IMG/VR virus record: IMGVR_UViG_3300043449_002191
Span: 64,001 to 128,000 of that record
Direction: 5' to 3' (one strand)
DNA: 64,000 nt
Source: a virus
The notes under the pieces are model-generated. The model made no database searches and was not told the origin of the DNA. It was given only the letters and a program-made list of their open reading frames with translations. This document shows positions 1 through 64,000 of this stretch, one piece after another; within the stretch, counting starts at the first letter, position 1; every line of letters begins with the position of its first letter. The position numbers were made by a program, and so were the translations under genes.

Positions 1-112
1 AACCATTTATTTCTATTGCGGATAACACCATAAAGGTATATCCCACTACAAGGACGGCAAGCGATATTAGCAAGATGGAAGCTTTCAAAAATGCTTTAAT
101 AATCTTATTCAT
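1..112 (-). CDS. Membrane protein, cargo of the cassette array (runs off window edge)
   Basis: ATG at 112 overlaps the WEPEDE* junction. Reads MNKIIKAFLKASILLISLAVLVVGYTFMVLSAIEING, hydrophobic and open to position 1. Not in ORF track. Confidence 0.7.
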   Translation of the reverse strand, partial: MNKIIKAFLKASILLISLAVLVVGYTFMVLSAIEING

Positions 113-314
113 CTTCAGGCTCCCAAGCGTTTACGCCTTCTAGGTCCGATCCTAGCGCTTTAACTTCTGGTGGTAACATTCCTAAATCTTCCATAGCCAA
201 TAATAATTCACTAGCAACCATTTCCCAGTATTCTTTTGGGTCTCTCTCAGTATAGTCCATTCTCGGTGTCATAATAACTTGAGCCATATATTTCACCATT
301 TCACTTCGTTTCAT
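105..314 (-). CDS. Array repeat-family protein R5 (MKRSE-GMLPP-WEPEDE)
   Basis: MKRSEM start, LGMLPP core, WEPEDE* end shared with four neighbours; GAGGT SD upstream of ATG 314. Confidence 0.85.
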   Translation of the reverse strand: MKRSEMVKYMAQVIMTPRMDYTERDPKEYWEMVASELLLAMEDLGMLPPEVKALGSDLEGVNAWEPEDE

Positions 315-561
315 CTTCAACCTCTTTTAAAGAATCCAAAAACTTCCAGAATATATGTAAGTGAAATTTACTAGGGCTCACTGGAGAGTATTCACCACAG
401 TCTGGGCATCTATAGGCCACAATTCCATCATATATGCCAAGAAAGCCGCCGTCAATGCCTATTTCGCGTTTCCAGACATATGGGGGACTATAGTTGTGTT
501 TAAGATCATCTGGAATTTCCTCACCAATCCAATTTGAATTACATATAGGACAGTTACTCAT
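301..561 (-). CDS. Small zinc-ribbon protein, copy 1 (array cargo)
   Basis: CPIC...CPDC; near-identical to 1229..1489; ends EDETK*. Confidence 0.85.
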   Translation of the reverse strand: MSNCPICNSNWIGEEIPDDLKHNYSPPYVWKREIGIDGGFLGIYDGIVAYRCPDCGEYSPVSPSKFHLHIFWKFLDSLKEVEDETK

Positions 562-775
562 CTTCAGGCTCCCATAAGCATTCGCTAGATACTAAAGTAT
601 TACCGTTATCTTGATCTATATACCTAATTGTTTCTGGGGGTAGCATGCCAGCTTTTTCTATTTCTAATAATAAGCCACTAGACATGGTAATTCTATCCTG
701 TTCAGTAGAACAAGTGCTAGTATCATTATCTTTTATCCAGTCTGCTAGGATTTTAAGGATCTCACTTCGTTTCAT
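554..775 (-). CDS. Array repeat-family protein R4
   Basis: MKRSEI...AGMLPP...WEPEDE*. Confidence 0.85.
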   Translation of the reverse strand: MKRSEILKILADWIKDNDTSTCSTEQDRITMSSGLLLEIEKAGMLPPETIRYIDQDNGNTLVSSECLWEPEDE

Positions 776-1007
776 CTTCAATCCCTTCGTTTAAAGCCGC
801 AATCAATGCATCTGCATATTTTAGCGCTGCTGCTGCTGTTAGTTTACCAGTGTCTTGATAGTCAGGAAAAAAGCTTGCGTTATGTGATATTAGCCCTTGC
901 ATCGCCAAAGCTGCAAAATGCTCACGTTTAGTTAAGCCAACGCATTGACCTACACCGCCATTATCAGCAAATGTTACTCCTATTGGTTCATGTGGGTTAG
1001 TTTTCAT
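762..1007 (-). CDS. Conserved phage hypothetical protein (GLTKREHFAALAMQG...ADAL family), array cargo
   Basis: Resembles the widespread phage G(M/L)TxRxxFAxxAMQG...ADA(M/L) small proteins; start moved to ATG 1007 at the junction; ends EDETK*. Confidence 0.8.
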   Translation of the reverse strand: MKTNPHEPIGVTFADNGGVGQCVGLTKREHFAALAMQGLISHNASFFPDYQDTGKLTAAAALKYADALIAALNEGIEDETK

Positions 1008-1242
1008 CTTCAGGCTCCCACTCATACACATCTGGCAATTCCCCTAGAGACTTTCCATCCATGCTGGTCACTTGGTAAGTTTCCAATGGAGGCGGCAACA
1101 TACCGAACCCCTCAATCATATCTAGTAATCTAGATGCTCTACGCTTAAAGGTAGCCTCTTCTGTCTCATTACCGTGTTTACCATTCACTTCAGGGTCGGC
1201 CAGTTCATCAGCCATTAAATCTATCATCTCACTTCGTTTCAT
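997..1242 (-). CDS. Array repeat-family protein R3
   Basis: MKRSEMIDLMAD...FGMLPP...WEPEDEN*. Confidence 0.85.
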   Translation of the reverse strand: MKRSEMIDLMADELADPEVNGKHGNETEEATFKRRASRLLDMIEGFGMLPPPLETYQVTSMDGKSLGELPDVYEWEPEDEN

Positions 1243-1489
1243 CGTTGACCTCTTTTAAAAAATCCAAAAACTTCCAGAATATATGTAAGTGAAATTTACT
1301 AGGGCTCACTGGAGAGTACTCGCCGCAATCTGGGCATTTCAAAGCCACAATACCATCATATATGCCAAGATAGCCGCCGTCAATACCTATTTCGCGTTTC
1401 CAGACATATGGGGGACTATAGTGATGTTTAAGATCATCTGGGATTTCTCCACCAATCCAATTTGAATTACAATTAGGACAGTTATTCAT
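1229..1489 (-). CDS. Small zinc-ribbon protein, copy 2 (array cargo)
   Basis: CPNC...CPDC; paralog of 301..561; ends NDETK*. Confidence 0.85.
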   Translation of the reverse strand: MNNCPNCNSNWIGGEIPDDLKHHYSPPYVWKREIGIDGGYLGIYDGIVALKCPDCGEYSPVSPSKFHLHIFWKFLDFLKEVNDETK

Positions 1490-1691
1490 CTTCAGGCTCC
1501 CATAAGCATTCGCTAGATACTAAAGTATTGCCGTTATCTTGATCTATATACCTAATTGTTTCAGGGGGCAGCATACCAGCCTTCTCCATCTCCTTTAAGA
1601 CAAGGACCATTCTATCTCTAGTGGTATAACTATTCGTTGTGAACTTAATATAGGTATCAGCCATTAAATCTAACATCTCACTTCGTTTCAT
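1482..1691 (-). CDS. Array repeat-family protein R2
   Basis: MKRSEMLDLMAD...AGMLPP...WEPEDE*; C-terminal half identical in protein to R4. Confidence 0.85.
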   Translation of the reverse strand: MKRSEMLDLMADTYIKFTTNSYTTRDRMVLVLKEMEKAGMLPPETIRYIDQDNGNTLVSSECLWEPEDE

Positions 1692-2226
1692 CTTCAGACT
1701 CCTTCTCATTGGCTATCTCCACAGCAAATAATAGATTTAGTTCTTGTTGGGCAGCAACATAAGCAGCATCAGCAGCAGCGGCAGCAGCATAAGCAGCAGT
1801 AGCAGCGGCATCAGCAGCATAAGCAGCAGTAGCAGCAGCGGCAGCAGCGGCAGCAGCATAAGCAGCATAAGCAGCAGCATAAGCAGCATAAGCAGCAGTA
1901 GCATAATAAACAAGTTGCTTATTATTTTCTTTAATTATTTTTAGATAGAGTTCGGCAGCGTTAATTGCTTTTCTTGGTCTTTTGTCATTAGGATACTTTT
2001 CTTCAAAGACATGTAAAACAGATGATGCACATTTTAATGCAAATTTAACATTCTGTTGTTTTGTAAACAAGTTTGTAATTACCCAAATTTTGTCTGAATA
2101 ACTAATATTTTCTAATAATACAAAATCTTCAATATTATTATCAAAATCTTTGTAATGTTCTAAAAAATTATCAAATCTATTTTTGCAAGGATTTAACTTT
2201 TCTATAATTTCTTTATTAATTTTCAT
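1678..2226 (-). CDS. Imm5-like phage protein with Ala/Tyr-rich tail (array cargo)
   Basis: FALKCASSVLHVFEEKYPNDKRPRKAINAA motif followed by (AAY)n/poly-Ala; start ATG 2226 at junction; ends EDETK*. Confidence 0.7.
   Translation of the reverse strand: MKINKEIIEKLNPCKNRFDNFLEHYKDFDNNIEDFVLLENISYSDKIWVITNLFTKQQNVKFALKCASSVLHVFEEKYPNDKRPRKAINAAELYLKIIKENNKQLVYYATAAYAAYAAAYAAYAAAAAAAAATAAYAADAAATAAYAAAAAADAAYVAAQQELNLLFAVEIANEKESEDETK
1751..1904 (-). repeat. Low-complexity GCT/TAT codon repeat encoding Ala/Tyr tract
   Basis: Tandem gcagca/taagcagca units on + strand. Confidence 0.9.
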
Positions 2227-2443
2227 CTTCAGGCTCCCAGTCAACTGCTACTCTAAATGTATAATGCTTTCCTTGGCCATCCTCAATTGTGGGCTTCATG
2301 CCTCTATTCTCAAATTCACCAAGAATAAAGTCAACCATTTTTCTTGGGCTAGACGATATATTGCTGTCAATGTACTCTGCAAAGATATTAGCCACAGCCT
2401 CCACCATCTCACTACGTTTAATTTTTCCTACTCCTCGATACAT
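2216..2443 (-). CDS. Array repeat-family protein R1 (divergent, 5'-most copy)
   Basis: IKRSEM...RGMKPT...WEPEDEN*; start uncertain. Confidence 0.75.
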   Translation of the reverse strand: MYRGVGKIKRSEMVEAVANIFAEYIDSNISSSPRKMVDFILGEFENRGMKPTIEDGQGKHYTFRVAVDWEPEDEN

Positions 2444-2637
2444 GATACCCCCAAAGAGCTTTTAATTCTGTAGCAGATCTTTCCTGATTCTTTATCAAAA
2501 TACCGCTCTACATCATCCCAAATAGGTCTTTCATCTTCTATTATATCTTTTTTCTTGTCTAAGTTCAGGTGTATTGGCCCAGACTCAATACAACCCGAAG
2601 TCAAAAGCGCTGCTAAGACTATCACTTCCTTAAGCAT
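2428..2637 (-). CDS. Small putative lipoprotein (paralog of 2622..2828)
   Basis: Lipobox-like LTSG-C; HLNLDK and ERYxDxExGxxCY...GxSC shared. Confidence 0.75.
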   Translation of the reverse strand: MLKEVIVLAALLTSGCIESGPIHLNLDKKKDIIEDERPIWDDVERYFDKESGKICYRIKSSLGVSCIEE

Positions 2638-2828
2638 GAAATTCCTCTAGCGTTTCTAACAGTATAGCAAACCACGCCGTATTCCTCGTCAATATAACGC
2701 TCAAGGTCAGATGTTCCTCTGCTTTCTTGTTTAATTCTTTTGTCTAGGTTTAAATGTTTACGGCTAAACTTTTTGCCACAACCAGAAAACAGCATAAGCC
2801 CAATAATTACCATTACAATTTTTTTCAT
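2622..2828 (-). CDS. Small putative lipoprotein
   Basis: MKK + hydrophobic stretch + LFSG-C lipobox; shared motifs with 2428..2637. Confidence 0.75.
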   Translation of the reverse strand: MKKIVMVIIGLMLFSGCGKKFSRKHLNLDKRIKQESRGTSDLERYIDEEYGVVCYTVRNARGISCLRK

Positions 2829-3319
2829 GGCCGCACTCCTTTAACCAAAGTCAAAAATGAAAGCTTTTCATTCAGGCACATTTTTGTAGTATCTGCTAGA
2901 ACAAACTCTTTTGGAGTCTGGGGATAATATACATCACCTTCGATAACTTTATCAATTACAGTCATGTAAATCTTATCAGTCATAGGGAGAGTCTTTTCAT
3001 AGATAGCAGCCCCACCGATAACAAAAACTTCACCTGTTTTATCTAGACCTTTAGCCAACTCAATGGCACTTTCAATGGAATCCACAAACTTAAGATTCTC
3101 GGTCTCTTTTATAGCTTTGGGTTTAGAGGTGATGACAATGTTCATGCGATTCTTTAGGGGTGATTTAATAGACTGGAAGGTCTTTCTGCCCATAATAACT
3201 ACATGGCCCGTAGTCCTAGCTTTAAAGTAAGCCAGCTCTTCAGGGATATACCATGGGATAATTCCGCCACGTCCGATAACACCATTTTTAGCCATGCAAA
3301 CAATATGAGAAAGCGTCAT
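2825..3319 (-). CDS. folA: Dihydrofolate reductase
   Basis: NGVIG..G.IPW, VIMGRKTFQSI, PLKNRMNIVIT, VIGGAAIY, GDVYYP. Confidence 0.95.
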   Translation of the reverse strand: MTLSHIVCMAKNGVIGRGGIIPWYIPEELAYFKARTTGHVVIMGRKTFQSIKSPLKNRMNIVITSKPKAIKETENLKFVDSIESAIELAKGLDKTGEVFVIGGAAIYEKTLPMTDKIYMTVIDKVIEGDVYYPQTPKEFVLADTTKMCLNEKLSFLTLVKGVRP

Positions 3320-3735
3320 TTTGTGTCGCCTTTCTCTAACGAATTTAATTGCATTACTCGAACAAACATTCCGTCATAATAAGCTCGCAATTTAACATCG
3401 AAAAGCGTATTTGTCCAGGTATCTTCAGAGGTTAGACTAAGTGTAATGTATTTTTTTTCAATATCTATCGAGTACAAATTAAACCCAAGAACAGTTAGGC
3501 GCTCCATTGCTATTTCTCTACCCACTTTTTTATTAAACTGATCTCCTGGGTGGAGAAACGCTGCCCCTACTTCCAAAGGAAAAGCTGCTGCATAGTAGTT
3601 ATCTTTAATTGCATTTGATGCAAACTCTACTAAGTCAGAAAACTGAGGTACTTCAATTACAAATGTACCGCAATTTCTCCGGCCATTGTAGCGTGGCTTC
3701 TCTGGACGGTTGTGGATAGTTGCATACCGATTCAT
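3316..3735 (-). CDS. Phage hypothetical protein
   Basis: HPGDQFNKKVGREIAMERL resembles a common phage DxFxKKxGRxIA motif; GGAGG SD. Confidence 0.7.
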   Translation of the reverse strand: MNRYATIHNRPEKPRYNGRRNCGTFVIEVPQFSDLVEFASNAIKDNYYAAAFPLEVGAAFLHPGDQFNKKVGREIAMERLTVLGFNLYSIDIEKKYITLSLTSEDTWTNTLFDVKLRAYYDGMFVRVMQLNSLEKGDTK

Positions 3736-3763
3736 TACGACCTCCGTATTGATTTATTATACC

Positions 3764-3847
3764 TTAATTCCAAAAGTCGTTGTAATACCACCAATCCAAA
3801 GTCATACCAGAAAAAAGTACAATCATTAGTATAATTGCGTATTCCAT
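3764..3847 (-). CDS. Putative 27-aa membrane peptide
   Basis: MEYAIILMIVLFSGMTLDWWYYNDFWN; GGAG SD and TAATG overlap with upstream gene. Confidence 0.5.
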   Translation of the reverse strand: MEYAIILMIVLFSGMTLDWWYYNDFWN

Positions 3848-4488
3848 TATTTCTCCAAAGACTTTCTCAGGTTATCTGTTTCCAATATTACTCTTTCTTT
3901 ACTAAAGTCTAACTTTAATATTTGACAATTTTCATATCTAGGAAAGCTATCGTATTGACTTGCATCAGAATCAAGCAAAGCACATAAAAGCATAGTTATG
4001 TGTACTTGATGAGAAAAAACCATGATGTTGCCTTTAATACGACCCATCATGTAGTCCAGCTTCAATTTATTAACAAAAGTGACTGCTCTAGTGTAAGTGT
4101 CGGCTACGCTTTCGCCATTTTTAAAGCGGTAATAGAATTTGCCGTATCTGTCACGCTTTTCCAAGGTATCTTCAATATCAAGCTTATCTTTAAAATTTTT
4201 CCACTCCTGCTCTCGTATAAGAGCCTCCACATTAACAGTCTTAGCTTTAAGACCTTGAGTAGCAAGTTCATAAGTTTCCATTGCTCTTTTATAAGGGGAC
4301 ACGTAAATATGCACCTCAGAGTCATTCACCTTTCCCAAATCTCTCATAAGGTAATAGCCAGCCTCAATGCTCTGAATTCTACCTTCTTGGGTCAACGAGA
4401 TGTTTTGATCTAGCTCAGGGTAATGCTCATTATTTTTTTGCCTAACATTTCCTTCGGATTCACCGTGTCTAATTAAATAAATTTTCAT
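3847..4488 (-). CDS. Histidine phosphatase (phosphoglycerate mutase-like)
   Basis: YLIRHGESEGN, VSPYKRAMET, IREQEW, GESVAD, VFSH. Confidence 0.92.
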   Translation of the reverse strand: MKIYLIRHGESEGNVRQKNNEHYPELDQNISLTQEGRIQSIEAGYYLMRDLGKVNDSEVHIYVSPYKRAMETYELATQGLKAKTVNVEALIREQEWKNFKDKLDIEDTLEKRDRYGKFYYRFKNGESVADTYTRAVTFVNKLKLDYMMGRIKGNIMVFSHQVHITMLLCALLDSDASQYDSFPRYENCQILKLDFSKERVILETDNLRKSLEK

Positions 4489-4517
4489 AATACCCAAACC
4501 TCTTTTACAATTTTAAA

Positions 4518-4655
4518 TTAATAAATATAACAGGTATGTATTAAACCTTTTCCGTAGCAATATTCAGAGTTTATCTTGTGTATTTTATCAAGATTGTGGC
4601 TACTACAGACTATTTTGCCATTATACTCTAATTTATAGAGCGCCAATCGATTCAT
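4518..4655 (-). CDS. Hypothetical 45-aa protein
   Basis: GAGGT SD; MNRLALYKLEYNGKIVCSSH...; fills the intergenic gap. Confidence 0.5.
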   Translation of the reverse strand: MNRLALYKLEYNGKIVCSSHNLDKIHKINSEYCYGKGLIHTCYIY

Positions 4656-4689
4656 ATATACCTCACAGTAAAAGCATCCAATGCAATTA

Positions 4690-4800
4690 GTCGCCCATCC
4701 GTGGGCAACATTTTTAGGAAACAGTCGAACAGCAAGTGGGGCACGACTTTCGAGTTAACCGTATGGGCTCCCCAGCCCACCACCTTTCCTCGTCCTAACA
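4690..4800 (-). ncRNA. Candidate structured RNA (GC-rich, multi-stem)
   Basis: Closing TTAGGA/TCCTAA, inner AGGTGG/CCACTT, hairpin TGGGCT-GGGG-AGCCCA, downstream hairpin GTTGCCCA-CGGA-TGGGCGAC; TATACT -10 at 4806-4811. Confidence 0.5.
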
Positions 4801-4864
4801 AAACCAGTATATCAAAGATTAATTAAAAGTAAAGAATTATTTTTAGTAGGTATCAAACTGAGAA

Positions 4865-5080
4865 TCAGTCTTCTTCGATCTCGCCATAAACCTTGAGGTC
4901 AAAAACGCCTTCTTCTTCTGTAGGCGAATAAGTGTAAACCCAGTCAGGGCACCACCGTTGATACTCAGATTCTTTCATGAGTGCTTCTTCCAAGTATGAT
5001 AAAGACATTTCCATGTCATCCATGTCCGGTTTCCACTCAGCCTCATAAATAAGCCTTTTGGCTGGGCCATGGTCCATCAT
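4865..5080 (-). CDS. Acidic hypothetical protein
   Basis: ORF coupled to upstream aldolase gene. Confidence 0.65.
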   Translation of the reverse strand: MMDHGPAKRLIYEAEWKPDMDDMEMSLSYLEEALMKESEYQRWCPDWVYTYSPTEEEGVFDLKVYGEIEED

Positions 5081-5658
5081 CGCTTAACTCCTGATTTGAG
5101 TACGATTTCGCAAACATGGTCTGCTCGTTCAATATGCTCATAGCATTCCCAAGGATTACTTCCTACTACGCATACGCCATGTAAGGCCTGAGCAACGATA
5201 TCGCTACCTGTTAGCATTAAGTTCCTATAAGTGGACTCACCAAGTTCCTCTGAAACTGCAGGAATAATAGGTACATCTGGCCCTACTTTAGTATATCGTG
5301 ACAATTCAATGAATTGAGCAGCAATTTCCTGTAAAGACCATCCAGCATATAATGCCGCAATAATGTGAGTAGGATGAGCATGAACTACAACTCTGGTTGA
5401 GCTATTATCATGCAATTGGATTAACTTGTGCATATGCAGTTCACCGGAAGGTTTTGAACCATCTGGAATTACCAGATTGTTGCCATCTACCTTCATCTTG
5501 ATGATATCTTCAACTCGTAGCACGTTTTTTCTGACACCACTTGGAGTTATATATATGATATTGCTGCCTTTACGTCTTAGGGATGCATTGCCATCTCTGG
5601 TTGTAATCCAGCCTCGTTCATATAGTCTTTTCATCACATCGCACATTGCCGTGATCAT
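5077..5658 (-). CDS. Class II aldolase/adducin family protein
   Basis: DGNASLR, ITPSG, PSGELHMH, VVHAHP, LHGV Zn-binding motifs. Confidence 0.92.
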   Translation of the reverse strand: MITAMCDVMKRLYERGWITTRDGNASLRRKGSNIIYITPSGVRKNVLRVEDIIKMKVDGNNLVIPDGSKPSGELHMHKLIQLHDNSSTRVVVHAHPTHIIAALYAGWSLQEIAAQFIELSRYTKVGPDVPIIPAVSEELGESTYRNLMLTGSDIVAQALHGVCVVGSNPWECYEHIERADHVCEIVLKSGVKR

Positions 5659-5897
5659 TGCTTCTCCGGTCTAAAATACAAGTCTAACTCTCTGGATTGG
5701 ATATCATAAGACGTATCTGAACCAAGAAGCCCTACGGTGTAGATGTGGACATTTGTTTGACTGCTTAGCGATAGATTTAGAGTAATTGTTCTGATGGCAG
5801 ATGGGTTTAAGAACATGGGCGTTTCTGATACAGCTGGACCCTTAATCGTAGCGTCATATTGAATTCGATAACCTTTAATGAAATCTGATATATCCAT
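5655..5897 (-). CDS. Hypothetical protein
   Basis: ORF in coupled operon. Confidence 0.65.
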   Translation of the reverse strand: MDISDFIKGYRIQYDATIKGPAVSETPMFLNPSAIRTITLNLSLSSQTNVHIYTVGLLGSDTSYDIQSRELDLYFRPEKQ

Positions 5898-5898
5898 T

Positions 5899-6108
5899 TT
5901 ATTTCCCCTTTACTTTTACAGATTTAGCCAAACGCTCTTGCTTTTCGCAAAACTCTGAGGCTTCTTTGTTAAATTTAGCGGTACTAACCTGACGCTTCAA
6001 TTTGATATACGAGTGCATACAACCAATCCAAAAATCGCTTTTTTTAGCCCTCTTTGGTGCAGATTGGCATCCAATTGCAAAAATAATTGACAATAATAGA
6101 TATCTCAT
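5899..6108 (-). CDS. Putative lipoprotein
   Basis: MRYLLLSIIFAIG-C lipobox-like; two further Cys. Confidence 0.7.
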   Translation of the reverse strand: MRYLLLSIIFAIGCQSAPKRAKKSDFWIGCMHSYIKLKRQVSTAKFNKEASEFCEKQERLAKSVKVKGK

Positions 6109-6109
6109 A

Positions 6110-6271
6110 TTAGCGCATCTCCCTTAACATAGCAGCAATAAAGATACCGCTAGCAATTGCAGAAATTAAACCTGGAATACTGAAGGTTAAAATACCACTT
6201 AACATCCATAAACTACAGGCGATTAGCCTTAATCTAGGAAGCTTTTTTAGACGTGCAATAAATAAAATCAT
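6110..6271 (-). CDS. 53-aa membrane protein
   Basis: GGAGGT SD; MILFIARLKKLPRLRLIACSLWMLSGILTFSIPGLISAIASGIFIAAMLREMR; not in ORF track. Confidence 0.65.
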   Translation of the reverse strand: MILFIARLKKLPRLRLIACSLWMLSGILTFSIPGLISAIASGIFIAAMLREMR

Positions 6272-6304
6272 TTTACCTCCACAGAAGAATTATAGTGTTT
6301 TTTC

Positions 6305-6334
6305 TTGCATTATTATACTTTTTTGTGGTAGAAT
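6305..6334 (+). promoter_or_regulatory. Sigma70-like promoter for 6356
   Basis: TTGCAT-N18-TAGAAT with TG extension; AGGAG SD downstream. Confidence 0.55.
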
Positions 6335-6355
6335 TATAGAGTAATAGGAGGATAT

Positions 6356-6868
6356 ATGAAAAAGCTTATTTTGATAGGGCTGTTAGCTTTTTGCTCAAAC
6401 GGTGTAGCCGATGAGGGATCAGTTTATTATGAACGAATTAATGCAGCGTTTACTTGGGATGGAGTTTTTAGTTTAGATGAGTATAAGCGTTATACGTTTG
6501 AGGGTCACGGGGTTGGCTTACAAACAGATGTATTGCAGTATGAAGAATTTCGTATTAGGACTAACACTCATTTAGTTCAAGGTAATTACGGTGTTATGTA
6601 TGGCGCTGGAGTGTCAGCCTTTCCTTTATGGTCGATTACTCGTAATCTTAAACTTGCCCCTGAATATAACTTAGGCTTTGACCTTTTTTCTACAAATAGC
6701 TTTTCTCCTTATAAGTCAACTCAATTAAATTTTAGCTCAAAGATTGGGCCTAAGTTAAAATATAAGGATCTTGAAGTTGGGGCTTATGTCTTTTACTCAG
6801 ACTCACTGAGCGGTGTAAATCTTTCAGGCACAAGCCTTCAGGTGAACTATACAATTTGGGGGTATTGA
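6356..6868 (+). CDS. Putative small outer-membrane beta-barrel protein (moron-like)
   Basis: Signal peptide MKKLILIGLLAFC..A, alternating aromatic/Gly strands, C-terminal aromatic; own promoter and terminator. Confidence 0.6.
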   Translation: MKKLILIGLLAFCSNGVADEGSVYYERINAAFTWDGVFSLDEYKRYTFEGHGVGLQTDVLQYEEFRIRTNTHLVQGNYGVMYGAGVSAFPLWSITRNLKLAPEYNLGFDLFSTNSFSPYKSTQLNFSSKIGPKLKYKDLEVGAYVFYSDSLSGVNLSGTSLQVNYTIWGY

Positions 6869-6899
6869 TTCAAAGTTGATATCATATGATAACAAAAAG

Positions 6900-6923
6900 A
6901 CCCACAGGAAACTGTGGGTTTTT
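6900..6923 (+). terminator. Intrinsic terminator (probably bidirectional)
   Basis: ACCCACAG-GAAA-CTGTGGGT-TTTT with preceding A-run, between convergent genes. Confidence 0.85.
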
Positions 6924-6984
6924 ACTTTAAAAATAGGATTAAATATAGAGTGTAGATCTAGTTATAGGCACAAAATTAAAGAGA

Positions 6985-7095
6985 TTATTCGCTTTTAGGT
7001 CCTTTTGCGTCAAATAAAAGGACCATCATAATTATGACAAAAGGCCAGAAAAAGACTCCCAGCAAAAAGACTAGACTGAAGGAGGTCACTTCCAT
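6985..7095 (-). CDS. 36-aa membrane peptide
   Basis: MEVTSFSLVFLLGVFFWPFVIIMMVLLFDAKGPKSE; overlaps upstream stop. Confidence 0.5.
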   Translation of the reverse strand: MEVTSFSLVFLLGVFFWPFVIIMMVLLFDAKGPKSE

Positions 7096-7307
7096 TTAGG
7101 TGCCCCTGAAACTTCTTTTAAAAGGTCTTTGCCTTCGTTCACGCATTTATTCATAAGCTCTTCGTTTTCAGTAGGCGAGCTATCTTTTTCAATGACGCAA
7201 TTAGCTATAGAAACGGCACATTCTTCTTTGCTATCTTTTGTGATATATGGACTGTTAAATTGACACAACATGGCAATCACAGTTACTACTTTATCTAGCG
7301 AAACCAT
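7086..7307 (-). CDS. Cys-containing hypothetical protein
   Basis: GGAGGA SD before MVSLDK; four Cys. Confidence 0.65.
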   Translation of the reverse strand: MVSLDKVVTVIAMLCQFNSPYITKDSKEECAVSIANCVIEKDSSPTENEELMNKCVNEGKDLLKEVSGAPKWK

Positions 7308-7308
7308 T

Positions 7309-7527
7309 TTAATCCTCCCACTTATATTTATTTTCAATCCAAGCAAATGCTTCTACCCCATGAGGTATTACTTTAGTCCGAATGGGCGGCGGAACCATCC
7401 CCACCATAGATTCACAATGAGTCAATACAATTTCAGCCAATTCGTCAGAGTTAATATCATCACCTTGTCCTTCAAGGTATGTATCAATTGCCATTTTAAG
7501 CACCTTTAAAGCCTCGTCCCTTTTCAT
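7309..7527 (-). CDS. Divergent orphan member of the MKRSE/GMLPP/WEPEDE family
   Basis: MKRDEAL...VGMVPPP...KWED*. Confidence 0.75.
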   Translation of the reverse strand: MKRDEALKVLKMAIDTYLEGQGDDINSDELAEIVLTHCESMVGMVPPPIRTKVIPHGVEAFAWIENKYKWED

Positions 7528-7625
7528 ATTTGCTCCTTAATTAGGTAAATTATAGACCCAAGCAAGAAAAAAAGCAAAACTATCGTAATTAATAAGCCTG
7601 TTTCAATATTCCTGTCATTTTTCAT
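7524..7625 (-). CDS. 33-aa membrane peptide
   Basis: MKNDRNIETGLLITIVLLFFLLGSIIYLIKEQI; ATGA overlaps at both ends. Confidence 0.55.
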   Translation of the reverse strand: MKNDRNIETGLLITIVLLFFLLGSIIYLIKEQI

Positions 7626-8026
7626 TTTTTAGACTTCTTTTTTAAGGGCTTTCTTGTGTACATTTTCTTTTTAGAGAAAAGGCCAATATCATCAAATTTA
7701 GAAACTGCCCATAATAATGTATTGAGATCAGCAATTGTACAAAGAGGTAATTCAATCTTTTTCTTTTCATCAAAAAACTTTATTACGCAGCCGCCATCAA
7801 AATTCTCAAAAGATACAATAGGCTTATTTCTCAGGCGCTCAGTCCACTGGTCGCCTTTAGCAATAAGAACAAATTTTGTGTACCAGCCCTTTTTGTCCTT
7901 AACGCCCTTGACCTTAAAAGTTGTAGAGTATTTTAATCCTGCTAAATCTTGAGACTCATCAATCATAGCCTCAAAAAACTTTTTATCAAGCTTTTCATGA
8001 CGAGCTTTAATTAAATTTTTTTCCAT
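7622..8026 (-). CDS. Basic hypothetical protein
   Basis: AGGAG SD before MEKNLIK (8026); the track extension runs into the structured RNA. Confidence 0.7.
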   Translation of the reverse strand: MEKNLIKARHEKLDKKFFEAMIDESQDLAGLKYSTTFKVKGVKDKKGWYTKFVLIAKGDQWTERLRNKPIVSFENFDGGCVIKFFDEKKKIELPLCTIADLNTLLWAVSKFDDIGLFSKKKMYTRKPLKKKSKK

Positions 8027-8043
8027 ATATTCTCCTAAAAAAG

Positions 8044-8234
8044 TGAGAGGGCCGGACGCTACTCCGACTATGCCGTTCATTGTGCTTGTGCGACCACAAC
8101 TATCGCTTTGATGTTATCGCTACTTCGTAGCGGCGAGGCCCCAGCCGCTATTAGTGCGTGTCTCCAGTGGCCCTTGTTTCAGGTCTTTCTAATCGGAACT
8201 ACCGACTTCCACAGCTTTCCACGCCGCTCTCTCA
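8044..8234 (-). ncRNA. Candidate tRNA-like structured RNA (~190 nt)
   Basis: Terminal stem TGAGAG/CTCTCA abutting hairpin GTCGGA-GTAGCG-TCCGGC; GCGTG/CACGC stem; TAGCGGC/GCCGCTA hairpin; GC-rich in AT-rich context. Confidence 0.65.
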
Positions 8235-8247
8235 ATAATATAATATC

Positions 8248-8466
8248 TTAAAATTCTTTGCTAAGATAATACTCAGTATATGCAATTTCTCGGTCTAAAG
8301 CCTCTTTACACTTGTTAGATCCACAAGTTAAACTAAATAAAACAGCAGCTTGACCAGCAATAAAGGATTCTCCAATAACTCGTTCTACGGTTTTATTGCA
8401 ATAGGCGCAATTCATATTTGTTACGGGGTTAATGCCAACGGGTAGTATTACTAGTTTATTGTCCAT
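8248..8466 (-). CDS. Small zinc-finger protein
   Basis: CAYC...CGSNKC; GGAGGA SD before MDNKL. Confidence 0.7.
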   Translation of the reverse strand: MDNKLVILPVGINPVTNMNCAYCNKTVERVIGESFIAGQAAVLFSLTCGSNKCKEALDREIAYTEYYLSKEF

Positions 8467-8485
8467 AAAATCCTCCATAATCCAT

Positions 8486-8513
8486 AAATACCATAAGTTT
8501 TATGTAAAGTCAA
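8486..8513 (-). promoter_or_regulatory. Sigma70-like promoter
   Basis: TTGACT-N17-TATTTA with TG extension, upstream of the leftward accessory genes. Confidence 0.55.
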
Positions 8514-8547
8514 TAAAATATTTCGACTAAAGTCCATATAATTGAAT

Positions 8548-8576
8548 AAAAAAAGCCCCCTGGGGCTAAGGGGGCT
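8548..8576 (-). terminator. Intrinsic terminator
   Basis: AGCCCCCT-TAGCCCC-AGGGGGCT-TTTTTT on minus strand. Confidence 0.8.
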
Positions 8577-8644
8577 AAAAAAGGAGGGGCAAGACCTTTT
8601 ATATTATTAGGGGGTATTTCCTAAACAAATTATACCTCAAAAAC

Positions 8645-8655
8645 CCTAATCTTTT
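8645..8655 (+). promoter_or_regulatory. Putative late promoter CCTAATCTTTT
   Basis: Variant of a motif repeated before structural/lysis genes; ends 4 nt before ATG 8660. Confidence 0.65.
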
Positions 8656-8659
8656 CAGT

Positions 8660-9010
8660 ATGAACGATAAAAAACTTTTAGATATTGCAAAAAGAATTTT
8701 AGAATTGGCCAAGAATACGCCTGAAGTACTTGAAAGCACTGAGCTTTCTAAAATGGACCCTTCTAAAAAATATTTGCGTATCCGCCAAGATTGGAATACT
8801 GAGTATAAGCAAGGTGGTAAGCACTATAAGCTTCCGTTTAATACTTTGACTCATATCAATCAGTTGCCTCAAATTGATGCACATCACCAAGGCAAAAAAG
8901 TTTGGCAAGAATCTAGTACTCCCGACAAGAAGTGGGGAGAAGAAACTTATGAGATGCTACCGGAAGGCTCTTTAAAACTTGTTGGCGCTAACTACGACAC
9001 TAGTGGTTAA
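8660..9010 (+). CDS. Putative late/internal virion protein
   Basis: Follows late motif; ELSK-M motif at ~aa 28-32. Confidence 0.65.
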   Translation: MNDKKLLDIAKRILELAKNTPEVLESTELSKMDPSKKYLRIRQDWNTEYKQGGKHYKLPFNTLTHINQLPQIDAHHQGKKVWQESSTPDKKWGEETYEMLPEGSLKLVGANYDTSG

Positions 9011-9012
9011 TA

Positions 9013-9023
9013 CCTAATCTTAT
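9013..9023 (+). promoter_or_regulatory. Putative late promoter CCTAATCTTAT
   Basis: Exact motif ahead of the tail-gene block. Confidence 0.75.
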
Positions 9024-9089
9024 TATTGAGTTCCTGCTGTCAGAAATGCCAGTAGCTTTCGGCCAAATGTCCGTAAGGTAGGAGAAAAA

Positions 9090-9740
9090 ATGGCTTTAAA
9101 TAAGATAGACGTTCTAAGTCTAGGTCGTGGTAGTTTAAAGGATAATAGTAATTCTATTATTGCCTTTTCATCCAACAGTGAAGTTCAAACTTGGTCCAAT
9201 ACTACTACGTATGCCCAATACAATGTTGTTGAGCATTCAAGCAAAATCTACAGATCTAAAGTTGCATCCAATTTAAGCAATACTCCTGACGCATCCCCAA
9301 ATCAGTGGGAAACTCTTTATTCAGACCCAAAAGACGGTGACATCTGTTTCGTGATCAACGGAGCAAATTCTAATATTATGCAACGTGCTAATAGCGTTTG
9401 GGTTAAATATAGAGAAACAAAAATTCAAATCACTTTAAATGATGGTCAAATTTTACCTGCCGCTATTTTTACATACATTGGCAGTACTAACTATTTTTCT
9501 ACATTAGAATATACAATTAAAAGAGGTGCTGGCCACAATAGAAAAAGGGCTGGCACTATGAAGATCTTAAATGATGGCTCTAGTGATGTGGCCTATGATC
9601 ATGAGTTCACAGAAATCGGCGACGATGTTGATACTTGGATTACTCCAGTTATCTCTGGCGGAACAGTCCAGTTACAATACACATCAGGCTTTGAAGGCAG
9701 CTCAATCCAACTTGAATATAAACTTACAGGATGGCAATAA
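9090..9740 (+). CDS. Virion structural protein with CBM5/12-like carbohydrate-binding module
   Basis: WSNTTTYAQYNVVEHSSKIYRSK...TPDASPNQWE pattern; beta-rich C-terminal domain. Confidence 0.7.
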   Translation: MALNKIDVLSLGRGSLKDNSNSIIAFSSNSEVQTWSNTTTYAQYNVVEHSSKIYRSKVASNLSNTPDASPNQWETLYSDPKDGDICFVINGANSNIMQRANSVWVKYRETKIQITLNDGQILPAAIFTYIGSTNYFSTLEYTIKRGAGHNRKRAGTMKILNDGSSDVAYDHEFTEIGDDVDTWITPVISGGTVQLQYTSGFEGSSIQLEYKLTGWQ

Positions 9741-9955
9741 TGAACGAGCAAATCCTTAGAGAGCAGATTATTGAACTTACAAAGCTTTTAGAGCTTAAAG
9801 ATGCTAGAATCAAAGAATTAGAGGTCTTAATGACAATGCCTTTTTCTTTAGTTCCTACGGTTTCTAGCAATACAGTTATTATAACCGATGCAAATCAAAC
9901 ACAAAACTCATGTGATTGTTATAAAAAACAGGGAGTAACTAATGACGGACTATAA
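9740..9955 (+). CDS. Small coiled-coil protein
   Basis: Heptad LREQIIELTKLLELKDARIKELE; coupled to neighbours. Confidence 0.6.
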   Translation: MNEQILREQIIELTKLLELKDARIKELEVLMTMPFSLVPTVSSNTVIITDANQTQNSCDCYKKQGVTNDGL

Positions 9956-12900
9956 AACTCCACAACCATTAAATCAAGGTAGCGTAAAGCTATCTGAAGT
10001 ATCAATGGATACAGCTAGTGATCTATTGCAATCTCCTATCCACGATTCAGCCCTAAAAGTTACCGAGCAATTACTCAAAGTAACTGCTGACCTTTTAAGA
10101 CGACAGAGTTTTTTCTTGAGATCTGAAGGTCAAATGAAATGGGACGGTAACACTCTATTTTTTGACGAAAGCTCTATTGCTAATAATATCGCATTAGATA
10201 TTCTTCAAACAGAAAACAGTTCTCAACCAATTATCTCTATTAAAATGAATGGAGCTACTTCTGCTCCAGCTGTTGAGACAGAATTTAACTCAATTGCATT
10301 AGCTGATGGCGAAATGCTTTACCTTGAATTGGACCCAGCTATTGTAGCTGCTGCAGGTACATTACTTACTATTGAAAACAGTGTAGATTTTCCTTTGAGT
10401 GCCGCTGCTGGCAAAAGATTAGTTAGAACTACTATTGCTGCTGGTTTACCTACAGCCACAAGTCCAGTTGATCAGACTCCAGATCCAACTCCTGCCTCTA
10501 CTACTTATTATTTGCCGCTTGTAGCTAGAAGAGGTTCATACTTACAGTGGATTCCACACGGTATTTCTTGGCCAGCAGGTACATCTTCTCCTTTGGGTGC
10601 AGTTATCGTTGAAGGTTTCCAGGCTTATCCAGACCTTTTTGCAGATTCTTTTTTACAATTTACTTCTAAACTTATAGCGTTAGATGCTTTAGGCGGAGGG
10701 GTTCTTCTTTTAACTAACTCATTCGGTATAAGCGCATCAGTCACTATCCCCTCAAATGTCACTGTCTTAGGGCGTGGCGCTAAAACAGTTCTTACTGTAG
10801 CTGCTGGCGCTCAGATCATTATGAGCGAAAACTCTACTTTAGAAAATCTTAAAGTTGCAGTTGCATCAGATTTTAGTGGCGATGCTATTCATATGCTTGG
10901 AAGTAAAAGAGCTAAGCTTAAAAATGTCGTGGTAGACGTTTCTGCTGCAGTAGATCAGCCGCTTGAAGAAACTATTACATATAACGCTGCAGCATCGGTA
11001 TCAAATAAATTTGGCAGTACAGTTCTTGCTTTACTTGCTCTTTCTGATGGTAGTGTAATTTTAGGCGGTCATTTTACCAATTATAATGGTACAGCTGGAT
11101 TAAATTACTTAGTTAAACTTAACTCAGACGGAACACCTAATACAACTTTTAATACAAATGCTTCTTTAGGCTCTAAGTTTAATAATAGCGTATATGCTTT
11201 GTCTGCTTTATCTGATGGAAGCATTTTAGTTGGTGGATCTTTTACCAATTATAACGGGCAAAATGGTTGGAATAATTTAATTAAATTGTCGTCTACAGGA
11301 ATTGTAAATTCCACATTTAGTTCAAATACTTATCAAAAAATTCAACCAGTATCAGACTCAATTTCCTCTTCTATAAGATCAATTGCAGTAGACTCGTCTA
11401 ATAATATTTACACCTCTGGACAATTTAGTTTTATAAACAATAGCGATCAAGGCAGCACTACAACAGGCCCAATTACAAAAGATTCTTTTGGTAATTTTTA
11501 TTTTATAGGTAATAGTGGTATTACAATATATAAAACAGATGTGAATCGTGTAACTACTGTTTTTGCTTCTGGATTTACTGCCGCCATGGGTATTACTATT
11601 GATTCATCTGATAACCTTTACGTTTCTGATGCTGGAGCCCACGTAATTAAAAAAATTACCTCTGCTGGAGTTGTTTCTATTTTTGCAGGTGCTTCTGGGG
11701 TATCTGGATATGTAAATAATGCAAACCCTTTACTTGCTAGATTTAATGGTCCAAGGGGACTGTATGCTGTTGGTGTTGATGACGTATATGTGGCAGATAC
11801 TAGTAATCATGTTATTAGACGTGTCACTTCTGTCGGAGTAGGCACTGCTGTTGGTGCTGCTGCACCTACAGTAGCTTCTGGATATGTAAATAGTTCTACA
11901 AGTACTTCGGTTAGGTTTAATAATCCAAGCGGTGTAGTGGTTATTCCTGGTATGACTACGTATATGTACGTAACAGATACTAGTAATCACGTTATTAGAC
12001 GTACAAGCACATATATGGGATCTTCAATTACAACAACTGTTGCAGGTGCTGCTGCACCTACAGTAGCTTCTGGATATGTAAATAATGCCACAAGCACTAA
12101 CGTAAGATTTAACACTCCTCTTGGTATTGTTTTGGATTCTTCTGTTTCTCCTTACCAACTATATATTACTGATTCTAATAATTATGTTGTTAGAAAAATT
12201 GATCTTAGTACAGGAGCAACAACAACTCTTGCAGGTGCCGCTGCATCTACAGTAGCTTCTGGATATGTAAATAGTTCTATAAGTACTAATGTAAGATTTA
12301 GCTACCCATATGGAATTACGCTTTCTTCTGGCAGCCTTTATGTTTCAGATGGATCTGGTGTAATTAGACAAATTTCTACATCTACAGGAAGTACTATTAC
12401 TTATTCGGGGAATTTAAATGGGTATGTTTACAGAAATCTTGTAAAATTAAGCTCTGCAGGGGTAACAGACGCTACATACTCTACAAATACATCTTCGGGC
12501 GTATCATTTAATGAGTATATCAATGCATCTGCACTAGACTCATCAAATAATCTTTATATAGCCGGAAATTTTTCTGATTACAAAGGTGTGTCTGGAAGAA
12601 GCAAGCTTATAAAAGTAAATTCCAGTGGCGTTTTAGATACCTCATTTTGTGCAAATGCTTCAGATTCAAATAAATTTAACGGATCATTGCAATCAGTGGC
12701 AGTTCAAGCAGATGGAAAATTATTAGTCGGTGGATATTTTAGCGACTATGATGCAGCAACTGTAGATAATTTAGTTAGATTAAATGTCGATGGAACCGCT
12801 GACACATCTTTTTATACAAATGCTTCTATTGGTTCTAAATTTACAGGATATGTTAATGCGATTAAAGTCCAATCTGACGGCAAGATCTTAATTGGCGGAG

Positions 12901-13319
12901 CATTTTTAAATTATGATACAACTACGGGAAGAGACTTTCTTTTGAGACTTAATTCTAGTGGCTCATTAGATTTAAGTACATCTAATCCAACTAGCCAAAA
13001 TTTTTACACTAACGCAGTTGATGGCGGAAAATTAAATAATGCAATTTATTCTATAGGACTAAGTTCCAGCAATAATATTTTATTAGGCGGAGATTTTACT
13101 AATTATTCAGTAGCCGGACTTAATAGATATGCTTCAATACTGCCTTATGGAACTACCCTTGTAAATGCTGTTAATGTTACTGGGATAAGAGTTGAGTCTA
13201 ATAATTGCAGAATGTATGAATGTTGGTTTAAAGGTGTTTCTAGTGCCGTTCAAAGGCTTGGTATTAACTATGTGGCTGGATATACAGATAATGCTGATGT
13301 TGACAGCTTATTTGAATAA
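9942..13319 (+). CDS. Tail fibre/receptor-binding protein with beta-helix, delta-60-like and NHL repeats
   Basis: Repeats (L/Q)xDGxI(L/I)xGGxFxxYxG...LVxLNxDGT; NHL-type RFNxPxG...YVxDxxNHVIR; beta-helix-like SVTIPSNVTVLGRG. Confidence 0.85.
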   Translation: MTDYKTPQPLNQGSVKLSEVSMDTASDLLQSPIHDSALKVTEQLLKVTADLLRRQSFFLRSEGQMKWDGNTLFFDESSIANNIALDILQTENSSQPIISIKMNGATSAPAVETEFNSIALADGEMLYLELDPAIVAAAGTLLTIENSVDFPLSAAAGKRLVRTTIAAGLPTATSPVDQTPDPTPASTTYYLPLVARRGSYLQWIPHGISWPAGTSSPLGAVIVEGFQAYPDLFADSFLQFTSKLIALDALGGGVLLLTNSFGISASVTIPSNVTVLGRGAKTVLTVAAGAQIIMSENSTLENLKVAVASDFSGDAIHMLGSKRAKLKNVVVDVSAAVDQPLEETITYNAAASVSNKFGSTVLALLALSDGSVILGGHFTNYNGTAGLNYLVKLNSDGTPNTTFNTNASLGSKFNNSVYALSALSDGSILVGGSFTNYNGQNGWNNLIKLSSTGIVNSTFSSNTYQKIQPVSDSISSSIRSIAVDSSNNIYTSGQFSFINNSDQGSTTTGPITKDSFGNFYFIGNSGITIYKTDVNRVTTVFASGFTAAMGITIDSSDNLYVSDAGAHVIKKITSAGVVSIFAGASGVSGYVNNANPLLARFNGPRGLYAVGVDDVYVADTSNHVIRRVTSVGVGTAVGAAAPTVASGYVNSSTSTSVRFNNPSGVVVIPGMTTYMYVTDTSNHVIRRTSTYMGSSITTTVAGAAAPTVASGYVNNATSTNVRFNTPLGIVLDSSVSPYQLYITDSNNYVVRKIDLSTGATTTLAGAAASTVASGYVNSSISTNVRFSYPYGITLSSGSLYVSDGSGVIRQISTSTGSTITYSGNLNGYVYRNLVKLSSAGVTDATYSTNTSSGVSFNEYINASALDSSNNLYIAGNFSDYKGVSGRSKLIKVNSSGVLDTSFCANASDSNKFNGSLQSVAVQADGKLLVGGYFSDYDAATVDNLVRLNVDGTADTSFYTNASIGSKFTGYVNAIKVQSDGKILIGGAFLNYDTTTGRDFLLRLNSSGSLDLSTSNPTSQNFYTNAVDGGKLNNAIYSIGLSSSNNILLGGDFTNYSVAGLNRYASILPYGTTLVNAVNVTGIRVESNNCRMYECWFKGVSSAVQRLGINYVAGYTDNADVDSLFE
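11853..12272 (+). repeat. Three ~40-bp near-identical intragenic repeats (11853, 12045, 12234)
   Basis: GGTGC(T/C)GCTGCA(C/T)CTACAGTAGCTTCTGGATATGTAAATA encoding GAAAPTVASGYVN. Confidence 0.9.
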
Positions 13320-13328
13320 GGAGATTTT

Positions 13329-13673
13329 ATGCCAAAATTAGGTGGAGATTCAAACGCAATAGGTAAGGATCTGAATCATGCGTATAAAGCGCCTACAGAT
13401 TTAAGTTCTTCTACCGTTATTGATTGGGATGAAAACTCAATATTTTTTAATACTATTAGCGCAAATAAGACTTACACTTTTTCAAATATGGTGGAAGGTC
13501 AAACAATAGTTTTTATAGTAAAAAATACTGGAGCTTCAGCTATAACTTTGACATTCCCGACTTTAGTCAGTATTTACTTTGTTAATACAGTTCAGCCTGG
13601 AAAAGAAAATATTTACACATTTCTTAGATGCAATAGTAAAACTTATGTTACCGTAATTGATGGGATGGCCTAA
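13329..13673 (+). CDS. Tail fibre-associated protein
   Basis: IDW...TISANKTYTFSN..GQTIVFIVKNTG...TLTFP pattern typical of phage fibre domains. Confidence 0.7.
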   Translation: MPKLGGDSNAIGKDLNHAYKAPTDLSSSTVIDWDENSIFFNTISANKTYTFSNMVEGQTIVFIVKNTGASAITLTFPTLVSIYFVNTVQPGKENIYTFLRCNSKTYVTVIDGMA

Positions 13674-13675
13674 TA

Positions 13676-14713
13676 ATGATGATTCCGTTTTCTAATATGG
13701 CTAGATTTTATCAAACTAATGGATCTGATGGTAATCTTGTCGTCAGTTCTGGGACAACTATTATAGCAGCTGGTAGTATAAAAAAATACTTATCTATTAA
13801 TATAGCTGCAGGTGCAACATTAGAAATTACAGGGTCTGGCTCAGAATTAACCCAAATTGGCTGCAGAAGAGAGTTCATAAACAACGGGACTATAAAAGTT
13901 AGGAATACTACTACAGGATATTCTTCTACTACTGTTACTCCAACTGTAGCTCATGCTTATAACATTACTCATAGTTTAGTTCAAAGTAGTGGCGGTTCTG
14001 GCGGTCAAGGTGGTTCTAGTTACGATAGTGGTAATGCTGGTGGTGGTAGTCAATCGAATGGCAATGGCGGTGGCGGTGGCGGAGGCGGTGCTTACAGACT
14101 TGAGAAAGCTTGCGGTGTTTGCCCTTGCGATTCTCATGCTGCATCTATTGGTGGCGGTGGCGGAGCTGGTGGTAACGATGGTGGTACTGGCGGAAATAAT
14201 GGTTATGCAGGAGGAATTTCGAATGCCCTTTCCCACTCTTCTGCTGGTGGTGCAGGCGGCGGTCCTGGTGCAGGAGGGGCTTCTCCTGGCGGAGGCGGAG
14301 GCGGTGGTGGTGCTATAAGAAGCGGCAACTGTAAATCCGGCAATGGCGGAGGCGGAGGCGGTGGTGGTGCCCGTGGTAAACATGGTGGAGCAATACTTTT
14401 ATTTCTAGAAAGCTCTATTTCTGGTACTGGCATCATAAATGCAGACGGCGATGCTGGTGGTGCAGGCGGTAATGGAGGCAGTCAATCGAGCTATGCTGGC
14501 AGAGGCGGAGGCGGAGGCGGCGGAGCAGGTGGATCTGGTGGAACGGTTGTTATTTATAAGCAATCATTAGAATCTGCTCCAAACTATTCAGTATCTGGTG
14601 GATCTGGTGGATCTGGTGGAGTTAGTAGTGGAACTTATGCTACAAACGGCGGTGCTGGTGGAGTCGGATCAACAGGAGCTGCTTATATAATTAATATCTT
14701 AAATGGAATTTAA
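13676..14713 (+). CDS. Glycine-rich tail fibre tip protein
   Basis: Extensive poly-Gly tracts, GGGGGAGGSGGTVVI motifs; Cys-rich insert ACGVCPC. Confidence 0.75.
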   Translation: MMIPFSNMARFYQTNGSDGNLVVSSGTTIIAAGSIKKYLSINIAAGATLEITGSGSELTQIGCRREFINNGTIKVRNTTTGYSSTTVTPTVAHAYNITHSLVQSSGGSGGQGGSSYDSGNAGGGSQSNGNGGGGGGGGAYRLEKACGVCPCDSHAASIGGGGGAGGNDGGTGGNNGYAGGISNALSHSSAGGAGGGPGAGGASPGGGGGGGGAIRSGNCKSGNGGGGGGGGARGKHGGAILLFLESSISGTGIINADGDAGGAGGNGGSQSSYAGRGGGGGGGAGGSGGTVVIYKQSLESAPNYSVSGGSGGSGGVSSGTYATNGGAGGVGSTGAAYIINILNGI

Positions 14714-14731
14714 GTAGGTAAGAGGTAAAAA

Positions 14732-16918
14732 ATGTCAAACCCATCTAAACAATTTGAAATGATTAGGCTGTATCCTCGCCTTAGTTCTGACCCAACGTCT
14801 GGACGAGTTGGTGAAATATACTATAATACTACGTTAAATTCTTTAAGATTATGCACAAGCTCTCTTCCTACTTGGACTAATGTAGGTGAAAATTCTTCTA
14901 CATTTCAAGATAAAAATGCGCTATTAATAGAAGGGGGCGTGTGGTCAAATTCTTTTACTTCACCTGATAATACAATATCATTTGATCAAAGTGCTTTTAT
15001 TCAATTACCTGGGTTTGATAAAGAATCTAACGAAATAGCAGCAGGATCTTATATTTTAAATGATCAGGAAGTTCTATATGTTGATATCAATAGAACAGTT
15101 GTTTCTTCTACATTAACTCCGTTAACTGCAAATATAAATGCCATTACTTCAAATAGCGATAGGCTTATAATTGCAAGAAATATTGGAGGAACTATTATTG
15201 TAGGGGATAGGCTATGCTTACCTACAAATTCACTGGGATCTTTAACGGAAAACCAAACAAGCCTAGATACGCAAAATTCTAACTTAAGACTTATAGACGG
15301 CGGAATTTGGTCTTTTTCTTCTAGCAACTCTTTATCGCTTTCATCAGACGCTTATATACAAGTTCCTGGACTTTTGTCAGCAGCTAATACTATAAGCTCT
15401 GGACCCTACACTGTACTTCCTGGAAACATTCTTTATTGTGAATTAAATAAAGAAGACGTAGTGTCTACACTATTTGTACAGGAAGTTTCTGTTAATACAT
15501 TACTTCCATTAAACTCATTTGTTTTAGCTTACAATGATGGATTAAAAGTTTGGATTTCAGATAATTTTGTTTTAAATTATGGTGAATCTAAAGAAGCAGG
15601 GCAAAATGTGTCTTCTGATCTTTTATCTTCAATTGGGGCCTCTAATTGGACTGATAAAGAGGGGCAATTAAGAATCCTTAAAGATGCTACACCATCTTCG
15701 ATTACATACATTACTCCTTTAAATAAAACTATTATTGATGGAACAATAAAATCTTTATCCATTAAAAATTCAAATGCTATTTTTGATGGAGCAAAAATTG
15801 ACTGGGAAGCTGGGGAAATTTACGACTATTCAGGGGCAACTTTATTATCTACATTTACTCCTCCTAATACTGAAATTTCTGATGGATATTTTAAATGGTA
15901 TTCAATTGCTTTAATTGCAGGAGCAATTGACATAAATAATGAAATAGAATTAATTTTAACTATAACAGCTTCTTCTGGGGAAAGTTTATTTAGTGCTAAT
16001 GCCCCTAAAGCTTTATACCCGTCTAGCTCTATTCACGTAGGGCAAGTTTCATTAGGTAACATTGGTGGAACTATTGAACCTATATTTCAGTCCGATATTA
16101 TTCAAAATACTTTGGGCGCAGGCGCTGGTGGAGCCAACGTAAATCTATCAAACCTTGAAACTACAGCAATTAACCAAGACTTACTGCCTGCAACAACAAA
16201 TAGTAAAGATATTGGCTCTGAGCTACTTGCATTTCAAGACGTATTTTCTTATGCGATTAGAACTAATGCAATTACTACTTTAAACGGATTAGGCTCTGTT
16301 ACGGTAGGTAATCCACTTACAATGGCAAACAATGGTATTAGTAACCTTGCCGATCCTCTTTTGGCACAGGATGCTGCAACTAAGTTTTACGTAGATGCCG
16401 CTGATTCTGCTTTAGACGCACGTCTAAGTGATCTAGAGGTTGATCCTGTAACTAAAACTTATGTGGATAATCAAGATGCGTTAAAGCTTGATCTTGCTGG
16501 TGGAACTATGTCAGGTAATATTGACATGGGGAACAATACTATCACTAACGTATTAAATCCAACTGCCCCACAAGATGTGGCTACTAAAGATTACGTCGAT
16601 AACCTTGCTGGATCTGGAACTAGCACTTTTGCCGCAGCTCAAAGCCAATTAGCCTATACAAATGTGACAGGTTTTTCTTTTAGTGCTAGCGGTAAAGGGT
16701 TAATTGAGGTTGTAATAGACGCAACTAGTGATTTATATGAAGTTTTTGATTTAATCGTAGTTAAAAAGGGTAGCACCTACGCTGTTGATTATATTAGTGC
16801 CGGAGATGCCAGTGGAGTTGACTTCAATATAACATCATCTGGACAAATCCAATACATTTCAGATACTTACGCTGGTTTTAATTCTTTGACTATCAAATTT
16901 AAAAAGACTGAGATCTAA
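14732..16918 (+). CDS. Tail fibre/baseplate structural protein
   Basis: Duplicated LI(E/D)GG(V/I)WS...IQ(L/V)PG domain; fibre motifs NLADPLLAQDAATKFYVD and NVLNPTAPQDVATKDYVD. Confidence 0.8.
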   Translation: MSNPSKQFEMIRLYPRLSSDPTSGRVGEIYYNTTLNSLRLCTSSLPTWTNVGENSSTFQDKNALLIEGGVWSNSFTSPDNTISFDQSAFIQLPGFDKESNEIAAGSYILNDQEVLYVDINRTVVSSTLTPLTANINAITSNSDRLIIARNIGGTIIVGDRLCLPTNSLGSLTENQTSLDTQNSNLRLIDGGIWSFSSSNSLSLSSDAYIQVPGLLSAANTISSGPYTVLPGNILYCELNKEDVVSTLFVQEVSVNTLLPLNSFVLAYNDGLKVWISDNFVLNYGESKEAGQNVSSDLLSSIGASNWTDKEGQLRILKDATPSSITYITPLNKTIIDGTIKSLSIKNSNAIFDGAKIDWEAGEIYDYSGATLLSTFTPPNTEISDGYFKWYSIALIAGAIDINNEIELILTITASSGESLFSANAPKALYPSSSIHVGQVSLGNIGGTIEPIFQSDIIQNTLGAGAGGANVNLSNLETTAINQDLLPATTNSKDIGSELLAFQDVFSYAIRTNAITTLNGLGSVTVGNPLTMANNGISNLADPLLAQDAATKFYVDAADSALDARLSDLEVDPVTKTYVDNQDALKLDLAGGTMSGNIDMGNNTITNVLNPTAPQDVATKDYVDNLAGSGTSTFAAAQSQLAYTNVTGFSFSASGKGLIEVVIDATSDLYEVFDLIVVKKGSTYAVDYISAGDASGVDFNITSSGQIQYISDTYAGFNSLTIKFKKTEI

Positions 16919-16929
16919 GGTCTAGTAAA

Positions 16930-16941
16930 ACGGGGTATAAT
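16930..16941 (+). promoter_or_regulatory. -10 element GGTATAAT, probable leaderless transcript for 16948
   Basis: GGGGTATAATAGTAGT-ATG, no SD. Confidence 0.55.
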
Positions 16942-16947
16942 AGTAGT

Positions 16948-17622
16948 ATGAGAAAACTACTATTTACCCTAGCTCTTCTTATATCCTGCCTTTCGCAGGC
17001 AAAACTTAAAATTGCCATATTAGATACTGGGATAAAGCCTGATAAGATAAAAGATCTTAAGCTTTGTCCAAATGAAAGTATTGATTTTACCAATTCCAAT
17101 TTAAATGATGACCATGGCCATGGCACCAACATAGCTGGTCTTATCTCCCAACAAATACCAAAAAATCTAGATTATTGCTTAGTTATTATTAAGGTCTTTG
17201 ATATTAATAACTTAGATAGTGCTATCGAGTCTACAATTAAAGGATTTAGATATGCACAGATGATTAGAGCTAATATCATTAATTATTCTGGCGGTGGAGC
17301 ATCTTCAGATAAAGAAGAAAAAGCCACTATAATAAACGCCTTAAATAAGGGTATTAAAATATTTGTTGCTGCAGGAAATCAAGGCAAAGATTTAGATGGT
17401 AATTGCGACTATTTTCCTGCCTGTTATGACAAAAGATTGGTTATTGTTGGGTCAAAAACTTCTAAAAATAAAATTTCTGAAAATTCTAATAGAGGAAAAG
17501 TGGTTTCTGTTTGGGAAATAGGCAAAGATAGAGAGGCGCTTGATATAGTACTATCTGGTACATCTCAAGCAACTGCAGTTGCCACGGGGAGATATGCATA
17601 TGAAAAACTTACTGGTAAATAA
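16948..17622 (+). CDS. Subtilisin-like S8 serine protease with signal peptide
   Basis: IAILDTG, HGHGTNIAG, AAGN, SGTSQA triad. Confidence 0.92.
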   Translation: MRKLLFTLALLISCLSQAKLKIAILDTGIKPDKIKDLKLCPNESIDFTNSNLNDDHGHGTNIAGLISQQIPKNLDYCLVIIKVFDINNLDSAIESTIKGFRYAQMIRANIINYSGGGASSDKEEKATIINALNKGIKIFVAAGNQGKDLDGNCDYFPACYDKRLVIVGSKTSKNKISENSNRGKVVSVWEIGKDREALDIVLSGTSQATAVATGRYAYEKLTGK

Positions 17623-17884
17623 AATGATTGCTACAGCAGCTTCAACTCTTCTTATTGCAATTTCATCGACGACTTCTGCCAATGATGTTTATGTACAGAA
17701 TAATTATAAGAGGGCCACTAATGTATTAAGCCAAATAGCATACAAAGAGCTTGGTATTGAAGGTTACTTGACTGATATGGAAAAAAGATATGTCCCAAAA
17801 GAGATAAAAGAGGATCTATCCGTGACCCTCGCTGTAAGCCGAATTATAGTAGAAAAAAAAGTAGTTTATATCTGGAGATTTTAA
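17600..17884 (+). CDS. Secreted hypothetical protein
   Basis: Signal-like N-terminus ending TSA; GGAG SD. Confidence 0.6.
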   Translation: MKNLLVNKMIATAASTLLIAISSTTSANDVYVQNNYKRATNVLSQIAYKELGIEGYLTDMEKRYVPKEIKEDLSVTLAVSRIIVEKKVVYIWRF

Positions 17885-18495
17885 CCACGTTTTCTTACTG
17901 AACACCAATGAGCATGACCAAAGTCTGAGTCATCAGTATACCCAAGCTTTTGAGCGCCGCAGTCACACAGGCTTTTCTTTTCAATAGTTTCAGAAACAGC
18001 ATTAAAGGAATTTGAAATAGAGTTATCGTTGACGGACCCAGTAATCAAAGAGTTTTGCCTCCATCCACCTTTTACCATTGTACTCATAGACTTTAATGAC
18101 AGCGTTAAGTTAGTAGAAAAACAGTCTGAAACAAGTGCTGTAATGTCTGACTTTACTGTATCTAATAAAAAAACTTCATAAAAATTATCGATAATAGCTG
18201 ATGCAAATAGAGACTTTTCAACAAAATCATTTTTATCTTTAAAAAAGTTATTTATTCGGCTAATGTGATGCCCATGAAGATTTTTATCATACACTACAAT
18301 TAGAATGGAATCAGTATTCCAAGGATTATAGGTACTGTTTGCAGTTCCTGTAAAATGTCCTGGGGTACTTCCAATATAATTTACACTAGGTTGAAGCTTA
18401 AATACTTCAATCTCAATTCCAGCCTGATAGCCCCAACGTCTTATCATGTAGCCATTTAACTCAGTTAAAAACTCACCATAATCCCAATAAAGCAT
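17881..18495 (-). CDS. Hypothetical protein with C-terminal CxCG...HxxWC zinc motif
   Basis: CDCGAQKLGY...HAHWC; GGAGG SD. Confidence 0.7.
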   Translation of the reverse strand: MLYWDYGEFLTELNGYMIRRWGYQAGIEIEVFKLQPSVNYIGSTPGHFTGTANSTYNPWNTDSILIVVYDKNLHGHHISRINNFFKDKNDFVEKSLFASAIIDNFYEVFLLDTVKSDITALVSDCFSTNLTLSLKSMSTMVKGGWRQNSLITGSVNDNSISNSFNAVSETIEKKSLCDCGAQKLGYTDDSDFGHAHWCSVRKRG

Positions 18496-18538
18496 AATAG
18501 CCTCCGCATAATGATTGTGTCATATTATAGTAAATATG

Positions 18539-19291
18539 TCAATCTATTTTTGTTAAAATTTCATACCCAGAATTGGTTATCAAAACGGTATGCTCAAATT
18601 GAGCCGATCTTTTGCCATTGTCACATTTTCCTACAATAATTTGTGACTCAGGTATCCTAGACCAAGATATTGCTGATCCTTTTTGTATCAAAATGGGCTC
18701 AACCGTTATACACGTCCAAGGTCTAAGTAAGGCTCCAGTTCCAGGAATTCCATAGCTTAGTATATTTGGTTCCATATGGTACTTTTTGCCTACGCCATGG
18801 CCAGTACATTCCTTAACCACGTCCAAATTATTACTTTTAGCTATCTGTTCTATGACAAATCCTATGTCACCAGTAGTGCCGTTGGGGTATATCATTGCTA
18901 TTCCGGCCATCATAGCGTTTTCTGCAGCAGCCATTAAGTTTATGTCCTTAAGCGATGTGCTACTTACAGAGACGGTTTTAGACGTATCCCCGATGTATTC
19001 GCCCAGAAGCACTGCAACGTCTATGTTAAGAATGTCACCCTCTTTTAGAGGTGTATCATCAGGTACACCGTGGCATACTACTTCGTTGACTGAAGTGCAA
19101 AGAGTATGCTTGTAGCCTTTGTACCCTACGTTAATCGGAGTTCCGCCTTTTGAAACAATGTAGTCGTGAGTGGCTTTATCAATTTCAGCTGTAGTTACAC
19201 CTTCCATGACCATATCTGACGCATACTTTAGCGCTTGGGCTGCCAATTTACCTGCTTTTGCCATTCCATTAGCAAAGTCTATATGCTTCAT
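18539..19291 (-). CDS. map: Methionine aminopeptidase type I
   Basis: CTSVNEVVCHGVP, NIDV, GDTSKT, GHGVG, HMEP, VEP, AQFEHTV: metal ligands intact. Confidence 0.95.
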   Translation of the reverse strand: MKHIDFANGMAKAGKLAAQALKYASDMVMEGVTTAEIDKATHDYIVSKGGTPINVGYKGYKHTLCTSVNEVVCHGVPDDTPLKEGDILNIDVAVLLGEYIGDTSKTVSVSSTSLKDINLMAAAENAMMAGIAMIYPNGTTGDIGFVIEQIAKSNNLDVVKECTGHGVGKKYHMEPNILSYGIPGTGALLRPWTCITVEPILIQKGSAISWSRIPESQIIVGKCDNGKRSAQFEHTVLITNSGYEILTKID

Positions 19292-19343
19292 GTCTAGACC
19301 TTAGTTTAGTGTTTTAATAAATTTTTCTACAAAAGTATTATAC

Positions 19344-19354
19344 CCTAATCTTAT
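19344..19354 (+). promoter_or_regulatory. Putative late promoter CCTAATCTTAT, overlapping a divergent GGTATAAT -10 for map
   Basis: agtattataccctaatcttat. Confidence 0.75.
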
Positions 19355-19370
19355 ATAGATGGGAGATTAA

Positions 19371-19775
19371 ATGATTGATTTAAGGGAGATCCTTAAAAGT
19401 TTGAGTTTTGATGACCAGACCCCAGAGGTTAAGGAGAATCTTTTGATTTTGCTTCAGCGCATCAATGTTATTAGGGAGGCTTACGGCAAACCTATGACTA
19501 TTACCTCTGGACTTAGGAGCATGGCTGATCATTTAAGAATTTATGCCGAAAAAGGCATTACTGACAAAAATAAGATTCCCATGAAATCAAAGCATCTTTA
19601 TGGTCAGGCGGTTGATATATCCGACCCAAAGAAAAAGCTACAAAAGTGGATTCTAGAAAACTTATCCGTAGTTGAAGAAGCTGGACTGTGGATGGAGGAT
19701 TTCTCTGCTACCCCTAATTGGGTCCATTTTCAAACAGTTCCGCCAGCAAGTGGAAAAAGGTTTTTTAAGCCATGA
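19371..19775 (+). CDS. M15-family zinc peptidase, probable endolysin
   Basis: ITSGLRS, SKHLYGQAVDI, WVHF; late motif upstream. Confidence 0.85.
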   Translation: MIDLREILKSLSFDDQTPEVKENLLILLQRINVIREAYGKPMTITSGLRSMADHLRIYAEKGITDKNKIPMKSKHLYGQAVDISDPKKKLQKWILENLSVVEEAGLWMEDFSATPNWVHFQTVPPASGKRFFKP

Positions 19776-20038
19776 TTTGGGATGATGACGACAAAGCAAT
19801 AAATCAATGGGATATAGCCAAAAAATCTGACGATTTAATAAATAAGATATCTAAGCTAAAGCAAAAAAGCTCTTTAACTATAAGCGAAAACGAACTGCTA
19901 CAGGAATACACTAAAGAGCTGCATGAGATGCAAGAAAAATGCTACCATAATTATAAAGTTGTTCTTTTATTCCACTGGCATAGAAAATATTGTGAAAGAT
20001 GCCATAAAGAAGATACTTCATACAGGCATGACGGCTAG
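19772..20038 (+). CDS. Hypothetical protein with CxH...CxxC
   Basis: QEKCYH...YCERCHK. Confidence 0.65.
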   Translation: MIWDDDDKAINQWDIAKKSDDLINKISKLKQKSSLTISENELLQEYTKELHEMQEKCYHNYKVVLLFHWHRKYCERCHKEDTSYRHDG

Positions 20039-20250
20039 CTGTTTTGCGTATAATTAATCAGGGCCTTTAAATCAGTAATTGCTTTTGCCATCTCTTTATT
20101 TAAATTAGTCACGGTTTGCATTTTTTTGCTGGCAGTATCCTGATCACTATTATTTCCAGCCATAAGCATTTCAAAAGATTCTTTTCGCAATAAATCAGAT
20201 ATCCTGTAAAGCTCTTCCACTTTAATTAAAACCTGAGTAGATAAAATCAT
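20035..20250 (-). CDS. Hypothetical protein
   Basis: Helical ORF at end of operon. Confidence 0.6.
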   Translation of the reverse strand: MILSTQVLIKVEELYRISDLLRKESFEMLMAGNNSDQDTASKKMQTVTNLNKEMAKAITDLKALINYTQNS

Positions 20251-20251
20251 T

Positions 20252-20470
20252 TTATTTACCTTCCATGTTTAAAATTACATCACTGATATCTTCCATGCCT
20301 CTTTTATGCAAAAATTTGATAAGATCATTTTTAATTGTTTCAACATTTGTCACATCTTTCAGATATTCACTAGTAAAAGTATAAGAATCCAGAGGTGTGA
20401 CTCCTTCGTAAATAGTTAGCTCATAAGCACTGTCGATTCTTGGGTGTAAATTTACAACAACTGTTTTCAT
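20252..20470 (-). CDS. Hypothetical protein
   Basis: Coupled ORF, GGAG SD. Confidence 0.6.
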   Translation of the reverse strand: MKTVVVNLHPRIDSAYELTIYEGVTPLDSYTFTSEYLKDVTNVETIKNDLIKFLHKRGMEDISDVILNMEGK

Positions 20471-21171
20471 AAAATCTCCTCCAATATAGCCTTTTCTGCA
20501 TTTTCTAAGAATTCTTGAAGTGCAACGGTTTTATTATCAATAACTACATCAAAATTATAGTCATCCAAGTCTCGTTCAGATGGATCTTCGGATACAGAAG
20601 TTGCAAACCTATTGATTCGAACGGTTAACAGTATATCGTATTTATCCATAAAACGCCGTAAACACTCTACCTCACTTTTATACCTTAAATCAGAGATAAT
20701 GTAAATACCGTCTGGGTCAATATTTTTTGCTTCTAATATAGCCTGAAAAGCCCAATAATCTGGGTCAACAGACCTTTTTGTGGAGCCTTCTAGGATACAT
20801 AGTGCCCTGGGTGTCCAATATAACTTCTCAAAGCGGCCAGAATACTCAGGGTTTCCTAATGCTTGTTTTGTAATAGGATGGACAAGATAATCTTTGGGTG
20901 ATTTTCCTTCTGAAGTCCTAAGCTCTTTGTATAAATGTTTTACAATCATTTCAGTAAATGAATCTTTTACATAAACTGGTTTATCTAACAGAGGCCATTC
21001 TTTTGTTTGCCTATCATCAATTGATGACCTATCAACCCTATACTGAGATGCAACATTGTCTTTTAATGGTTTTGCAAAACTCAATTGCACATATCCATAT
21101 TTTTTTGACAAATGTTCTGCTAACGTGTCTTTACCAGAACCCTTCCAACCACTTATAGCTATAATTTTCAT
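20467..21171 (-). CDS. Deoxynucleoside monophosphate kinase
   Basis: IAISGWKGSGKDT, SFAKPLK, TPR, IISDLRY, SERDLD. Confidence 0.9.
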   Translation of the reverse strand: MKIIAISGWKGSGKDTLAEHLSKKYGYVQLSFAKPLKDNVASQYRVDRSSIDDRQTKEWPLLDKPVYVKDSFTEMIVKHLYKELRTSEGKSPKDYLVHPITKQALGNPEYSGRFEKLYWTPRALCILEGSTKRSVDPDYWAFQAILEAKNIDPDGIYIISDLRYKSEVECLRRFMDKYDILLTVRINRFATSVSEDPSERDLDDYNFDVVIDNKTVALQEFLENAEKAILEEIL

Positions 21172-21936
21172 TTATTGCCCCTTTATGAATTTTTTAATAT
21201 CCTTTATAATTATTGCATTTGCCCATGAACTTTTTACTTCTACTGAAAAAACTACACCTACAACATTCCCAAAAAAGTTAACTATTGGGCTTCCAGATGA
21301 GCCAGGATGAGCAGTAACTGTAGTTAATATGGCATTAAAAGATGCGATGCATATCCATGTTACTCCTATTGTATTATCTGGTTGAGGATATTCGATTTGA
21401 TATAATGATTGATTTTTAACCGTTTGACACATAACTTGATCCATATCATTTGTTATATTGTATAAGGGCATATAGATTATGGATTGGGCCACAGCCTCAC
21501 CCATTGTCATGGTTCTTGGATTTAAATTTGGGTGACCTATTGCAGCTATAGTCTCCCCTTCGGCTACAGATCTAGCGAGAGTTAACCCCTCTACGCCATT
21601 TAATGGCTGAAGTAAGCATAAGTCAGTCTCGTCGGATATTTTAAGTATCTTAACTTGACTGCTAAATTCTTCGCTTTCGGCTACCATATACCCATTTTTA
21701 GATAAACCGCAAACGTGTTTATTTGTAATTATTCCAGTTTTCCCACTTGGGAGTTTTACGTGAAAACCTGTTCCTCCAGCTCTAGATGTATCTGTGCGAG
21801 TTAGTTTAACAACTTTAGAAGACACGTAACTTCTTAGGGCTGTTTTGTGGACTTGTGGGGCAAAGACGGATAAAAAGATAAAGGATGTCAAGATAAGAAT
21901 GGCCTCTAAAAGCGAATTTAACATTAATTTTACCAT
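21172..21936 (-). CDS. Trypsin-like (S1) serine protease with N-terminal membrane anchor
   Basis: GGTGF, ITNKHVC, DLCLL, PGSSGSP. Confidence 0.9.
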   Translation of the reverse strand: MVKLMLNSLLEAILILTSFIFLSVFAPQVHKTALRSYVSSKVVKLTRTDTSRAGGTGFHVKLPSGKTGIITNKHVCGLSKNGYMVAESEEFSSQVKILKISDETDLCLLQPLNGVEGLTLARSVAEGETIAAIGHPNLNPRTMTMGEAVAQSIIYMPLYNITNDMDQVMCQTVKNQSLYQIEYPQPDNTIGVTWICIASFNAILTTVTAHPGSSGSPIVNFFGNVVGVVFSVEVKSSWANAIIIKDIKKFIKGQ

Positions 21937-22436
21937 GAGATACCTACACTTAATCCATAAGTTTGATTAGTTAATCCAAAGGCCCCTACTGAAAAAGGCC
22001 CAGCTACCTTTCTTTCTATTGAGGCTCCATAACTAAGATCACTTCTCAAGAGATTGCTATCTTTATGCGAAGATGAGATCAGGGCAGATGCTTTCCATTG
22101 AGATTCATACCCACTATCTTTTCTAATAAATAAGTCAGTCTTTCTGTCAGAAATTTTTTCGCCTTGTTTAGTCTGATCAATAACAATTCGACCTTTGTCT
22201 ACAGTTCTAGTTTCAGTCTTAATCGTTCCATCTGGAAACTTAGTTTCAATCACAATAGTCTCTATATTTTTTTGTTCATCAGTTTTTTTAGACTCTTTCC
22301 ATTTAATAACTTCTTTTTCCACAATACGTTCTTCTATTCTTACGGACTCTTTTTTGGGAGCGGTGTATCGACCTATGGCTAATGACGCAACAACAAGTGC
22401 GGCAATGCCTAAGATGCTTTTTAGATTAAAAGTCAT
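21930..22436 (-). CDS. Membrane-anchored protein with C-terminal amphipathic beta-strands
   Basis: N-terminal TM, charged middle, ends YGLSVGISW. Confidence 0.65.
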   Translation of the reverse strand: MTFNLKSILGIAALVVASLAIGRYTAPKKESVRIEERIVEKEVIKWKESKKTDEQKNIETIVIETKFPDGTIKTETRTVDKGRIVIDQTKQGEKISDRKTDLFIRKDSGYESQWKASALISSSHKDSNLLRSDLSYGASIERKVAGPFSVGAFGLTNQTYGLSVGISW

Positions 22437-22444
22437 AAATGCTC

Positions 22445-24169
22445 CTATCTTTTCCCATGCAAAACATCTTTTACAGCTTCTTGGGCCTTTTCAATGGCAG
22501 TCCTTGGGACTTGGACAAATTCACCTTTTGCCATCATTTCAGCAGCTTTTCCAAACTGGCTGCCAATATTCATAGAGGCTAATGTTTCCATAGTTATTTC
22601 ACCTAAATCTGTTACTTTTTGCGATATAGCTTCAGTCATAGCAACGTGAGTTTGCATATAGCCAAGCATTGTTTCATCGTCAGGCTCTGTTTCACATAAA
22701 AATCTATTCAGCGTTTGTACACTTAATCTTGCGCTATGATTTACAGTAATTGACGGGAGGTCTAGCCCATAAACTTTAGATCTACCATAATCAGATTTTG
22801 AGATAAACACAGATTCAGTTACGTTTGATCTAGACTTACCAACATAAAACTTTACACGACCACCGATCTTATCATTTTTGTTACGATTGATTGTAATAAA
22901 ATTATCTGAAATTTGATAAATGGCAAAGGAGTCGCCTACAGCGTCACCGCTAAGGTAGTTATTACTATCATTTTGAGCGTTATAGGCAAAACCAGATCTA
23001 TTTGTTTGAGCAAATGCAATAATATGGCAGTCTAACTTTTTAGCCAAGCTTTTAACGCTTCTAAAGATGTGTGCGAGCCTGTCTGGTTTCTTTTCCATCT
23101 TTTTTTCACGGCTATCAAGTGCAGAAGGGTAATCCCAAATAATGAGATCAAATGTTTTACCGTAAGTACGCTTGTACTGCTCATTTTTTTGAATAATCCA
23201 AGGAATAACATCCTCAATATACATTCCAAGCGGATCAGAGATCTCTTTAATAACTAGACCTTCGTTTTGATCTTTTTCGGAACCCATGATAATTTTTTTA
23301 AACGCCTCGATTTTATTCTGAATTAATGGAATTTTTCTATCATGAATAAGTTGAGTAGTCGTAAGTTTAGCTGTCACCTGAAGGCATTTGATCGCTACCT
23401 TAGATTCTTTTTCTTCATGAGAAACTATCAGCACGTTCTTTCCTAGTAAACGATTAGCTACAGCAATTGTGGCAGATGTAGTTGTCTTACCGGAGTTTGA
23501 TGGACCCATGATAGTAGTCAATTCGCCTCTGACTAAAGAACCTCTTGTTGAATCTTTAATAGAAAATGGATTTGATGGAGTTTGAATTCGTGCTGTAGCA
23601 AAAAGGAGTTCGTCAAAGTCTGGGTGACCAATAGTGCAATTCTCTAAAGATGAGGTATCTAATTTGTCTAGATCTAAGTCTATAAGAGACTGATCATACC
23701 CCTTTAGAGGATCTTCTACTGTGACTTTAGAGTTAACGGCTTGATTTAACACCTCTAAAGTCTTATTGACATCGCCACGGTTAATATGCTTTTCTGCAGA
23801 CTTAAGATTAGCCTTAACCCTTTCCATTGAAATAAAATCGTTTAACTTTGATTTTAACGGATGAAGGGAGGTAGTTTTGGCGTCCAAAAGAGACATATCT
23901 AATGTTTTGGTATATGGGGCAAGGTCTTGTTCTTTTGGGAACTTTTCAAATAAAACTTGAATAATATCGTTCTTTTTAGGTAATACAGTATGCCTACTGT
24001 AAAAATCTACAGCAATACTAAAAATTTCGCCCTGGTAGATATTTTGAAAATTGTTCTTCTTAAGATACATACTGCATGACAGTAGTACCTCGACATCTTC
24101 AACTAAATACCCGATCAGGGCTGACTGATACTTATCCGATAGCGATAATGTGCTTTCTATTTCGTTCAT
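22445..24169 (-). CDS. dnaB: DnaB-like replicative helicase
   Basis: GPSNSGKTT, VSHEE, LIIWDY, AQTNR, GKSR. Confidence 0.88.
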   Translation of the reverse strand: MNEIESTLSLSDKYQSALIGYLVEDVEVLLSCSMYLKKNNFQNIYQGEIFSIAVDFYSRHTVLPKKNDIIQVLFEKFPKEQDLAPYTKTLDMSLLDAKTTSLHPLKSKLNDFISMERVKANLKSAEKHINRGDVNKTLEVLNQAVNSKVTVEDPLKGYDQSLIDLDLDKLDTSSLENCTIGHPDFDELLFATARIQTPSNPFSIKDSTRGSLVRGELTTIMGPSNSGKTTTSATIAVANRLLGKNVLIVSHEEKESKVAIKCLQVTAKLTTTQLIHDRKIPLIQNKIEAFKKIIMGSEKDQNEGLVIKEISDPLGMYIEDVIPWIIQKNEQYKRTYGKTFDLIIWDYPSALDSREKKMEKKPDRLAHIFRSVKSLAKKLDCHIIAFAQTNRSGFAYNAQNDSNNYLSGDAVGDSFAIYQISDNFITINRNKNDKIGGRVKFYVGKSRSNVTESVFISKSDYGRSKVYGLDLPSITVNHSARLSVQTLNRFLCETEPDDETMLGYMQTHVAMTEAISQKVTDLGEITMETLASMNIGSQFGKAAEMMAKGEFVQVPRTAIEKAQEAVKDVLHGKR

Positions 24170-24172
24170 TGA

Positions 24173-24991
24173 TTATCCAAAAGTATAGTCTACTCTGTTG
24201 AGGTTTCTGCTCTCTATGAGTTTATTCATGATCTCTGTATAGTTTATACCGCTTTTTTTACATAAAAGTCTAGCCTTTTTACGAACCGAATGTTCGACTT
24301 TTTTGTAAGTAGCTAAATAAGCTAATTTTTCTGAGTAGTTATGAACATTCTCGTTAAGCTCTTTCTTATAATTATTTAGTTTTTGTTTAGACATTTTGCT
24401 TATACTTTGCTTAGTGTATTCCAGCTTGTCTATATCTGTTTTCTTTCTTGCTAATTCTTTAGCTAATCGTTTTTTATCCAATCCTTCTGATTTTTCAAAA
24501 AGAATATAGAGCTTATCATACTCAGTGTTCATTATTTCCATTTCATCAGAATTGTCATTTGAGCTAGGACCAAGATTTAAGTCTAGATTATTCATGCCAA
24601 TGCTCTCAATAGAAACGTCTGTATAAGATTCTTTGTAGTGAAACTTTCTATCTAAGGTAATAAGGAACGACTCAAGACGCTGATTTACATAACGCATCAA
24701 CACGTAGTAAAGATCCTTATCGGTCTTAAAGTTGCTGAGATCTTCTGTAGCAAATGCTAACCCAAAGGTTAAGCAGATATTATACATATCATCGTAATCA
24801 AACCCTAAATTCAAAAGGTCCGACCTATTTTTAATGAATACGTTTTTAGATAAAAATTTAATACAGCGATTAAAGTCTTTTCGTGTACGCAATGCCTCAA
24901 TTTTCTCTTTATTTTCATTAGCAAAAGCTTTTTTCAAAGAGTTGTTCTTTAAATAAACCGCCTCAAAATTGTCTTTACTCTTAAATGCCAT
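24173..24991 (-). CDS. Hypothetical protein, possible sigma region 2-like segment
   Basis: GFDYDDMYNI...LMRYVNQRL weakly resembles sigma region 2. Confidence 0.5.
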   Translation of the reverse strand: MAFKSKDNFEAVYLKNNSLKKAFANENKEKIEALRTRKDFNRCIKFLSKNVFIKNRSDLLNLGFDYDDMYNICLTFGLAFATEDLSNFKTDKDLYYVLMRYVNQRLESFLITLDRKFHYKESYTDVSIESIGMNNLDLNLGPSSNDNSDEMEIMNTEYDKLYILFEKSEGLDKKRLAKELARKKTDIDKLEYTKQSISKMSKQKLNNYKKELNENVHNYSEKLAYLATYKKVEHSVRKKARLLCKKSGINYTEIMNKLIESRNLNRVDYTFG

Positions 24992-24999
24992 ATACCCTC

Positions 25000-25977
25000 C
25001 TAAAAGTTAAACTTAAAAACACTCTTCGGCATCAAGGTTGCCCCCTCAATAGCCGTTTTAATTTCATCTTCAGTACACTCACCAAAGTCAGCTTTTTTAC
25101 CGATTAATTCGCATCGGTCTTTGCAAGACTTCGGTACTCTTACTCTATAGCAATCCACAGGGATATCCCTATTAAGCTCTTCCATTTTTCTTTCAGCTTC
25201 GGCATCTTCATCAAGTGCCAAATAAACCTTATCAGGGTTTCCTTTTAAAATCAAGCTTAATTGTTTTTTAGATACGTTTAAACCCATAGTAGCTACATAT
25301 CCACCAATTTTATTGAATTTTAATGCGTCAAACGGACCTTCGCAGATAATTCTATGTTTATAAAGTGATGCAGTATCAACAAACATTACTAAAAGCTCAC
25401 GCCTAAACCCCTTGTTATTTCTCATTCTTTGAGATTTAGGGCAGTCAGGGGAAATATGACGCCCTTGGTATCCATAACACATACCGTTAACGTATATAGG
25501 TATGAGTACTCGCTGCATGAAAGGCGAATACCTGATCCCGTGTTTTTTAGCTAAATCCTTAGAAATACCACGACCTTCTAGATACTTAAGACCTTCCGCA
25601 GAAGACTCCGAATCTATATCAAATGAGCCAAATTCAGGCCATTCATATTGAGTCATTTCTGATTGCTCTTCTTCGCCATCAAAATTAAACTTAAACTCTG
25701 ACTCACTTTGATATTGAGGCTTAAAAAATTTACCTTTAAACAGCTTTTGCTTAGCTTCTTCTTCGGGTATTCCAAGTACGGCTGATACATATCCTACGAA
25801 AGATCTCTTGCCATATGAGCATTTAGCTCTATAGCAAATAGAATAACCATTATCTTTCAGTATAGAAAAATCGGATTCAACGCCACACATAGGGCATTTT
25901 GTATGAATAGTCCTATCTTTTTGCTTAAAAGATATACCATTTTCTGATAAAAAATTGATAATTCTATTATATAACAT
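25000..25977 (-). CDS. dnaG: DNA primase (Zn ribbon + TOPRIM)
   Basis: CPMC...CYRAKC, YLEGRGI, GYQGR, ICEGPFDA, ALDED, DFGE. Confidence 0.9.
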   Translation of the reverse strand: MLYNRIINFLSENGISFKQKDRTIHTKCPMCGVESDFSILKDNGYSICYRAKCSYGKRSFVGYVSAVLGIPEEEAKQKLFKGKFFKPQYQSESEFKFNFDGEEEQSEMTQYEWPEFGSFDIDSESSAEGLKYLEGRGISKDLAKKHGIRYSPFMQRVLIPIYVNGMCYGYQGRHISPDCPKSQRMRNNKGFRRELLVMFVDTASLYKHRIICEGPFDALKFNKIGGYVATMGLNVSKKQLSLILKGNPDKVYLALDEDAEAERKMEELNRDIPVDCYRVRVPKSCKDRCELIGKKADFGECTEDEIKTAIEGATLMPKSVFKFNF

Positions 25978-25984
25978 AAACCTC

Positions 25985-26003
25985 TAGGGGGCAATGCCCC
26001 CTA
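25985..26003. terminator. GC-rich hairpin between recA and primase
   Basis: TAGGGGGC-AAT-GCCCCCTA; no clear U-tract. Confidence 0.5.
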
Positions 26004-26051
26004 TCCTTACTATTTACAGGTTATCACTATATTTCTGTAAAAGCAAGGGGT

Positions 26052-27116
26052 TTATGATAATGCTTTTTCTTCAATCTTTTTGAGGAGTTCTTGCTGGAGA
26101 CCTTCGTCATCACGAATTGCCGTCAAACAAGCAACAAGACCACGGTAGCTGTTTTCGCCAATTTTGTAGGTTACGTTATTTGGTCGCTCAATGATACCCA
26201 TGTTTTTAGCCAATGTAAAGATCTCTTCATACTGATTGATGATACCTTTGTTGTAGTCCAGAGTAAACTCAGCAGTTCGGCCAGAGAACCCAACCGATGA
26301 CTCTTCAATCCTAAAACGAATTTTATGGCCAGTTTTTTGCGCTTTGTTCATAAAGTCTACTACAGATTCATCAGAAAACTCTTCGCCATCCAATGTAACT
26401 TTACCTTCTTTTGATTTATTAGGCTCAGTATAAGCAAAGAACTCAAACATATGTTTTGTAGCCCAAGAAGCAGCCATCTTAACCGTTTTACCACGCATCT
26501 GTTCTTTCATATCCATTTCTGCACGGATATGGGCAGTACAAACAAGCGCAATGTTATACTTACGGATAACTGGCAAGATCATCATTAACCCGTCTTTTAA
26601 TGTAAGGGCTTGGTCACCAATCTGTTGAGTAAGAATTGTGTCAGCGTTCTGAGTCCTGCGACCAACAATATTAGAAAGAGAGTCGATGATGACTAATTTA
26701 ATTGGAGCGCCTTCTTGACACATAGCTGCAATCTCGCCAGCAATACGGTCAAAAATATGCTCAGGCTGATTCACATCATAAGTCAAAAAGCGATCTTCAT
26801 CAATTCCCCATTTAGCCAGTGAAGAGCTGTTAGATTGGAACTTACTACGCATTTCCGTATCAAACTTAATAGCAATAGCTTCTGGGTCTGATTTATGTAA
26901 CCCTCCAATTAAGGCATTCATCATGATTGATTTACCTCCTTTTGGTGGACCATATAAAAGCATGGACATACCAAAAGGGAGTCCGTTTCCTGCTGTAGCA
27001 AAAGTCCAGTTTACGGATGGACTCGGAGTTTTGAGGCAATTTTTCATTGCATCATCACCTTTGCTAACATCCACAGCACCTTCTAAATTTCTAAGTTTTG
27101 TAAGCCATTTACTCAT
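26052..27116 (-). CDS. recA: RecA/UvsX-like recombinase
   Basis: YGPPKGGKS, FDTE, LVIIDSL. Confidence 0.88.
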   Translation of the reverse strand: MSKWLTKLRNLEGAVDVSKGDDAMKNCLKTPSPSVNWTFATAGNGLPFGMSMLLYGPPKGGKSIMMNALIGGLHKSDPEAIAIKFDTEMRSKFQSNSSSLAKWGIDEDRFLTYDVNQPEHIFDRIAGEIAAMCQEGAPIKLVIIDSLSNIVGRRTQNADTILTQQIGDQALTLKDGLMMILPVIRKYNIALVCTAHIRAEMDMKEQMRGKTVKMAASWATKHMFEFFAYTEPNKSKEGKVTLDGEEFSDESVVDFMNKAQKTGHKIRFRIEESSVGFSGRTAEFTLDYNKGIINQYEEIFTLAKNMGIIERPNNVTYKIGENSYRGLVACLTAIRDDEGLQQELLKKIEEKALS

Positions 27117-27118
27117 AA

Positions 27119-27697
27119 TTATCTCCCGTTAGTTTTACCCATAAAGTTTTGTTGATCAACTAAATATGTTTGGCCTTCAAATCCATTATGGGCTGGACTT
27201 GGAGCTACCATTTTTTGAGCGGCTACTGATCTAGCCGTATAATGAGCCCTAATAAATGTAGAAATCTTAGCTTCTATAAGAGTTTTTGCTGCCTGAAGCG
27301 CATTCATAGTATCTAACGATCTTTGGCAATCTTCATCTCTAGCTATTAAAGCTTGTCGGAAATCTTCATTAAATTTAATCCCCAATTCCTTAAACTTTTC
27401 TTTATTCTGTGAAAAGTATTCTGGAGCTTTTTCTAAAAGCACGGTCGCTTTATCTAGATCAAATTGCTTTTCAGCATGAAGAATCTCATACTCAATCCAA
27501 GCAAGATATTTAGACGCAAGGTTTGCAGCTTCATTAAAAAAGGCTTCCAATTCTAAGGCTGTACCCTGATTGGCAATCTTAACTTCAGGCAATCGTTTTT
27601 CGGCCTGATAAATAGTTGCCATATCAAGAGTGATCGGCGCAGAATTTGGCCGACCACTGGGAATAGTTAATATTTGTGTATTAACTTCGCTATTCAT
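27119..27697 (-). CDS. Helical protein, possible UvsY-like recombination mediator
   Basis: Coiled-coil; located between SSB-like and recA genes. Confidence 0.45.
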   Translation of the reverse strand: MNSEVNTQILTIPSGRPNSAPITLDMATIYQAEKRLPEVKIANQGTALELEAFFNEAANLASKYLAWIEYEILHAEKQFDLDKATVLLEKAPEYFSQNKEKFKELGIKFNEDFRQALIARDEDCQRSLDTMNALQAAKTLIEAKISTFIRAHYTARSVAAQKMVAPSPAHNGFEGQTYLVDQQNFMGKTNGR

Positions 27698-27700
27698 AGA

Positions 27701-28753
27701 TTACTTCTTTGGTCTAGTGAATGCTAAGAAATCTTCATCAGACATAACTGCTGCAGGTTTAATAGCCTGAGCCGCTGCTCCTTGAGGTGCGCTTCCTGAC
27801 AAAGGATTGGCGTAAGCCTCTTGAACAGCTTGTCGCTGTTGGACCTGATGAGCCATCATAGGAGCTGCAACATCTACACCTTGAAGCTCTAGGCCATTGG
27901 CTGTCTCTTTAGGAGTAAGAGTAGCACTAGCCGATGTGCCAGGGATTCTGACATTTAAAGAAGATTCTTCTTTTTCAGGGGCAGCAAACAAGGTGTCCAT
28001 TAAACGGGCTCGCTCTTCACCTTCAAGATTTAAAAGCATAGCCATTTCTTCTGTAGAAATCCCTTTAAATAAAGTTCCTAGATCTGCGGCTTCCTTATCG
28101 AGTCGTTCAATGATGTCAGGAGTCAATGTGTGAGGAATGTAACGGAAAGACCCGTCTTGTTGCGGAACCATATGGACATTAGCTGTATGGATAGCATCTT
28201 TATCACCTTTAAACTTTTTGTTAATCTTAAAGTTTAAAAACACGCCATTTAATCCAGCCAAATTGATGCCTTTTTGCTGCCATTCTTTACCCTTTGATTC
28301 AAGGTCGTTAAACATTTTTTGACCAATGGCCAAAACACCTAATTGATTCTCTTGATTGATAACATTGATGTAATATTTCTTTTCAACTTGAAGAGGGAAG
28401 ATATACTGATAGCGGAATTTTTTCAATTGCTCATCAGAGGCTCCTCCTAAGCGAAGCTCTTCAAGGCGTGATTCTAATTCACGTACTCGGTCACAAAAAG
28501 GACAATGTTTTACAATAACTCCATCTTTATTCTTTTCTTCGACACACAGGAAGGGCTTTTGTTTACCATCAGTTCCACGGACACCTCTGTGTACTTTATA
28601 ATATTTAGCTACACGTCCAGAGTTTGCCATACTCTTAATAGGTGGAATAATACGATAAATATTATCTTTGGTGTCATCAACGTAAAACCATTTTACACCA
28701 CCGCTAAAGTTTTTGTTTCCAGAAAAGTCTGCGCTACCGATTTGAACTGACAT
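27701..28753 (-). CDS. gp32-like single-stranded DNA-binding protein
   Basis: DNIYRIIPP, H...FLC...CPFC Zn site, KYYINVI, acidic SDEDFL tail. Confidence 0.75.
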   Translation of the reverse strand: MSVQIGSADFSGNKNFSGGVKWFYVDDTKDNIYRIIPPIKSMANSGRVAKYYKVHRGVRGTDGKQKPFLCVEEKNKDGVIVKHCPFCDRVRELESRLEELRLGGASDEQLKKFRYQYIFPLQVEKKYYINVINQENQLGVLAIGQKMFNDLESKGKEWQQKGINLAGLNGVFLNFKINKKFKGDKDAIHTANVHMVPQQDGSFRYIPHTLTPDIIERLDKEAADLGTLFKGISTEEMAMLLNLEGEERARLMDTLFAAPEKEESSLNVRIPGTSASATLTPKETANGLELQGVDVAAPMMAHQVQQRQAVQEAYANPLSGSAPQGAAAQAIKPAAVMSDEDFLAFTRPKK

Positions 28754-28766
28754 ATGTCCTCCTGTT

Positions 28767-29492
28767 TTAGCCTACAATTTGGCCTTTGTTTTTAGACTTA
28801 ATCATAGCTCTTACTTCTCCTAAGAGCTTTTTAATATTATTATCATTTAAATCAATTGAGCTTGGCACTTCTGTAGCCAAAATTTGGCGTGGAAGCATTT
28901 GCTCACTCAATCCATCAATAGCATTATACACCAAAACCACATTTTTCTTACCAGAAAATTTAGCCTTAAGTGCAGCTTCACCGATTTGTCGTTTTACAAT
29001 AGCCGATTCCAATTCATTTCCATAGTTTTTTCTAAGCATATTTTCAACGGCTTCTTCTACAGGAACATCATAAACCCTATCTGAAGGGCTTACTACTGGT
29101 GTAGGCAATTGGGAAATATTAAACTCAGTGCGGATTTGAGCAAATACGTTAAGAAGAACAAAGTGCGAGTTAGATGTATACAAAGGTCCAGATTGACTCT
29201 TAACCAATGTCGATACAAGCCTGCTTCTTAGATATGAGGCGTCTACAGATGGGACCCCATATGCTTCAGCTTTTTTACAGAAATCCTCTGCATTTTCTCC
29301 TGTAACAAGTACAATGTCTGTCAAATCTGATGCTAAGCTTTTGTACTGATCTTCTAGTACTTTTAATTCTGTTGCGGCATTGTTTTTCAATGCTTCTGCC
29401 TGGGCTCTAATCCTGTGATCAACATCTTCTACGTTAATTGAGGCTTCGGCTTTTTTATCTGCAATTTTTTCTAATAACTCTTTTAAATCCAT
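28767..29492 (-). CDS. Hypothetical protein
   Basis: AGGAG SD, GCTATAAT upstream. Confidence 0.7.
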   Translation of the reverse strand: MDLKELLEKIADKKAEASINVEDVDHRIRAQAEALKNNAATELKVLEDQYKSLASDLTDIVLVTGENAEDFCKKAEAYGVPSVDASYLRSRLVSTLVKSQSGPLYTSNSHFVLLNVFAQIRTEFNISQLPTPVVSPSDRVYDVPVEEAVENMLRKNYGNELESAIVKRQIGEAALKAKFSGKKNVVLVYNAIDGLSEQMLPRQILATEVPSSIDLNDNNIKKLLGEVRAMIKSKNKGQIVG

Positions 29493-29523
29493 ATTGATCT
29501 CCTTAAATACTATTATAGCTCTT

Positions 29524-32500
29524 TTACGACATATTATACTTTTCTAAATCTTCCTGCTTAATATAAGTATCTAGCTTTCTTAATGAAATGCCTCTGTGTG
29601 AAATTTTGTAAGTAGCTAAGGCAATAAGACCTTTATACCCCATTGGAGCTAAAGATGTTCCATAAGCTGGCCACAAAACTTCTTCGGAAAAGGTTCCGTT
29701 ACAATCTAGTACTACTTTGGTTGCTTGTTTTGATTTATTTTGATAACTAAAAGCTTTTTCCTCAATAACATATGAGATAGTATTGATATCTACATCTTGT
29801 CCACCAGGAATTAAAGCTAAATCCCAGTTAATGCTAGCGTCTTTTGGAAGTAGTTTTTGAAGGAAAACTTTCATCTTAGTCATGTCGTTTTCTGCAGCCC
29901 ACTCTTTTAGTTTTTCTAAATGAAACCCATCAATAATAGGTCTTTTATCCTGAGACATCCAGATATATACACCATGACCTGCAGCAGATTCCACTTTTAA
30001 GCCACCACGTTTAGGTAAAACTATATCTCTCAAGTCGTCAGAGTGAATTGTAATAAGCTGCTTTTTAATCATGTACTTACCCAAAGAAGTCATGCCAATA
30101 TATTCTTCAGGGACTTTTTTAGGCTTTTCTTTACGAATTTCACCTTTAATCTTTTCAAACATCATGAGCTTTTCCTCTGTCGGCATTCCTTCAGGAAACA
30201 GGGAGTCTAGGACGCCAGCGGCAATAAGTTTTAAGCTTATGCCAGTATTTACTGCAGATCTACCTTCCTCAGAGTCTTTGGCTCTTTTAGAGTGATGAGT
30301 AGAGATGTACTGATGAATAGACGTATACGGCTTGCCTTTCATTAAAGCGTGGTAAGCTTTTTCACCAACCCCGTTAAGGATAGAGAATGGGGCAATGATC
30401 TTATCATTCTTAAGCTCATATGTATCTGTCGAGGAGTTAATGTCTGGGAGCAATGTAAACTCGGAGACGTGCCTCCAGAACTTTGATGCAAGCTCATCTT
30501 TTGATGAGTTAGATAAGATTGCTTTCCACCAGTCAAGAGGATAGCGAGTTTTAAGATACATACAGGCATAGGCTACATATGCGTATGATACAGCGTGGGA
30601 TTTATTAAACGCATAGTTTGCAGAAGCCATGATCTGCTTGATTAGCAGGTTAACCTGATCTTCAGTCCAGCCTTTTTTTAAGGCAGCTTCTTTAAGTTTA
30701 TTTGAAGCATCGTTTAGGACCTTCATATTCTTTTTGCCGATACCACGACGAACTTCATCGGCTTCCGCATCATCCATTTCAGCTATTTTTTTGAAGATTT
30801 CAATCGTCTGCTCTTGATATAACTGTACCCCATTAGTTTCGCCTAAAATAGGCTCTAAGTCGTTATTTACGTAAACAGTAGCTTCGCCCTTACTTCGTGC
30901 CACAAACACTTCTGATAGAGTTCTAGAGCTTGTTTCATTTTCAGGAGCATCTAATGTACCAGGACGGCAAAGTGCGGTTATAGCGGCAATCTGGTCTATA
31001 GTCTTGGGTTTAGTAGCTATCAAGTAAGGTCTAACTGTGGGAGTATCGAACTGGAATACAGATTCTGTATATCCAAGTCCAAAGTTTTCCCAGCATTCTG
31101 AGTCATCGGGAAGATTCCATGGGTCCAAGATTACCCCTGTACGCTCTTTAATTGACCTTAAGGCGGCCTGAATATCCTTGAGGGTATTTACACCCAGTAA
31201 GTCGAATTTAACGCCCCCAGCGGCTTCTGCCCACTTAGGAGAGAAGGCGGTAACCCATTCATTTTTAGCTTGAATGATAGGCATATAGTCCGTAACAGGA
31301 TTATCGGTAATTAAATAGCCACAAGCATGACTTCCCTTGTTTCTCTGTACGCCCATCATTTCGGTAACTACCGCCCATACCTCTGGGTTAGCATCTGCAT
31401 ATTTTTGTAATTTTTCGTTACTTTCAAGTAAACCCTGATTGTGAACACCACTTTCGTCTGTGTACCCAAAAACAAAGTCATAATCCTCGACCCCTTGTGG
31501 AGTCTGAGGCAAGGCTTTAGTAAGATCTTCGGTTTCTTTTCGGACTGAGCCAAGAATAGTTCTTTCCGCATCTTTAATTGAAGACTTTAACTTTAGTAAT
31601 ACGTTTGTCGATAATCTACAAACTGAATCGCCATACTTGTCATTTAAATACTGAATAACCTTACCTTGATCAGAAACGTCCATATCAACGTCAGGCAAAG
31701 TATTTGCTTTAATGCGGCCTTCAGTCAAGAATCGACCGAATGATAATCCATGTTTTAAGGGATTAATACCAGACACGCCGATTAAATAAAGCAGTAAGCT
31801 GCCTCCAGCGGAACCACGGACATTGAGAAGAACGTCATTCTCTTTGCAGAAGTTAGCAATATCTTCAATAGTTTCAAAATACGCTAATAAATTGATTTTA
31901 GAATTATAAGCAAGAACCTCTATCTCCATTTTAAGTCTATCCATCATTTCTTGGTTTGACCAATCCATACGGCCATACTTATCAATAGTAGACTTAAGTC
32001 GATTTAAAAATCTTTCTGAATCACCAGCCAATATCCATCTGTTTTCTGAAGTTTCTAATTTAAAGTCATTAAATTTAGATGCCCACTGATAAGAGTTATC
32101 AACCCACTCTTCGATATCTTTATCAGAAACACCTAGACTAGCTTTAAGCTTTTCTGCAGCTTCATCAGTACTTAAAATGTGATACGATTCATGGAAACGC
32201 CAATTTTCTTGGCCATTTCCAAGGCGAGAGTCTTGAATAGCTTTATGCTCAGGGTTTGCAAAGTGCGAGTCTAAGGATATAAGGGCAGGATCTTTGTGTT
32301 TTTTAGCAAGTTCTAACACAAACTGATTCAAAGGCTTTTGCCTGTCTTTATCATGTTCGCAGCTACATTCATTTTCCTTAAAATACCCAGGTTTAACAAT
32401 TCTACCTGAGTCATCTTTTTCCGGTCTAACCCATTCATGAGTAACTGAGTGAGGAAAAACCTCTACAAAAAATCCGTCCTGAGCGATTTCTTTAAGTTTC

Positions 32501-33123
32501 AGGTACATATGCTCGGCTCTTTTAGTGTCAGGCTTAATCAATCCATTCCTTGAGCCAAGCAAAAACCATTGAACTGGGCCTCTCATACATGAGCTACCTA
32601 TTGTGACCTGCCCTTTGACTGACATTAATTCCTCAATAGTAATCATGGGTTTAGTTTCGCCGACCTTAACAATAGATCGCTCCCACATAGCTTTAGAAAT
32701 TTTACAGAAATACTGGTATGCTTGTGGAGTCCTAAAATGTACAGTAACGTGAAGATATGTGTCACCCATTGCCTGAGATTTAGCTTCAGATTCGATGTCT
32801 GCATCAGAAAGATCAGTCTTTTTACCCCTGAGCCCTTTAGGTTTAATAGCCTTATTTTTAAGGGCTACTTTGTAAAGGTTTACGTATTCTTCATAGAAAG
32901 GGTTTACCATATAGGCTTCGATGCCTAGAATAGGTTTAGCACCTTTTTTATTAGCCAATACATATAGTTCCATAGCTGAATTCATGTGCCCATGTTCAGT
33001 AAAAGTTACATGGGTAGCGCCAAGTTCTAGATTTTTTTCGATTATTTGAGATACTGTAGAGCCGCCGTCTAAACTATAGTCAGAGTGACTATGTGGATTA
33101 TTTAACTGTTTAAATTTGCCCAT
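29524..33123 (-). CDS. dnaE: DNA polymerase III alpha subunit (family C)
   Basis: PHP HSHSDYSLDG/TEHG, RGSAGGSL, PDVDMD, KFDLLG, YQEQ, YAFNKSHAVSY. Confidence 0.96.
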   Translation of the reverse strand: MGKFKQLNNPHSHSDYSLDGGSTVSQIIEKNLELGATHVTFTEHGHMNSAMELYVLANKKGAKPILGIEAYMVNPFYEEYVNLYKVALKNKAIKPKGLRGKKTDLSDADIESEAKSQAMGDTYLHVTVHFRTPQAYQYFCKISKAMWERSIVKVGETKPMITIEELMSVKGQVTIGSSCMRGPVQWFLLGSRNGLIKPDTKRAEHMYLKLKEIAQDGFFVEVFPHSVTHEWVRPEKDDSGRIVKPGYFKENECSCEHDKDRQKPLNQFVLELAKKHKDPALISLDSHFANPEHKAIQDSRLGNGQENWRFHESYHILSTDEAAEKLKASLGVSDKDIEEWVDNSYQWASKFNDFKLETSENRWILAGDSERFLNRLKSTIDKYGRMDWSNQEMMDRLKMEIEVLAYNSKINLLAYFETIEDIANFCKENDVLLNVRGSAGGSLLLYLIGVSGINPLKHGLSFGRFLTEGRIKANTLPDVDMDVSDQGKVIQYLNDKYGDSVCRLSTNVLLKLKSSIKDAERTILGSVRKETEDLTKALPQTPQGVEDYDFVFGYTDESGVHNQGLLESNEKLQKYADANPEVWAVVTEMMGVQRNKGSHACGYLITDNPVTDYMPIIQAKNEWVTAFSPKWAEAAGGVKFDLLGVNTLKDIQAALRSIKERTGVILDPWNLPDDSECWENFGLGYTESVFQFDTPTVRPYLIATKPKTIDQIAAITALCRPGTLDAPENETSSRTLSEVFVARSKGEATVYVNNDLEPILGETNGVQLYQEQTIEIFKKIAEMDDAEADEVRRGIGKKNMKVLNDASNKLKEAALKKGWTEDQVNLLIKQIMASANYAFNKSHAVSYAYVAYACMYLKTRYPLDWWKAILSNSSKDELASKFWRHVSEFTLLPDINSSTDTYELKNDKIIAPFSILNGVGEKAYHALMKGKPYTSIHQYISTHHSKRAKDSEEGRSAVNTGISLKLIAAGVLDSLFPEGMPTEEKLMMFEKIKGEIRKEKPKKVPEEYIGMTSLGKYMIKKQLITIHSDDLRDIVLPKRGGLKVESAAGHGVYIWMSQDKRPIIDGFHLEKLKEWAAENDMTKMKVFLQKLLPKDASINWDLALIPGGQDVDINTISYVIEEKAFSYQNKSKQATKVVLDCNGTFSEEVLWPAYGTSLAPMGYKGLIALATYKISHRGISLRKLDTYIKQEDLEKYNMS

Positions 33124-33141
33124 TTAACCCTCGCTAAGACG

Positions 33142-33357
33142 TTATTGGTCCACCTTGAAACCATGTCTTAGCTTAATTATAGCACAATTATAAATATCGT
33201 CCAGTTCTTTTTGAGTTAGATGTAGCGCTTTTTTGATTAATGTCTCAGGAACGCCATCAGGATAAGCATCAAGCATTTTATTAAGTGAATTACCAAACTT
33301 TGGCATATCCACAAAATCGCCGTCCATAAGAATTTTATCTTTTATGTTTTTACTCAC
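33142..33357 (-). CDS. Small HTH-like protein
   Basis: GVPETLIKKALHLTQKELDDIYNCAIIKLR resembles sigma region 4 HTH; GTG start inferred. Confidence 0.55.
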   Translation of the reverse strand: MSKNIKDKILMDGDFVDMPKFGNSLNKMLDAYPDGVPETLIKKALHLTQKELDDIYNCAIIKLRHGFKVDQ

Positions 33358-33727
33358 GTTTTTTAAATTCCAAAAGTTTAAAGGAGACATCTTTCATTTC
33401 GTCTTCATATCTCATTATAGCATCTTTTTTATTCTCAATATTTTTATCGAGAAAAATAATCTTGCGGCTAATTTGATCGGCCTGCTCAAGTAAAGATGCC
33501 CTTTTGTAATTTAAATGTATATATTCGGAAATACTTACAATTAATGCGCTTGTTTTTAGGATTTTAAGAGTTTCGTCTATTGTTTTTATTCTAGATTCTG
33601 TAGAGCTTAATTTAATAAGCTCTTTTTCTTTTTCATTATTTAAAAGGCGAATGGATTCCTCTGCCACTTCTATAAGAGCAATTAAATCAGTTACATAGAT
33701 GTTATCTTCTGGGACCCATATTGTCAT
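33350..33727 (-). CDS. Coiled-coil hypothetical protein
   Basis: Heptad-rich. Confidence 0.65.
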   Translation of the reverse strand: MTIWVPEDNIYVTDLIALIEVAEESIRLLNNEKEKELIKLSSTESRIKTIDETLKILKTSALIVSISEYIHLNYKRASLLEQADQISRKIIFLDKNIENKKDAIMRYEDEMKDVSFKLLEFKKRE

Positions 33728-33728
33728 A

Positions 33729-34061
33729 TTAAGTTATACTACGTTTTTGGTGTGAACAGGCTTCATTATCGCAAGTTAGTGTTGTCAGTTTTTTACCATC
33801 AGCCCTTTCCATTGACCAATATTTATACTTACCTTTTCCACAAACCTCACAAGACTGACCATCCTGTTTATTCTTTTTTTTCTTACCTTTTTTCTCTATT
33901 TCCTCTGGTTCTTCTCCAAGTTTTTTGTTTTGTAAAAATTGCAACGCTTTATCAAGGGCCTTACGAAGACTGGCATTTTCTTTTTTAAGTTTTTCTAATT
34001 CCTTTTTAAGTTGCCTAATTTTGTTTGACCCGTCAGCTCTATCTCCAAAAGAGCGTCCCAT
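33729..34061 (-). CDS. Coiled-coil plus zinc-ribbon protein
   Basis: GAGGT SD before MGRSF; CEVCGKG...CDNEAC. Confidence 0.7.
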   Translation of the reverse strand: MGRSFGDRADGSNKIRQLKKELEKLKKENASLRKALDKALQFLQNKKLGEEPEEIEKKGKKKKNKQDGQSCEVCGKGKYKYWSMERADGKKLTTLTCDNEACSHQKRSIT

Positions 34062-34077
34062 ATTAACCTCGTCGGGT

Positions 34078-35355
34078 TTAATCCTCAATGCTTGTAAAAG
34101 GTTTGATAATTTCGTCCAATGAGCTGTCCTTTTCAGCTCCACTTGCGTTAATAAAACGCTGGTCTCCAACGGCATGATCTTCCGTTGTTTCCCACATTAC
34201 TTGGTTTTGCGGTGAGTTCATAATACTAAAAGTTTGAGCAAATGAGTTCGGTGGAACTAAAGCTCCATTTAGAATTAAGAAGGCTCCATTAGGAAGTTGC
34301 GTACTAAGAGATAGGTGTACGTGACCTAGAGCAAACACTGCGTACTTTTCATCATCTTTTAAGGATGAGTTTAATCTATTAATTTGAGTTTCAATTGATC
34401 TAATTGAAATTGTATTTCCAGGATTCCCTACATTTAAATTTGTGTCACCATGTGTAGCGTATACTTTATGACCTAGCGCATCATAAACTACCCAAGGAGT
34501 AAGGGGTTGATAGAATTTCACATTCGTAATATGTGAACATGATTTTTTAACAGCATAGTAAATGGAAGTCTCTAATGCGTTCCATTTTTGAGATGTAGCT
34601 CTGCCATTATGAACAGAAACGTCTCGACCATGATTTCCTACGGCAAAATTAACAACTACTTCAGGAAAGTTTTCAGCAAAACGTGCAATACCCTGACTCA
34701 GCAAGTGAATAGCACGGCAAACCTGTTCATGTACAGGTGCTGCAGAAGATTTATCATGAAGCTCATTCTCAATAATGTCTCCTAAAATAGATACGACTAG
34801 TTTTGTCTCATCTCTATAGTGATCTTTATATGAGCATACATTTTTAACAATCTTAGCAAAAGACCTAGACTCTTCAATCTTACCCCAGTTGTGACCAGTC
34901 TCTCTAGCTTCTAGATCGCTACCAAAGTGAAGGTCACTCAAAAGTAAGTTGAGTACCCTCTTTGTTTTTTTGCCTGTCTTCTTTTTTGAAGAAACTTTAT
35001 AGGGTTTGATATCCAGCTTAGGCTGTTTCTTTAAGATTTCATCCAAGTTTCTAAGAAAAAGATCTCTGTCGCCGATTTTTCTTTCAGTTTCAAGTTGCTT
35101 TTTTCTTAGGCTTTTCATGTCGTTAACTGATGCTAAGTCTTTTTGAATCTCATGCCCAAAATGTACGGTTCTAATTTGAGTAAATCCGCCAAACTTTCGG
35201 AGAGCCCACTCAGTTGCAAGCCCTCCGTTAGAGAAATACTCAGTAATTTTTAACAGAGACGGCTCCACATTTGCGGCCCTTGCCACTTTCTTGATATCAG
35301 CTACGATATCCTTAAGAGTCAAATTAGTAGTCTCAGTTTTTTTAACCTTGCCCAT
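34078..35355 (-). CDS. Calcineurin-like metallophosphoesterase
   Basis: LSDLHFG, LGDIIE, GNHGR, THGD, GHVH. Confidence 0.88.
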   Translation of the reverse strand: MGKVKKTETTNLTLKDIVADIKKVARAANVEPSLLKITEYFSNGGLATEWALRKFGGFTQIRTVHFGHEIQKDLASVNDMKSLRKKQLETERKIGDRDLFLRNLDEILKKQPKLDIKPYKVSSKKKTGKKTKRVLNLLLSDLHFGSDLEARETGHNWGKIEESRSFAKIVKNVCSYKDHYRDETKLVVSILGDIIENELHDKSSAAPVHEQVCRAIHLLSQGIARFAENFPEVVVNFAVGNHGRDVSVHNGRATSQKWNALETSIYYAVKKSCSHITNVKFYQPLTPWVVYDALGHKVYATHGDTNLNVGNPGNTISIRSIETQINRLNSSLKDDEKYAVFALGHVHLSLSTQLPNGAFLILNGALVPPNSFAQTFSIMNSPQNQVMWETTEDHAVGDQRFINASGAEKDSSLDEIIKPFTSIED

Positions 35356-35372
35356 TAAATACCTCACTGTTT

Positions 35373-35383
35373 ATAAGATTAGG
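35373..35383 (-). promoter_or_regulatory. Putative late promoter CCTAATCTTAT
   Basis: ataagattagg on + strand, directly upstream of the phosphoesterase SD. Confidence 0.7.
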
Positions 35384-35393
35384 CACTATTGCC

Positions 35394-35942
35394 TTAATTA
35401 GCCGCCGTATCAGTAGTTTTATTAATAGTATAAATATTTTGAATTGTACAAGTTAAAGTTCCATCGTCATACGTAACCGAAAAAGTATCCCCAACTCTTT
35501 TTCCCACGACTGAAGTCCTGAGTTCTTCTGTAATATTCGCAGAAGTAAGCTCAATCGTTTTAAAAGGGCTTTCCTGGACCTGAGTCCCGTCATTTAATAT
35601 AAATGTTTCAGATACGGCAACTACAGATTCAGGAGTTGCTTCTGAAGTTTCAGTCAAGATGTTTTGAGAAACCAAAATCTCGACTTTTTTACGTTCTTTT
35701 GAAGCCCTAACTTCATTTAAAGATTTACGAATATCATCAACTTTAACTTCAGCAGCTTCAGCAATAGAAGCGCTCAAGTCTTGCAGATACTCAATAGTTT
35801 GAACAAGTTCTTGATGACCTTGATGTGTTTGATAAGCAGTCACAAACACTCTATTAAGCATACCTTCAAAGCCAGATAGCTTTTTTGTAAGCTCAGTGAG
35901 ATTAGCTTCTAATGTTTCTAATCGTTCCAATGTAGTTGCCAT
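35394..35942 (-). CDS. Coiled-coil protein with FKBP/GreA-C-like C-terminal domain
   Basis: SVVAV...LNDGT...ELRTSVVGKRVGDTFSV. Confidence 0.55.
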   Translation of the reverse strand: MATTLERLETLEANLTELTKKLSGFEGMLNRVFVTAYQTHQGHQELVQTIEYLQDLSASIAEAAEVKVDDIRKSLNEVRASKERKKVEILVSQNILTETSEATPESVVAVSETFILNDGTQVQESPFKTIELTSANITEELRTSVVGKRVGDTFSVTYDDGTLTCTIQNIYTINKTTDTAAN

Positions 35943-35964
35943 AAATCCTCCTATAGTAATTATA

Positions 35965-36855
35965 TCACTTAAATTCTTCTAATGTTTGTTTATATGAGCT
36001 TGTTTTACTCATAAGCTCTTCAACTTTTTCAGCAAATTTTTTGGCCTGATTACTTTCAGAACCAAAAATAGTTTTGATCTTCATAAGTTCTTGAAGCATT
36101 TTATCAATAGCCCTGGTAGAAACTCTAACACTGTCAAGATCGTCAACCATTACGTTTACAATACCATCTGAAAGACCCATTTTTAGTGCATCCTCAGCTT
36201 CTACCCAGAGGTTTTTAAGGACCATAATCTTAAACTTTTCCAAAGGAATGCCCGATCTTTTAGCAATCTTTGCATCCATTCGAAGCGTATAAGTGTCAAT
36301 CATAGTCAAAAGACCCTTCATTTCTTCTACAGTTCCTCTAACACCACCCGAAGCTGGATGAAACATTAGAACGCTCTTATCCATTGTAAGTCGTTTTTTA
36401 CCAACTTGGTGTAATTGCGCTCCCATGCTTGCACACAGAGTAACACAGATTGTACTGATTCGTCCAGACTTTTCTACAAAATCTGTCAATCTAGCGCCAT
36501 CAAAAACAGACCCACCTGGAGAATCGATAAGCAAATAGACTTGACCTTCTGTTCTATTTAAAGCATCTTTAAGCATTTGAACAGCAATATCAACAGTTAT
36601 GTTTTGAACATCGGTGTCAAAAAATACTACATTATTCGAACCTTTAATCTCTCTAACAGGCTTGCTGATTGTTTTATCGTCGCTTTTTAAAACGACTTTA
36701 TCAATTCCTGACCCTTCTACATTTAATTCAGTAATAACTGTAGAAGTTTTTTGCGGTTGTCCTTCGTTTTTGCCAATTTTATTTAAAATCAGGACGTTTC
36801 CAGCGATAGTAATAATAGCGAAACCTAGCGCCAATCCTTTTAAAAGTTTACTCAT
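35965..36855 (-). CDS. ClpP-like (S14) protease with N-terminal membrane anchor
   Basis: LIDSPGGSVFDG, CASMG, LMFHPASG, WVEAEDALKMGLSD. Confidence 0.88.
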   Translation of the reverse strand: MSKLLKGLALGFAIITIAGNVLILNKIGKNEGQPQKTSTVITELNVEGSGIDKVVLKSDDKTISKPVREIKGSNNVVFFDTDVQNITVDIAVQMLKDALNRTEGQVYLLIDSPGGSVFDGARLTDFVEKSGRISTICVTLCASMGAQLHQVGKKRLTMDKSVLMFHPASGGVRGTVEEMKGLLTMIDTYTLRMDAKIAKRSGIPLEKFKIMVLKNLWVEAEDALKMGLSDGIVNVMVDDLDSVRVSTRAIDKMLQELMKIKTIFGSESNQAKKFAEKVEELMSKTSSYKQTLEEFK

Positions 36856-36857
36856 TT

Positions 36858-37646
36858 TTACTCCTTAACATTTTTATTTAAATTTTGAAAGTGGTTTAAT
36901 AAAGTGGCCGTTGTATTTGCTCCCAAACCACTAATTCCAGACGACCCTGAATTGGATTCAGCTTGTCTAGCGTTCATGGCGTCAATTTCTGATTGAGACG
37001 GCATTTTTAACGGTTTTCTAGTCGGATCTACAACTTGTGCGTAGTCGATTCCCTCCTTAGAGACAGACTCACTCTGCCTTCTTTTTCGCTGTTTTGGTTG
37101 TGCAGATTGCACAGGTTGTTGTTGACGTGGCGTTTTATAAGCTTGCTTGGGTACTGAAATAGTGTTAACGACAGTAGTCTTATGCTGGATATCTTGCTGA
37201 GCTGTCATTGGCTTAATAGTAGGCGTAGCAGCCTTTTGTTCTGCAGGCTTGCTGGTATTAAGAACCCTGCTGGCCAAAGCTTTCAATGCATCTACTTCTT
37301 CATCTGAAAAAGGAAGGTCCGCCCTTTGTGCCTGAGTAGCTGTTTCTTCGGGCTTCATGCCTAAAAGACGCTCTAAACGGGAAAGGATGAAGGTTTTGAT
37401 CTCAGTCTTAACGGCGTCAATGATTTCAGGTCTAGCAGAACCCTCGCCAAATAAATCATGCTTAAGAAGAGCTTCGTAAAGCTTTGCCTGCTCAATTCTT
37501 TTCATGGCCTCGTTTAGAACAAATGAGCTTTCTTCTTCTTGGATATAATTCTGAGCAATTTCATCAAGATCATTGGTTGAGTACCTAAGTGTATCTGTGG
37601 TATGACTGTACTCGTATTCTTCTTCGTCAACTAAAAAGTTATTCAT
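36858..37646 (-). CDS. Hypothetical protein with low-complexity C-terminus
   Basis: GGAG SD before MNNFLVDEE; track extension is an AT-rich leader. Confidence 0.7.
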   Translation of the reverse strand: MNNFLVDEEEYEYSHTTDTLRYSTNDLDEIAQNYIQEEESSFVLNEAMKRIEQAKLYEALLKHDLFGEGSARPEIIDAVKTEIKTFILSRLERLLGMKPEETATQAQRADLPFSDEEVDALKALASRVLNTSKPAEQKAATPTIKPMTAQQDIQHKTTVVNTISVPKQAYKTPRQQQPVQSAQPKQRKRRQSESVSKEGIDYAQVVDPTRKPLKMPSQSEIDAMNARQAESNSGSSGISGLGANTTATLLNHFQNLNKNVKE

Positions 37647-37750
37647 AAACTCTCCAAAGATTATACATATATAATACCTCGTTTTTAGTATAAATCGTAT
37701 AAACCAAAAATCTTTTAAAAATATAAGGTAAATGATTGGTTTAACTGGTG

Positions 37751-37857
37751 TATTACATATTGCAATATGCAATAATCTAATAAAAACAATATGTTAAGTC
37801 TAAAAGTACTTTGACCATGATAAGTAAATATATCTAAAAACATATCACGATCAAAGT
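37751..37857. repeat. Imperfect 24-bp palindrome (37751-37774) and 15-bp inverted repeat (37808-37857)
   Basis: TATTACATATTGCAATATGCAATA; ACTTTGACCATGATA...TATCACGATCAAAGT. Confidence 0.7.
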
Positions 37858-37869
37858 CTAGATGTAATT

Positions 37870-39597
37870 CTAAGCCTCGCAGGACTTGCAATCAGACTCA
37901 TCCTTAAAGACACTATCCCCCTTAAGAACACTCTCAGGGCGCAGGTAATAAAGCCCTTTAAGGCCAAGCTGCCAAGCCTCCAAGTGAACGGAATGGATGT
38001 ATTTAGCTAACTTCTTCTTATCCTCTTCGTTCTGGACATCATCGGGCATAGCGAAAAACAAATTAATACTCTGACCCTGATCAATCCACTTCTGCCTCTG
38101 TCCAGCCTGCCTAACGATGGCAAACTGGTTAATCTCACGGGCGGTAAAAAATACCTCTTTTTCTAAGTCGCTAAGGCCATCTACGTTCTTTACAGACCCT
38201 TTATCTTTATTGATCTGATTCCAGACCTCCACAGTATTAAGTCCTTTAGACTCAAGAAGCTTTTCTAAAACAGGGTTTTTGCGTATAAACGTACCTTTAG
38301 CAGACTTCTGGGCATAAATATTAGCTCCAATAGGTTCAACTCCTTGAGAAACTCCCCCAGAGATAAGACTATTAGAAACAGTAGGGGCAATAGCCAATAA
38401 AGTCGCATTCCTTCTAGTTCCAGTTGTATCCCACGGGCAAGCTCCGTACTCTTTAGCTAATTCTTTTGTAGCCTGATCAGCATCTGCCCTAATTTTACTA
38501 AAGATCTCGGCATTAAGCATCATAGACTCATAAGAATCAAAGGGTATGCTTTTTTCCTGTAGGAGGGTGTGCCAGCCTAAGACACCTAAACCAAGGGGCC
38601 TAGCATCTTCAGACATACGTCTAGCCTTATCAAGGCCAGGAATGCTTTTAGATTTTTCATTGAATTCCGTAACAATTGCGTCCAAGAACATAATGGCCAG
38701 CTTTACGGTGTCAGTATCTTTCCACTCATCATATCGGGCCAAGTTAAGCGACGAAAGCACACAAACGTAAGTGTATTCGTCTGAAGACGGCAAGAAGATC
38801 TCGTTACAAAGCTGAGACGCATAGATTTTACGGCCCCCAAAGGTCTCTGGAGCCTTTTTGTTGGCCGTGTCGCCAAACATAAGGTATGGCTCTCCAGTCT
38901 CAACACGGGCTTTTAAGATCTTGTTCCACAAATTTCGCTCATGTTCTGCTCCGTTTAGGGCTTTTTCCATGAAATCATCGGAAATAATCACGGCATGATG
39001 AAAGTTTGAGGATTGACAGCGACGAGAAGGGTCTCCAGTGGGTCTACGGATGTCAATAAATTCATCGATATCACCATGCTCAACCTCTAAATAAATAGCC
39101 TCAGCACCTCTCCTGACGCCGCCCTGGGCGGTGGACTGGATAACCTGTTCGTCCACCTTCAGCCAGGGGATAATTCCTTCGGACTTACCGTTCCCCCTGA
39201 TCGCCGCCCCTCTGGGGCGGATAGCGCCGTAGTATTTGCCAATACCGCCGCCGTTTTTCGTCAGCATAGCTGTCTCATGGTATCCCTTGAAGATGCCATC
39301 TACACTATCCTGGACATACTGTCCAAAACAACTTACGGGTAAACCCCGTTCGGTGCCACTATTAGACGCAATAGGAGTAGATAAACCAAGCCAATTATTA
39401 TAAATAATAGAATAGAATTTATCCTCAAGTTCAGGTTTATTTAGATTCTTAGCAGCAGATTTGCTTACACGACGATACATATCTACAGGCGTCTCTCCAT
39501 CCAATAGATAGCCACTTTTTAATGTTTGAAATCCCTCAAGCGTTAACCATTGGGGGGCTTTACCTTGCTGTTTTAACTCTAAAAGCTCGTTAGTCAT
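37870..39597 (-). CDS. nrdA: Class I ribonucleotide reductase alpha subunit (no ATP cone)
   Basis: PVSCF, QGGVRRGA, SQLCNEI, CVLSSLN, RPLGLG, APTVSNS, DQGQS, LYY, C-terminal CKSC. Confidence 0.96.
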   Translation of the reverse strand: MTNELLELKQQGKAPQWLTLEGFQTLKSGYLLDGETPVDMYRRVSKSAAKNLNKPELEDKFYSIIYNNWLGLSTPIASNSGTERGLPVSCFGQYVQDSVDGIFKGYHETAMLTKNGGGIGKYYGAIRPRGAAIRGNGKSEGIIPWLKVDEQVIQSTAQGGVRRGAEAIYLEVEHGDIDEFIDIRRPTGDPSRRCQSSNFHHAVIISDDFMEKALNGAEHERNLWNKILKARVETGEPYLMFGDTANKKAPETFGGRKIYASQLCNEIFLPSSDEYTYVCVLSSLNLARYDEWKDTDTVKLAIMFLDAIVTEFNEKSKSIPGLDKARRMSEDARPLGLGVLGWHTLLQEKSIPFDSYESMMLNAEIFSKIRADADQATKELAKEYGACPWDTTGTRRNATLLAIAPTVSNSLISGGVSQGVEPIGANIYAQKSAKGTFIRKNPVLEKLLESKGLNTVEVWNQINKDKGSVKNVDGLSDLEKEVFFTAREINQFAIVRQAGQRQKWIDQGQSINLFFAMPDDVQNEEDKKKLAKYIHSVHLEAWQLGLKGLYYLRPESVLKGDSVFKDESDCKSCEA

Positions 39598-40552
39598 TCC
39601 ATACTCCTTCAAAGTCAATCACACCTCTAGCGTAAGCGGTAACCTTACCTGCAAAAAAATCTTGCATTTCTACGCCATTACTTAAAACGTCAAACCATTG
39701 TAATCGGTCTAGGGCAGTTTTGTCAATATTTTTCCAATTAGACTTTAAGCCAAGCTCATGAAGCTTAGTATTAGCCCTATATCGCATATAGTTCTTAAGA
39801 TCGCTTTCTGTTAAATTAGGAAGATCACCTTTTTCAAAGGCTTTTTCAATAAATGCATCTTCTAGCTCAATTGTAAGTCTAGCCGCATCGTAAATTTCTT
39901 TTTTTAGCTCATCTGTCCAGATTTCAGGGTTTTCCTTAATAAACTCCCTAAAAAGCCAGCAGCCAGCATTGCTATGCAAAGATTCGTCTCTAATAGACCA
40001 GCTAACAATTTGGCCTACGCCCTTAAGGTAATTCCTTTGAGAAAAGGACATTAAGATAGCAAAGGAGCTGAATAAGCTGACACCTTCATTAAAGGCAGAG
40101 AATACAGCCATTGACTTAGCCAAATCTACTTTATTCTTAGATTTCATAGACATTAGCCTGTCAATTTTGCTTTTTGTTGTAGGTTCATGCAAAAAGGCTT
40201 CATAATTATCTAGACCAAGAGTATCATTAAGATACGCATATCCGGCAATATGTATTGTCTCAAATGAGGAAAACGTATTAGCCATCATCTGAATTTCAGG
40301 CTTTTTGAATCGGTTAGCAATAACATTTGTCCAATAATCAGAAATAATGACCTCGGCTTGAGTAAATCCTTTTAAGATCGACCCAATGACGTGTCTGTCA
40401 GTGTCAGATAGATTAATTTTCCAATCATTTACATCCGAAGCCATTTGAACTTCGGTGTGAAGCCAATGAGATTGCTGGGCCTTTAACCAGTAATCGTAAG
40501 CTTGAGGATATTCGAACGGCCTATAGATTGGTCTAGGTGTAAGTAGTCCCAA
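39590..40552 (-). CDS. nrdB: Class I ribonucleotide reductase beta subunit
   Basis: HWLHTEV, ETIHxxGY, EGVSLFSSF, RDESLH, DFF. Confidence 0.96.
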   Translation of the reverse strand: MGLLTPRPIYRPFEYPQAYDYWLKAQQSHWLHTEVQMASDVNDWKINLSDTDRHVIGSILKGFTQAEVIISDYWTNVIANRFKKPEIQMMANTFSSFETIHIAGYAYLNDTLGLDNYEAFLHEPTTKSKIDRLMSMKSKNKVDLAKSMAVFSAFNEGVSLFSSFAILMSFSQRNYLKGVGQIVSWSIRDESLHSNAGCWLFREFIKENPEIWTDELKKEIYDAARLTIELEDAFIEKAFEKGDLPNLTESDLKNYMRYRANTKLHELGLKSNWKNIDKTALDRLQWFDVLSNGVEMQDFFAGKVTAYARGVIDFEGVWND

Positions 40553-40594
40553 GTAGCCCCCTTATGCTGTAGTAACTATTTTTTAATTATACCG

Positions 40595-41194
40595 TTATGA
40601 CTGCTTTAACTCAAGAAGAATTTGGTCTAGATCTAAAGATTTTTTTTGGGACTCTAAGGATTTAGTGTACCCAAAATAGGCCAATGCAATGGCATCAGCT
40701 ATATCATGATCTTTTTTAAGTAATTTTAAGTTAAACATATTATTGGCCCATAATACTGCAAGGTGTTTTGGTGTAACCTTTCCTCTGGCTACCCCATCTT
40801 TAACAGATTTATTATGTTTACGCTGATCTTTAGTCAATTTTATGCTTAAATCTGATCGCCATCTAGATGTATCAACATAATACAATTTATTAGTTCTACT
40901 ATGAATAGCTAATGCCTGCAAAAATAAGCAGTGTATAAATTCTAGCTGTTTTTGGCTAGATCTAAATTTGCCAGCATTGGTTTGTTCTGCAAAAATATAA
41001 TCCGGTGATTCTTCTTCAATTTTTTCAAATATAGCTGAATTGGCCTTATGTGCCCTAAAGTACATTTCTAAATCTTGCAATCTTTGAGACTGAGTGTTAG
41101 AAGTTTTTAATAGACCATAAGACAAAAGTTTGCCATCTTCAATGACAGCAAACCCTGTTTTTGTTGATATGTCTAATCCTAAAACTTTAGTCAA
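40595..41194 (-). CDS. ruvC: RuvC-like Holliday junction resolvase
   Basis: VLGLDISTKTGFA, IFAEQ, HDIADAIALA; TTG start with GGGGAG SD. Confidence 0.85.
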   Translation of the reverse strand: MTKVLGLDISTKTGFAVIEDGKLLSYGLLKTSNTQSQRLQDLEMYFRAHKANSAIFEKIEEESPDYIFAEQTNAGKFRSSQKQLEFIHCLFLQALAIHSRTNKLYYVDTSRWRSDLSIKLTKDQRKHNKSVKDGVARGKVTPKHLAVLWANNMFNLKLLKKDHDIADAIALAYFGYTKSLESQKKSLDLDQILLELKQS

Positions 41195-41501
41195 CGATAG
41201 GCTCCCCTTCGACTTCGCCACGTTCCTGAAGGATCTTATAAATCAGTTTTGTCTTCATTTTAATAGCTTTAACTGGAAGAGTATAAGTTTCATTAGCAAC
41301 TTTAAGCTGTTCTTTCAAAGATTTAATGTCTTCATCTTTAGATTGAGTTACTTCAAGCAATGTTCTTTGTTTTGCCATATCAGCAATTTTGTCGTTTAAT
41401 TGCTCATTTTTAAGCATATAAACTTCTTCTACAAATGTAGGATCAAGTTCTTTAACTTTATCAAAAAGAGTCTTTGGTCCTTTTTTAGCTTTTTTAGCCA
41501 T
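41187..41501 (-). CDS. Hypothetical coiled-coil protein
   Basis: GGAG SD; helical. Confidence 0.7.
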   Translation of the reverse strand: MAKKAKKGPKTLFDKVKELDPTFVEEVYMLKNEQLNDKIADMAKQRTLLEVTQSKDEDIKSLKEQLKVANETYTLPVKAIKMKTKLIYKILQERGEVEGEPIVD

Positions 41502-41504
41502 GGG

Positions 41505-41693
41505 TTACTCCGTAACTGTTTGGTTGTTGTTTTGTTGATCTAATAAAGCGTTTAAAACGTAAATACCGCCAAGAATTTGAAGTCTTTGAGCTTTTAGGTC
41601 TTCTATTAACTGTAAAGCAGTCTTTATTCTTTGATCGACTTCTTTAAGCTCTGTTTCCAGTTTCTCTTTAAGCTGCTCTTGGTTTAACGTCAT
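41505..41693 (-). CDS. Small coiled-coil protein
   Basis: GAGGA SD before MTLNQEQ; GCTATAAT upstream. Confidence 0.7.
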   Translation of the reverse strand: MTLNQEQLKEKLETELKEVDQRIKTALQLIEDLKAQRLQILGGIYVLNALLDQQNNNQTVTE

Positions 41694-41709
41694 AAATCCT
41701 CTCAACTTA

Positions 41710-42135
41710 TTATAGCATTTTTTCTGATTCAGCGGTCCATAGAACATCTAATTCAACTATTTCAGCTCCGACAACCGCACATACAACTACCCTGACTGGT
41801 TTTTTACCAGAAGATATATATGAGTCTGAAAGCTCCCTAAAGTATTCTACGACTTTTGTCGGCTTTACTTCCCACTTCCTTACGTTTTCTTCATCCACAT
41901 TTTCATTAGCACAGATCATTTGAGAATAATTCCTTAAGTCTTCTTGGGAAATAAATACTCGTACAATCCCACTTGCGCTAGAATTCTCTTCTTTTGGGTT
42001 TTCCATGTAAAAAGAAGACCTTGCTCCATCGGTAACCAAGCATATGTAGACGGGGCTGTCTTTTGCAATTTTTTCAAAATATGCTTTCATTAAGTTTTCA
42101 GGCAACGTGTATGGTCTACTATTGACTAACGACAT
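41710..42135 (-). CDS. Hypothetical protein
   Basis: ORF overlapping sbcC end. Confidence 0.65.
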   Translation of the reverse strand: MSLVNSRPYTLPENLMKAYFEKIAKDSPVYICLVTDGARSSFYMENPKEENSSASGIVRVFISQEDLRNYSQMICANENVDEENVRKWEVKPTKVVEYFRELSDSYISSGKKPVRVVVCAVVGAEIVELDVLWTAESEKML

Positions 42136-43927
42136 ATGACTCTCTTCCGTTATATTCTATCTGTATTACTTTATCAAAACTCTCTTTAATCTCAGTTGCA
42201 TGATCAATAATAATAACTAGACCATTTACTCTAGATTTAATCATATCAATCGCAGCCTGTTTTTCTTCTACTCCAAATCCATCCATGGCTTCATCTAAGC
42301 AAACCCAGCCAAGTGCGCTACCAGACCTAGATCTAATAGCCTCTGATGCAGCTAAATCTGTGCAAAGTTCTATTGAACACTGCTGACCACCCGATAGCTG
42401 CCTAAGAGTTCTTGTTTTTCCATGTTTCTGTAGGCTTACATTAATCTGCTTTTTTGTGGTCCCCTTGCCTTTTACCTCTTTGTTGGAATCAATTTTAACA
42501 ACAAATTCGTTTACATTTGGTATTTCAGAGATCATGTCATTTGCTCTAGATTGAATATCAAGTAGAATTTCATCAAAAATAGAGCCCATAAACCCATCTC
42601 TACCAATCATTTTTAAGGCGAGACTATAATTATGCGCCTGTTTTTGCACAGATAGCAGCTCGACTTGGGCATCATTTAGATTTTTTTGCATAGCAGCTAT
42701 TTGCTCGATGGACCTTTGCCTATTAAGTTTAATTTTTTCCAAAGTGTCTAGGTTCATTTGTAACGATGCCTTTTTATCTGAAAGTAACCTGATTGGCATA
42801 TTTCTGTTTTCAGTTTCCATTTTTATGGACATAATCTTTACATTTAAAGCGGATAATGACTGATTAGTTTGGTCCTCTAATTCTTTCAAGTGAGGCAGTT
42901 CTAGTTGAAGAGATTCTGAATTTTTAATATATTGGATGTTTTCTGAAAACTTTTTACGTTTATCTTCAATAAGGGCCTGGACTTGGTTTACTTTTTCCTG
43001 AGAAGTGTTCCAGCCATCTCTGTTGCAAGTGTTGCACATTCCATTAGATGCGTGTTCGATAAAATTATGCAGCTCCATAACTTCTTGTTTAGTTTTATCG
43101 TTTTCTTTTTTTAACATTTCAACTTTTGACATTACTGAAACAATATCTTTTTGTCGATTTCTTACAGATAAAAGCTTTGATTCTAATTCTTTTAGTTGAC
43201 TACTTATCTCAGCCGTTTCTGGCATAGATCTGTCAACAGAAAGTTTAGAAATTTCAAGGTCAGTTTGCAAAATTTGTTGCCTAATTGATTCTACTTCACT
43301 TAAAGATATTTCGTTTGGTAAATTTGAGGAAAAAATTTGAATATTTGTTTGAAATCCTTCAATTTTTTGTTTAATTGCAGATTCCGCTCTTTCTAAATCT
43401 TTTAATTTTAAATCTATTTCATCAGATGCAGATTCTAGCTCCCCCAAGTTTAAGGGGTTAGTTAAGAATTCCTTTATCTGTGCATCCGTAGAGTTTATAA
43501 ACTCACCCTTGGTTCTTTGTTCTCTATATGTGATTATCTTTAAAACATCCTCAGAGCATTTAACTATGTTACCCATAAAGTATTCTTTTGCTCCAGTAGA
43601 TAAAGACTCATATGGTTTTCCGTTTATTTGCAAAGAAAACTTTGGATTTCTAGTTAAAGTGTAGGTATTTGTGCCATCTGTAAGGGTAAGCTCGGCAAAT
43701 ATTGACTTGCTTTCATCATTTTTAAGTTCTGTAGCAGGTGTAGAGTTTATATCTAAACAAAAGGCCATTGCCTCCATTATTGAGGATTTGCCAGTTCCAG
43801 ACGAAAGTGTGGAGTTAGTTCTGTAGCCAGAGATTAAAACAAGACCTTTTTCAGGAAAAGTAACTGCAGCTTTTTCCTTAAAACTCTTAAAACCTTCAAT
43901 TTCAATCTTTATTGGCCTTAATATCAT
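42119..43927 (-). CDS. sbcC: SbcC/Rad50 (T4 gp46-like) ATPase
   Basis: IEGFKSF, SGTGKSS, CNTC zinc hook, LSGGQQ, LDEAMDG, IIDH. Confidence 0.92.
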   Translation of the reverse strand: MILRPIKIEIEGFKSFKEKAAVTFPEKGLVLISGYRTNSTLSSGTGKSSIMEAMAFCLDINSTPATELKNDESKSIFAELTLTDGTNTYTLTRNPKFSLQINGKPYESLSTGAKEYFMGNIVKCSEDVLKIITYREQRTKGEFINSTDAQIKEFLTNPLNLGELESASDEIDLKLKDLERAESAIKQKIEGFQTNIQIFSSNLPNEISLSEVESIRQQILQTDLEISKLSVDRSMPETAEISSQLKELESKLLSVRNRQKDIVSVMSKVEMLKKENDKTKQEVMELHNFIEHASNGMCNTCNRDGWNTSQEKVNQVQALIEDKRKKFSENIQYIKNSESLQLELPHLKELEDQTNQSLSALNVKIMSIKMETENRNMPIRLLSDKKASLQMNLDTLEKIKLNRQRSIEQIAAMQKNLNDAQVELLSVQKQAHNYSLALKMIGRDGFMGSIFDEILLDIQSRANDMISEIPNVNEFVVKIDSNKEVKGKGTTKKQINVSLQKHGKTRTLRQLSGGQQCSIELCTDLAASEAIRSRSGSALGWVCLDEAMDGFGVEEKQAAIDMIKSRVNGLVIIIDHATEIKESFDKVIQIEYNGRESYVVSQ

Positions 43928-44900
43928 TAAGTCTCCTGAGTAGCTCTTCAAAGTCTTGATCTGAGCAGCCTAGATTCAATCTAAAAAATTGATCTGTTGC
44001 CCCAAAAAATGAGCCCTCGATACTAATGATATTATACTGTTTTTCTATTGATTCTTTACCATTTAGATCTGTTTTATGTTTGCACCAAATAAACATACCG
44101 TCTAAATCGCCATTTTCTATAGTAAAGGGTAATTTTTTAGTATTTTCAATATGTTTTAGTTTTTCTCGTCTATTATTTAGTATTTTTTTACCGTAAGATA
44201 TTGCATTTATTACATCTTTTTGTTTTATTTTTTCAACAATAAGCTCCGCAGCTGTAGAATACCCTCCTGTAGAAAGCTCTACATATTCAGTCATGGCATT
44301 GGCAATTTTTTTATCTTTACAATATGCGTAACCAATCCTAAGTCCAGCTAATCCTAAAGATTTAGCTAACGAGTATATTATTATGTCTGCTTTTGGTACG
44401 GTTATATCATTTTTATATTGAGGCCATGAATAGCAAGCGTCTATAACTGTAAAAGATGTTTCGTCTGAATTGTTAAAGTAATCTGCAGAGCATCCGTCTG
44501 GATTGTTTGGATGAACAATAAAATTTACACAATTGCTTAAGGTATTTAATTTGGCGCTGTTTGTTAATATTTTTGAATTGCTATTACCGAAATTAATTAA
44601 AACCTTTAACCTGCCCCAATAAAGATCTTTCATTACCCAGGTGTCTAATCCATAAACCTTTTTAACCGCATATGAAGCTGCTGATACAAGCTGGCTTGCT
44701 CCAATACCAACAACAAGATGTTCCTGGTTTTTATGTAACTTTTTAATTAATGATTCTATCTTTTTTGATGGTATGGCGCAATTGTAGTCAGAAAAATGGC
44801 TATATTTTACTTTTATGGTTTTAGTAAAATTTTCCCAATATTTAGTCATGTACTTTGGATAACCAAACCCTAAATCTAATGGGCTATTCTTCATCTTCAT
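43902..44900 (-). CDS. PLP-dependent fold-type I enzyme, TAA1/alliinase-like
   Basis: VVGIGASQL, PNNPDG, DACYSWPQY, SLAKSLGLAGLRIG, FFRLNL. Confidence 0.85.
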   Translation of the reverse strand: MKMKNSPLDLGFGYPKYMTKYWENFTKTIKVKYSHFSDYNCAIPSKKIESLIKKLHKNQEHLVVGIGASQLVSAASYAVKKVYGLDTWVMKDLYWGRLKVLINFGNSNSKILTNSAKLNTLSNCVNFIVHPNNPDGCSADYFNNSDETSFTVIDACYSWPQYKNDITVPKADIIIYSLAKSLGLAGLRIGYAYCKDKKIANAMTEYVELSTGGYSTAAELIVEKIKQKDVINAISYGKKILNNRREKLKHIENTKKLPFTIENGDLDGMFIWCKHKTDLNGKESIEKQYNIISIEGSFFGATDQFFRLNLGCSDQDFEELLRRLNDIKANKD

Positions 44901-45159
44901 CTGAAAGTCCCCGTTGCTCTTTATACCTTTCGTCGTCTTGCTTGCTTCTTTCTTCCATAATATTTTCAATATCATGGAGCCTCTCTACAGCTCTACCCAT
45001 TACTCCGTTGTCTAATTTTTCAATAACTTGGGTGGTCCCAATTTTAATAACAGGCTTTGATGCTACCCCACAGGTAGGGCAATCGGCCACATCTTTTCTT
45101 CTTTCTAAAATAAGCTTAAAATCCCCATGCTCTGGACACTTATAAGTAAACCAGCCCAT
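44884..45159 (-). CDS. FmdB-like zinc-ribbon protein
   Basis: FTYKCPEHG...CPTCG. Confidence 0.75.
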   Translation of the reverse strand: MGWFTYKCPEHGDFKLILERRKDVADCPTCGVASKPVIKIGTTQVIEKLDNGVMGRAVERLHDIENIMEERSKQDDERYKEQRGLSDEDEE

Positions 45160-45473
45160 TATTCCTCCAGAGGCAATTGATCAAATCCAGAGCTTTTAAT
45201 AAACTCTTCAGATGCATCCTTACATATTAAAATTGCAGTTTCATTCGGCAAATTTAATGTAAGTGCTGATGTACATCCTATAAAAAACCCTAATTGAACA
45301 TTTTTAGGAATTAAAGCAGAAAGAGCATTTAATCTTTCGTTTTGATGATTTAAAATAAAAGAGAAAAGCAGCAATAAGACCGCAGTTGTAAATAGGCTTG
45401 CCTGTATTTTAGCTTTTTTAATTTCGCTAATATTTTGCCAAGCATTTTTGATTTTACTTAAAATGTTACTCAT
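45159..45473 (-). CDS. Membrane protein
   Basis: TM segment LFTTAVLLLLFSFIL. Confidence 0.65.
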   Translation of the reverse strand: MSNILSKIKNAWQNISEIKKAKIQASLFTTAVLLLLFSFILNHQNERLNALSALIPKNVQLGFFIGCTSALTLNLPNETAILICKDASEEFIKSSGFDQLPLEE

Positions 45474-47247
45474 TTTCTACCGATCCTCTCTGCCCTGTAG
45501 CAGCTTCGAATTGTCTTACAAACTTTTCTTCTTGTTTATCTGAATCATTATCCCTCTTAAAGGCAACAATACCGCCAAGCGTTCCAAGTAAGGATGCGAT
45601 TGAAATACTGTTTCTAATAGCTTCAAGTACTGCTGGCGCAGAATCTAATAAGTCATATGCTGGAACCCATTTTTCTGCTGACAGGTCATAGGTTAACGAA
45701 TCATCCTTTAAAATGTTGTAAATCTGAGTTAGAATTTCTTCTGGCACATACCCATAGTTTCTATATAAAGCCTTAACAGGATGAAGCAAGGATTCGCCTA
45801 AAATAAGAGCTGCAAGCTTTTTAGGCCAATTATCTGTAATCTTTTCTGCTCTTACTGTAAGCTCGGCAGCAATTCTTGTAAGAATATACCCACCACCTGG
45901 AACAGCACCATGCTTTAAGGCTCCTTTAATCGCCATCCAAGCGTCCTCAGCTCTATCACGCTTTTCTCTTGTTTCTCCAGACGATGGTCCAGAGATATTG
46001 AGTCTTACAATTCCAGCAGTAAGTTTACCAATTCTAACTTCCAAATCATTTAATTCGTAAATGCTTTCTGGCTTTTCTTTTTGCAGTTTAAGTTCTTCGA
46101 CTCTGATAGAAATAGCTTCTGGGTCTTCATCAGCAAAAACCATTGTTTTATATCGTGATACATCAATTTTCTTAACCCTGGAATTATTGCATACAAATTG
46201 TGGGTTAATATCAACAATTGGCCTGTCAATTGGATTAAACACTGGAGTTCCAGTATAAGCCTGCAAGTCATACAGGAAATTAGTTCTCCAGTTCTGGATG
46301 GCCTTTTCAGGAGTCATTAAAGGTAGGATTTTAACTTTAGAGTGGGGATGGTTCCAGTTTACGTGCAAGTCTCCAAGAACGATTTCAGAAAATCCATGGG
46401 CCACTAATACAATGTTTTTATCCTGTCTGTTTGTCTCATCAAAATATTCAGAAAGCTTTGTAAATGCTTCAAAAACTTGCGACATATCATTAATGTTACC
46501 GTCAAACAGGATCACAATTGGATTGTTTAATTCAACTCCATTACCACTCTTATTATTAATAAAGCCATTGGAAAAATTCCTACAAGATTCTTCATATCCA
46601 CGTTCTACGGTATACCCATTGATTCGCTCAACGATATATTTTGATGGACCTTGCATTTCTACAATAGTCATGTTCCCTTCTTCTCCGACAAGCTCAAGAC
46701 CTTCAATAATTGCGTCTGAAAGCTCTAAATCACCATTTCCAGATAAAGAAGCTACTTTATGTAAAACCTCTTTATAATTATCCCCGTTAATCTTAAGCTT
46801 ATATTTTTCTACAATCTCTTCCATTACAGGTACAAGCTTTTCCATTTCCCTAACGATCTTCTGAGGGCTAAGTCTTGGGTTATTTTTTGTGGCATCAGAT
46901 GTATATTCTGCAATTGCGCTCGAAAGGATTGTTGCTGTAGTAGTTCCGTCCCCAGCTTCATTTGCAGTTCTAATAGCAGCATCCCTTGCCGCCTCAAGGA
47001 TAAGCTGTTTAGTAGCTTCTTCATATCCAAGATTTTTAACAACAGTCACGCCGTCTTTTGTAATAATTGGCTTCATGTTAACTTCGGAGCGTTCGATCAA
47101 AACTTGACGACCACCTGGACCTAAAGTAGCTCCTACCATTTCAGCAATGTGAGATAGCGTTTTCACAACTTCATCCTGAAGCTTAGTGCTAGATGGAATC
47201 ATTACTTTTGCTGCAGATTTTGGTTTACCTACTTGAAACAGACTCAT
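45466..47247 (-). CDS. groEL: Phage GroEL-like chaperonin
   Basis: TLGPGGR, ITKDGVTV, AGDGTTTAT, EKRDRAEDA, VPGGG. Confidence 0.93.
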   Translation of the reverse strand: MSLFQVGKPKSAAKVMIPSSTKLQDEVVKTLSHIAEMVGATLGPGGRQVLIERSEVNMKPIITKDGVTVVKNLGYEEATKQLILEAARDAAIRTANEAGDGTTTATILSSAIAEYTSDATKNNPRLSPQKIVREMEKLVPVMEEIVEKYKLKINGDNYKEVLHKVASLSGNGDLELSDAIIEGLELVGEEGNMTIVEMQGPSKYIVERINGYTVERGYEESCRNFSNGFINNKSGNGVELNNPIVILFDGNINDMSQVFEAFTKLSEYFDETNRQDKNIVLVAHGFSEIVLGDLHVNWNHPHSKVKILPLMTPEKAIQNWRTNFLYDLQAYTGTPVFNPIDRPIVDINPQFVCNNSRVKKIDVSRYKTMVFADEDPEAISIRVEELKLQKEKPESIYELNDLEVRIGKLTAGIVRLNISGPSSGETREKRDRAEDAWMAIKGALKHGAVPGGGYILTRIAAELTVRAEKITDNWPKKLAALILGESLLHPVKALYRNYGYVPEEILTQIYNILKDDSLTYDLSAEKWVPAYDLLDSAPAVLEAIRNSISIASLLGTLGGIVAFKRDNDSDKQEEKFVRQFEAATGQRGSVENE

Positions 47248-48553
47248 TATATGCTCCTTCATAATAATCAGTTTTACCGAACTCTATGTTTTTAAATTCT
47301 TTTAAAAATTGTTTAGCCTGCTCTTTTAACCAGAGTCTATCCTGCCTTACTGTTTCAGAGTTTGCTATCTTACTTAACTCGCTATGCAAGAATTTGAACA
47401 CCTGATAAATCTTGCCAGTTTCATGCTGCTCAAAAACCTCTTTAACAGTGGCTCCAAAATGCATTTTAATTACGTTTGGTATCATATGGCCAAACTTCTG
47501 TATAGCCTGCATCCTAATGTAAAGCTTTGGATTAGTATATTTACAGAGATCGTAGTTACCATTTGCTACAGGTCTAGCTTTAGGGATATATTCCACCTGT
47601 TTTACAGATTCGCCATTCTTAAATATATATTTAACCTTTCTAACCACATTTGCATAGGCAACTTTGCTAGCTTTTCTTTTCTTCCATACAGCAAGCTCTC
47701 TTTTGTATCCAAGAACCTTTAATCCGTCATTACCTTTGGTTCCGTACTCTCTTTCGTTAACCCACTTAGGGTACATATCTATAAACCATCGGTCAACTAA
47801 TCCAAGTTCTCCAATTTCCATAAGCTCGTACATATCGCCAGTTTTGATTTTTTCAATCTGTTTAGATGCATTTTTAATGGCTAGACTTTTTAAATATTCT
47901 GATTCGTCTAAACCTATAAAATCAAAGCTCATTCTTTTTAATGAAAATGGGGTGTGATTAATAAAAGGCAAGTCTTTTTGCTTAACTTCATTTCCACCAT
48001 TTAAAGCAAGGCCAAGCCAAACTCTAATAATTCTATCCGAAGTACACCCACGCTTTCTGTTGTCAAACTTTTTTACGCTTGGTTTTGTAACAATATAAGA
48101 TGCAATAAAGCCTTTTTTTTCTAAATCAGCAATAATATTAGTAACTTGTCTGCCAGATATTTTTAATATTTCAGCTATACGATTGTTGTTGATTTTTGTA
48201 AGGCCAGAATTCTGAAGGCTTCGTGCTAAAAGAATCCCATATACACGTCTATGGTTTTTATGCTTTTCTGTTGGGTATACTGCTGTTATTAATGGAATTT
48301 TGCCTGCTGATGGAACTTCTGTTTTTTTACATTCATTTGATAAGATGACTCCAGCAGTATTATCTGAGAAGATGTCACTTACAAACTTGTTTTTTGGAGC
48401 TACAGTTTTAATAACTTTAACCCTATGCTTAATACCAACTTCATTTGTTCGATCTTCCCACTTAGAATCCAGGTAGACTTCTGAACTTAATTCAAAATCC
48501 TCTCGACTAAGACCAATGGCTACGTTTTTATACTGGTAAACAAATGATTTCAT
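47225..48553 (-). CDS. Winged-HTH protein, candidate replication initiator
   Basis: NNRIAEILKISGRQVTNIIADLEKKGFI; GAGGTATAAT ends 7 nt before ATG 48553. Confidence 0.6.
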   Translation of the reverse strand: MKSFVYQYKNVAIGLSREDFELSSEVYLDSKWEDRTNEVGIKHRVKVIKTVAPKNKFVSDIFSDNTAGVILSNECKKTEVPSAGKIPLITAVYPTEKHKNHRRVYGILLARSLQNSGLTKINNNRIAEILKISGRQVTNIIADLEKKGFIASYIVTKPSVKKFDNRKRGCTSDRIIRVWLGLALNGGNEVKQKDLPFINHTPFSLKRMSFDFIGLDESEYLKSLAIKNASKQIEKIKTGDMYELMEIGELGLVDRWFIDMYPKWVNEREYGTKGNDGLKVLGYKRELAVWKKRKASKVAYANVVRKVKYIFKNGESVKQVEYIPKARPVANGNYDLCKYTNPKLYIRMQAIQKFGHMIPNVIKMHFGATVKEVFEQHETGKIYQVFKFLHSELSKIANSETVRQDRLWLKEQAKQFLKEFKNIEFGKTDYYEGAYNESVSSR

Positions 48554-48772
48554 GATGCTATTATACCTCAAAAATGACCGCCGCCCATTAGACAAATCAA
48601 TATTTCCTGGTAATAGACAATAATTTATTAACTTTAATATAACTTTAAATAAAAGAATAATTGTTATTAAAAGCTTATCTATAACCTAGAAATATTCATC
48701 TTTTTACCGGAATAAGGTATGAAAGTGAATCTGCTATAGTCGGGCCGCACCAAAAAATGGTATAATAAACAC
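48554..48772. promoter_or_regulatory. Divergent promoter region with AT-rich core (candidate origin)
   Basis: GGTATAAT on both strands just before each ATG; very AT-rich ~48600-48700; major strand switch. Confidence 0.6.
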
Positions 48773-50254
48773 ATGAAAATGCTACTTAAAAACCCTTCTC
48801 AAATAATTCTTCCTTCAGATTCAGAGGCTGTAAAAAGCTTTTTGACATTTACAGACAGGTCCGTAAACTATCAAATTAAAAGGCTTAAAGATAACTACAG
48901 GTGGAAAAACTCTGATCCAGAATCATTTCAAGAAAGGCTAGAGACTTTAAAGGATCAAGCTAAAGTCTGTCTTCTTGATTATGACGAAGATGGTAATGCA
49001 GTTACCTACTCAGGTCTAGCTAATGATTTGAACGGTAGATTTGGATGGGAGTTGCCAGATAATGAAAGTAAACTAACGGACTCAATTATACCCTGGAATA
49101 AACCCCCAGAATACTCTCTTAGGTACTATCAAAGAGATGCAGTGGATGCTTTATTTAAAGTAAAACATGGGGCTGTCAGTTTGCCTACTGGTTCTGGAAA
49201 GTCTGCAATAATTTACACTATCTGTAAAGAAAACCCAGTCCAGACTCTTATTATGACTCCCTCTAAGAGTATTACTAATCAGATTTATAATGAGTTTATT
49301 ACACTATTTGGTAAAAAGCGTGTTGGTAAGTACGGTGACGGTAAAAAAGAAATTGGAAAATTATTTACTGTAGCCACTGGACAAGCTTTAACTAGGGTAG
49401 AAAAAGGAACTGAAGAGTATGAATTTTTATCAAAAACTCAGCAGTTTATAGCAGACGAAAGCCACACTACGCCAGCAGAAACATTTGAAAAGGTTTGTCT
49501 TGGAGTAGCCAAAAATTCCCAGTTTAGATTCTTTGTGTCAGCCACTCAAATTAGAACCGATGGATCTGAGCTTGTATTAAAAGGTATTACTGGACCTATA
49601 GTATACGCCAAATCATTTAGAGAGCTTGTGAATGAAGGTTACTTAGCTAAGCCAATAGTTAGAGTAATTAAAGCGCCTGCAACTGGTTTTTCTTATACCG
49701 ACATCAACAAAGAAACAAGAGCCCAACTTTACCTTAATCCAGAGGTTAACAGGATTGCTGCTGAATTTGCAACAAAAGCCGTAACAATAGCCAATAGACC
49801 CACCGTAATCTTAATAGAAGAGTTTAGGCAGTTTGTGGCTCTTAAAAACCATATTGGAATACCGTTTTCATTTGCTCATGGCGGAGCTTCTGATAGAGAA
49901 GATGCTTCTGGAGTAAAATTAAAAGATATTTTACCACAAGAATACTGGAAATGCGATGTAGAAGAAGAGATTAGGAAGTTTAATAGTGGAGAAACTAAAC
50001 TCCTTATTGGAACGTCTGCAATCTCTACTGGCGTTGATATTAAACCGACAGGCTGCATAATTTACCTCCAAGGCGGTATGTCAGAGATTTCCCTTAAACA
50101 GGGATTAGGCAGAGCCACTAGAATGGTTCCAGGAAAAATAGATTTTATTGCAGTAGATTTTTTAGTAGAAGGTTCACCAGCAATGGAGAGACACTTTCAA
50201 GCGAGACTTAATATATATCAGGAATTAACCGACGACATAGAATACTTGGGATAA
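48773..50254 (+). CDS. Superfamily 2 helicase (UvsW-like)
   Basis: LRYYQ, PTGSGKS, DESH, SAT, TGVDI, QGLGRATR. Confidence 0.92.
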   Translation: MKMLLKNPSQIILPSDSEAVKSFLTFTDRSVNYQIKRLKDNYRWKNSDPESFQERLETLKDQAKVCLLDYDEDGNAVTYSGLANDLNGRFGWELPDNESKLTDSIIPWNKPPEYSLRYYQRDAVDALFKVKHGAVSLPTGSGKSAIIYTICKENPVQTLIMTPSKSITNQIYNEFITLFGKKRVGKYGDGKKEIGKLFTVATGQALTRVEKGTEEYEFLSKTQQFIADESHTTPAETFEKVCLGVAKNSQFRFFVSATQIRTDGSELVLKGITGPIVYAKSFRELVNEGYLAKPIVRVIKAPATGFSYTDINKETRAQLYLNPEVNRIAAEFATKAVTIANRPTVILIEEFRQFVALKNHIGIPFSFAHGGASDREDASGVKLKDILPQEYWKCDVEEEIRKFNSGETKLLIGTSAISTGVDIKPTGCIIYLQGGMSEISLKQGLGRATRMVPGKIDFIAVDFLVEGSPAMERHFQARLNIYQELTDDIEYLG

Positions 50255-50256
50255 AT

Positions 50257-51249
50257 ATGAAAGATCAAAAATTAGTAGATTTTAGAGTATTTGTTGGCAA
50301 GATGGATAGCATCTTGAAAGAAAATGAAAAAGAAATTGGTAAAAGCCAAAGACAGCTTTTAAATGACCTATTTTCCGTAGAAAAGCAGTTTAAAGCCTTG
50401 TTACTAAAATCAAAAGAAGGCGAAAAGGTATATGAAGATTTTATTAATTTTATCTTAGAAGAAAAAGAGAATACTTTATCATGTAGGCCATACTTTAGAG
50501 AAAGACAGGATACATTTACAAAGCGTATTTTTAATCTATTTAAGAAAAAAGACAGTAAGAGATTACAAAAATATAAAATAAATTACAAGTTTATGAAATG
50601 GGCAATAGAAAAATATACAGGAAAAAATAAAAGATCAATGAGGAAGCTAATAAAAGAAGCTGAGCATATTAGAAAAACCCTGTGCGAAAACAACCTACCG
50701 CTTGTGTTGAATAAAGTTAGAATGTTCTGGTCAAAAACACCTCAAAAACATTTGGATTATATGGATTTAGTACAGACCTCTACAGAGGGACTTCTTATTG
50801 CCATAGATAACTTTGTACCCCCATATAATACTGTTTTCAGGTCTGTGGCGATTGGCAGAATGACTTTGAATATGATGGAAGATTATAATGACACTATGGT
50901 TAAGCTTTCTCCTAAAGATAAGCGTATATTATACAGGGCTAATAAAGCCAAGAATATAAAAGAAAACGTATCTAAAACAGAGTTAACAGACTTTGTAAAT
51001 GAGTCTTTTAAAGGTGTTAGTTCAGAAGATATTGAGAACTTGCAAAAAGCTACTACAGAAATTGTAGATTTATATTCTCCTAGCTCTAGTGGACTAGCTC
51101 CAGTAGAACAAATTGCAGATAAGAACTCAATAGAAGATATTGTTGAAAAAACTCAATTAAAAGAAAGACTTATGTATTTAATGAAAAACTTAACCCTATT
51201 AGAAAGCAAAGTCTTATTGCTTAAACATGGGGAATTTGAAGGACTTTAA
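50257..51249 (+). CDS. Phage RNA polymerase sigma factor-like protein
   Basis: ENNLPLV...DYMDLVQTSTEGLLIAIDNF...FRSVA (region 2); ends LTLLESKVLLLKHG without a full region 4 HTH. Confidence 0.82.
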   Translation: MKDQKLVDFRVFVGKMDSILKENEKEIGKSQRQLLNDLFSVEKQFKALLLKSKEGEKVYEDFINFILEEKENTLSCRPYFRERQDTFTKRIFNLFKKKDSKRLQKYKINYKFMKWAIEKYTGKNKRSMRKLIKEAEHIRKTLCENNLPLVLNKVRMFWSKTPQKHLDYMDLVQTSTEGLLIAIDNFVPPYNTVFRSVAIGRMTLNMMEDYNDTMVKLSPKDKRILYRANKAKNIKENVSKTELTDFVNESFKGVSSEDIENLQKATTEIVDLYSPSSSGLAPVEQIADKNSIEDIVEKTQLKERLMYLMKNLTLLESKVLLLKHGEFEGL

Positions 51250-51258
51250 GGAGGAAAA

Positions 51259-51549
51259 ATGTCTGCTGTAACAAAAAAAGGTATTTTAGCTGTATCACAG
51301 CCACAGTTCAAAAAAGTAGAAGCCGAGCTTAAAGGCGGTATTGCAGTTATTGCTCAAAGAATTAACTTAATCAAGGTTGATTTGGTTTTGGGGTATAATT
51401 TTAATGGAACTGAACTAACGGCTGGGGATAAAATTATCCTTAGAGGAGACAGTGGACTACAACCATGGGCTAAGCAAGTCGTTTCTTTAGATAATAAAGA
51501 ATTTGTTTTGTGCCCAGAAGATCAAATTTTAGGATATGAAAAAGCATGA
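51259..51549 (+). CDS. groES: GroES-like co-chaperonin
   Basis: 96 aa; KGGIAVI mobile loop, LTAGDKIIL, LDNKEFVLCPEDQILG. Confidence 0.72.
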   Translation: MSAVTKKGILAVSQPQFKKVEAELKGGIAVIAQRINLIKVDLVLGYNFNGTELTAGDKIILRGDSGLQPWAKQVVSLDNKEFVLCPEDQILGYEKA

Positions 51550-52550
51550 AAGTATTGGCCATTGGTGATATGCACGTCAAAAAAGATAACCTGGAAGAGT
51601 CGGCTAGACTCACCGATTGGATTTATTCCTTAGCTAAGGAAAAAGATCCAGATTTTATTGTCTTTTTGGGTGACCAATACGATACAATGGGTATTGTAAG
51701 AGTAGAGGTAATTGATTTCTGGACCAGGGCTTACAATAAACTGTCAGAATACCCTGTAATATCTCTTATAGGCAATCATGATCTTAACTCAGAAGCAACA
51801 GCATCATCCATGGTATCTCACCATAAAGCAACTACGGTAGTTAAAAATACCCTAATGTATTCTGGCAACATAGGGTTTATGAGCTTTATTAGAGATAACA
51901 GTCAGTTTGAAAAAGCAGCCATGGATCTCTATAACAAAGGCGCAAGGCTTATCTTTTGTCATGCAGAATTCAATGGTGCCCAGTTTGAAAGCGGTGCATA
52001 TGCCCCACACGGTATTGATGCAAATCTATTCCCAAAAGACTTAAAGTTTGTGTCGGGACACTTTCATAAAAAACAAGCTTTTGGAAACATCCAGTATTTG
52101 GGGACACCTAGACATTTAACCAGAAGCGATATAAACGAAATAAAAGGTGTACATATTATTGATACTAACACCTTAAACATGGAATTTATAGCTACGCCAC
52201 AAAGCGTATGTCAACCGTTTACTTTTATTTCCATAAACTCTGAAGAAGACTTAAAAAATATACCTACAGACATATCTGATTTTAATAAAGTGTATATAGA
52301 TATTAAAGGTACGGATGAGCTTATCAAAAAAGCCAAGAAGATTGTGCCAATAGGTGCAAAAATAAGAGTTTTTGAAGATCAGGAGCTAATTAAGACATTA
52401 GAGATAAAAGAATCAGAAGGAATACCTACAGCATTTTTAAAGTATTCTGAGAAATTCTTCAATACAAACTCGGCTTCAAAAGATACTCAAGAAGATGTAA
52501 TGAACTTGGTGTATAAACTTTGCCCATCACTAAAGATTGGAGAAAAATAA
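51546..52550 (+). CDS. sbcD: SbcD/Mre11 (T4 gp47-like) nuclease
   Basis: IGDMH, LGDQYD, GNHD, FCH, SGHFH, YLGTP. Confidence 0.9.
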   Translation: MKVLAIGDMHVKKDNLEESARLTDWIYSLAKEKDPDFIVFLGDQYDTMGIVRVEVIDFWTRAYNKLSEYPVISLIGNHDLNSEATASSMVSHHKATTVVKNTLMYSGNIGFMSFIRDNSQFEKAAMDLYNKGARLIFCHAEFNGAQFESGAYAPHGIDANLFPKDLKFVSGHFHKKQAFGNIQYLGTPRHLTRSDINEIKGVHIIDTNTLNMEFIATPQSVCQPFTFISINSEEDLKNIPTDISDFNKVYIDIKGTDELIKKAKKIVPIGAKIRVFEDQELIKTLEIKESEGIPTAFLKYSEKFFNTNSASKDTQEDVMNLVYKLCPSLKIGEK

Positions 52551-52867
52551 TGAGTAACCCATCTTTTATGGATCAATTGGAATACTTAAAAGGCATGACA
52601 ATACGACTTGATTCAATTCATGAAGCTCAAAAAACACAGTTAATGTGGTACGGATTGCTTATTAATGGAACAAAAAACGTAACCTTAAAGATAGATACAG
52701 AAAAAAAGATAGTTTATTATGAGTGCGAGGCTGATAAGTTCAGAAACTCAAAATTCAATAAAGGTTTATATCCAAAGATTGATAGCTGGGCAAAATTACT
52801 CTTATGGCCCACAACTGTAATTGTTATTTCAGTAAATGGTAAGGTTGTATATGACTCAAGGTCCTAA
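52550..52867 (+). CDS. Hypothetical protein
   Basis: GGAG SD, TAATG overlap. Confidence 0.7.
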   Translation: MSNPSFMDQLEYLKGMTIRLDSIHEAQKTQLMWYGLLINGTKNVTLKIDTEKKIVYYECEADKFRNSKFNKGLYPKIDSWAKLLLWPTTVIVISVNGKVVYDSRS

Positions 52868-53543
52868 AAGTCTAATAACAGTAGACGATATTCAAAAAAT
52901 GACTATAGTCCCAAGAGATAAGATCATTGAGGCTGCAGAATTATTTCTGTCTATACCAGAATTAAATGTGCTAAAAGCATATATGGACAAAGGTGGAATG
53001 GAACTTTCTGCAGAAACTGCAGCAAGATTTTATGAGTTATTCCTAAATGGATCAGACTGCAAAGATATCTACAGGCTTAATGCCGCTTTCCCTTATGAAG
53101 CTATACTATGGTCCAGAATAAAGTATAGATGGGATTTAACAAAAGATGAATATGTGTATAAGCTTCAGGAGACAGTAAGAGAAAAAGTAATGAAAGCACA
53201 ATTAGAGACAACATCTCTAATGGCTGATATGCTTACCGCTGCAAATAAAAAAAATAGCGATAAGATTAAGAAGTACCTACAAACCGGAGATGAAGAGACA
53301 TTAAAAGGCGCATTATCCATTGAGTCACTGCAGTCTCTTTTAAGGATTACCGAAGGTCTGATAAAGGTCACTGGGCAAGATCGTGTGGTTAAAAATGTCA
53401 CAGAAACAAAAAATACACAAAACTTAAATGTAAATGTAAACACTTCTAGTAAAGATGATAATTCAGATTTAAGCCCTGAAGCAGCAGCTAAAATATTGGC
53501 AGCTATAGCTGAAGATAGAAGAAAAAAGAATGAAAACAGTTAA
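52851..53543 (+). CDS. Probable terminase small subunit
   Basis: Helical protein directly upstream of and overlapping terL (positional inference). Confidence 0.5.
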   Translation: MTQGPKSLITVDDIQKMTIVPRDKIIEAAELFLSIPELNVLKAYMDKGGMELSAETAARFYELFLNGSDCKDIYRLNAAFPYEAILWSRIKYRWDLTKDEYVYKLQETVREKVMKAQLETTSLMADMLTAANKKNSDKIKKYLQTGDEETLKGALSIESLQSLLRITEGLIKVTGQDRVVKNVTETKNTQNLNVNVNTSSKDDNSDLSPEAAAKILAAIAEDRRKKNENS

Positions 53544-55419
53544 CTTAGATCCAAATTTAACAAAAGTATTTAATACTAAGTTTGAAACAAAAGATCAAAT
53601 GAAGGATTGGGTATTTTTATTTTTAGGTCTAGACTTGCCAGATTCATATATTGACCCAGATAGCAACTCAAGTCCTATTGAGTGGATGTTTGACGTTTAT
53701 AATATGTACAAAACTAATACTGCAGACCAAAGTCCATCTGTGATTACGGTAAGCTCAAGGGAAAGCTATAAAACTCTTACAGAAGCTATTCTTGCCGTTA
53801 TACTCATGGGGCACTTTAATGCTACAATATGTCACATGGCTGCAATTGTTCCACAAGCCACAGCAGCTCAAAAGTATATTACTAATTTTTTAGCAAAAGT
53901 AACACCATACATGGAATACTTTGGGCGATCAATTAATTCCCAAAACGCAAAAGAAGTTTCTATTAAAAACCCAGATGGATCATCTACCTGGATGAAGATC
54001 GTCGTATGTACAATTGCCGGAGCTAATTCTAGCCACAGTAATGTCCTTTGCGTAGACGAGGTTGATACTATTAGATCGCAAGAGGGTATACGAGCTTATA
54101 AAGAAGCGGAATTTATCCCTGGAGTTTTTAATGGGCAAAATCCAATTACAATAAAAACCTCTACTATGAAGTTTCCAGGAGGACTTTTTTCAAAAGAAAT
54201 GGAAAAAGCTTCTAAAGAAAACTGGAAAACATTTAAGTGGAATATTTTAGATATAACTGAATATTGCCCATCAGAACGAGCTAGACCAGATCTACCTAAA
54301 AAGATCATGTACACTAGAGACAAAAAGCTACCTCTTAAAGCTATTGGTGAAAAAGAATATGAAAGTTTAACCGATAAAGAAAAAGAAGAATATATAAAGC
54401 AAGACGCAATGGGTGGGTGTGCAGGATGCCCTCTTCTCCCCGTTTGTAAAGGTAGATTACACCAAAGAAGGCCATCGGATAAAGGTGGGTTATGGAAACC
54501 GATTTCTTTTACTATATCGCAATTTAAAAAAACAGACCCAGACTTAGGCGAAGCCCAGCTAATGTGTTGGAAGCCGTCTTCTCAAGGTATGGTTTATGGT
54601 AGATTTCTAGAAAGAGCTGACGGTAAAGGAAACACATATACACTAAAACAGGCATGGGAAGTTTTTACTGGGGACGAAGCTCCAGAAAATGTAAATATTA
54701 CAATGCTGACCCAGCTCATGAAAGAAAAGGGAATCTCTTTTTACGCAGGGGTTGACTGGGGATTTAGACATTATTTTGCTATTACTATCTCAGCATTAAT
54801 GCCAAACAAAGAATGGTGGATCATTGACTCTTATGCTGTTTCTGGGCTAGAGTTTGAGCAAATGATGGACCTTGCTATGCAGGTTAGGGATATCTATAAA
54901 CCTAAAATGTGGTTTGCGGATACCGCCCAACCCATGTTTATCAAAGCTTTTAAGAAAAACAAAATGCCTTGCAAAAACTTCAAAAAAGATGTTATGGGGG
55001 GTATCTCTGCCGTTCGTGGCCAGATCGTTGATGCAAAAGATACCAGAAGGCTTAAAGTTATCATACATGACAGAAACGAAAGCGTCTTGATAGGGTTCAG
55101 AGAGCATACTTTTATGCTGGACTCCTTGGGGAATATAACTCAAGAGCCTGATGATTCGGAAGTTGCAGATACAATGGATACCTTAAGATATCAAGCTCAG
55201 AACTTATTTGCACCAAAAAACAAGCCAACAGTTACAGAAAATATAGAAAAATCAACTATTTATATGGATAATCCATATGGAGATAGGCCAGAATTCCAAA
55301 CTCCTCAGCACAGTTGGAACGAAATCAAGAAAAAAGCAATGATTTCAACAGCTAAGGAAGAAATAACAGGGGACACAAAAGGAAGTGACGGCATAATCTG
55401 GACCTTTGACGATGAATAA
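53530..55419 (+). CDS. terL: Terminase large subunit
   Basis: Deviant Walker A SSRESYKT, Walker B LCVDEVD, RNase H YAGVDWG, DTMDTLRY; upstream of portal. Confidence 0.88.
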   Translation: MKTVNLDPNLTKVFNTKFETKDQMKDWVFLFLGLDLPDSYIDPDSNSSPIEWMFDVYNMYKTNTADQSPSVITVSSRESYKTLTEAILAVILMGHFNATICHMAAIVPQATAAQKYITNFLAKVTPYMEYFGRSINSQNAKEVSIKNPDGSSTWMKIVVCTIAGANSSHSNVLCVDEVDTIRSQEGIRAYKEAEFIPGVFNGQNPITIKTSTMKFPGGLFSKEMEKASKENWKTFKWNILDITEYCPSERARPDLPKKIMYTRDKKLPLKAIGEKEYESLTDKEKEEYIKQDAMGGCAGCPLLPVCKGRLHQRRPSDKGGLWKPISFTISQFKKTDPDLGEAQLMCWKPSSQGMVYGRFLERADGKGNTYTLKQAWEVFTGDEAPENVNITMLTQLMKEKGISFYAGVDWGFRHYFAITISALMPNKEWWIIDSYAVSGLEFEQMMDLAMQVRDIYKPKMWFADTAQPMFIKAFKKNKMPCKNFKKDVMGGISAVRGQIVDAKDTRRLKVIIHDRNESVLIGFREHTFMLDSLGNITQEPDDSEVADTMDTLRYQAQNLFAPKNKPTVTENIEKSTIYMDNPYGDRPEFQTPQHSWNEIKKKAMISTAKEEITGDTKGSDGIIWTFDDE

Positions 55420-55428
55420 AGCTAATAG

Positions 55429-55439
55429 CCTAATCTTAT
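55429..55439 (+). promoter_or_regulatory. Putative late promoter CCTAATCTTAT, in tandem with a TGTGGTATAAT -10
   Basis: Exact motif upstream of the head-gene block. Confidence 0.75.
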
Positions 55440-55484
55440 AGAAAGATTAATAGTTTTGTGGTATAATACTTTTGAGGAAAAGTC

Positions 55485-56462
55485 ATGAATAATCATATTT
55501 TAAACATTATCAATCAATTTATGTGCTACAGTGACCCATCCGTTACTGATAATCCTCACCAAAGAGCTTTTGATCACCGTAGAGCAATCAATACATTGTC
55601 TGTAAAAAATCCATACTCTAGCTCTAAAGTATTGGCACCAGGGCAATCCTTTAAGTTAATTGATAGCACAACAGAGCATGGCTTCCAAGCTGGAAGCACT
55701 ATACTTACCTTAGACCTTATTTCTGCGGAAGAATCTTTGTACCGATTGTCAGTTAGCGGTCCTGCAGATTTAAAAACGGCACGTTCTGTATCCTCAATTA
55801 CTTCATGTGCAGTTACAGTAAACAATAACGCTGTAGTAGAGTTTAATTTTTCTGGAGCCACACTTACAGGAGTCCAAGCTGGAGATCTTCTTAGAATCAA
55901 GGGTGCCGTATTACACGACTCTGGAGTCTGCGCTTTTAATCCGCTTAATTCAGGTTTTTGGAAAATTTTGGCTGTTTCTGGAACAAAAGTAAGCTGCGTT
56001 AGGCCAGCAGGTGATGTGGATCAAGCTATTGCAGAAAATATAGCAGATGCATCAAGTGATGTTGAATTTTTTGCAGATGACGGAGTTCAAAAAGGAAATA
56101 AAATATCGATCAGCGGTACTTTAAGCGTAGTCTCTCAAAGAGTTTATGAAATTAAAGATGTTACTCCAAGCTATATTGATTTTGTATCTACTCAACCGCT
56201 ACCATTGGAATCTGACCTTGCTTATGAAGCAGATTCTATTGTTATCTATAGCATGGTAAAAAAGTTCTTCTATATCGAATGTGATCAAGAGTGTGTAATC
56301 AGATTTAATGGAGATACTGGAGATTCTAACAAATTATCTCCAATCGCTGCAGGAAATAGCCAATTGCCAGCATTTATGTCTAAAGTTGGCGATAGCTATA
56401 TATGTGAGATTGTAAATAAGTCAATCAACTCCTGCAATATTAAATTCTTTACTTGTGAGTAA
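55485..56462 (+). CDS. Beta-rich virion structural protein
   Basis: Between terL and portal; late motif upstream. Confidence 0.65.
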   Translation: MNNHILNIINQFMCYSDPSVTDNPHQRAFDHRRAINTLSVKNPYSSSKVLAPGQSFKLIDSTTEHGFQAGSTILTLDLISAEESLYRLSVSGPADLKTARSVSSITSCAVTVNNNAVVEFNFSGATLTGVQAGDLLRIKGAVLHDSGVCAFNPLNSGFWKILAVSGTKVSCVRPAGDVDQAIAENIADASSDVEFFADDGVQKGNKISISGTLSVVSQRVYEIKDVTPSYIDFVSTQPLPLESDLAYEADSIVIYSMVKKFFYIECDQECVIRFNGDTGDSNKLSPIAAGNSQLPAFMSKVGDSYICEIVNKSINSCNIKFFTCE

Positions 56463-56466
56463 TTAA

Positions 56467-58551
56467 ATGGCTAAAGATAACGAAAAGAAACAGCCGATTT
56501 TAGCATTAGATCCAGTCTCATATAATATGCTCAAAAAACAAGAGCAAGATGAGATTGAATCTGCTAGTGCAAAAACAGAAAAAACTGAAGCTCAAGAAAA
56601 GTCAGTTCTCGGCATGATTCTAAAGTCACTTCAAAGTCAAGCTGCCCAACAAGTCGATAGGATGGCCTTTGAGGTTGATCCATTAAATCATAATACTAAT
56701 ACAGCAAACTTTTATAAAGTAAAAACTAATCTTACCCCAGATCACGTCATTAAAAAGCTTATTGGTCCAAGTGGGGATGAATTAGTTTCACAAATTCTAC
56801 AAGCAAGAGCAAACCACATCTCCGCTTTTGGTAGACCTAGAACGGATAGATTTTCTACAGGCTTTGATTTTGTCGATATGGATAAAAATGCCATTAGGAC
56901 AGAAGAAGAGCAAAAAGCTTTACAGGAAAGAGTAGAAAAAGCCAGAGCATTTCTTTGGAAATGCGGCTTAGAAAAACTTGATACTGAAGCTGATCAGCCT
57001 AATTTAAGTCAAATACTCAAACAAGTTGTCAGAGATGGTATTGCTTACGGAAGGCTCGCAGTAGAACATTTATACGGAGCAGACCCTAAAACTGGTAAAA
57101 AAGTTTATTACGGCTTTAGACCTGTTGACGCCGGAACTGTCTATAAGATTTTACCTAAACGTGAACAAGACCAGACTTTAAGGGCTCAAGCCGTATCTAT
57201 TTTAGCTGGTCTTAAAAACGAAAAAATCAGCGTAGAAAAATACAAAAAAGACGAATACAGATACGTTCAAGTTATTGACGGTAAACCTGTCCAAGCATTT
57301 GCAGAAGAAGAACTTTCGCTATACAATCTTTATCCTGTCACAAACGTAGAATACAATGGCTATCCGCTAACTCCAATTGACCAAGCTTTAAATGCAATCA
57401 TGACTCACATCAATATTGCAATGCACAATAAGCTGTACTTCCAAAACGGAAGAGCAGCCAAAGGGATGCTTATTTTTAAATCTGACAGTATAGATGAGTC
57501 AACTGTACAGAAGATTAGACTTCAATTCCATCAGTCAATTAACTCAGTTCAGAATTCCTGGAGAATGCCAGTATTTGCAGTTGGTGCAGAAGATGACGTA
57601 CAATTTTCTTCAATAGATACTCAAGGTCGTGACGCAGAGTTTCAATATTTAATGGATAACAATGCCAGGGTAATCCTTTCGTCTTTCCAAATGTCCCCAG
57701 AAGAATTACCTGGGTATGCTCACCTTGCAAGAGGTACTAACACACAGGCTCTTTCAGAATCTGATAATGAATGGAAGCTTACTGCAGCCCGTGATGTAGG
57801 TTTACGTCCACTAGTTCTTGATATTCAAGATTTCTTAAATAATCATATTTTACCTAAAATTGATGCAGAGTTAGCTAAAACCCACCAAATTGTTTTGGCT
57901 GGATTAGAAAAAGATAGTCCAGAAAAAGAAGCTACTAGATTGCAGCAAGATATGCCTATTCATATGACCTACAATGAGGTCTTGGAATACGTAGAAAAGA
58001 ATTTGTTAGACAAGTCAGTTGGTGGAGACTTCCCATTAAACCCACAGTACCAAGCTATTATCAGTCAATATCTTACAGTAGGTCAAATATTAGAAAGCTT
58101 TTTTGGCGTTAAAGACGCATCTAAAGACCCACGTTATCAGTACGTAAGAGACCCTTTCTGGTTCCAAAACCAGCAAATTTTATTACAAAAAGCTCAAGTT
58201 GCTATGCAGCAACAAATGATGGTTGAGCAACAAATGCAACAACAAATGATGGCACAACAACAAGCTGCTATGGGCCAAGATCCTAATGCTCCACAAGAAG
58301 GCCAAGATCAATCTTTACCACCACAACAAGGTTCAAATCCACAAGATAATATGCAGAAAAATTCTGAATGGGCTATAGCAAATTATCAAGTAATGGAAAA
58401 GGCTATTAAAAACAACCACAATTCCATTTCAAAAATGCTCCTAAATAGACATTCGCAAATGGTAGATAAGCATTTATCTAAATGGTCCGAAGACTCCAAA
58501 AAAGCCCTAAAAGAGCTAGAAAAGGTCTTAAAAGATAAGAAAGAGGACTAA
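56467..58551 (+). CDS. Portal protein
   Basis: FRPVDAGTV, GYPLTPIDQA, YFQNGRAAKGML, FQMSPEEL, GLRPL; Q/M-rich tail. Confidence 0.9.
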   Translation: MAKDNEKKQPILALDPVSYNMLKKQEQDEIESASAKTEKTEAQEKSVLGMILKSLQSQAAQQVDRMAFEVDPLNHNTNTANFYKVKTNLTPDHVIKKLIGPSGDELVSQILQARANHISAFGRPRTDRFSTGFDFVDMDKNAIRTEEEQKALQERVEKARAFLWKCGLEKLDTEADQPNLSQILKQVVRDGIAYGRLAVEHLYGADPKTGKKVYYGFRPVDAGTVYKILPKREQDQTLRAQAVSILAGLKNEKISVEKYKKDEYRYVQVIDGKPVQAFAEEELSLYNLYPVTNVEYNGYPLTPIDQALNAIMTHINIAMHNKLYFQNGRAAKGMLIFKSDSIDESTVQKIRLQFHQSINSVQNSWRMPVFAVGAEDDVQFSSIDTQGRDAEFQYLMDNNARVILSSFQMSPEELPGYAHLARGTNTQALSESDNEWKLTAARDVGLRPLVLDIQDFLNNHILPKIDAELAKTHQIVLAGLEKDSPEKEATRLQQDMPIHMTYNEVLEYVEKNLLDKSVGGDFPLNPQYQAIISQYLTVGQILESFFGVKDASKDPRYQYVRDPFWFQNQQILLQKAQVAMQQQMMVEQQMQQQMMAQQQAAMGQDPNAPQEGQDQSLPPQQGSNPQDNMQKNSEWAIANYQVMEKAIKNNHNSISKMLLNRHSQMVDKHLSKWSEDSKKALKELEKVLKDKKED

Positions 58552-59439
58552 ATGCAGCTCTCTCTTTTTCAAAGACAGCTAATAATGAATAAGGTCGATG
58601 AGCTATTTGATTCAGCAAAAGCTCGTTTACAAGGACGTTTTTTCAAAGGTCCAGCAATATACTTTGAAGTAATTAATGCAACTCACCCTGAAGAAACTAT
58701 TGAAGGCATATATACCCACGCCCTTAAAACTATGTTTGGACCAACTGCCACTACTTCCTCCGAAAGATCAATAGAACACCTTTCTGAAATAGCTGGAAAT
58801 TACATTGACGCTCAAAAAATGAAAGTTAAAAATTATGTAATTGCAGATGTTTTAAACGCTAAAACCGCAAGCGAGGCATATAAAGCTGTATCTGACAATT
58901 TAGGTAAAGCCCAGAAGTACATGGAAATGCTTGTTGCTAATGAAACCAAGCTGATACAGTCTTACGCCTCAAAAGAAGGTGTTTCTCGCATTGCTGCAGA
59001 TATGAAAGACGATAACCCTACTATAGTCTGGTTTGGGCCAGTAGATAATAAAACTTGTAAGCATTGCAAAGAAATGTATCATGACGATGCTATGCCACTT
59101 AAACCAAAACCTTGGAAAATGTCACAATTAAGGGACGGATACTTTAAACCAAAAGAATGGGACAGAGCTTCTGTTTTCCATAATGCTCACCCTAGATGCA
59201 GACACGCTATGAGTTATGTACCTAAAAATATGGGGTTTAATGATAGAGGGCAGATTGAGTTTAAGCATTTTGGATACGACTATTACCAGGATTATTATTC
59301 TACACAAAAAAGTCAACCAGAATATGGCGAACCATTAAAAAAAGAGCTAGACCTTAGTCAATTCTTTATGGATTATGACGAATATATTGAATATCAGATT
59401 CAGCATGAAAAGGCTCATCACAAAAACTCCAAACCCTAA
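58552..59439 (+). CDS. Head morphogenesis protein (SPP1 gp7/MuF-like)
   Basis: ANET, DNKTCKHC, HPRCRH; follows portal. Confidence 0.8.
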   Translation: MQLSLFQRQLIMNKVDELFDSAKARLQGRFFKGPAIYFEVINATHPEETIEGIYTHALKTMFGPTATTSSERSIEHLSEIAGNYIDAQKMKVKNYVIADVLNAKTASEAYKAVSDNLGKAQKYMEMLVANETKLIQSYASKEGVSRIAADMKDDNPTIVWFGPVDNKTCKHCKEMYHDDAMPLKPKPWKMSQLRDGYFKPKEWDRASVFHNAHPRCRHAMSYVPKNMGFNDRGQIEFKHFGYDYYQDYYSTQKSQPEYGEPLKKELDLSQFFMDYDEYIEYQIQHEKAHHKNSKP

Positions 59440-59445
59440 TCTTAT
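59435..59445 (+). promoter_or_regulatory. Putative late promoter CCTAATCTTAT
   Basis: Exact motif overlapping the stop codon, upstream of the prohead protease. Confidence 0.75.
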
Positions 59446-59466
59446 TAAAGGTATGGAGATCAAATA

Positions 59467-61173
59467 ATGTCACTGAAAATCGATGGTATTGCCGCATCAT
59501 CTGCTTTAGATAGTTCTGGTGAAATACTGGAAATAGAAGGCTTAGATATCTCCGATTTTATCGAAGGTCGTGGTGTACTTAACTGGGAGCATGATAATAA
59601 GCATGAAAATACAGTTGGTGCCATAGTCTATGCTAAAAAGATTTTACAAAAATCTGACTGCGAAAATGATCGTCAACGTAGGTATTGGGACTCAGTAAAA
59701 AAGCCTTTTGTGTATATAATCGGCGAACTTTTTGATGACGAAGATCATCCAGGCGCAATTGCTATTGCAGCTATGATCAGATATTATTCTAAAAAATCAG
59801 AAAAAATGCTAGTTGGCTTTTCAATTGAAGGTTCTACTCTAGAACGTGATGGCAATATGCTTAAACAGGCTATTGCTAGGCGCTGCGCTATTACCATTAA
59901 ACCTGCCAATAAAACTGCTATTGCCGACATCTATGAAGATGAAAAAGTCAAAAAGCTTATGAATGACATGGAAAAATCCCAATCAGACGTACAGCTATTT
60001 GAAGTAGACTCTTTTACATTAGAAGATAAAGAAGTTCCATATTCCCCATACATGGAAATCCATAAGGCTATTGAAGATCTAAACAAAACATTGACTGCAG
60101 GCATGGGTAATGTAGCTCCAAGCCAGTTAGTAGGTGGAGCAGCTTTAGTTCGTGAGCAATTAAGCGGAACTCAAAAAAATAAGGTAAAAGCCGCCCTAAG
60201 AGACTGGGATAAAAGAACGCCCTTAAAACAAGTAATTAAAAATGTATTGCCAGAAATTGGCGATAAATATGTAGAACATTTTACTGATTTAGCCGAAGAC
60301 TTGATGCTTAAAAAATCTATGCAAAATCCAGCAGTTAGATTATCATCTAAGCATGGGCATACTCCTCTCCATCCAGAGCAAAACGAATTAATTGAAGGTC
60401 TTCAAGTTACACAAGACTTAGATAAAATGCCAGTATTTAAACCAAAACACGACCTTTACGGTTCCGCTATATATAAAGGTAAAAACGACAAAGGTCAAAC
60501 AGTTTTAATTAAAAGCCCAGAAAAAGATAAACCAGAAGACTTACACAACTTTGCTCAAAAAGCTTCTATGTACCATGGAATAGCAAAAAGCGTTTTTGGT
60601 CTTGGCGACAATGTGCCTGAAACAGCAGCATTTAAACATGAAAGCTTAAAAAACTCAAATAAACATCATGGAGATTGGTTCCAAGCTATTGAGCATAAAA
60701 AGGACACTAAGACTCCATTGGAAGACCAAAAAGGGTATAACGCCGTTATTGCTACACCTGAAGGTCAAGATAAGCTTTCAAAGCTATTGATAATGGACCA
60801 TATTTTAGGTGGTAGAGATAGACACGCCGGAAATATTTTATTTGATAAAAAAGGCGAGCTGCACCTTATCGATAATGATAGATCTTTTGATCATTACGAC
60901 TCAGACTTTTTACCTTCAGAAACACACGAAGAAATAATGCCTGAAAATGGATTTTTAATTTCCGATGATACCGCAAATTGGATTAAAAAAGTTGACCCAA
61001 AAATTTTACTTAAGACTATGCTAGACCATGGTATACACCATGATACCGCAAAAAAATCCATTTTGAAGCTAAAAGCTTATCAAAAAATGGCAAAAAAGGG
61101 ATATAATATTAAAGATTTAATAGATAAAGCTCATATGTCTGTGAGTGCTGCACCCAAGGAAAAGGTTAAGTAA
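59467..61173 (+). CDS. Prohead protease fused to a C-terminal PI3K/PI4K/HipA-like kinase domain
   Basis: N-term IDGIAAS..LDSSGE, LNWEH, GFSIEG; C-term VLIK, FGL..VPET, MDHILGGRDRHAGNIL, LIDNDRSF. Confidence 0.85.
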   Translation: MSLKIDGIAASSALDSSGEILEIEGLDISDFIEGRGVLNWEHDNKHENTVGAIVYAKKILQKSDCENDRQRRYWDSVKKPFVYIIGELFDDEDHPGAIAIAAMIRYYSKKSEKMLVGFSIEGSTLERDGNMLKQAIARRCAITIKPANKTAIADIYEDEKVKKLMNDMEKSQSDVQLFEVDSFTLEDKEVPYSPYMEIHKAIEDLNKTLTAGMGNVAPSQLVGGAALVREQLSGTQKNKVKAALRDWDKRTPLKQVIKNVLPEIGDKYVEHFTDLAEDLMLKKSMQNPAVRLSSKHGHTPLHPEQNELIEGLQVTQDLDKMPVFKPKHDLYGSAIYKGKNDKGQTVLIKSPEKDKPEDLHNFAQKASMYHGIAKSVFGLGDNVPETAAFKHESLKNSNKHHGDWFQAIEHKKDTKTPLEDQKGYNAVIATPEGQDKLSKLLIMDHILGGRDRHAGNILFDKKGELHLIDNDRSFDHYDSDFLPSETHEEIMPENGFLISDDTANWIKKVDPKILLKTMLDHGIHHDTAKKSILKLKAYQKMAKKGYNIKDLIDKAHMSVSAAPKEKVK

Positions 61174-61778
61174 TGAAAGTCTATGTCATTAAAAGCGTAA
61201 ACTCAGACATCCCCTTGGCTGAAATCAGAACTGATGGCAGATCTGTTGATTTTATTGTAGATAATACTGAAGGCCAACTTCCATCAAAAGTGGGCAATAG
61301 CCTAGAAGCGCTTAAAAAATACCTAAAGTCTTCTAGTATCTACTTAGAAGAACCAACTCAGCCTACAGCACATTTAATCAGATACGTTCTATCAAACGGA
61401 GATGTTGCTGAAATCACTACTGACGGTAAAACCTGCCTTTTAAATGGTAACCTGCTAACTGAGCAAGAAAAATATGCTCTATTTGATGCTATTAAAAGAA
61501 AAGAAATTCAAGTATCTAGAAAATCTGATGATATACAACCAGTTTTACCTAAAGCGCAAAAGCCTTTAGAGGAAATTAAGCCAAAACAACTGCACCCTAC
61601 TATTCAATCTCAAATGAAAGAATACTTTGAAGAAAAAAGAAAGCAATTGGAAAAATCAACACCAGATATGGATCATGAGATTGAAGATTCTGTGGCTAAG
61701 ATGGCCGGAGACAGACAAGAAGTAGGCTTTGTAAGGGACCTTTTGTATTGGTTAAAGCACGGAGGCAATCGTGAATAA
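61173..61778 (+). CDS. Hypothetical head-region protein
   Basis: Coupled ORF; internal EI(R/T)TDG(R/K) duplication. Confidence 0.7.
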   Translation: MKVYVIKSVNSDIPLAEIRTDGRSVDFIVDNTEGQLPSKVGNSLEALKKYLKSSSIYLEEPTQPTAHLIRYVLSNGDVAEITTDGKTCLLNGNLLTEQEKYALFDAIKRKEIQVSRKSDDIQPVLPKAQKPLEEIKPKQLHPTIQSQMKEYFEEKRKQLEKSTPDMDHEIEDSVAKMAGDRQEVGFVRDLLYWLKHGGNRE

Positions 61779-64000
61779 GACTTTTTTTGACGAAAACACC
61801 TCTCCACAAGAGCTTGAATCTACAATAAATCAATATATTGATACACCAAAAGATAGTCACCCAGAAGACTTATCAGAAAAGGTATATGAAGCTGCCGCAC
61901 ATCCTCAAATGCCAGCAGCGCATTTATCTAAACTTTACCTTCATAACATGGCAAAACCAGAAAATACTCCAGAAAATATAGGCAGCCATGAAAGTATAGA
62001 CTCAGATTTAACTGAAAAAATACTGCAAAATCTAAATACACCTAAAGATATACATGAGCAGCACCTTGCAGCTACTCATTCTTCTAATAGCGAGCATCAT
62101 AACTATGCTATTTCAAATCCTGCAGTATCTAATGATGTTATTCAGTCATTTTTAGAAAATAGAGCAAAATCGGAATCTGCTTGGAATATGCCAGCAGAAG
62201 AAAATGTCCATCCCGATGTTGGGTTTAATCTATTTAATAAAGGCCGTGAACTTAAAGACATTGATCCAAAGCATTCAGAAGCACTTAAAGAATATGGATT
62301 AGATATTCTACAAAATTCTAAAAAACATACAGACGAAACATTAAAGAGAGTAGTAGATGCTTATCATAAAGGCCAGCCATTAAATAGCGGCTTTTTGGGC
62401 AATCTTATCTCAAAAAATAAAAATTTGACAAAAGACCAGTTAAATCAAATTCACAATAAGCATACATCATCTGAAGAGTTTGATCCTGATTATGGTAGCA
62501 GTGTTATTTCTTCTATAGCAGAGCATCCTAATACTGATCCATCATTACTATCACTAATCGCTAACGATAAAAAGTATAAAAACCATGCATCTGATGCTTT
62601 AAAAAATCCTGCGCTTCCTATGGAAGTATTCAATAATAAAATTTCAAAATTACCTAAAAGAGGAAATGAACATTACGATCATAATGATGAAATTACTGAA
62701 TCTTTACTGCAAAATCCAAATATAACAAAAGACCAAGTGTCAGAACTTTTTAAAAAAGGGTTTAAATCAGCGTTAAATCATGAAAAAACTGATGAGTCAT
62801 TAATTGAAAATCATTGGAATAGCTCTGACAAAAGCGCAGATGCTGCGAATAAAATTTTGCGAACAAAAAACTTGCCTGAAAGTGTCTTAAAAGAGCTTGT
62901 TAATCATAAAAATCAAGACGTAGCAATTGAAGCGTTAAATCATAAGAATGCTACAGAAAACGTAGTAAATGAAGGTTTAAAAAGAAAAGCTAAAGCAGTA
63001 CAAGAAGAGGCAGCTAAGCACCCTCTTGTAAAAGATAGAGCTATTACTGAAAAGCTAAAAAATAAATCAGTAAACGCCTCTACTATAGCTTCTGATAATG
63101 ATTATAAAGAAAAGTTTGATAAACTTTCCGATTTGGATAAATCTAATCTAATTAACCACTTCCATGAAAAGCTCTCAGGCTCAGACATTGATGCAATTGC
63201 TAAGAATTCAAAAGAAAAGAAGTCTGATGTATTATTGGCAAAAAGATTCTTAGCTAGGGATAAAAGTGTACCACAACACATCAAAGACCATCATTCAGAT
63301 GAGTTTTTTGATATGTTTACTAAAGAATTTGGAACTAATTCAGATATAAACGTAGATAGAGATGATTTACACAAAAGGCAGTTATTCCAAACCGCAAGAG
63401 ACCTTTTATCAGATGAAAATCCAACAGCGCAGAAAAGATTGCTAGAGCATACACCTTTGATGTCAGCGTTAGGCCCTGATGTGGCATCTAAATCTAAAAA
63501 TCCTGATTTTATTAAAAAGCTAGTCAAAAGAGCTAAAGACGCTGATGGTGAATCAATAATAGATCGCTGGGGGCACCCAAGACCATATAATTCGTCTGAC
63601 TTAAGATTATCTGTATTAAAAAATCCAAATCTAAGCCTAGAAGATCTTAAAGGTCACTTGTCCGACCCGTCTTTTAATGATTTTGATAAATATGCTTTGA
63701 ATAATATTATGGATAAAACAAAAGGTTCCCCAGAAAAACAAGCAGAAACACTAAGTTTTTTAAAAAATTTAAACAGACCAGAAGTAAACAAACACCTGCT
63801 GTTAGGCAGTTTTTTGACTGGAAATGACCAAGAATCAGCATTTGAAAACTTAGAGTCAAAATACGATAAAAGTGAATTTTTAAAGGAAAATGCAGACAAA
63901 ATTTCTCCATCGTTAGCTGACAGAATTTTAAGTGGCGAATTTAATGATAATTACACACAAATGAAACATAATCTTTTTAGTGGATTAGAAAATCCCCCTA
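61771..64000 (+). CDS. Large helical-repeat (HEAT/LRV-like) protein, 3'-truncated, >740 aa
   Basis: GGAGG SD, GTG start; frame open wherever spot-checked; recurring AAHPQMP, IAEHPNTD, ALKNPALP, LLQNPNIT, VLKNPNLS. Confidence 0.8.
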   Translation, partial: MNKTFFDENTSPQELESTINQYIDTPKDSHPEDLSEKVYEAAAHPQMPAAHLSKLYLHNMAKPENTPENIGSHESIDSDLTEKILQNLNTPKDIHEQHLAATHSSNSEHHNYAISNPAVSNDVIQSFLENRAKSESAWNMPAEENVHPDVGFNLFNKGRELKDIDPKHSEALKEYGLDILQNSKKHTDETLKRVVDAYHKGQPLNSGFLGNLISKNKNLTKDQLNQIHNKHTSSEEFDPDYGSSVISSIAEHPNTDPSLLSLIANDKKYKNHASDALKNPALPMEVFNNKISKLPKRGNEHYDHNDEITESLLQNPNITKDQVSELFKKGFKSALNHEKTDESLIENHWNSSDKSADAANKILRTKNLPESVLKELVNHKNQDVAIEALNHKNATENVVNEGLKRKAKAVQEEAAKHPLVKDRAITEKLKNKSVNASTIASDNDYKEKFDKLSDLDKSNLINHFHEKLSGSDIDAIAKNSKEKKSDVLLAKRFLARDKSVPQHIKDHHSDEFFDMFTKEFGTNSDINVDRDDLHKRQLFQTARDLLSDENPTAQKRLLEHTPLMSALGPDVASKSKNPDFIKKLVKRAKDADGESIIDRWGHPRPYNSSDLRLSVLKNPNLSLEDLKGHLSDPSFNDFDKYALNNIMDKTKGSPEKQAETLSFLKNLNRPEVNKHLLLGSFLTGNDQESAFENLESKYDKSEFLKENADKISPSLADRILSGEFNDNYTQMKHNLFSGLENPP

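Follow-up and report, generated by a model that had tools for sequence, protein, structure and literature searches.

A shuffling family of small phage protein genes with dual-coded ends and exchangeable neighbours

Integron cassettes are tandem, co-oriented small genes that look promoterless and have a repeated unit between them. The PeSL of T4-type phages are non-coding elements, composed of a promoter and a stem-loop terminator, that secure transcription (Arbiol et al. 2010, PMC2839356). They are short repeats within a hyperplastic region of small genes in a large phage, and through recombination among the copies ORFans are inserted, deleted or replaced without an integrase and are still expressed; the formation of mini-circles has been demonstrated (PMC2839356). 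Botstein-Campbell linkers, so far as the portions of two accounts devoted to them describe (PMC2839356, PMC3029335), are short boundary sequences that phages have in common and within which crossovers fall; such sequences could not be found at most mosaic boundaries (PMC3029335). In the TRD exchange of HsdS, recombination at conserved flanks that keep the reading frame reassorts the variable segments of a gene, between loci as well (Furuta et al. 2011, PMC3077401). The ip loci of T-even phages, in the outline given by PMC2839356, are tandem small variable genes with conserved, promoter-based flanks and high plasticity.

The locus compared with these systems here lies at the start of a window of 64,000 nucleotides (C1:64001-128000) taken from a complete virus record of 157,341 bp with direct terminal repeats. 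Five copies of a small gene, R, alternate with five cargo genes (Imm5-like, Zn1, GLTK, Zn2 and TM) wholly on the minus strand, and the alternation is that given in the preliminary description. The string J1 (TGGGAGCCTGAAGATGA) leads from R into a cargo gene, and J2 (GATGAAACGAAGTGA) leads from a cargo gene into R. The features are listed in the reading direction of the array, with those outside it at the end; related sequences named in the list are discussed below.

2216..2443, minus strand: R1, 75 aa from the ATG at 2443; the KRSE motif begins at 2422, and J2 is absent
2223..2239, minus strand: J1 from R1 to the Imm5-like gene; R1 3' end, with the GGAG Shine-Dalgarno (SD) sequence and ATG (2226) of cargo 1
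1678..2226, minus strand: cargo 1, Imm5-like, 182 aa with an Ala/Tyr repeat (Pfam Imm5_like, E=6e-6)
1678..1692, minus strand: J2 from the Imm5-like gene to R2; R2 5' end, with the TGA stop of cargo 1 in a 14-nt overlap
1482..1691, minus strand: R2, 69 aa, all 69 of which recur in L239 with other cargo on both sides
1563..1586, minus strand: internal swap site E..GMLPP of R2; a 368-nt duplication starts at 1592
1486..1502, minus strand: J1 from R2 to Zn1
1229..1489, minus strand: cargo 2, Zn1, CxxC...CPxC protein of 86 aa, with Zn-ribbon matches at sub-threshold level only
1229..1243, minus strand: J2 from Zn1 to R3
997..1242, minus strand: R3, 81 aa; the N-half is common to R copies of G001, and the C-half differs
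1004..1020, minus strand: J1 from R3 to the GLTK cargo
762..1007, minus strand: cargo 3, GLTKREHFA family, 81 aa (phrog_2201, E=1e-10), with an 11-nt direct repeat at its flanks
762..776, minus strand: J2 from the GLTK cargo to R4
554..775, minus strand: R4, 73 aa; the C-half protein equals that of R2, and the N-half is unrelated
635..658, minus strand: internal swap site E..GMLPP of R4; a duplication boundary lies at 664
558..574, minus strand: J1 from R4 to Zn2
297..664, minus strand: second copy of the 368-nt duplication, comprising an R C-half, Zn and the start of the next R
301..561, minus strand: cargo 4, Zn2, 86 aa, 90% identical to Zn1
301..315, minus strand: J2 from Zn2 to R5
105..314, minus strand: R5, 69 aa; the N-half is joined to a different C-half in P0010
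109..125, minus strand: J1 from R5 to the TM cargo
1..112, minus strand, continuing to C1:63912: cargo 5, TM, hydrophobic, 66 aa; last unit, with no R after it
7309..7527, minus strand: solo diverged R outside the array
C1:62197-62394: second solo R outside the array, beginning with J2
26052..27116, minus strand: UvsX/RecA-like recombinase, the candidate enzyme

Extended leftward, the array stops about 90 bases outside the window, where the TM cargo ends in ...DRENT* and the next gene is not an R gene. The genome also encodes a primase, a DnaB-like helicase and a DNA polymerase. The sequencing run that best matches the record is a freshwater metagenome, and the two best genome matches of a small LuxR-like gene are from Bdellovibrionia (69% and 56%), which is a weak hint of the host and the sole one.

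The junction strings are far more frequent than chance predicts. J1 is exact at every joint from R to cargo, as had been claimed (109, 558, 1004, 1486 and 2223; 0.13 expected, and the count was reached in 0 of 100 shuffles), and J2 is exact at 301, 762, 1229 and 1678 (0.10 expected). J2 is composed of one G and the first codons of R, and J1 of the last codons of R, within which GGAG and ATG are contained. A core, GAAGATGA, is common to both R ends, in agreement with the preliminary description, and it has the same phase in each. Judged against rough in-house gene calls for this genome, this core occurs at eight of the nine R junctions vs 1/125 adjacent gene pairs outside the array, and GATGA at the start codon occurs at all nine vs 5/125 pairs elsewhere. 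Each cargo in the window is flanked by an exact direct repeat of the core, 6-12 nt long, and the longest of these (CTGAAGATGAAA) brackets the Imm5-like gene; a crossover between the two flanks would consequently yield an R-R fusion without cargo. It had also been stated that all of the cargos end in DETK* and that R starts with MKRSE. This is the case for four cargos, and the exceptions are the TM protein with its DRENT* ending and R1 without J2. DETK* results when the first codons of R are read in the -1 frame, so that unrelated genes end alike if their overlap with R is 14 nt long. Both strings are present in G000, G001, L156, L239, L240 and others, and 14 nt is the most frequent overlap on both sides of R (24/63 upstream and 17/63 downstream).

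The ends of R are dual-coded: their synonymous codons are biased to supply a stop to the gene upstream and an SD sequence and ATG to the gene downstream. Codons were counted in 63 R genes that are not phylogenetically independent, from loci selected by protein rather than DNA. Ser4 is AGT in 57 of 60 AGY codons (background 57%, and 50% in Ser-Glu pairs), and the T of this codon creates the upstream TGA stop (AGT-GAR). The bias holds at a GC content of at least 42%, where AGC is the commoner codon (AGT 15, AGC 1). At the other end of the gene, the Asp that precedes the final Glu is encoded by GAT in 26 of 28 cases (background 64%) and Asn by AAT in 8/8, both of which create ATG, and the Glu that follows Trp is GAG in 27/49 (background 32%), which creates the SD sequence. 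In the middle motif, codon use is close to background and almost unconstrained, an indication that selection acts on the protein. Since most of the R genes are just 30-45% identical to one another, shared ancestry alone is unlikely to be the cause of the bias. Genes that meet at R junctions are presumably coupled in translation in vivo.

An alignment of 118 R members contains three conserved blocks (MKRSE, L...E..GM.PP and WE.E, with an invariant W), and the middle block, E..GMLPP, is a third swap site at which R halves are reassorted. The 368-nt duplication in the window (1592-1225 vs 664-297, 91% identical) extends from the middle motif into the next MKRSE, and as it starts at GMLPP, R2 and R4 have only their C-halves in common. 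The same exchange is seen elsewhere: in L240 the N-half of R2 (86% at the DNA level) is fused at GMLPP to another C-half, in P0010 the N-half of R5 has another C-half, and P0005 combines an R1-like N-half with an R2-like C-half. Among 236 R proteins, pairs that are at least 60% identical in the segment before this motif (V1) are at most 30% identical in the segment after it (V2) in 23/27 cases, and the reverse holds in 47/50. Linkage was expressed as the share of pairs at least 50% identical in one quarter of the protein, given at least 70% identity in another. In 223 R proteins it is 84-94% within a segment (46% for C2 to C1) and 5-12% across GMLPP, and in a Zn control family all nine pairs alike in the C-part are also alike in the N-part. 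The proteins come from clustered libraries, so that pairs alike in both halves are under-counted; the count of pairs alike in one half only and the within-segment control are unaffected by this. Loci selected at the DNA level by a J1 scan were excluded from the codon and architecture counts, and their R proteins were kept in the half-swap set. Matches of a J1-only scan of metagenomes were mostly unrelated.

Cargo genes are also exchanged at R ends, with the translation signals kept. In L239, from an independent JGI sample, R2 is identical over 69 aa and 97% identical at the DNA level, with a Zn gene (94% to Zn2) upstream in place of the Imm5-like gene and an unrelated hydrophobic gene downstream in place of Zn1. 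Identity to the window begins at TGAAGATGA inside J2 and stops at the last base of J1. This arrangement recurs in contigs of runs X2 and X3, which are counted with L239 as one. In L240, a new cargo follows at J1 after the R2-type N-half and its other C-half. G001 is a 155-kb relative (recombinase 73% and downstream anchor gene 76%) whose orthologous locus reads Zn, Imm5-like, R, a 151-aa gene, R, an extended R and R, and it holds an exact J1/J2 fusion with no cargo between. The Imm5-like gene of L156 sits between R copies in a run of 8-11 R-type genes. The differences in gene content of L239, L240 and G001 map to R junctions. The earlier proposal that R genes are recombination platforms for swapping cargo is supported in part: these three loci bear it out in that R ends are crossover points and the translation signals come through the exchange, but it took no account of the shuffling of R itself at GMLPP, or of R being a selected, folded protein.

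The strings and codon bias of the R ends, and the exchange of cargo genes and R halves with breakpoints at three motifs, are direct observations. We consider it probable that short-homology, non-site-specific recombination at the three constant blocks of a small protein under selection reassorts its two variable segments and swaps its neighbours, and that the stop, SD and start signals in its ends keep the products translatable. R would then have a constant-variable-constant-variable-constant plan (MKRSE - V1 - E..GMLPP - V2 - WEPEDE), in which about 12-27 nt of DNA per constant block, shared by every copy, would be where homology-directed recombination crosses over, both inside one phage genome and from one to another. 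A crossover at GMLPP would reassort V1 and V2, and one at the ends would cause the gene lying between two copies of R to be inserted, deleted, duplicated or replaced. At the 5' end, an upstream gene with a 14-nt overlap would find its TGA stop (AGT-GAR), and at the 3' end a downstream gene would find the GGAG sequence and the ATG (from GAT-GA); as both ends carry the core in the same phase, recombinants would keep intact, overlapping reading frames. The enzyme may be the phage's UvsX-like protein, or the exchange may proceed by short-homology annealing; ERF is absent from the genome. Counting against this mechanism, the exact tracts shared at cargo flanks are 6-17 nt, which is short for RecA-type recombination, and the middle swap site varies at wobble positions. 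In the T4 system, homology patches under 50 bp are given as sufficient (PMC2839356). It also counts against the mechanism that neither an excised circle nor a rearrangement within one population was seen in the assembled contigs.

Ordinary paralogue expansion is an unlikely alternative, by which recombination at conserved motifs would be generic to tandem repeats and the coupling signals and captured cargo would be unselected by-products. The 30 loci selected by protein are in keeping with it, since about half of them (14) have a solo R and joints between two R genes number 19 vs 9 of the R-cargo-R type. The strict alternation described earlier is accordingly not a general design but one outcome of the system, special to this genome, and relatives mostly have solo R genes or R-R tandems. 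As for the cargos, they belong to the ordinary accessory genes of phages: a cargo search found 42 loci with homologues of the Imm5-like and Zn genes, and none of these loci has an R within 5 kb. With cargo families living mostly without R and about half of the R loci solo, cargo capture may be a by-product. Gene pairs in this genome often overlap by -4, -1 or -8 in any case, and DETK* arises automatically from the overlap. What this alternative accounts for poorly is the synonymous bias at the stop, SD and ATG bases, which hardly touches the middle motif and is also found at a GC content of at least 42%, together with half-swapping at one site that is almost universal in 223 proteins, unlike in the Zn control family.

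A gene family that shuffles and, in addition, captures its neighbours describes the array better than a dedicated, integron-like device for cassettes does. We regard as very improbable a site-specific system in which an unrecognised recombinase, possibly R, would cut cassettes out and put them in at the GAAGATGA core, even though breakpoints are sharp, direct repeats of 6-12 nt flank the cargos and the homology is short for RecA-type enzymes. The profile of tyrosine recombinases (PF00589, control 14/14) and that of serine recombinases (PF00239) each had 0 matches in the complete genome. The nine junction windows gave no better attC-like folds than shuffles did (z -0.4 to +1.6), Rfam returned 0 matches, and the integron core GTTRRRY was found 39 times vs 42 expected, so the earlier statement that attC hairpins and an integrase are lacking stands. 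Moreover, the third swap site is an unrelated, degenerate sequence, and for R, a protein of 70 aa, the structural matches include no recombinase. Least probable of all, to the point of being negligible, is chimeric joining of the array at short repeats during assembly. The assembly is metagenomic, and two junctions inside the 91%-identical duplication could not be phased by unitigs. For the other seven of the nine, single unitigs of run X1, which may be the source sample, span the junction without mismatches (contig depths 71-108). The repeats of 15-17 nt are shorter than a 31-mer, the five R copies differ from each other, and the same junctions are present in independent datasets. We conclude that the array is real.

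The R array is a member of neither the integron nor the PeSL class, as the defining features tested are absent from it. It resembles integrons in layout, but it is without IntI, attC or the GTTRRRY core, and its separators are genes. It resembles PeSL in having short repeats in a region of small genes where neighbours are exchanged and, by prediction here, still expressed, and in that differences between relatives map to the repeats. In contrast to PeSL, what is repeated here is coding sequence from the end of a protein gene; it would by its sequence secure translation, and the gene that bears it is itself shuffled. No terminator-like site was found at any junction, promoter-like sites are at chance level (30 vs 27.8 expected), neither type is in excess, and the junctions are overlapping coding sequence. 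Crossovers in J2, J1 and GMLPP recall Botstein-Campbell linkers, but relative to the portions of the accounts cited above, the R linker differs in being a multi-copy, fast-diversifying protein gene with three swap sites. Its variants number in the thousands and come from phages with a GC content of about 30-49%. Compared with HsdS, R is small (~70 aa) and unrelated, V1 and V2 are different types of segment, and the outer flanks also move neighbour genes. The ip loci differ in having promoter-based flanks, as far as that outline goes, and no sequence relation to R was found. The literature searched, with most subscription papers outside it, contained no description of a protein-coding linker or of a similar small-gene family.

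It has long been asked whether phage mosaicism arises at conserved linkers or through illegitimate recombination, and clear examples of linkers have rarely been found. The present linker, a protein gene with a stop for the preceding gene and a ribosome site for the following one, can be specified and its breakpoints placed to the base, which makes the linker model testable by simple reporter and deletion assays.

R is a large, apparently undescribed family of selected, folded small proteins. Profile searches recovered 1,126 clusters at 90% identity and 2,201 at 50%, whole records contain 1-6 R matches, and the AlphaFold model consists of two packed helices and a beta arm (pLDDT 84). A predicted homodimer scored 0.32 vs a mark of 0.42, and this counts neither for nor against any reading. 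Pfam and PADLOC gave no match for the R copies scanned, leaving room for a remote family, and the best PHROG match among the 118 aligned members has E=0.002. Foldseek searches of PDB and BFVD gave no structural match to R at E<=0.001, the best Z in a wide VIA fold search was 4.5, the ESM Atlas offered nothing usable (best score 0.81), and tblastn of R3 against cultured phage records gave matches at E=0.2 only. The Pfam and PHROG searches run here missed a family of divergent small phage proteins with more than 2,000 members. Our best guess is that R is a host-interacting accessory protein with variable surfaces under diversifying selection. More tentatively, R loci could constitute a selected diversity-generating system without a dedicated enzyme, in which many uncultured phages, perhaps of Bdellovibrionota, counter variable host targets with a two-segment V1 x V2 library carried by a constant scaffold of 70 residues. 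The dual-coded ends would in addition be universal adaptors by which unrelated accessory genes are captured with their expression preserved. The almost free reassortment of R halves is a pattern typical of host-virus arms-race proteins.

The family of small R genes enters into joints other than those of the array. In run X4, relatives are abundant, with a contig depth of up to 662, and over L001 11500-17500 (within a stretch of the phage record C1) they show several joints and loose ends at the R-to-cargo (J1) and cargo-to-R (J2) junction strings with different neighbours, among them an R-R fusion at L001 15002. Pure R-R-R(-R) tandem arrays, most with 14-nt overlaps, occur in other phages or contigs:

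L098 265-1082
L041 2-784
L121, L186 and L190

Junction strings, or starts that resemble them, also occur outside R genes. On the minus strand, 3' of the array, two non-R genes at C1:63717 (L001 13717) and C1:63044 (L001 13044) have starts that resemble R junctions (GATGAAACGTAAAGT and GAATCTGAAGATGAG, respectively), and these are perhaps remnants of vanished R copies. An unrelated gene of ~420 codons with the C-terminus WEPEDE(V/I)AGY (loci L002, L004-L006, L010, L012, L014, L015 and L019) likewise carries the J1 17-mer at its 3' end, and this is taken as a coincidence.

The Imm5-like cargo between R1 and R2 contains an Ala/Tyr tandem repeat whose length differs among relatives (proteins of 182, 200 and 179 aa):

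window 1750-1900 (-)
L157 5700-5960
L156 5550-5710

Directly upstream of R1 are two paralogous genes in tandem, both matching phrog_3224:

window 2428-2637 (-), small lipoprotein-like gene, first of the pair
window 2622-2828 (-), small lipoprotein-like gene, second of the pair

The second weakly matches a Cor superinfection-exclusion family (E=0.006). Judged by eye, window 2825-3319 and 3847-4497 (-) encode dihydrofolate reductase and histidine-phosphatase (RHG motif) look-alikes.

A stand-alone LuxR-like HTH protein has Bdellovibrionia MAGs as its top genome matches:

C1:59715-59939 (L001 9715-9939) (-)

This likeness is a weak clue to the host, and the protein is possibly a mimic of a host regulator.

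Rare fusion proteins with R domains (P0129, P0254 and P0255) include a single 172-aa protein with two R domains, as well as R joined to a PF08719 domain and R joined to PF08303/PF13671 domains. Elsewhere, R N-halves are joined to non-R C-terminal parts, in some cases in genes that lack the KRSE start:

L239 205-459
L240 583-822
L157 6892-7329
L153 501-827

These half-R genes suggest that crossover near the middle motif of R makes new genes.

Follow-up and report, generated by a model that had tools for sequence, protein, structure and literature searches.

A phage prohead protease made in one chain with a type II PI4K-like kinase: a candidate self-processing carrier of an enzyme into the head

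Why should the protease that matures a phage head be made as a single chain with a kinase, and where might that kinase be put to use? The question is raised by one gene of an uncultured Mx1-like phage, in the window analysed here, a stretch of 64,000 nucleotides corresponding to positions 64,001 to 128,000 of the IMG/VR virus record IMGVR_UViG_3300043449_002191. A first-pass annotation, made from the letters of the DNA and its open reading frames, had described the gene as a prohead protease fused to an intact PI3K/HipA-like kinase, and the reading frame was recovered exactly as claimed, with the following immediate neighbours:

56467..58551, + strand: portal protein (phrog_15361, 8.9e-23)
58552..59439, + strand: upstream 295-aa MuF-like head protein (Atlas score 0.95, PF04233 cluster; TM 0.54 to the SPP1 gp7 family)
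59467..61173, + strand: protease-mid-kinase polyprotein gene P0001, 568 aa plus stop, ATG start (ORF list and translation)
61173..61778, + strand: downstream 201-aa gene, the start of which overlaps the polyprotein stop (no Pfam or PHROG match)

The gene order (TerL, portal, MuF-like protein, polyprotein and, further on, an acidic scaffold-like protein and then the major capsid protein, MCP) places the polyprotein in the canonical slot, and its location within the head-gene block implies that expression is presumably late. With respect to the earlier placement of the gene after portal and MuF, the portal was confirmed by its PHROG match, while the MuF identity has the Atlas look-up as its sole source, the 295-aa gene giving no match in either Pfam or PHROG. 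The proposal that the gene possesses its own late motif found no confirmation: the 27-nt gap upstream contains a GGAG ribosome-binding site, promoter-like signals were no more frequent than expected by chance (neither sigma-70-like promoter nor terminator counts rose above those of shuffles), and TTATTAAA from the gap was rejected as a late motif on the grounds of its 44 occurrences on both strands with no positional preference. The 201-aa gene lies directly downstream in eight loci of the compact form and was not found in the long forms, a ninth homologue overlapping the 3' end of the L010 gene; its restriction to the compact clade and its absence beside long-form kinases led to its rejection as a kinase-specific partner or immunity protein.

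Within the 568-aa reading frame three parts can be distinguished, namely the protease (aa 1-160), a mid segment (aa 197-283) and the kinase (aa 293-568). The likelihood that they represent two separate genes joined by an assembly error or a frameshift is negligible: full-length relatives were recovered at 33-76% identity, the fusion architecture is kept in 148 (plus 8 variants) of the 256 proteins collected, and the identical single reading frame was encountered in over 150 independent clusters of proteins originating from JGI, ENA, Logan and NCBI, at 28 of 80 IMG/VR loci and in Mx1, a cultured Myxococcus phage. Conservation on this scale refutes the artefact and establishes the fusion as genuine. 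No support for an artefact was found, though a few 'mid+kinase' proteins without the protease do exist; these were rejected as natural split forms, the sole example examined beginning 22 nt from the end of its contig and hence being truncated.

The Mx1 counterpart, a 'putative prohead protease' of 1239 aa (WNM70322.1; OR576727.2), contains the same protease (44% identity over aa 1-286), a copy of the capsid arm whose site, K↓AMEAG (the arrow marking the predicted cut), matches, and at its C-terminus the same kinase (E 1e-7; DRNDGN / HIDNA), all within the same gene order and in company with an MCP 54.5% identical to that of the present phage. Its counterparts of the L-x-K sites read FAK↓AMEAG and MKK↓S. 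It differs, however, in that some 650 additional residues separate its mid domain from the kinase, and in coming from a phage of a high-GC myxobacterium, as against ~36% GC for the genome studied here. The annotation of the Mx1 record mentions the protease only, the corresponding genome announcement is silent on the fusion, and no paper describing a protease-kinase fusion was found in the literature library searched.

The N-terminal part of the chain is the prohead serine protease of the phage, and has the fold of the gp21/assemblin/HK97-gp4 class:

59467..59946, + strand: prohead serine protease domain, aa 1-160, gp21/assemblin fold (phrog_1028, 5jbl_A and VZV protease matches)
59590..59592, + strand: codon of His42, the predicted catalytic His (LNWEH), invariant in 131 sequences
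59821..59823, + strand: codon of Ser119, the predicted catalytic Ser (GFSIEG), invariant in 131 sequences

This identification, in full agreement with the first-pass annotation, draws on a match of aa 5-235 to the PHROGs family phrog_1028 'head maturation protease' (E 1.7e-12), on the conserved His and Ser, on the position of the gene between portal and scaffold/MCP, and on an AF2 model (aa 1-300, of which aa 1-145 were compared) that superposed on T4 gp21 (5jbl_A) with Z 10.9, rmsd 2.2 and 118 aligned residues. The same model matched the proteases of VZV (Z 10.0) and HCMV (Z 7.2), so that herpesvirus UL26 assemblin and T4 gp21 share the N-terminal fold seen here (Z 10.0-10.9), and tblastn matched the protease to annotated Herelleviridae prohead proteases with E values from 1e-9 to 1e-4. 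A Pfam scan at E <= 0.1 detected no peptidase family on the protease half, a PDB sequence search with the single polyprotein returned no match, and a profile of aa 1-300 run against the PDB gave only a non-significant match to the TAF12 histone fold (aa 220-289, E 0.04).

Between protease and kinase lies a segment the most likely function of which is to recruit the polyprotein into the assembling prohead. Its features, together with the candidate cut sites, are as follows:

59968..59979, + strand: M168-E-K170↓S171, possible site of cleavage following the protease domain, semi-conserved only
60055..60180, + strand: copy of the MCP N-terminus, aa 197-238 (22/42 identical to MCP aa 3-44, E 2e-8)
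60079..60090, + strand: L205-N-K207↓T208, predicted cleavage site 1 (L 91/92, K 91/92, T 85/92)
60088..60315, + strand: 'mid' domain, aa 208-283, a disordered arm followed by a three-helix bundle (helices 235-245, 253-260 and 266-285)
60307..60318, + strand: L281-K-K283↓S284, predicted cleavage site 2 and domain boundary (L 90/92, K283 92/92)

The capsid-arm copy is 52% identical to MCP aa 3-44, with K207↓T208 and the 30 residues that follow it reproducing the MCP's own N-terminus, and the pairing of MCP arm with protease recurs at 20 loci among the relatives and in Mx1. Site 1 has the same motif as the L-V-K↓T of the MCP, L-x-K↓T/A being common to MCP and protease in 20 phages, and the residue after the Lys co-varies within a phage, as K↓TL in both proteins here and K↓AM in both proteins of Mx1. 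The mid domain serves as the C-terminal domain in plain proteases of 274-303 aa, and a fold search with its helical bundle gave no match above Z 4.6. By virtue of the MCP-arm mimic, cut site included, and the small helical domain behind it, the chain would dock in the prohead, and its incorporation there is considered likely.

Chains in which a prohead protease is joined to scaffold are well established, lambda C/Nu3 and P2 gpO being polyproteins of that kind. The protease is followed here by a predicted capsid-docking segment with putative self-cleavage sites at its borders, reminiscent of the R and M sites of herpesviruses; whereas chains of the UL26 or T4 gp21 type carry scaffold only, the present chain carries a complete unrelated enzyme, and its docking segment copies the N-arm of the MCP. 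T4-type capsid targeting sequences are short leaders at the N-terminus that gp21 cuts off at L/I-x-E, and an identity with that class was rejected, the candidate segment here being internal, approximately 30 aa long, a copy of the MCP arm and furnished with an L-x-K site.

Cleavage at the L-x-K sites is judged probable. The (L/M/I)xK(S/A/T) motifs to which attention had been drawn in the linker are indeed present, at residues 168-171, 205-208 and 281-284, and the latter two are near-invariant among 92 relatives, with G, S, N, A or T following K283 in all 92. Close to the first, the relatives show I-A-K-[KS] some three residues before the MEK↓S position, in a region of low pLDDT. A modest enrichment of L-x-K-[ST] was recorded in the polyprotein (5 observed versus 0.6 expected; P 3e-4 before correction for 169 genes); the other products at the top of this ranking are a second GNAT-kinase protein encoded in the genome and the scaffold-like one. 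Relatives without cargo stop 6-8 aa past LKK and keep L281 and K283 there too, so the motif may serve structure or tail trimming, not cargo release. In T4 the cut falls after Glu and in herpesviruses after Ala, the predicted cut here falling after Lys. Two ClpP-type proteases are also encoded in the genome, so that assigning the cut after Lys to the prohead protease is provisional; in the mechanism proposed, the prohead protease itself would cut the L-x-K sites inside the prohead, as it would the capsid protein, for which the shared L-x-K↓T/A motif provides indirect evidence.

Attached behind the second L-x-K site, which is followed by a small residue, is the kinase, the modelled fold of which is closest to that of a type II PI 4-kinase:

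60343..61170, + strand: type II PI4K-like kinase domain, aa 293-568 (pLDDT 93.5, 4pla_A Z 18.9, PF00454)
60511..60513, + strand: K349, ATP-binding Lys (VLIK), K in 83/92
60817..60834, + strand: catalytic loop D451-R-H-A-G-N456 (D 78, R 90, H 78, N 84 of 92), aligning with PI3K-alpha GDRHNSN
60868..60879, + strand: I468-D469-N-D471, with the DFG-equivalent metal-binding Asp (D469 90/92, N470 84/92), aligning with PI3K-alpha IDFG

A model of aa 290-568 (pLDDT 93.5) found its best match in PI4K II alpha (PI4K2A, PDB 4pla/4hnd; 4pla_A, Z 18.9, rmsd 3.6, 253 residues aligned), the two having in common the DRHxxN motif, the metal-binding IDN and the ATP-binding Lys at a sequence identity of 13%. The top Foldseek match of the model was 4hne_B (E 7e-7), and a profile of the kinase family searched against the PDB matched the catalytic loops of PI3K-alpha, mTOR and Vps34 (E 7e-5). 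PI3_PI4_kinase (PF00454) scored 28.7 bits against a gathering cut-off of 27.1, over aa 435-480 only, and the ATP-binding Lys, DRHxxN and Asp were found in combination with a two-lobed PI3K/PI4K fold; that Pfam family includes protein kinases too. The motifs had been correctly positioned at the outset (LIDND at aa 467-471), and the kinase itself was upheld, but according to the model its fold begins at approximately aa 293 and not at 330.

The description of the domain as PI3K/HipA-like was upheld in its PI3K/PI4K part and found no support in its HipA part: comparison of the model with CtkA gave Z 12.9 and with HipA structures Z 11.2-11.3, and CtkA, actin-fragmin kinase (AFK) and HipA all lie 6-8 Z units below PI4K II. 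Membership of the HipA-type toxin kinases is disfavoured by the HipA Z values and by the lack of any HipA match in Pfam, and Pfam and PHROG scans revealed no antitoxin family among the neighbouring genes.

The kinase half is intact, K349, D451, N456 and D469 all being present here and kept as a full set in 76 of 92 full-length relatives. The remaining 16 have lost one to three of these four core residues while retaining the domain, the protease residues being invariant, and in other clades unrelated inserts of comparable size are found in the chain. Both observations would suit a mainly structural or regulatory role in which catalysis is secondary, the kinase-like domain acting as a bulky pro-domain that holds the protease inactive or spaced until assembly, or as an internal component of the core. 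Such a role is nevertheless quite improbable, the retention of the full set in 76 relatives and of R452 and D469 in 90 of 92 being hard to explain without enzymatic selection; moreover, where the kinase is replaced, the replacement is another enzyme and not any filler.

That replacement is a GGDEF cyclase, which takes the kinase's C-terminal place at six IMG/VR loci, and on the protease tree these fall within the kinase forms; GNAT, His_Phos_1 (histidine phosphatase) and DUF5661 are found elsewhere in the chain of relatives. The suspicion that the C-terminal slot varies across relatives was thus well founded, but since cargo changes on the protease tree are few, the slot is variable rather than hyper-polymorphic. 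A FlgM-like cargo in the relative L066 scored 24.1 bits, under the Pfam cut-off of 25, and was retained as a lead only.

As to where the kinase acts, it could do so late in infection, either in the cell that produces the phage or within the prohead, with the fusion providing only co-expression and a fixed stoichiometry; its targets might then be proteins of host or phage, modified before assembly or in its course, and after cleavage it would be degraded or trapped without a role in the next host. The presumably late expression of the gene, and the making of the kinase in an ATP-rich cytoplasm before packaging, are in keeping with such a role, as are the stand-alone members of the kinase family, ordinary intracellular phage genes in the replication modules of other large phages beside SbcC/Rad50-like and DNA polymerase genes, which indicate that packaging is not inherent to the kinase. 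Action confined to the producing cell is nonetheless considered unlikely, albeit deserving of some weight: a folded 32-kDa domain behind a capsid-docking segment would enter the prohead anyway, the cargo set of the relatives (GGDEF, GNAT, phosphatase) is similar to sets of packaged effectors (PMC5512222), and the second GNAT-kinase protein, with its L-x-K-rich N-terminus, is encoded among virion genes beside an SLT lysin.

On balance, we favour the interpretation that the gene product is a self-processing head polyprotein that brings the kinase into the prohead, possibly for delivery to the next host. Once cut free, the kinase (~32 kDa) would be too large to leave via the capsid pores, and could ride in the virion with the DNA before acting on a protein or lipid target in the next host cell. 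Its retention in the virion and subsequent ejection are put forward tentatively, as the steps at the end of this sequence that may follow.

Precedents for individual steps exist. A cleavable segment targets the T4 Alt and internal proteins to the prohead, where the protease trims them before they are delivered together with the DNA (PMC5512222), and head proteins of SPN3US are reported to be cut by the prohead protease and in many cases ejected with the DNA (PMC10052503); here, by way of contrast, protease and cargo form a single covalent chain, and its packaging and ejection are predictions. Polyvalent proteins, some of which carry C-terminal assemblin-like peptidases and the effectors of which include kinases and GNATs (Iyer et al. 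2017, PMC5512222), similarly combine a conserved head-associated carrier with swappable enzymatic domains, but in the present chain the protease is N-terminal and in the canonical slot, and a full C-lobe is present in the PI4K-II-like kinase. Polyvalent proteins are characterised by several effector-type domains in one phage or plasmid chain that is predicted to travel with the DNA; this chain consists of the protease plus one enzyme, GNAT, His_Phos_1 and GGDEF being additions of its relatives. In MuF polymorphic toxins it is an N-terminal MuF carrier (PF04233) that bears the toxin domains (PMC5576092), and assignment to that class was rejected, the carrier here being the protease and the MuF-like protein the product of a separate upstream gene without a toxin domain.

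A broader proposal, somewhat doubtful and offered as a possibility, is that the prohead protease of Mx1-like phages constitutes a general, recombinationally re-usable carrier, the self-cut of which would leave dozens of copies of a host-manipulating enzyme per head, to be injected with the DNA and to act before phage gene expression. The present cargo would be the PI4K-like kinase, and that of relatives a GGDEF cyclase, an acetyltransferase or a phosphatase.

Packaged and injected proteins allow a phage to act on its host prior to any gene expression. To our knowledge, few carriers of such proteins have been recognised, comprising the capsid-targeting leaders of T4, MuF and the internal bodies of jumbo phages. 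In the present case the role of carrier appears to fall to the capsid protease, in a widespread group of phages with genomes of 130-175 kb that includes the cultivable model Mx1, and the cargo is a bacterial-virus kinase of the PI3K/PI4K family with its predicted active site intact. The capsid-arm copy may represent the address label, and suggests a simple rule for loading foreign proteins into capsids. Should delivery prove true, phosphorylation would join the repertoire of pre-expression host takeover, and a bacteriophage kinase delivered by the virion would be seen for the first time, possibly one directed at lipids.

The window covers bases 64001-128000 of the genome of a large tailed phage, a single contig of 157,341 bp with a GC content of ~36%. 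Examination of the head module identified the gene order large terminase, 325-aa protein, portal, 295-aa protein, P0001, 201-aa protein, 2068-aa protein, two small proteins, acidic scaffold-like protein and major capsid protein (MCP), the relevant features being:

Window 59467-61173, plus strand: P0001, a 568-aa protein with an ATG start preceded by a GGAG ribosome-binding site, confirming the ORF as real.
Window 61771-64000 and beyond (L002:772-6978, a further stretch of the same genome): 2068-aa ORF, between the protease-kinase gene and the scaffold and MCP genes.
Genome 133932-135320, outside the window: MCP, sharing 54.5% identity with its counterpart in Myxococcus phage Mx1.

The size and position of the 2068-aa ORF, which returned no match in Pfam or PHROG, suggest that its product is an internal head protein. 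The MuF protein proposed upstream of P0001 corresponded to the 295-aa protein, MuF-like by Atlas look-up only. Just past the head genes, a 359-aa protein (genome 138025-139104; L002:13026-14105) combined HNH/endonuclease VII-like (phrog_135, 3e-39) and dUTPase-like (phrog_1035, 4e-20) PHROG matches.

The N-terminal 160 residues of P0001 form a prohead protease domain. They matched the PHROGs 'head maturation protease' (E 1.7e-12), and tblastn aligned them to proteins annotated as prohead proteases in Mx1 and in SPO1-, A511- and EF24C-like phages. Modelled with AlphaFold from 131 relatives, the domain superimposed on T4 gp21 (Z 10.9, rmsd 2.2) and on herpesvirus assemblins (Z 10.0, 7.2 and 6.1), and both residues initially singled out, His42 and Ser119, were invariant in the same alignment.

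The C-terminal 275 residues were likewise confirmed as a kinase. The Pfam PI3_PI4_kinase match barely passed its threshold and was confined to the catalytic loop, and a confident model built on 141 relatives (pLDDT 93.5, pTM 0.92) revealed a type II PI 4-kinase fold, that enzyme being by far the closest structural match (Z 18.9, 253 residues aligned). Next, at Z 11-13, came CtkA, actin-fragmin kinase, Fam20 and HipA; of the PI3K/HipA-like label offered by the first-pass annotation, the HipA part was not upheld. The family profile placed DRHxxN...ID opposite the catalytic and DFG loops of PI3K-alpha. Among 92 full-length relatives, K349 was kept in 83, D451 in 78, R452 in 90, N456 in 84 and D469 in 90; because all four core catalytic residues occurred together in 76, the kinase is probably active in most members, while a minority appear from their residues to be pseudokinases. 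A structural or regulatory role for the domain would be improbable.

The fusion itself is genuine and widespread rather than an artefact. A word-indexed search recovered ~100 full-length relatives (33-76% identity, on contigs of up to 175 kb), and sorting of 256 collected proteins with three home-made HMMs, one per part of P0001, placed protease, mid segment and kinase together in 148, with another 8 carrying inserts; the same architecture was present in 28 of 80 IMG/VR loci. The 1239-aa 'putative prohead protease' of Mx1 has the same ends as P0001, with ~650 additional residues between; a Pfam scan of the insert in the long, Mx1-like form gave no match.

Between the two enzymes lies a copy of a capsid-protein arm: residues 197-238 shared 52% identity (E 2e-8) with residues 3-44 of the MCP encoded by the same phage, the site reading ...DLNK↓TLTAGMGNVAPSQLVGGAAL in the protease and ...TLVK↓TLEAGNYNVAPSQLVQGSAL in the MCP (arrows mark candidate cuts). 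The mid HMM also matched the MCP N-terminus in 23 more loci, and in each of the 20 loci where both segments could be aligned a hydrophobic-x-Lys was followed by A/T and then an AG...APS..L..G.AL...E string. Since the site reads alike in both proteins, as K↓AMEAGNFNA in Mx1 and K↓TL(E/T)AG here, the two copies track each other within a phage. As plain relatives of 274-303 aa consist solely of protease and mid domain, the latter is the protease's ancestral C-terminal portion. In the model, a disordered arm (212-229) preceded three helices, with confidence falling again past 285; a structural search with the helical domain gave no match above Z 4.6. By profile, residues 220-289 (window 60124-60333) resembled the TAF12 histone fold weakly and without significance (E 0.04).

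Of the (L/M/I)xK(S/A/T) motifs noted previously in the linker, those at the two candidate sites flanking the mid segment proved to be conserved. Across 92 relatives, L205-x-K207↓T208 was conserved at 91-99% and L281-K-K283 at 98-100%, with K283 followed in every case by a small or polar residue (G 47, S 25, N 14, A 4, T 2). Relatives devoid of C-terminal cargo stop 6-8 residues past LKK, which therefore marks the exact domain boundary, the motif being retained even with nothing to release. Genome-wide, L-x-K-[ST] was most over-represented in P0001 (5 versus 0.6 expected), followed by the scaffold-like protein (3 versus 0.3) and an 860-aa protein (4 versus 0.9), an enrichment that is by itself modest. 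Any cuts after Lys might be made by an enzyme other than the gp21-like protease, because the genome also encodes two ClpP-family (PF00574) paralogues, which may serve in capsid maturation or elsewhere:

Genome 141635-142246 (L004:1636-2247, another stretch of the same genome): ClpP paralogue, E 7e-31.
Genome 142807-143574 (L004:2808-3575): ClpP paralogue, E 4e-35.

P0001 is best read as a self-processing polyprotein with an enzyme appended, the latter distinguishing it from the otherwise analogous protease-scaffold UL26 of herpesviruses. Conceptually it is akin to the proteins that T4 targets to its capsid, to MuF toxins and to polyvalent proteins. Assemblin-like peptidases noted in polyvalent proteins are reported to be without exception C-terminal (Iyer et al., PMC5512222), whereas that of P0001 is N-terminal, an arrangement not found in the literature searched. 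With respect to the proposed packaging and injection, the chain would likely be taken up into the prohead and could plausibly be cut at the L-x-K sites; the kinase might then, we infer, be retained in the head and ejected. That the kinase instead acts late, in the producing cell, is a possible but rather unlikely alternative.

The C-terminal slot, predicted to be polymorphic among relatives, was indeed variable. In the long, Mx1-like clade, six loci had a GGDEF-type nucleotide cyclase in the C-terminal position of the kinase:

L028, L032, L037, L040, L041 and L049 (IMG/VR relatives): prohead-protease polyproteins ending in GGDEF.

Other cargo comprised GNAT, DUF5661, many unassigned inserts and a histidine phosphatase, the last with the kinase still present at the end. 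Mx1 has a 'nucleotide cyclase' as a gene of its own, located two genes past its protease-kinase gene. A quick tree of protease domains resolved compact kinase forms (including P0001), a clade with other inserts, and long forms, with the GGDEF forms nested among kinase forms. Because cargo changes were few (5 overall, strongly supported branches requiring just one per label), the slot is not hyper-polymorphic.

Kinases of the same family were also encoded elsewhere:

Genome 144917-147499 (L004:4918-7500), 16.9 kb past the window end: 860-aa protein, GNAT plus a second, PI3_PI4-kinase-like kinase (27.4 bits).
L086:6247-9224 and L089:1199-4185 (other large phages): stand-alone kinases, encoded immediately downstream of an SbcC/Rad50-like AAA_23 gene and close to genes for Mre11-like phosphoesterase and DNA polymerase III alpha.

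The 860-aa protein, the N-terminal 125 aa of which are packed with L-x-K-[STG] motifs, is a candidate for further packaged cargo because its gene adjoins that of an SLT lytic transglycosylase (lysin) among virion genes. The stand-alone kinases (407-413 aa) bear at their N-termini a helix together with L-x-K and a linker rich in Pro and Lys. That a PI3K-family kinase is paired with Rad50/Mre11 brings ATM-MRN to mind but may be coincidence. Since such kinases stand alone in replication/repair modules elsewhere, packaging would be a trait of the P0001 lineage and not of the kinase itself.
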